A DNA stretch of 64,000 nucleotides from Aplysia californica (Eukaryota), in NCBI RefSeq assembly GCF_000002075.1, contig NW_004797927.1:325889-389888 (forward strand), written 5' to 3'. The notes under the pieces are model-generated. The model was not told the DNA's origin, made no database searches, and saw nothing but the letters and a program-made list of their open reading frames with translations. Below, one piece after another: positions 1 to 64,000 of the stretch (positions are counted from its first letter, which is position 1; each line of letters starts with the position of its first letter). The position numbers were made by a program, and so were the translations under genes.

Positions 1-37403: not shown

Positions 37404-38796
37404 CATGGATAATATTGTTTGCTAAATCTAGATCTAGATCTAGATATCTAGATTTAGATCTATCTAGGGCCTAGATCTAGTCTGTTTCTAACAGCTAGCA
37501 GAAGGACTTCCATATAACGAACGACCACTCCAACAAACATAGCCTAATAAAGAAGAGGCTCAACCCTAACTCTGTATACCCCAACCCTACCCTCACCCCT
37601 ACCCTAGGGCTGCCGTTTTTCCGTTATTTTGGGCATCGTCCGTTCTTAAATTCGTTATCCGTTCATCGAATCCGTTCTCCATTTACCACGCAAAAGTGGT
37701 AGTGCGGGAAGCCGATTTTCCATTTTGTTCCTTACGGATGGAGTGGCATGATGGTCCATATTTGTAATCAAGCAACGGAAGTAGGCCTACACTCACTCTC
37801 AAATCAAAATGCGCATGAGCGACCGGATGTTTAGGTCTGATTTCAAATGAAGGCCAGGCCTAACCTAGCTTCGTCGTTTGCTAAATCTAGTCTCGAAAGA
37901 ATGTTAAATTATTTTTTCAAAAGTCCAGTGGCATTTCTGCTACCTCTACCCCAGCCCCTAACCCTAACCCCCTGTTCTACTCTGTTTCATAGTGGTCGCT
38001 CGTTACCGAATTCCTCCCTAGCTAACAATAGGGGACAATCCAGTTTTGGCCCCAAGGATAACTATGGAGTATGGGTTTTGGCTCCACTGATTATTTCTCG
38101 ATCGAAATGATTACTTTTCGCTGCTCGTGCCAATACGATGTTTGTCGGACAGCGAGCGAGAGAAATCAAAGCTGATTGCAAAAACATTAAATTATGGTTA
38201 CATACAGGGGACCCCCCCCCCCTGAAACACCCCCTTTTTTTGAGTCGAGGGGCATGAAAAAAAAACCCTTATAAAAACAAGAAGTGAAATTACTGCCCAT
38301 TTTGTACTGGGAAAAAAAAAGCAGCGCATCTCTCTCTCTCTCTCTTTTGAATTGAAAAATATCAATACCAAGTATTTAAGTCAGTATCGATATTCCAGTA
38401 GTACTCTTGTGGCCAAAATCGGAGAAAGCCAAAAATTGGCCAATAATAACGTGTAACATGGGAGTGAAGGAGGGATTCTCTGTTTCACTGACTTTAACTT
38501 GTAGATTAGGCCGTGGTGGTGCCTTGCTTCAGCTCCTGTCTCTGCTGATAACTCCTCACACTTTTGAGGTAGTTACTGCTGCTAGTCCTATTTTTGCTCA
38601 ACTTCCTGTGGATTAACTTGAACAAGTAGCCACTCTTTGCTCAGCCTCCACTTATTGACTCTCTGCAATGTGTTTTGATGAAAATGAAGAAAACAAAGCA
38701 TTCCGTTGTGAGCAGAGGACTAGAAGAGTTTACTGAGTCTGAGTGAAGGGGCTTTTTTTCCAAATTGGTAATTCTTCTTGTTCCCTTTCCTGACAG

Positions 38797-38975
38797 ATGC
38801 AGTTTATGCTGCTGTTTAGCCGTCAAGGCAAGCTGAGGTTACAGAAATGGTTCGCAGCTCATCCCGACCGCACAAAGAAGAAGATCACGCGTGAGCTGAT
38901 CACCCTTGTTCTCGCAAGAAAACCAAAGATGTGCAGTTTTCTCGAGTGGAAGGATCTCAAAATTGTATATAAAAG
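38797..38975 (+). CDS. AP1S2: AP-1 complex subunit sigma, exon 2 ([18 protein letters not shown]...KIVYKR)
   Basis: Clear AP-1 sigma N-terminus; cag| and |gtaaca; 179 nt. The symbol denotes the closest vertebrate paralogue of what is probably a single invertebrate AP1S gene. Confidence 0.96.
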
Positions 38976-39689
38976 GTAACAATTGTCTCGTGGTAAACTG
39001 ACATACATGTCTTATTTTGGGTAGAAAGTTGTGTGAGCGTTGTGGAAGAAAGCTTTGAAGTTGGTTCCCTCGTTTGCCCCGAGTTGTCTCACATTGGCAC
39101 TGACGTTCAGTCTCAGTCTCAGTAAGTTGTCTCACATTGGCACTGACGTTCAGTCTCAGTAAGTTGTTCCTGTCTCAGGCTCAATATGAACAAGCACCAC
39201 TGATGTTGTTTGAAGTGTCTTAGACGAAAAGAAAGTATGGAATAAAGGAAAGAGATATGTGGAAAAGAGGAAAAGAAACATTTACGGTTTTAAAGACTCT
39301 TTAACCAGTTGGGTCACTGTCTTTTTTTTCAAAGAACAGCCTTCCCCCCCCCACCCCCCCCCACCCTCGGGGCAGTGCTGCTGACTGAAGTTGTCTAGCC
39401 ATTCCCAAAGGGGGGACATTAATATGTTCTTATACACAGTAAAATTGTAAATGGTCTGATTCATCAATGCCATGCTCATGACTGTGCCTGAACTGCAACA
39501 GGGAACTGCTGCTTTTTCTTTCCTCATCCTTACTATCGTCATTTTCCTCTACTTCTTTTGTATGTTTGTCACACTTTTGTGACCCACTATTTCTGGGGTG
39601 CCTTGATAGTTGAAGCAGACTTTGTGCTGTTGAGGCTAGAGAGATGAGCAGAGTAACCCTGATTCCCTGTATGGACTTCTCTGTTGACA

Positions 39690-39760
39690 TCCACCCCTTG
39701 GCGCTCATATGACCTTATGCAGTGCGAGCGCCGTAAAACCTCTACTGAAACAAACAAACA
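39690..39760 (+). mobile_element. Retroposon 3' tail with GGCGCTC...GAGCGCC hairpin and (CAAA)n end
   Basis: Same tail at 52001-52085, 60028-60088, 46361-46412 and in the family B SINEs. Confidence 0.65.
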
Positions 39761-39797
39761 AAGATGGAAATGACTGTTCTATTTTGAATGTTTTCAG

Positions 39798-39906
39798 GTA
39801 TGCTAGTCTATATTTCTGCTGTGCAATAGAGCCTGATGATAACGAGTTGCTGACCTTGGAAGTGATTCATCGCTACGTGGAGCTACTGGACAAATATTTC
39901 GGAAGT
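39798..39906 (+). CDS. AP1S2: AP-1 sigma exon 3 ([36 protein letters not shown])
   Basis: tcag| and |gtgagt; 109 nt; conserved sigma motif. Confidence 0.96.
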
Positions 39907-39962
39907 GTGAGTAGCGTTGATAGGACAGGTTGTCTTGTTGAAGAAATAAGGGGAGAAGATTT

Positions 39963-40138
39963 GTGGGTGGTTGACGGGTGCTCTGATATGGTTTACTCCT
40001 TCTATCCTATCAAACATCTATCGTCTTTATCTCCCCTCCTTCTTTTTTGTGTTTGTTACTCTCTTGTAACACCTGTAATCTTCGGCACTTATATGATCTT
40101 ATTGTGTTGCAAGTGCCGTAAAACTCTTACTAAAACTA
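39963..40138 (+). mobile_element. Family A retroposon, full length with TSD
   Basis: 11-bp TSD GGAGAAGATTT at 39952-39962 and 40139-40149. Confidence 0.9.
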
Positions 40139-40338
40139 GGAGAAGATTTTAGGCTGTATACGATTTGTGCACAGTTATTTTTGGCCATCTCGTGGTGTCA
40201 TAGTGGTCTCAAGACATTGTACTGGAAAGTGCCTCGTGGTTTAAAAAAATCAAGATCGTCTGTGGCTTTGCTGTGACTGAGAAATATGCTTTGCTAAATA
40301 ATTTCTTACAAAATTATAGTCTTGAAAAATGCAGCTCA

Positions 40339-40533
40339 GTGGGTGGTTGGCGGGTGCTGTGGTGTGGTTTGCTCCTTCTTTCCTTTCAAACATCTCTATC
40401 GTCCTGATCTCTTCTCCTTCTTTTTTTGTGTTTGTTACTCTCTTGTAACACCTCTAATCTTCGGCACTTGTATGACCTTATTGTGTTGCAAGCGCCGTAA
40501 AACTTTTACTGAACCTAAACTTACTCAAACTAA
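40339..40533 (+). mobile_element. Family A retroposon ending ~20 nt before the AP1S exon 4 acceptor
   Basis: Consensus match. Confidence 0.88.
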
Positions 40534-40553
40534 AAGGATTTGTCCCCCCTCAG

Positions 40554-40691
40554 GTCTGTGAGCTGGACATAATCTTCAACTTTGAGAAGGCGTACTTCAT
40601 GCTGGATGAGTTCCTGCTGGGCGGGGAGGTACAGGAGACAAGCAAAAAGAACGTGCTCAAGGCCATCGCCGCCCAGGACCTGCTGCAGGAG
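40554..40691 (+). CDS. AP1S2: AP-1 sigma exon 4 ([46 protein letters not shown])
   Basis: cag| and |gtgaga; 138 nt; ends in phase 0. Confidence 0.96.
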
Positions 40692-42836
40692 GTGAGATCT
40701 GCTTTGGTTGTGTCTCGTGCCTGCCTCTCCCACTCTCTCATGTGTGTGTCCTCGCGCCTCTCCCACTCACTCGTGTGTGTGTCCTCGCGCCTCTCCCACT
40801 CACTCATGTGTGTGTTGTCAGCTCAGTGACCTCTCTACTCTATTACTTGACTGGAAAGTTTGCCTCTTCTAATTCTGTGTTATCATATCGCTTATATTTA
40901 ACAGGTAATAACTCATTTCCTTGTCTTTATCTCTGTCGGCACTCTGCCTGATCTTGTTATACCATCAGATGGAAGTCTTCTTCTATTTGGAAACTTTCAA
41001 GGTAGGGAAAAACAAAAGCAGATGTAAATGAATGTAGTGGAACAAACTTTCAAATGTCGTCCTGTGAATCTATGGGATAATTACTTCTGTACGCTCTTGT
41101 TTTAAATGAAAAAAGTTTTGTTCAGACCCAAGTTTCATTTGTTTTTTAGCGAAGGTCATGAGATGTTGGCTATGTCTTTGATGAGTGTGTAGGTCAAGTG
41201 GATCTGTCTTGTCTGACTGTCAACTGAAAGGAAATTGTCTTTTATTGAAAACTTCCCAAGTCGTTTCTCCCTTTGGATAGTTGGAAAGTCACTGTGGTAT
41301 CAGTTTTCTTGAACAACAGCATCTCCATCTCCTTGGTTTTGTTTTCCTCACAACACTTTGTTCTTCATCCTTCGCTCAGTAGTGTTTTTGTACTTTATGC
41401 ACTAATGCTTGTGTAGAAATAACCCAGGAGGAATGAGCAACTAAGCTTGGGTGTGGGTGGAGAGTGGCACAAATCACATCTCAGGCACGTTTCTCCACGG
41501 AGAGAAAGGGCAGTGGGACGCAAGGAGAAATGCATGCATGGAATCTCTCGGTTTTGTCACTTCCTACGCCCTTGTGTGCAACGACGCTCCCTGTAGATAG
41601 GTCAGCAGCACCTGTCCCAACACAGTCCATGACGGGATATCATCGTCCTTGTACATGTAGCGACCGACGTCAGGCAGGGCCCTCTATTGTTGCGTCTGGA
41701 ACAGTTTCTCCACCGAATCCCTCACAATTAACAAAATTCCCTCGCACCTCCCCCCCACACCTCCTCCCCAGGCAGCCTCTAGCCCTGCACCCCCCATACC
41801 TCCTCCCCTCACAGCCTCTAGCCCTGTGTATTCTTGGCCTGGCATCTTGGTCTTACAATCGACAACAAATTTACATGGCAAATGACGCAAACAATATCGT
41901 TAATAAGGTAGATCAGAGGCCTGTCTTGTTGTGCGCGTGCGTGAGTGCACCTAAACTTTGTAACGTCTACTGCTATTGTTAACGACCAAGACAAATTTCT
42001 CCCTGCGAGATGAATAAAGATTGTCATTGTCATTGTCATGGTGCAAACTTGGACATTGTTTGAAATGATGAAGTTTGGTGTTTGGATAGTTGATCCTGTT
42101 GAGGTCAGGCGAATTGTCTCCAACCTTTTTGTTAAGTGTTCTGAGGAGAAAAAGATAATGTGTAGATTCTAAAAATTATTTTTGGGTTGTTTGAGAATGA
42201 ATGATATGGTTCACTGGGTTTTATTTTTAAAAGGGGGTTTCTTTTTTTCTGTGTGGTGTAATTTTTTATGTGATTTAAAAATGCTAGACTTACAGGTTCC
42301 TTTTTTCTTTNNNNNNNNNNNNNNNNNNNNNNNNNNNNNNNNNNNNNNNNNNNNNNNNNNNNNNNNNNNNNNNNNNNNNNNNNNNNNNNNNNNNNNNNNN
42401 NNNNNNNNNNNNNNNNNNNNNNNNNNNNNNNNNNNNGGGGGAGGAGGAGGAGGAGAAGGAGGATGAGAAAGAACAGGAAGAAGAAAAGGCGGGAGAAAAG
42501 AAGGAGAAGAAAGGACGAAGGAGAAGAAAGGACGAAGGAGGAAGAGGGAAGAGGAGAGGAAACAGAAGAGCTGCAAGGCTGTTCGGTTCGTATATCCAGG
42601 TAGTCTTTCGTTAGATGTGTTGTTCTTTTTTCGCACCTGTTTTTATTTTTTTATTTTTTTGTAGCTTACTTTCTTACATTGGACTTAATTATTTTTGTTC
42701 AAAACTTCAAAAAATTGAGAAATATTAATAATAGGAGACTGCTCCTTTGACAAAATAGAGCACTTTTTCTAACTGTCTGTGTTTGTAGCAGGTTCCCTTT
42801 GGGTCAGTCTATGTGTGGGCGTTGTGGTTGTGTGTA

Positions 42837-42885
<49 letters not shown>

Positions 42886-44489
42886 TGTATGTGTGTGTGG
42901 TACCTCTGTACCCTTCTGTTGTCCCCCCCACACATATGTTTATATATTACTTTTTCTTTCTCCTCCTCATTAGAGTGTAACTTTCAAATTGAACGGCGGG
43001 AGTTTGTTTTCTGCGTTGTCTCACCGCGGTGGTCAACGTGGCGGGCCCACTCACTCACACTAGCACACTGGGCTGTTTTGTTTTGTCATCTGTTTTTGCT
43101 TTAGCCTTTCCAGAGTCCATGTTCAGAGTCAGACGATTGTCTCCCTGTTTTCCTTCTCTTGCTGTGTCTAGATATTGTTCATTTTGTTGCACTTGTTATA
43201 TCAACCACTGGTTTTCTTGATTTGTCCAGGGTCATCTTTCCAAAGGAATTGGTTGGTTTGCCTGTGTTAGAGCATTTCAGATTTGTGTGCCTTGTTTGTT
43301 TTATGGGAGAGTTTTGGTGTAGAGTTGAGTAGAATGTTTGTATAAGCTCTGTGAAATACTAGGACAAGCAAAGGTTACATCACTGCGAAGAGACGTGGCT
43401 GAAGAAAGATGTATTAGTTTGCGATATTGGCAAATAACTGTTTCTCAACTTTCGTCAAATAACTGTCATGACATTGAAAATTCTTTTGATTTTTTTAAAA
43501 TGGAGGACACTTGTGTGGCCAGGTACTGGTTCCATGTGTGTCTCGACACCCCCAGTTCTTGGAACGTTTCTTTGTGGTTGTCTCGACTATTTGTTCAGAG
43601 GTCTTGCTTCTCGCGTGTTTCACTTTTGGATACATTTGGAGGAATGTACAGGATAAGACTTACTCTGAGGTATCGGATAGGGGGTGGAGGGGGGGGAGTG
43701 GAAAAGTAGTCCAAAATTAATAAATGGGGCGGCACATTGAACCTCATACCCCTGTACTAGTAGGAACAAATCAGTTTATTTCTCCTTCAGTGACTAAAAG
43801 AACAAGAGATCATGACATTCTAGTTATTTTAGTAAGTTACTGTGACAACTTTTTCCATTTACGAACAAACCAGTTTCATTTAAAAAAATATAAACCAATG
43901 TACAAAAGTTTTAAAAATGCACACAAAATTGAGGTAACCAACCCGATACCGGTACTAATACTGAGGGTAATTTGCCATTTACAAAAAAAAAATAGAAGTT
44001 TCATTCAGATATCTAGATTCTAGATACAGTGTTTCACATGATCGTGGGTCGTGGCAAGCTGGACAATAATAAAATAATTAGGGAGTATGGAATAAATACG
44101 GGGGGGTGCACAAAAAGACTGAAAATTAATAAGTCGGGGGGGGGGGGGGGGGTTATTCGACACCTTAGAGTAGTGGGAAACTGCGTATACCATTTTGGGC
44201 AGGGTTGAGTACTTAGGTGACTCTTGTGACTGTGTGTGTGACTGTGTGTGTGGCTGTGTGTGTGGCTGTGTGTGTAGCTCAGATATGTAGTTCTGAGGGA
44301 AGCCACCCTTGTCTGTGCCTCTGGCTTTCTGAATGAGCTGTTCGCTTTTTTACAATATCCTGACTGTCAAGTTTTGTCCCTTTTTCTATATATTTCTATA
44401 TATATTTCTATACTTATTCCATGTGTATATCCCTTCCCTTGCTGTTTGAGACCTGAGTGTGATGGTTTTTATCTTACTCCCCCCTCAAG

Positions 44490-44534
44490 GATGAAGCAAT
44501 AGAAAGTGCCCTGAGAGATAATGGCCTATACTAG
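44490..44534 (+). CDS. AP1S2: AP-1 sigma alternative terminal exon A (DEAIESALRDNGLY*)
   Basis: Pyrimidine tract + aag| acceptor, phase 0. 14 codons, the same length as exon B, with the shared D-x-G-L motif. Confidence 0.65.
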   Translation, partial: DEAIESALRDNGLY

Positions 44535-46030
44535 CCCCGGCCTCTCCTTACCTTCTTACAAACCTCTTCAGGTCAGATATTATATTTTGTATATATATAT
44601 ATACATATCTCTTGGTTATCTTTTTCGTTTCTTTTTTCTATATATTCTCTGACATTTTTCCTGTTTTCTGTCCTTCCCTCCAGTGCTGATGTACTCAAAT
44701 GGTTATGGTCTTTTCTTTGTGCTCTCTTTCTCTCTGTTGTCTTCACGGCGAAACTGCTGCTTATGCATTTTGATTAAGGGGGTGGTCGGGTGCGACTTCA
44801 GGCTGAAAATTGGGTCAAAATATCGTTTTTGAGGTTTTTACAGAAATAAATTACTGAAAGTGTCTAGGTATCAAATCTGGTATATTATTTTTCAGAGATA
44901 AGCATGCTGTATGGGAAAGTTTGTTTCATATGTCTACTTATAGTATCACAGTAGGTCATGTAATTTTTTACTTTAATGGCCATTTTCTCTGAACTGTGTT
45001 TTTCATGGACAGCATGCCACGAAAATCCTAAAATCTCGCTTACTTATTGCCGTAGCGACTTGAAATTTGGCACAGTGATAGCTTATCCATATTTCTAGGT
45101 AATGAGCTAGTTATTTTTGTCTTTCTTTGTATATGGCAGGGGCCATAAGCATTTTTATCAGGTTGGGGAGGTGTATTTTCAACACTTTTTTACACCATGT
45201 AATTCAGTCACGCTTCATCCATAATAACAACCAAATACAAAAAGAATAGTCACCCTATTACCTCGATATACGTCCTGCCTTTCCCTTCCTATCTTACAAA
45301 GTGCAATATCTTGATTAGTGTTTGAGATTTTAGGAGTTTAAGATTTAAGTTTACTTTCACGATGGCCGCCATCAACATGACAATGAGTGATATATGTCAT
45401 GAATAACACCCTGAACCATTCCGCACCTTGGCATTAAGTCTTAATATGCTAAATTCTTTTATTTAGGTCAGTGAATGAAGATTGTTTTTAGCTCACCAGA
45501 CCTCCCCCTTAACACAACTATGCACACTGTCACACTGCCATCCAGAGAGTCTTTTCTCCTGGAGAGTAAGTTGGTCGTATTTCCCTGGTGACAANNNNNN
45601 NNNNNNNNNNNNNNNNNNNNNNNNNNNNNNNNNNNNNNNNNNNNNNNNNNNNNNNNNNNNNNNNNNNNNNNNNNNNNNNNNNNNNNNNNNNNNNNNNNNN
45701 NNNNNNNNNNNNNNNNNNNNNNNNNNNNNNNNNNNNNNNNNNNNNNNNNNNNNNNNNNNNNNNNNNNNGGTGATGTCCTGTGTGTCATGTGACTGGCCGA
45801 GCGCGCTCGCTCGTGTGTGTTCAAGGCTTCCCCCACCGCACGCTTGAGGGTTGGGGTCTGCCTGTTTCTCCTCAACATTTGTGCCGTCTTTGTGTTGCAA
45901 GTGCCGTAAAACACTTTCTAAAACTAAAGTTTGTTCCGTCTTTGTGTGTTGCATTTCTGCATTGGGCATGAGCATTATATATTATTGTCTTATTCTAGAC
46001 TCTTGACCGGACAATGTGTGTGTGTCTTAT

Positions 46031-46238
46031 TTGGTTGCTTTTAAGCACACGAGGGGGCTATCCCGAAAAATGCTGTTTTGAGAAAATCGAAGGTAAAGTT
46101 TTTGCCCCTTGTTCAGTTTCTTTAAAAGACAAGAGGAGAGTTTTCTCTATAACATAACAAATATACTCACCAATGAAACCAAACTTCTCCTATAGGTAGG
46201 GCAATGCCCACTTTTGGTGTAGGTCAAGATTTCTAGAA
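46031..46238 (+). mobile_element. MITE family C, truncated where a family A copy begins
   Basis: Matches 12105-12312, then switches directly to the family A head. Confidence 0.8.
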
Positions 46239-46415
46239 GTGGGTGGTTGGCGGGTGCTCTGGTGTGGTTTGCTTCTTCTTTCCTATCAAACATCTATCGT
46301 CCTTATCTCCCCTTCTTCTTTTTTATGTTTGTTACTCTCTTGTGACACCTCTAATCTTCTGGCGCTCAAATGACCTTATTCAGTTGCGAGCGCCGTAAAA
46401 CCTCTACTAAAACTA
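46239..46415 (+). mobile_element. Family A retroposon with the GGCGCTC/GAGCGCC tail variant
   Basis: Family A body joined to the alternative hairpin. Confidence 0.85.
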
Positions 46416-46518
46416 AGAAACTGAAAGGTCACTGCTGTGTCACGGGTCACGCTGACCTCACGGCTCGCTCCGTTGTTTTGGCTGGAGGAGAGGGTGGTAG
46501 TTAAGAGCTCACAAGACT

Positions 46519-46678
46519 TACAATAATTCTCTGACACTTACGTCGATGTCATTATATACGTACAATAATTCTCTGACACTTACGTCGATGTCATTATATA
46601 CGTACAATAAATCTCTGACACTTACGGGGATGTCATTATATACGTACAATAAATCTCTGACACATACGTGGATGTCTT
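46519..46678. repeat. 42-bp minisatellite x~3.8
   Basis: Unit tacaataattctctgacacttacgtcgatgtcattatatacg. Confidence 0.9.
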
Positions 46679-46816
46679 TGCAGAATGCACCCTCGCTGTG
46701 TCGTCACGAGCCATGAACTCTTTGTCTTTGTATTGTTTGGTTTTTTGCTACGTTTTGTTTTTTGGTTGTTGTTTTTTACTCTCGGTTTGTTCAGAAATTC
46801 TCCTACAAATACACAG

Positions 46817-46999
46817 GGTGAGTGGTTGGCGGGTGCTCTGGTGTGGTTTGCTCCTTCTTTCCTATAAAAAAATCTATCGTCTCAATCTTTCCTTCTTCTT
46901 TTTTGTGTTTGTTACTCTCTTGTAACACCTCTAATCTTCGGCTTTTATATGACCTTATTGTGTTGCAAGTGCCGTAAAACTCTTACTAAAACTAAACTA
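46817..46999 (+). mobile_element. Family A retroposon with TSD
   Basis: AAATACACAGGG at 46807-46818 and 47000-47011. Confidence 0.9.
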
Positions 47000-47669
47000 A
47001 AATACACAGGGACTGTTTTTTCCCCCCGCCCCAGTTTTGCACATTACAATTGTTGTGACCTTCCGTTAGTGTCTAAGTTGTATTTCTTCTTTGGTGAAAG
47101 AGGGCGGGTCTGAAGATGTTTCATTTGGTGCCAGGATGTTTGCTCAGGGAGCGGGGACGGAGCTCACATGGGGGTGCTTGTACAGCAAACAAAAATTGTA
47201 CTCAGGCCACTAGCCTTCTTTCTTGCCGGGTCACACTGCTCTGTTTGTTTGCCAGTGATCTTATATAATAATAACAAATATACGCTATAGAATGATAAAT
47301 ATCATGTGTAGCGGACACAATCCCTGGGCGGCAAGCTCTCCGCGCTGTACACTCTATCATTACCTCAGCAGATCGGAAAACACTTGGAAATATTCTAAGC
47401 TTCCTGAGAAGCATACAGTGCAAGCAGCTGATTAAGCGCTAAAACTGACAAGATCTTTCGCTGTCTATAGCAGGGTTAAGGGAGTGTTCATTACTCTTTG
47501 GCACAGACTCTGATTTTCTTCTTCTTTTTGCAGTTGCACTTAATAAGCACATTGGTGTAATGTCTTAAATAGCTGCTCTGTGTTGGAAAGGGGGCAAAAC
47601 TGATGCAAAAACAAACTGGTTTATATTCCCTTTCTGATAATTTTGCGAAATCTTAAGCTGTTGTCCGTT

Positions 47670-47846
47670 GGTGGCTGGCGGGTGCTCTGGTGTGGTTTGC
47701 TCCTTCTTTCCTATCAAACATCTATCGTCCTTATCTCCCCTCATTCTTTTTTGTGTTTGTTACTCTCTTGTAACACCTCTAATCTTCAGCACTTATATAT
47801 GACCTTATTGTGTTGCAAGTGCCGTAAAACTCTTACTAAAACTTAA
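47670..47846 (+). mobile_element. Family A retroposon
   Basis: Consensus match. Confidence 0.88.
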
Positions 47847-48264
47847 AAAGTTTTTGATGGAGTTTCTCTGTCTGTCTGCCGCGGGGGCAGGATCCCACTC
47901 GGCCCGGGGGAGGGGGGGCACGATCCCAATCGGCCCGGGGGTGGCCCTTACCAGCGAGATTGTAACAGTCTGCCTATTACATGACCTAAATTCAGTCAGT
48001 GTGGGCATAAAATAGTAACACTGAGTCACTGAGTGTATGCTAGCGCCTGTTGTCTTGTCCTGTGATTTGTGGGGATGATCTGTGAACGTGGAGAGAAGGG
48101 TGGTATAATGTGGCTGTCATGTGTCATGGCAGGAGCCGTGTTCAACATTTGAGCAGGGAGGATATACTGGGCGTGGAAGAAAAGATCAGATCAGATCAGA
48201 TCAGATACATCTTTATTGTCCAGATCCTGGCATATTGGTTTGGTGTTTCACCACGTACACACAA

Positions 48265-48437
48265 GTGGGTGGTTGGTGGGTGCTCTGGTGTGGTTTGCTC
48301 CTTCTTTCCTATAAAACATCTGCCGTCTTTATCTCCCCTCTTTTATTGTGTTTGTTACTCTCTTGTAACACATCTATTCTTCGGCACTTACATGAACTTA
48401 TTGTGTTGCAAGTGCCGTAAAACTCTTACTAAAACTA
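48265..48437 (+). mobile_element. Family A retroposon
   Basis: Consensus match. Confidence 0.88.
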
Positions 48438-48461
48438 TATCCCTGTCGTGGCTTGTCTCTA

Positions 48462-48906
48462 CAGTGGAGTCAGCCTAAAGTGAGCACGCTTTATTTGAAC
48501 AATCGGTAAAAGTGAAGGATATTTTGTGGTCTCGATTGAAACGCTATTTGTTTAAGTAAAAAAATTTGGATAAAATGAACTGGTTTCATGGGGAAATCGG
48601 ATAAAGTGAACGCCCAAAATGAGTGAAAGCGAAGAACGGACTGTGTGAAAATAAAATTCTTTGCCTCGCGCTTCGGCAGACAATCCCAGCTCGGCGTTGG
48701 CGACGGTAATCTCAGTCAGAAAGAAAGAGCTCTAGTCTAGGCTCGTCGGCTGTGTTGTCCCACCCCACCTCCACCCTAGACCCACCACTGCGCGTAGCTA
48801 CTGTTTCTTCTAGGCGTCCACGCTACCACAATGGTTCAACTGAACCTCGGATAAAGTGAACACTTTCTACTGGTCCCATAGAGAGCACTTTGAGCGGACT
48901 CCACTG
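48462..48906. mobile_element. Tc1/mariner (pogo/Tigger-like) MITE
   Basis: TA|CAGTGGAGTC...GACTCCACTG|TA; internal GGATAAAGTGAAC repeats. Confidence 0.85.
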
Positions 48907-49530
48907 TAGTTTTCCAAAGGGTTTGGTGGAAAGTGGTAGAAAAAAGTCTACCCCAAAAATAACTAAGTAGGTTTACAATGATCTAATTGAAAAATTTGCT
49001 AAGAAATGTTATTCCTGTTTGAAAGAATTTCTATGTCTGATCGAAATCCCTCCACCATTGGCCTTATTCCTCTCTTGAACTATTTTCTGTCATTTGTGTG
49101 TGTTTCCCGCGTGTTGTTCGCTCCTGACCTAGTACAAAACCTATCTCTGTCTACCGTATCCTTTTTCTTTTTACCTGAACTGAAAGGACTTTTTGGACGG
49201 TACTGAGAAATTTGTTTTTATTGAACGAGGCTCATGAACACTTAGAACCATAGACTTTGAAATCGGAAGTGCTGGGGTTTTCTAAACTTGGTTGAAATAA
49301 CAAAACACATGGTCAATATTCTACCGAAATAGACATTCACCAGTCCAGTGGTGTGACCTTTGCTGCTCTCTTGTGATTTTCTTTTGTCTCAAATTCAGAA
49401 GTCACATTATATATATTTTTAAAGAAATTTTGTACCCCCTGGACCCTAACTAAGTTGTTTTTTTTGCCCCTGTTCCTTTTTCACTTTCCCAGAGTGTTTT
49501 GTAAGGAGTTCTGGTGTCTCAATTTTCTTG

Positions 49531-49763
49531 TCAGTTTGTGTAAAACAGTGAGGGTTGAAGGAGTTCTGAAGCCTCAATAGTTCAGTTTGTGTAAAACAGT
49601 GAGGGTTGAAGGAGTTCTGAAGCCTCAATAGTTCAGTGTGTGTAAAACAGTGAGGATTGAAGGAGTTCTGAAGCCTCAATAGTTCAGTGTGTGTAAAACA
49701 GTGAGGGTTGAAGGAGTTCTGAAGCCTCAATAGTTCAGTGTGTGTAAAACAGTGAGGGTTGAA
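49531..49763. repeat. 51-bp minisatellite x~4.5
   Basis: Unit tcagtgtgtgtaaaacagtgagggttgaaggagttctgaagcctcaatagt. Confidence 0.92.
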
Positions 49764-49942
49764 GCAGAGCTGATGCTGCAGATTTGTGAAAGGATGTGTT
49801 AGGCTTGTTTTGTCTGAGTGTGTAGATGTGATTGATGAATACTTGTGGAAGAAAAAAGTTGAGTGTAGGATGTTGGTAAATGAGACTGTGTTTACAGCTT
49901 GCCGATATTGATCATGTATGGTCCTAGGTTTCTGAGCCGTTG

Positions 49943-50240
49943 CTCTGTCCTGTAAAGCTCTCTCTGGTAATCCTCTGTCCTGTAATGCTCTCTCTGGTAA
50001 ATCTCTGTCCTGTAAAGCTCTCTCTGGTAATCCTCTGTCCTGTAATGCTCTCACTGGTAAATCTCTGTCCTGTAAAGCTCTCTCTGGTAAATCTCTGTCC
50101 TGCAAAGCTCTCTCTGGTAAATCTCTGTCCTGTAAAGCTCTCTCTGGTAAATCTCTGTCCTGCAAAGCTCTCTCTGGTAATCCTCAGTCCTGTAATGCTC
50201 TCTCTGGTAATCCTCTGTCCTGTAAAGCTCTGTCCTGTAA
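49943..50240. repeat. 30-bp minisatellite x~10
   Basis: Unit ctctgtcctgtaaagctctctctggtaaat. Confidence 0.95.
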
Positions 50241-50722
50241 AACATATCACGAGAATTTTATTTCCAGTAAAGTCTTCCATCTTTCTCCTAGTTCCTTTCA
50301 CTGAGTTTCTGTCTGGGCTTGGAATCTCTGCCAGACATTTGTGTGTTGTGTTTGTCGTGCAAGTTTGTGCGAGTCGCTGAGCGAGGTGTAGTGGCTGATA
50401 GACCAACCAGGAATGTCTGTCTTACGCTGAGTGTCAGTTTGGGTGGCGTGCGCTCTCACTGGGCAGTAAGAGTTTCTGCTGGAAGAAGTTGATGGAACTG
50501 ACATTCCTTTCCTTGTTTGTGTAGCTCATGTGCACCGGTAGCCTTCTGCACTTGTGGTGGCAAGTGTCTCCAACCAAGAGTTGTACACATCTTTGGTAGA
50601 AATCTTCTCTTTTGCTCTCTTTGATTTTTGGAATGACTTGTGGAAGTTTGGAACCTTGTTTCTCATTATCTGTTCACACAAGTGGGAAATGATGGGAGTG
50701 GTGGGTCTCTTCTATCGTGTCA

Positions 50723-50897
50723 GTGGGTTGTTGGCAGGTGCTCTGATGTGGTTTGCTCCTGTCCTATCAAACATCTATCGTCCTGATCTCTCCTCCTTCT
50801 GTTTTATGTTTGTTACTCTCTTGTAACACCTCTAATCTTCGGCTCTTACATGACCTTATTGTGTTGCAAGTGCCGTAAAACTCTTACGAAGACTAAA
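50723..50897 (+). mobile_element. Family A retroposon ending ~50 nt before AP1S terminal exon B
   Basis: Consensus match. Confidence 0.85.
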
Positions 50898-50948
50898 AAA
50901 GAACATTTGATAATTTTGTTTTCTTTTCTCGTCTTTTCTATCCTTCAG

Positions 50949-50993
50949 GAGGAAACTCCGCAGGGTTTCTTTGAAGATCACGGCCTGGGCTAA
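50949..50993 (+). CDS. AP1S2: AP-1 sigma alternative terminal exon B (EETPQGFFEDHGLG*)
   Basis: Long pyrimidine tract + cag|, phase 0, TAA. Resembles the ETPQxFFEDHGLG tail I recall for invertebrate AP-1 sigma. Gives a 157-aa protein. Confidence 0.9.
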   Translation, partial: EETPQGFFEDHGLG

Positions 50994-51640
50994 GACGGCC
51001 AGCGGGCCGGCACAGTTAGGAGCTGGGCTGTACACCTTCCTCAGCATGTCCCCCCCCCACCCCTCACCCCCACCTACCTATGTCTGCTGGAAAAGCAAAA
51101 CGTACATTCTCACCCCCATCATGTGAATCTGCCGTTTGAGAGGAGAACTCTCCACCTCGGGTTTATCACCCCCTCGAGTGTGTCGGGAAGTTTGTCGTGA
51201 ATGTCCACGTGGCAGTGTTTAGTGTTTTCATTTTTAGAGAGTTCCTAGTTTTTTTGCTTTGGAGCGCTACCTTCCATTTGGTACCTAGTTGAAAGTTTGG
51301 ACAACCTTGACGGTGGTTATTGTACAACATAATAATAATAATAATATTGTTCAGAGATAGCAATGGTGTGGATGAATGTTTGTTAGCAAGGATATATTTT
51401 TTACAAACTTTTGTTTGTTCATGACAACCTGCGTGACCCGCATTGACAGACCATCATTTTTTGTACTTTTTCCCCCACAAAGTTTTTTGATAGGATATTT
51501 GAAGACTGTTTTTTTGTTGGGAGGACTAATGGCAGTAAGCAATGACATTCGTTTTTTTATGATTTGTATATATAATATACTCTACCGTGATTTTTTTTAC
51601 TCAGAACTGTGTTGTGACTTGTTTATTTTGTTTCCATCAA

Positions 51641-51646
51641 AATAAA
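51641..51646 (+). terminator. Candidate poly(A) signal after exon B (another at 52611-52616)
   Basis: AATAAA followed by a T-rich tract. Confidence 0.5.
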
Positions 51647-52725
51647 ACGTTCTTTTCTTTTATTTAAAAAGTATATATATTTTTCCAGCGTTAAGACCTG
51701 GGAGTATATTTCTCCAAGTATCACACTTTGGCATTCCCCTACTGGACAAAGCATGAGGATGACATTCCATTGAAGATTTTATGAGATTTAATTAAATGTT
51801 TGTGAAATTGTTCTGAAAAGACAGTGTGTAGAAAAGTACAATTCTTTCCCTACTCGACATGAATTGTGCACTCCGGTGTGCCATGACTTCTTTGTTTCTC
51901 TGTTTATATTTATATATAGTTGAATGTTGCCAATCCAGAGCCCTTTACTCAGTGCTGTTCTCCTTCATCTCATTGTTTTGCTTTCTCCCCCTGGACCGCC
52001 GTGGGTGGTGGGCGGGTGCTCTCTTGACATACATCCTCCCCTTGGCGCTCATATGACCTTATGCAGTTGTGAGCGCCGGAAAAACGTGTCATGACGTGTG
52101 TTGATGTAATCTGAAGGGGGGTGTTTCATGATCTGTGCTGTATCTTACTGTAGGGTAGGAAAGCTATGACACTCCTCTCCCCCCCCACCCCCCCCCCCCC
52201 CCCAGCATAAGGCGCAGGAATGGTCGGGGTGTTCGCTGTTTGTGTTGGCTATTGTCTGTTTTCTCTCTCAGTCCTGTCTTTCTGTTCCGGTACATTGTTT
52301 TGTTTTTTTCTCTTCGTTCTGTCCTTCTCTACGTTGGTTTTTTTTTCTCTTAGTTCTGTCTTTCTGTACATTATTTTGTTTTATTTTTTTCTCAGTTCTG
52401 TCCTTCTGTGCATTAATTAAACATTCCTTGTTGTACTAAGTTCTACAATTGGTGAGCGTGTGCGTGAGTGAGTGAGTGCGTGAGTGAGCCGTGTCAGTTT
52501 TGTCCGTGAATTCCCCCATCAGTTTTCTGTAACTTTGGGTTTTCCATGACTGGCTCACAGTGGACTGTGACAGATCTGTGGGTTCATGTGCGCCAAACAT
52601 GCAGAACAAGAATAAACTTGCTTTTGTGTACAAACAGGGGTTGCTTTGGGGTTTTTGGTTTCACTTCTTTACTTTCCACACTGTGACTTTGTAGTCCGGA
52701 GTGAAATTTTCTGTGTACTTTGTCA

Positions 52726-52762
<37 letters not shown>

Positions 52763-52798
52763 TATGCCTTTCACCCCTGGCAGGGTATAGGCCACATA

Positions 52799-53045
52799 TC
52801 GTCATATTTAAGGACAAGCGGGCTAACCCAGATTTCGTGGGTTTCCAGAAATCTTGACCTACACCAAAAGTGAGCATTGCCCTACCTATAGGAGAAGTTT
52901 AATTTCATCGGTGTGTATATTTGTTTGGTTATAGAGAAAACTCTCCTTGTCTTTTAAAGAAACTGAACAAGGGGCAAAATTTTACCTTCGGTTTTCTCAA
53001 AACAGCGTTTTTCGGGATAGCCCCCTTGTGCTTAAAAGTGACCAT
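52799..53045 (-). mobile_element. MITE family C, full length, inverted
   Basis: Reverse complement of 12105-12358. Confidence 0.85.
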
Positions 53046-53244
53046 AAAATATAAGCTCCATCCATTTATCTCTGTCCTAGGCCATCCTTTCAAGCTCGTT
53101 CCAAGTGAACTTCATCTTTCTCATGTCCCTTTCCACACATCTCCCCCATGTTACTTTGCGACATGCTAGCAGATAAATAGTTAGGGCCGTCTTACAAAGT
53201 GCGATGAACATGTGGGGGGTGGTTTGTGTTCGGACCTGTATGCT

Positions 53245-53372
53245 TCCCGGGAAGCTGAGAATGTTTCTGAGTGTTCTATGGTCTGCTGGGGTAATATATA
53301 TAGTGTAAAGCGCATAGAGCCTGCTGTTGAGTGGGGACATGCGCTATACAAATTATGTTTATTTATATTATT
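53245..53372 (+). mobile_element. L2/CR1-type retroposon 3' end
   Basis: TGTAAAGCGCATAGAG...GCGCTATACAAAT followed by an ATT-rich tail; second copy at 62904-63030. Confidence 0.6.
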
Positions 53373-54441
53373 GATGGGCACCATCAAATAGGGCATTTAC
53401 AAAGTGGAAGTTTGTTGTTGTTGATGCAGTCTCCGTTTGTTGGATTGTGTTCCCTGCGCCCTTTGTTGGTGGCTTGCTTGTGCATGGTACTCCTAGTTTC
53501 TTCTCTCTTTCTCTTTTTCCTCCCTCTTTCTCTCCCTCCCTCTCCTCTTTCTCTCACTCTCTGCCTCTGGTTTCAATCTTTTCGTAGTCTACTCCTGTTT
53601 CCTCTGTTGTATGTTGTTCCAAATGGCTTGTGATGACTCGTGAATGTACTCAGAATAATTGGCCGTGCTACATGAAGGGTTTGATTGATGCTTGCTGTAG
53701 AGACATGACGCTGTCTTTGGCTTTGGCTTAGATTACGCTGGGAGTGAAGCAACAGCTGTACAGACACAGCGCTGTATTAGTCTTTGGCTTAGCTTACGCC
53801 GGGAGCGGGCAGACAGAGCTTAGAACGCTGGGCTTGGTGGAGGTGTGGCTGGTCTGTACACAAGCTTTACTCTCACTCACACACACTGAGCGACAGGTGA
53901 GTTGTGCCAGTGAATCAGTCACCGCTAAATGACAAATCTGTTGCCTGGACCATCTGTTTTGTCTCACACTTGATGTAGCTGCTGTCTTTCTGTTCTGGGC
54001 CTATTTCTTTGTCCAAGCAGTTTTGTCCGATAAAGAAATCATCTAAAAAGTTGTCTCAGTTTGGAGTTAGATCCTTGATGAACGGAACAAATTGACCGTG
54101 CACGTGACAAGAATCGGAACTAGGCATCAGGAGTGTGAGATTTGCACTAAGCAGACGTGTGGGGGTTTTCCTACTTGCCCAACCCCACAGACGGGCCAGT
54201 CACTTGTGTGGCTCTGTGGGAAACCCCAGTGTTGATGCAGGGGAAATAACTTCTGGCCAGGAAGTGTGTGATCAGTTACAAAGATAAGATAAGATAAGAT
54301 ACATCTTATACACAAAGTGCCGGACTCCTCTCTGACAGTTTCTCCCACCACTGGCACAGGGTAGCTTTAGCCACAGAACAACGCTTTCAATGTTCGGTAT
54401 TGGGGGAAGAGTTTGTATCAAACCAAGCTGACCGACAGCTT

Positions 54442-54635
54442 CTTTGTTTTTGTTTTAGTAAGAGTTTTACGGCACTTGCAACACAATAAGGTCATATAAG
54501 TGCTGAAGATTAGAGGTGTCACAAGAGAGCGGCAAACACAAAAAAGAAGGAGGAGAGATAACGACGATAGATGTTTGGTCAACTTTGGTAGGAAAGAAGG
54601 AGCAAACCACACCAGAGCACCCACCAACCACCCAC
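54442..54635 (-). mobile_element. Family A retroposon, antisense, with TSD
   Basis: ACAGCTT at 54435-54441 and 54636-54642. Confidence 0.88.
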
Positions 54636-54872
54636 ACAGCTTGTTAAGAATCAAGGATTGAGGCTCTCATTGTTTAGAATTCAGAACACTTTCCAAAGCA
54701 GAATCCTCTGATTGTTTCAGTTTTGCATTCAAGTTCAAAAAGAGACGAGAGAGATGGTTTTAGTGTCAGGTTTGAAAGTTTGGGTCTTTGAAAGAAAAGG
54801 TGGGGCTCTTCCTGCTTGTGTTTACCTTTCTTATGGGAGAGGATAGTGTGGAGGGAATGTTTTTATTATGTT

Positions 54873-54929
<57 letters not shown>

Positions 54930-55594
54930 GTACACACTGTATTAGTAAGTATTACACACTGTACGACACGCATGTTCTGTAAGGTCCATCACGGCTTTCA
55001 TCATCCTGCCTGTGCTGCAATGCCCTGTCTAATACTCTGCTTGAAAACAGCTTGTCAAATCTTTGCACGGAATACTCGGAATGCTATATTGCACGCAATA
55101 TAAAGCAACTAGTGAATGTGATATCAATTTTAAAAATATTATATTATAAATATGACATTTTGTGGGAAGCTTTTGTGAAGGGTAAGTGTCAAATATGCCA
55201 ATCGCTCACGTCTTGAAAAACTTGAAATAGTGTTCTCTAAATACTTTTATAGTCTTATACCAAAAAAAAGCAAAAAACATTTGACTTTTTACAATTTCTA
55301 TCTGGCTTTGTGTAGCTATAATTGTGTTGCAGCCACCAAAAGTGATGATGTTGTTCAATTTTTTATTTCTTAAAGGAAAAAGCCTACTATGTATGTCTTA
55401 CATTTAGGGAAGCTAGAATTAAGTGTATTGTGCACCTCATCAAAGCCACACCGGCTGACACATTGTTACACTGACAAAAGTAAAGTTTTGTGACAAGCCG
55501 TCATTGTGAACTCACATGACCGTGTTTACTGTACTGTGAGCTGGAGAGTCTATGTGCCTCCGTGTGACTTCTGTACACTGTTCTGGCTCAGCGT

Positions 55595-56000
55595 TTGTGT
55601 ATACGTGTGTATGTACATGTTATATATATAGCCCACCACGAGGCTTTTGTCTATACGTGTGTATGTACATGTTATATATATAGCCCACCACGAGGCTTTT
55701 GTCTATACGTGTGTATGTACATGTTATATATATAGCCCACCTTGAGGCTTTTGTCTATACGTGTGTATGTACATGTTATATATATAGCCCACCACGAGGC
55801 TTTTGTCTATACGTGTGTATGTACATGTTATATATATAGCCCACCACGAGGCTTTTGTCTATACGTGTGTATGTACATGTTATATATATAGCCCACCACG
55901 AGGCTTTTGTGTATACGTGTGTATGTACATATATGTGTGTCCTACCATGAGGATTTTGTCTATACGTGTGTATGTACATGTTATATATATGGCCCACCAC
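55595..56000. repeat. 52-bp minisatellite x~7.5
   Basis: Unit ttgtctatacgtgtgtatgtacatgttatatatatagcccaccacgaggctt. Confidence 0.95.
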
Positions 56001-56195
56001 GCGACACTATGTGTCATACATGTGTTTGTGTGTGGGGGAGGGGGGTCTATGTGTGTGTATGTGTTTGTGTGTGGGAGGGGGGGTCTATGTGTGTGTATGT
56101 GTTTGTGTGTGTGGGAGGGTGGGATGTCTGTATGCACATGTATTCATGTTATGTGCATGTGGCTGGTACTCAAACCGGACTGGTTTATTAGCAAT

Positions 56196-56585
56196 ATATG
56201 TGGGACATCGTGGTAAAATCAAGCGCTCATCAAAATAATGAAATTGAAGATATCGTCATTTTCCCTTCTGTTTGTCAAATTTTTGCTAATTTTTTCTTTT
56301 TGTCTCTCAACACCTTTTATGTCTCAATATAAAAAAACCATTTCCATGTAAATTTGACAGAAAAGGTTGATTAAAGGCACAAAATATGTAATTTTTCAGT
56401 TTTAAAGGACTATCAAGCTATTGAAATTACCCAAATTTGGCAGCCATTTTCTCGCGACTTTTATCACTTAAAACAGGCGACCCCACCTCCTTCCATCAAA
56501 AATATCTTGACTTCTAGATGATACCATTAACTCGACACGCCCAAAAACTGATGAGCGCCTGATTCCACCGCGTCGTGACACATAT
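56196..56585. mobile_element. MITE family D
   Basis: ATATGTG termini; inverted AATCAAGCGCTCATCA / TGATGAGCGCCTGATT; related to 26191-26604. Confidence 0.65.
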
Positions 56586-57108
56586 TCAGTAGATGCTACA
56601 AAGGATTATTTACCCACAACAAAGACGTGTGCTGTGTGAACAAGCAAGTTTTCAGTGTGTCGCTGTGGTCAAGTATTGGTAGAATTTGCGTTTGTTGTAA
56701 AACATTGTTTAATATGTGTATATGACCATAGGAAAATAAATGAGCAATGCAGTCCACTTAACTGCACAATTCTTGAGATGGAAGGAAAAAACAAAACAAA
56801 GAGGAGAATTCTAAAATGACAAGGAATATTTGTACATTATGTATTATTCTTTATCTTACATCTGAGAAGAGAAACAGAAATGTATTACAGGTAAAGTTCA
56901 TTTGTTGAGAATAGTGCACTCTGCTTTATTAGTGTTGATTTTTCTGTACATTGCTGGCCAAAGTTGTTATAGACAAAGCCAAGGATAGAATTAATTGGTT
57001 CAGGATTAGACTCAATAGTTTTGAGCGTTGATCTGGCCATCAGTAATTTGTGAGACAAAGTTGGAGAGTAGATTTGTGAATAGGAGAGGAAAGCAGTGTA
57101 TTCTGCAC

Positions 57109-57645
57109 TTGTCTTGTTAATGTTTCTCATGACAATCTTGTCTTGTTAATGTTTCTCATGACAATCTTGTCTTGTTAATGTTTCTCATGACAATCTTGTC
57201 TTGTTAATGTTTCTCATGACAATCTTGTCTTGTTAATGTTTCTCATGACAATCTTGTCTTGTTAATGTTTCTCATGACAATCTTGTCTTGTTAATGTTTC
57301 TCATGACAATCTTGTCTTGTTAATGTTTCTCATGACAATCTTGTCTTGTTAATGTTTCTCATGACAATCTTGTCTTGTTAATGTTTCTCATGACAATCTT
57401 GTCTTGTTAATGTTTCTCATGACAATCTTGTCTTGTTAATGTTTCTCTTGACAATCTTGTCTTGTTAATGTTTCTCATGACAATCTTGTCTTGTTAATGT
57501 TTCTCATGACAATCTTGTCTTGTTAATGTTTCTCATGACAATCTTGTCTTGTAAATGTTTCTCATGACAATCTTGTCTTGTAAATGTTTCTCATGACAAT
57601 CTTGTCTTGTAAATGTTTCTCATGACAATCTTGTCTTGTAAATGT
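57109..57645. repeat. 29-bp minisatellite x~18
   Basis: Unit ttgtcttgttaatgtttctcatgacaatc. Confidence 0.95.
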
Positions 57646-57775
57646 GAGTGGTTGGCGGATGCTCTGGTGTGGTTTGCTCCTTCTTTCTTACTCTCTTATA
57701 ACACATCTACTCTTCGGCACTTATATGACCTTATTGTGTTTCAAGTGCCGTAAAACTCTTACTAAAACTAAAACT
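57644..57775 (+). mobile_element. Family A retroposon (internally deleted) inserted at the end of the 29-bp array
   Basis: Head and tail match; TTGTAAATGT on both flanks. Confidence 0.85.
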
Positions 57776-57855
57776 GTTGTAAATGTTTGTTTCTCCCGAC
57801 AATCTTATCGTAAAACGCTTACTAAAACGACAATCTTGTGCTTTCTTTCTCAAAG

Positions 57856-57912
57856 GAGTCGGAGGAACCTCGAGGAATCCTGGAGGACTTTGGCTTCATG
57901 GTGGGCAGCTGA
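57856..57912 (+). CDS. AP1S2: AP-1 sigma alternative terminal exon C (ESEEPRGILEDFGFMVGS*)
   Basis: ctttctttctcaaag| acceptor, phase 0, TGA. Resembles the vertebrate-type tail ExExPRSVLEExGL (recalled, not searched). Confidence 0.78.
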   Translation, partial: ESEEPRGILEDFGFMVGS

Positions 57913-58081
57913 GGAACTTACGTGTACTTCCCCTTCCTGCACACGCCGGGGCGATCCTTGATGGGGTCGGCTGTTGCGTCACTGAGTGTCTTGTGTGTGG
58001 GAGAGAGAGATTTCCTGGTGTGGGTCACGGTGGTGGGCGTGGATGAAAGGGGTTCGGGGGAAAGGGTTGTAGAAATATTAC

Positions 58082-58322
58082 GTGAAGCGTGCTGACAAAA
58101 TGAGTTACTTCTCAGATTTAAGCCTTAAGGCAACAGATACATCATGCTTAGAGGTGAAGTTTTGACAGTTTATAAAAGTATCAAATAATAAAAGACAGGT
58201 CAAAGCGAAAGGATAAAATGGCATCAATAGAAAATCTACCAATCTGACCCTAATGTCGATTTTTGGCCAATATCTCCGTTTGTGGATTGCGAGAAGTAAC
58301 TCATTTTGTCAGTACGCCTCAC
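58082..58322. mobile_element. MITE in the putative 3'UTR of exon C
   Basis: 32-bp TIRs GTGARGCGTRCTGACAAAATGAGTTACTTCTC with 2 mismatches. Confidence 0.85.
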
Positions 58323-61314
58323 TCACAACACTGATTACGTGGTTCGGGGGGAAGGGTTGTAGAAATAATGTCCTGGTTACGTGGAGATGTACATTGTGTG
58401 TGAGGGACAAAGTTTTACAAGTCTATTTGTTGCTGCAAAAAGATATATGTTATTTTATGTTTTATTGCAAACTTACTTGCATGCCTCGTAAAATGTCCGT
58501 TGATAATCAGACTTTGCAAGATCAGAATTGTGTTTGGAATCTCAGATTTCCGTTCACGTTGGGTCCTTGTGTATGTTTAGGAGACATGCAGGAACACGCG
58601 GTGTGCATTGAATGACGAGATTTTTGTTTGGATATTTTTTTATTGTTAATTATTTGTTCTTTGGTATCAGTGAAAAGTCCTGTTGTGTGCTGTAGACTAC
58701 GGAAAAAGTGACTCGTACTACAGAAGCTGAGATGTTCATATATTACTATGTGCATCTGTACATTCTGATTCCTTGAATTAACTAATCAAAATTGAAGGGT
58801 AAGAGTCGCCCGGGAAGAAAGGAGTCCTATCAACCTTCTCTTATCAATAGTAACCACATTTCTACCTGTCAACCTTCTCTTATCAATAGTAACCACATTT
58901 CTACCTGATCTCAAGCAGTGCCGGCTTCTCTAATGTATTCTAAAGGTGACAGGTCAAAGAAATAGTCCCACTTCTGCGTGAGGGGCAACTCTCTGTCTGT
59001 GGGTGTCGTCCCTTTCCTCTACGAGAGCTGAGAGTCCTTCTGTTTGTCCATCTGTCGTATTGTGGGCGAGGCCCCGTGTGCTTTTGTTTGGGCCCAGACA
59101 TTGTAATGTCTAAGAGAAAAGTCTTGAGACTGCGTCTGTTGCTGAAAATACACATGGTAAACAGGATTGGCATTCAAAGTTTGTCTTTGAAGGTCTTGAT
59201 CTTGTGTTTAAGCGTGTCGTTAGCAGGTGTCAATAAGGTGAACAATAAGGGGAACAATCAGGTGTTAGTTGTCCAGGTTCCTTAGCCCTCACTGGGTGAT
59301 CTTGGGGTCTGCAAACCAGAACTGTTCTAAGTAGCTCTACGTTGAGGGTTTTTGTTTTGTTTCACATATATTTGCACTTATTTTTTCAAAATGATATTCA
59401 TATACAGTATAATCAAAGATCATACATATCGGTAGAGTCTAACAAGATAGTTCACTCAGCCGAAAAAGTGTCCGCGGAAGTCCGCGCATTGGTTCAGATG
59501 GCACTGCAGTCTTTGTTTTGAAGCTCTCTTTCGTTTCTCCAGAAGAAGAATAGGAATATCACAGTTTGTTACTTGCGCTTTTATTGTTTTTCACACAAGT
59601 AGGAAAACTCTGTTTGCAGTGTCTGCGCTTTTTCGAAGAGGGCACCACAGAATTTTGAGGACACTTTTTTAATTGTCTCAAAGAGAGGAGTGAACTATCT
59701 TGTTATGTACGATCTTAGGTATGATGTAACTATTTAACCACAGTGATGGTGAGTTGTTGAAGTGCTCTCTGAGACATTTATTGTACAGGGAATACTTATT
59801 CTCTATCTATATATATATATATAATCCTTCTATTGTACAGGGAATACTTATTCTCTCTATCTATCTATCTATAATCCTTCTATTGTACTTTTGTATTAGG
59901 ACAGTATTCAGGTAGCCATTTCTGACTGGGTCTGTTTTTTCCCTTTTCATCTTCCCTCTGGCAGCGCTATAAACGACAAGGCTACATTACTTGCAAGAGA
60001 GCGGGGCCGAGCTAGCTACAGCCATTGACGCTCATATGACCTTATGCAGTTGCTAGCGCCGTAAAACCTCTACTAAAACAAACCAAAAGCTACAGCCATG
60101 GCTTGTAATGTGGCCTCACCCTAATGCTGTTGTACTGCTTCTAACATGGGAATTTCTCTCCTGATGTTTTCTTCCCTCGAGAGCTCTGCTGATAAACCAC
60201 AATGCACTTGTTCGCGGAAAATATTTGGAGACGTACTCCCGTTCACAGATGCACTGTTTTGGGGGGTCAAACTGCGTATTGTTTGCTGCAGATCACACAT
60301 ATAGCCACTAAAACTGTCGCAAATCAATTATTTTCAAGAAAATTTCAAACTTAACTGCAAAATATCAAATTATGGGTCCCCCTGTAACCCCCCAGATTTC
60401 TTTACTTGGTCTGGAGGCACAAAGCATTTTGATTGGTCTATTTCCGTCGGAGCCGTCTCCGAATAGATACTACTGCATTTGTTGCTTCATTCACACTCAC
60501 AGTTGGTAAACCTTTTGTCCAGTTGATGTTGTGTAAGTTACTTCAGTGTAATTTGTAGATCTAAGGCCTTGAACTATTGTGTAGCGACCTTCTACCACTT
60601 GTGAAGACTTTACACGCTGGTTTTGTTTTACTTTCACTAGATCTAGTTCAGCGAACAGGTTTTCTAGCTCAAGTTTTTGTTGTTGGAGAACTGGACTGTA
60701 GTAAGATAACGTTGTTTCTGACAGGTGCACACAATGCTTTCCTTTGTTGGCCAGGTTGGGAAGTGGGTGAGCACGTTAGACATGATGTTAGTGACGCTGT
60801 GAGCGGAGGCGAAAACTGAATCAAAACCATTTTCCTTATTTTCATAGTTCAGTTTCTGTGTGAAAGAGTCAAGAGGGAAGTGTGTTTGTTGTGCACAATT
60901 CTTTCTGTCATTTTGTGATATGTCCCCATATACCTTTATTTTGTTTCTATTAAAGCACAAAAGTTTCAAAAAGTATTTTAAATTCTGTATGTATATAGAT
61001 CTATTTAACAGTTCATAACAAGAGTGTTTGAGCTCATGTGGTGTCATTTGATGAAGAAATTCCTGACAACCATTTCAAATCTCTTCACTCGCTTGGCTGC
61101 GTCGTATCAACCAGTGAGACAAACTCAGCCTTTGCTGCGGAGACGTGGCACATTTATCTCACCGGGGGTACCACAGTTCCTATTTGTTTGTCAGTTTGTT
61201 CAATGAATGTGTTGTTTTGTCTATGTGTGTTGGTTGTTTTCTATATATGTGTTGTTTTCTATAAGTTACAACTGGATGTGCCTTCCTAGCAATCTGTGTT
61301 TGGCCTTTTTCATT

Positions 61315-61575
61315 CTGCCTTTTTCTTCTTCCATCCTTTCTCCTACCTTTCTCTTCTTCCATCCTTTCTCCTTCTACCTTTCTCTTCTTCCATCCTTTCT
61401 CCTTCTACCTTTCTCTTCTTCCATCCTTTCTCCTTCTACCTTTCTCTTCTTCCATCCTTTCTCCTTCTACCTTTCTCTTCTTCCATCCTTTCTCCTTCTA
61501 CCTTTCTCCTTCTACCTTTCTCTTCTTCCATCCTTTCTCCTTCTTCCTTTCCAATCTTCCATCCTTTCTCTTCAT
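61315..61575. repeat. 31-bp pyrimidine minisatellite
   Basis: Unit ccttctacctttctcttcttccatcctttct. Confidence 0.9.
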
Positions 61576-61935
61576 TCGTTCTTTCACCTTCTGCCTGTCT
61601 CTTCTTTCTTTGTGATACACACTCGTCATCATTCTCAAGTGCTGTCGAGTCTACAAGTTTGTGTTGTGTTCATTCGCTATATATATATATATATCGCAGC
61701 ATATGTCATGTATGATGATACTCAGTTTTCCCTATTTGGAAGGTTTTGGCATGTATTGCAATGTAAGTCTCTCTATCATACTATTATTACTATATATGTA
61801 TATGATAAATGCATGCTGTGCGTGAAAACATGGCGCCTGTGTCAGTATTGCAAGCACTGATCAGTGGCCGATAAACTAAACTAAAACGACGGGGATGGTC
61901 ATGACGCCATAGTTCAATGAAAGAAAAAGTTGAGA

Positions 61936-62043
61936 GGGGGGAAATATATCATCATTTATAGAGTTAGAGTTCGGGGGGAATATATCATCATTTATAGAGT
62001 TAGAGTTCGGGGGAATATATCATCATTTATAGAGTTAGAGTTC
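61936..62043. repeat. ~36-bp tandem repeat x3
   Basis: Unit gggggaatatatcatcatttatagagttagagttc. Confidence 0.9.
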
Positions 62044-62740
62044 AACTCATCATTGTGCTCACATTCCCTTGGTACCGGGTATGCTGTACAGAAGTAGTTT
62101 CTCAGGACAGAGTAGGCCTGCACATTCACTACATGTGTCCAAATTTTCTCTCTGGTCAGTGGATCTTTTTGGCTGTCCGGGGAAGCACAGAATATATCCT
62201 AATACTCATAAGAAAAATGCTTCAAGTCACTTTTAATCATGTTGAGAAAATGAGAGAAAACTGTTACTTTCAGATAACTGACTCTCTGAAACGCTTGAAA
62301 TTTGATACACTCAACTGATTTTATATTTGGAATTTGTTTGAGTAAAGAGAAGCATATTTATTTACACGATGATGGTCGTTTAGTGGCGGCTCATCCAACA
62401 CGGGACAAGTTTGTTACAATTCTTGCTCTCTTGTCTGGTACTTTTCTTTAACTTTGTTGGCCTTCATGCTACAATTGTGTCATCAAAATAAATGTTAAGA
62501 GGCGAATCGTATTAGTCAATGAAGGGTACAACGTTAATGTCCACTCTGCCCGCCTCTCGGCGTACTTTGGTCTGTCTGTGGCTCATGGAGGATGAAAGGA
62601 GAGAAATAAACATCCTGATCACTTCTTCTCAGCTTGTGTTGTTTTCTTCTTCATGTGGTGTCGTCACTTGGGGCAGGAGGTGGGAGGGGGGGTGATTGTT
62701 TTATTTCAGGGCGGCGACCTGGTAGTGAGGTAGTGGCGTT

Positions 62741-62836
62741 GGTGGTCTAGTGGTTAGGCTACCGGACTCGCAATCGTGAGTTTGTCGGTGGTCTAGTGGT
62801 TATGCTACCGGACTCGTAATCGTGAGGTTGTCAGCG
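62741..62836 (+). mobile_element. Tandemly duplicated 5' half of a tRNA-derived SINE head
   Basis: GGTGGTCTAGTGGTTA(G/T)GCTACCGGACTCG(C/T)AATCGTGAG x2; A-box present, no B-box. Confidence 0.55.
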
Positions 62837-62903
62837 AAAGATCTTGTCAGTTTGTTAGTGTTTTAGTGCCTATAAATTTTAATGGCTGCTTGCTTTATAA
62901 TCT

Positions 62904-63030
62904 TCCCAGGAAGTTGAGGTTGTTTCAGAATGCTCTCAGGTCTGCTGGGGTAATAGTATAGATTGTGAAGCGCATAGAGCTTGCTGTTGAGCGGGGATTT
63001 GCGCTATACAAATGCTATCTATTGTTATTA
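62904..63030 (+). mobile_element. L2/CR1-type retroposon 3' end
   Basis: Homologous to 53245-53372. Confidence 0.6.
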
Positions 63031-63535
63031 NNNNNNNNNNNNNNNNNNNNNNNNNNNNNNNNNNNNNNNNNNNNNNNNNNNNNNNNNNNNNNNNNNNNNN
63101 NNNNNNNNNNNNNNNNNNNNNNNNNNNNNNNNNNNNNNNNNNNNNNNNNNNNNNNNNNNNNNNNNNNNNNNNNNNNNNNNNNNNNNNNNNNNNNNNCACA
63201 GTGGAGCATTGCTTGTGGTCCAAACAGCAGGAGAGAAAGCTATGTCAGAATCAACACACGTAATGTACATGTACATGTTGGGATTTGCACTACAACAACA
63301 AAAAAAAAAGAAACTACAGAGAAATGTGTAAAGTTAATTCATGGTTTGGGGATTCAGTAGTGAAAATTATTTGATTATTTGATCCTTTTGTACGCATATT
63401 GACACAATTTAGACCATTCAGAAGGAAGGCAGCTTTTCTTCTTGCCTGTTTGAGCCCACCCACGCAGAGTGATATTATATATATAATATATATATATATA
63501 TATAATAGTATACAGCCTCCCAGCTGACAGATGGA

Positions 63536-63713
63536 GTGGGTGGTTGGCGGGTGCTCTGGTGTGGTTTTTCTCCTTCTTTCCTATCAAACATCTATCATCT
63601 TTATCTCCTCTCCTTCTTTTTTGTGTTTGTTACTCTCTTGTGACACCTCTAATCTTCAGCACTTATATGACCTTATTGTGTTGCAAGTGCCGTAAAACTC
63701 TCACTAAAACTAA
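63536..63713 (+). mobile_element. Family A retroposon
   Basis: Consensus match; imperfect flanking repeat GACAGATRGA. Confidence 0.88.
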
Positions 63714-64000
63714 GAAGACAGATAGAGAGATAGATATTACATGTTAGCAGGCAGAGATGGAAAGACAGAACTGCACACACTCCAGCAACGACTGAGAAAG
63801 AAACTTTCCTCTCTATGTGGGAATCAACTCTCACCTACTGTAGAATGCATCACGAAAAGTTGAATATTTTAGGGACCTTCCTTATGGGGGGGGGGGGGGT
63901 CGCTTTTGCTGATACCACTGGTCAACACACAGTTTGCGGCATGAGATTTAAGACTTGTTTCAAGCTAATTTGAGATAGCTGATTCTAAAAATGGCATTAG

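What the first reader, a model, noticed from the sequence alone, without database searches (positions are those of the whole stretch)
44490..57912. AP-1 sigma gene with three homologous, mutually exclusive C-terminal exons
Seen: after exon 4 (ends ...DLLQE, phase 0), three separate phase-0 acceptors each open a short coding exon ending in a stop. A 44490-44534 is DEAIESALRDNGLY, B 50949-50993 is EETPQGFFEDHGLG, and C 57856-57912 is ESEEPRGILEDFGFMVGS. They align on an acidic start plus [SG]-x-[LF]-[RE]-D-x-G-[LF], and A and B are the same length, consistent with ancient exon duplication. Recalled knowledge: B resembles the fly/nematode tail, and C resembles the vertebrate AP1S1/AP1S2 tail (ExExPRSVLEExGL). 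Inference: one gene makes, by alternative last-exon choice, a set of sigma-1 variants, and may keep an ancestral exon array from which other lineages retained different members. Sigma-1 tails are where paralogues differ most, so this could tune AP-1 function by tissue. The ORF track does not translate any of the three in the correct frame.
Basis: partly seen in the sequence, partly recalled or inferred. Interest (0 to 1): 0.85.

Follow-up and report, generated by a model that had tools for sequence, protein, structure and literature searches.

The report
Three alternative tail exons in AP-1 sigma
The sea-hare AP-1 sigma gene does carry three conserved alternative exons encoding different C-terminal tails, but public gene annotation already lists these isoform classes in molluscs and arthropods, so this is real and modestly interesting, not new.

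Summary
After the coding exon that ends ...DLLQE (donor at 40691, phase 0), three phase-0 acceptors open short exons with their own stops: A 44490-44534, B 50949-50993 and C 57856-57912. Profiles built only from other species' tails each hit the window once, at these places (E 5e-7, 1.5e-9, 1e-10; next best above 1).

A RefSeq protein, Aplysia californica AP-1 sigma-2 isoform X2, matches the window's core exons plus B exactly, so B is already annotated. All three classes are RefSeq isoform tails in other molluscs. A and B occur throughout arthropods. C is the vertebrate-like class.

The genomic order A-B-C is conserved in five molluscan loci from four other mollusc species and in a nemertean. 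Daphnia has A-B only. Substitutions concentrate at third codon positions, which shows purifying selection on all three.

Three things remain open:
- It is unresolved whether A is a true last exon or a stop-carrying cassette exon.
- There is no evidence that A or B predate the protostome-deuterostome split. Deuterostome and cnidarian tails all score as C-like.

Seven literature searches found no paper on this array, but the feature is in public annotation. The scan noted this same stretch again as s1-766677.

The parts
36434..36436 (+). Candidate end of a first exon that supplies the initiator ATG (ccaatATG|GTGAGG). Inferred only.
   Evidence: P0397 starts MM, but exon a supplies only the second M. 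This is the only ATG|GTRAR site near upstream with a good donor. There is no RNA evidence.
38797..38975 (+). Coding exon a ([12 protein letters not shown]...KIVYK plus 2 nt), donor AAG|GTAACA
   Evidence: Identical to residues 2-60 of P0397. 73-81% nucleotide identity to five other loci.
39798..39906 (+). Coding exon b (completes R, then YASLYFCC...KYFGS), donor AGT|GTGAGT
40554..40691 (+). Coding exon c (VCELDIIF...AAQDLLQE). Its phase-0 donor GAG|GTGAGA is shared by all tail exons.
   Evidence: It is the only match in the whole genome.
42311..42436 (.). Assembly gap inside the intron between exon c and A
   Evidence: Not filled. It could hide a small exon such as the second A-like exon seen in Physella.
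44490..44534 (+). Tail exon A, DEAIESALRDNGLY plus stop. The acceptor is AAG, an A at -3 shared by 7 species (8 loci).
   Evidence: (E 4.9e-7). Same class as oyster, abalone, nemertean, insect, tick and Daphnia isoform tails.
45595..45768 (.). Assembly gap inside the intron between A and B
   Evidence: Touches no exon. Not filled.
50949..50993 (+). Tail exon B, EETPQGFFEDHGLG plus stop. This is the tail of the annotated isoform X2.
   Evidence: exact match to the end of P0397; E 1.5e-9; no second-position change in 7 species.
57856..57912 (+). Tail exon C, ESEEPRGILEDFGFMVGS plus stop, the vertebrate-like class
   Evidence: P0158 differs by one residue; Mya, Patella and Physella isoforms; E 1.1e-10.

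Best explanation
The window holds the single AP-1 sigma-1 (AP1S) gene of a sea hare, by exact protein match Aplysia californica. Its core fold is encoded by exons a-c and ends at ...DLLQE, which is where the sigma subunits of AP-2 and AP-4 end. Downstream lie three homologous short exons, A, B and C. Each is entered in phase 0 from the same donor and each carries its own stop. Whichever is spliced in first therefore sets a 14-18 residue sigma-1-specific C-terminal tail, and at the protein level the three are mutually exclusive. Shown here: the exons, their phases and stops; their one-to-one orthology with three conserved tail classes; purifying selection on each; the conserved order A-B-C in molluscs and a nemertean, and A-B in Daphnia; and that B is an annotated Aplysia isoform. 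Inferred: A and C are also used in Aplysia; the weak AAG acceptor of A makes it a regulated minor choice; B versus C is a choice between a proximal and a distal terminal exon; and the tails alter partner binding of AP-1 rather than core assembly. C is the ancestral metazoan tail type. A and B are seen only in protostomes. Vertebrates carry C-type tails in the separate paralogues checked, sigma-1A and sigma-1B.
For: Sequence and frames. Identity with XP_005108130.1 (P0397). Independent-profile hits. Tail classes in annotated isoforms: Haliotis X1=C and X3=A; Gigantopelta X2=C, X4=B and X5=A; oysters X2=B and X3=A; Tubulanus X1=C and X3=A; and many insects, ticks and crustaceans with A and B. 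Exon order in genomic loci: Physella, Patella, Haliotis, two Mya loci, Tubulanus and Daphnia. Mean pairwise difference at codon positions 1/2/3: A .23/.17/.56, B .10/.00/.63, C .28/.10/.66. Profile-profile homology: B-C P 1e-5, A-B 2e-4, A-C 8e-4. An oyster transcript contig has exon c joined to A. In PDB matches, sigma-2 (142 aa) and sigma-4 (144 aa) lack the tail, and an AP-1 sigma chain of 142 residues without the tail is deposited (6cri). [quoted passage not shown]
Against: Use of A and C in Aplysia therefore rests on conservation and on annotation in relatives. Poly(A) signals after each exon are no more frequent than chance would give. Whether A is terminal is open. In the oyster contig, A's stop is followed after 15 nt by a B-like exon start. 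Two AlphaFold models were of low confidence (mean pLDDT 59 and 53), so nothing firm can be said about tail structure. No functional data exist for any invertebrate tail.
Confidence: 0.85

Rival explanations
1. Same three exons, different mechanism. A, and perhaps B, is not a last exon but a short stop-carrying cassette exon that is spliced onward. On this reading the A mRNA is c-A-B with B's 3' end, and the choice is inclusion or skipping of an exon rather than coupled splicing and polyadenylation.
For: In the oyster transcript contig L010, A's stop is followed after 15 nt by a sequence identical to the first 22 nt of a B exon. GT sites lie 12-44 nt after A's stop in Aplysia (CAG|GTCAGA), Physella (CAG|GTCAGG), Haliotis and Tubulanus.
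Against: Scored with a donor matrix built from the 21 constitutive donors of these loci, the sites after A are no better than the best site in random windows of the same loci (fraction equal or better 0.17-0.83). After the B-like stretch, L010 runs into an unrelated ORF and may be a chimeric assembly. Daphnia shows no plausible donor after A.
Confidence: 0.3
2. Only B, perhaps with C, is used in Aplysia, and A is an unused relic exon.
For: Only the B isoform of Aplysia was recovered from the protein collection. A has a non-consensus AAG acceptor.
Against: A is intact and has the class-typical length and stop. Across 7 species it shows a third-position excess (.56 against .23 and .17). Between Aplysia and Physella, nucleotide conservation covers just the coding part of A. 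The AAG acceptor is itself conserved in all 7 species. The class is annotated or transcribed in oysters, abalone, Gigantopelta and many arthropods.
Confidence: 0.05
3. Assembly artefact: the three exons are collapsed or misplaced copies from different loci or haplotypes, joined across gaps.
For: Two gaps lie between the exons.
Against: The three exons differ in sequence and belong to three distinct conserved classes. The same order is found in six gap-free loci of other species. The genome has a single exon-c match.
Confidence: 0.01

Closest known systems
RefSeq-annotated isoforms of 'AP-1 complex subunit sigma-2' in molluscs and arthropods, for example Haliotis X1/X3, Gigantopelta X2-X5, Ostrea X2/X3, Bemisia, Ixodes and Aplysia californica X2 (XP_005108130.1)
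   Same: The same gene, the same three tail classes and the same exon order. The Aplysia X2 protein equals the window's exons a, b, c and B.
   Different: Nothing essential. I could not confirm whether the Aplysia annotation also lists the A and C tails.
Vertebrate sigma-1A, sigma-1B and sigma-1C (AP1S1, AP1S2, AP1S3)
   Same: Three sigma-1 variants with one conserved core. [quoted passage not shown] The sigma-1A and sigma-1B tails examined here are C-type; the sigma-1C tail was not examined.
   Different: Vertebrates use separate genes, whereas here one gene uses alternative exons. The A and B classes were not seen in any deuterostome in these searches.
Alternatively spliced tandem-duplicated homologous exons of ancient origin (PMC4465641, PMC9741552, PMC4494069); insect myosin heavy chain, where exon choice replaces a gene family (PMC2257972)
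   Same: Tandem homologous exons, ancient, under purifying selection, giving isoforms that differ in one homologous segment. Exon choice in invertebrates stands where vertebrates have paralogues.
   Different: Classical cases are internal exons of equal length that keep the frame. Here each exon ends the reading frame with its own stop, so exclusivity at the protein level needs no special splicing mechanism.
Non-homologous alternative 3' ends of vertebrate AP1S2 (tails seen in P0136 and P0145; an AP1S2 cryptic last exon is reported in preprint 10.64898/2026.01.30.702498)
   Same: An alternative C-terminus after the same ...DLLQE exon boundary.
   Different: Those tails are unrelated in sequence to the canonical tail. 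A, B and C are homologous to each other.

Membership tests
AP-1 sigma-1 subunit (AP1S; Pfam PF01217 Clat_adaptor_s) | Small-chain adaptor fold (PF01217) over the core exons | tested here: met
   All relatives found with exon c and with full-length homologues carry precomputed PF01217. P0397, which equals the window's exons, sits in such a cluster.
AP-1 sigma-1 subunit (AP1S; Pfam PF01217 Clat_adaptor_s) | Closer to sigma-1 than to the sigma subunits of AP-2, AP-3 and AP-4 | tested here: met
   sigma-1A (1w63) E 5e-80, AP1S3 1.5e-70, sigma-2 8e-40, sigma-4 5e-32, sigma-3 (AP-3) 4e-28.
AP-1 sigma-1 subunit (AP1S; Pfam PF01217 Clat_adaptor_s) | Assembles with gamma, beta-1 and mu-1 and binds dileucine signals | not testable with these tools
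Array of homologous alternative C-terminal exons | One upstream donor and several acceptors in the same phase, each exon with an in-frame stop | tested here: met
Array of homologous alternative C-terminal exons | The exons are homologous to one another | tested here: met
   hhalign of class profiles, end to end over 14 columns: B-C P 1e-5 (probability 82%), A-B 2e-4 (45%), A-C 8e-4 (24%). A is the weakest link.
Array of homologous alternative C-terminal exons | Each exon is conserved as coding sequence in other genomes, in the same order | tested here: met
Array of homologous alternative C-terminal exons | Junction reads from the common donor to each exon in this species | not testable with these tools
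Only B is backed, by the annotated protein P0397.
Alternative last exons in the strict sense | Each exon has its own cleavage and polyadenylation site and no downstream donor in use | tested here: inconclusive
   AATAAA occurs 275-650 nt after each stop, but that is about the chance rate. The donor test after A gave no support for a donor. The oyster contig suggests A is joined to B.

The most novel reading that the evidence does not exclude
The ordered A-B-C exon array is the protostome counterpart of the vertebrate sigma-1A/B/C gene family. On this reading the three tails give AP-1 distinct partner sets or tissue roles, for example a neuronal form, and have been kept for over half a billion years. 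The ancestral C tail would have been joined by A and B before the protostome radiation. That would make a single-gene animal such as Aplysia, with its identified neurons, a clean system for asking what sigma-1 tails do.
Probability: 0.3. Interest if true: 0.5.

Novelty: already known. Interest (0 to 1): 0.3.

Why it matters
The tails are where AP-1 sigma-1 variants differ, and in mammals the sigma-1 paralogues are not interchangeable: sigma-1B loss causes intellectual disability (PMC4944158). Invertebrates with one gene keep three tail classes under strong purifying selection, which argues that the tail has a function, although structural work can leave it off (a 142-residue chain is deposited in 6cri). 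The exons are already in public gene models, so the value here is comparative. This is a dated, ordered exon array that parallels a vertebrate gene family, and it offers a simple target for isoform-specific experiments.

Tried and rejected
All searches used single exons by reference or proteins returned by tools.
- Donor after exon A: a matrix from 21 constitutive donors gave scores no better than random windows, so the cassette reading has no support from this test.
- Poly(A) signals are not informative.
- AlphaFold models of the B isoform (P0397) and of a Haliotis A isoform were poor (mean pLDDT 58.8 and 52.6). The hints are low-confidence only: the B tail as coil, the A tail continuing the last helix.
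- Orthology of the second deuterostome tail class (Ptychodera X2, Amphiura X5) with A is not supported, because those tails score higher with the C profile.
- Gene look-ups failed for Mizuhopecten, Ptychodera, Amphiura and Nematostella, so exon order in deuterostomes and cnidarians is untested. The amphioxus locus showed one tail only.
- The ORF at the end of the oyster contig looked to me like an integrin-alpha start, but Pfam gave nothing.
- A 118-nt cross-species blastn hit at 17008-17124 is only an (AT)n run, and Rfam found nothing there.
- Seven literature searches found no paper on invertebrate sigma-1 tail exons. Boehm and Bonifacino 2001 is not held.
Full report
**What is in the sequence**

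The + strand carries an AP-1 sigma-1 gene.
- Coding exon a is 38797-38975 ([12 protein letters not shown]...).
- Exon b is 39798-39906 (YASLYFCC...KYFGS).
- Exon c is 40554-40691 (VCELDIIF...AAQDLLQE).

Their donors are AAG|GTAACA, AGT|GTGAGT and GAG|GTGAGA. Exon c ends in phase 0.

Downstream, three AG acceptors open short frames that continue phase 0 and end in a stop:
- A, 44490-44534: DEAIESALRDNGLY*
- B, 50949-50993: EETPQGFFEDHGLG*
- C, 57856-57912: ESEEPRGILEDFGFMVGS*

**The assembly gaps**

The flagged gap (45595-45768) lies in the A-to-B intron. A second gap (42311-42436) lies in the c-to-A intron. No exon touches a gap. Each tail exon is read from the donor at 40691 by splicing, so reading-frame continuity across the gaps does not arise. 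What the gaps leave open is scaffold order and hidden small exons. The order is supported by six gap-free loci of other species (see below). A hidden exon cannot be excluded.

**More than chance**

I collected annotated and transcript-derived sigma-1 proteins with two searches seeded by proteins the tools returned. I sorted their tails into three classes: 50 distinct A tails, 7 distinct B tails and 14 distinct C tails. I left out Aplysia's own protein, built one HMM per class, and scanned all 3435 stop-to-stop pieces of the six-frame translation of the window.

- A: E 4.9e-7
- B: E 1.5e-9
- C: E 1.1e-10

Every other piece had E above 1. Profile-profile comparison supports mutual homology, aligned end to end over 14 columns: B-C P 1e-5, A-B 2e-4, A-C 8e-4.

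**Whose gene it is, and what is already annotated**

The window's genome has 927,310,431 bases in 4332 contigs and only one match to exon c. A member of the 90% cluster of a Physella isoform is XP_005108130.1, 'AP-1 complex subunit sigma-2 isoform X2 [Aplysia californica]' (P0397, 157 aa). Exons a, b, c and B translate to exactly its residues 2-157. Its first Met must come from an upstream exon. A candidate ends at 36436 (ATG|GTGAGG), but this is inferred only.

So the B tail is an annotated isoform of this very gene, and the label X2 implies at least one more. I could not look up the A and C forms, because joining exons into a model was to be left out. That step is simply omitted.

**The three classes elsewhere**

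| Class | Pattern | Where found |
|---|---|---|
| A | DEA[VIF]E.AL[RK][ED].GL. | Insects, crustaceans, ticks, spiders, horseshoe crabs, springtails, tardigrades, oysters (X3/X4), abalone (X3), Gigantopelta (X5), unionid mussels, an annelid, the nemertean Tubulanus (X3) |
| B | EETPQGFFED[AH]GLG | Arthropods, molluscs (octopus, scallops, oysters, Littorina, Nucella), annelids |
| C | E.[DE]EP[KR]..LE[ED].G[FL]... | Mya, Mytilus, scallops, abalone, Patella, Physella, Gigantopelta, Tubulanus, the flatworm Macrostomum; one unnamed transcript differs from Aplysia's C by a single residue |

Vertebrate sigma-1A and sigma-1B tails, lamprey, echinoderm, hemichordate, amphioxus, cnidarian and sponge tails all score best with the C profile. 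That includes the second alternative tails of Ptychodera and Amphiura. C is therefore the general metazoan type, and A and B were seen only in protostomes.

**Exon order and selection**

I fetched genomic loci for C-type isoforms, whose gene range should span the array, and mapped the tails.

| Locus | A | B | C |
|---|---|---|---|
| Physella | 15739 | 17227 | 19253 |
| Patella | 15918 | 17884 | 22635 |
| Haliotis | 15844 | 22182 | 27099 |
| Mya, first locus | 21220 | 26644 | 35141 |
| Tubulanus | 13782 | 16554 | 20520 |
| Daphnia | 4617 | 4888 | none before the next gene |

Positions are in each locus's own coordinates. The second Mya locus has the same order. The order is always A, B, C, as in the window.

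Across these species the mean pairwise difference at codon positions 1, 2 and 3 is:
- A: .23 / .17 / .56
- B: .10 / .00 / .63
- C: .28 / .10 / .66

This is the signature of purifying selection on the encoded peptides. Between Aplysia and Physella, the only blocks alignable at the nucleotide level in this region are exons a, b, c and the coding parts of A and B.

The array is thus at least as old as the mollusc-nemertean ancestor, and A-B is at least as old as the protostome ancestor.

**How it most likely works**

The sigma subunits of AP-2 (142 aa) and AP-4 (144 aa) end where exon c ends, and an AP-1 sigma chain of 142 residues is deposited (6cri). The alternative exons therefore encode a sigma-1-specific extension beyond the shared fold. 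It is probably not needed for core assembly (inference).

Because each exon has its own stop, the first one included fixes the tail.

Exon A has an AAG acceptor in all seven species examined, whereas B has CAG or TAG in every species. From general knowledge, A at position -3 is rare in acceptors. A conserved weak site fits a regulated, non-default exon (inference).

[quoted passage not shown] By analogy, the tails would tune AP-1 partner choice. That is inference; nothing here tests it.

**What stays open**

- RNA evidence for this species.
- Last exon or cassette exon. An oyster transcript contig joins exon c to A. Fifteen bases after A's stop it continues with the first 22 bases of a B-type exon, then runs into an unrelated ORF. 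This may show A spliced to B, or it may be a chimeric assembly. GT sites follow A's stop within 12-44 nt in several species, but they score no better than random windows.
- Tail structure. Both AlphaFold models were poor.

**Novelty**

The exons and isoforms are in public gene models for many species, and B is annotated for this gene. Seven searches of the held literature found no description of the invertebrate array. The general phenomenon of ancient, alternatively spliced, tandem-duplicated homologous exons is well described, as is exon choice in invertebrates standing in for vertebrate gene families (PMC4465641, PMC9741552, PMC4494069, PMC2257972).

I therefore class the feature as already known. 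The comparative pattern (order, age, selection) is a modest addition.

Noticed in passing
window, 12 copies, e.g. 40482-40503, 50860-50881, 57735-57756 (core motif); also 4137, 13883, 40103, 45891, 46959, 47809, 48402, 54464, 63677: A SINE-like repeat of about 190 bp is present in 12 copies, 9 of them in the sense of the gene. Shuffles give 0 expected matches of the 22-nt core. Copies end about 30-100 nt upstream of the acceptors of exon c, B and C. The repeat's 3' end (CTTACTAAAAC...) looks like a branch-point consensus.
   Followed up: partly
L004:14866-14910 (Physella acuta): A second, more divergent A-like exon (DDALQDVLIEYGLF*, acceptor AAG, A-profile E 0.017) lies between exon c and exon A. 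No counterpart was found in the window outside the gap 42311-42436.
   Followed up: partly
L010:937-1324 (oyster transcript contig, SRR6750467): After the A-type stop come 15 nt, then 22 nt identical to a B-exon start, then an unrelated ORF with a signal-peptide-like start (MKLSWTILFL...). Pfam gave no hit for that ORF. This is either A-to-B splicing plus a chimeric join, or an assembly artefact.
   Followed up: partly
L001 and L002 (Mya arenaria, same chromosome, about 0.43 Mb apart): The whole AP1S locus and its upstream neighbours (a BTB_2 gene and a 346-aa gene) are duplicated. Both copies keep intact A, B and C exons.
   Followed up: no
proteins (e.g. P0036, P0047, P0052, P0369, P0385; P0371-P0373; P0375, P0384): Arthropods have further recurring tail classes. 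Insects have a read-through of the exon-c donor giving VS......EL. Mosquitoes have VLDEEDYFWIY. Ticks have DEMLEAGVQD. Arthropods therefore have more than the A and B choices.
   Followed up: no
L003, L004, L006, L009: A short-chain dehydrogenase gene (adh_short) lies head to head just upstream of AP1S in Patella, Physella, Haliotis and amphioxus, which is conserved microsynteny. In the window, the minus-strand ORFs upstream (27790-28137, 33420-33662) look different. From memory they are NDK/DM10-like; I did not test this.
   Followed up: no
L009:10539 and 10630 (Branchiostoma): The first coding exon ([12 protein letters not shown]...) is present twice in tandem, and the upstream copy has an early stop.
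   Followed up: no
acceptors of exon A in the window and in L001-L004, L006-L008: The A exon has an AAG acceptor in all seven species, while B always has CAG or TAG. This looks like a conserved suboptimal splice site.
   Followed up: partly
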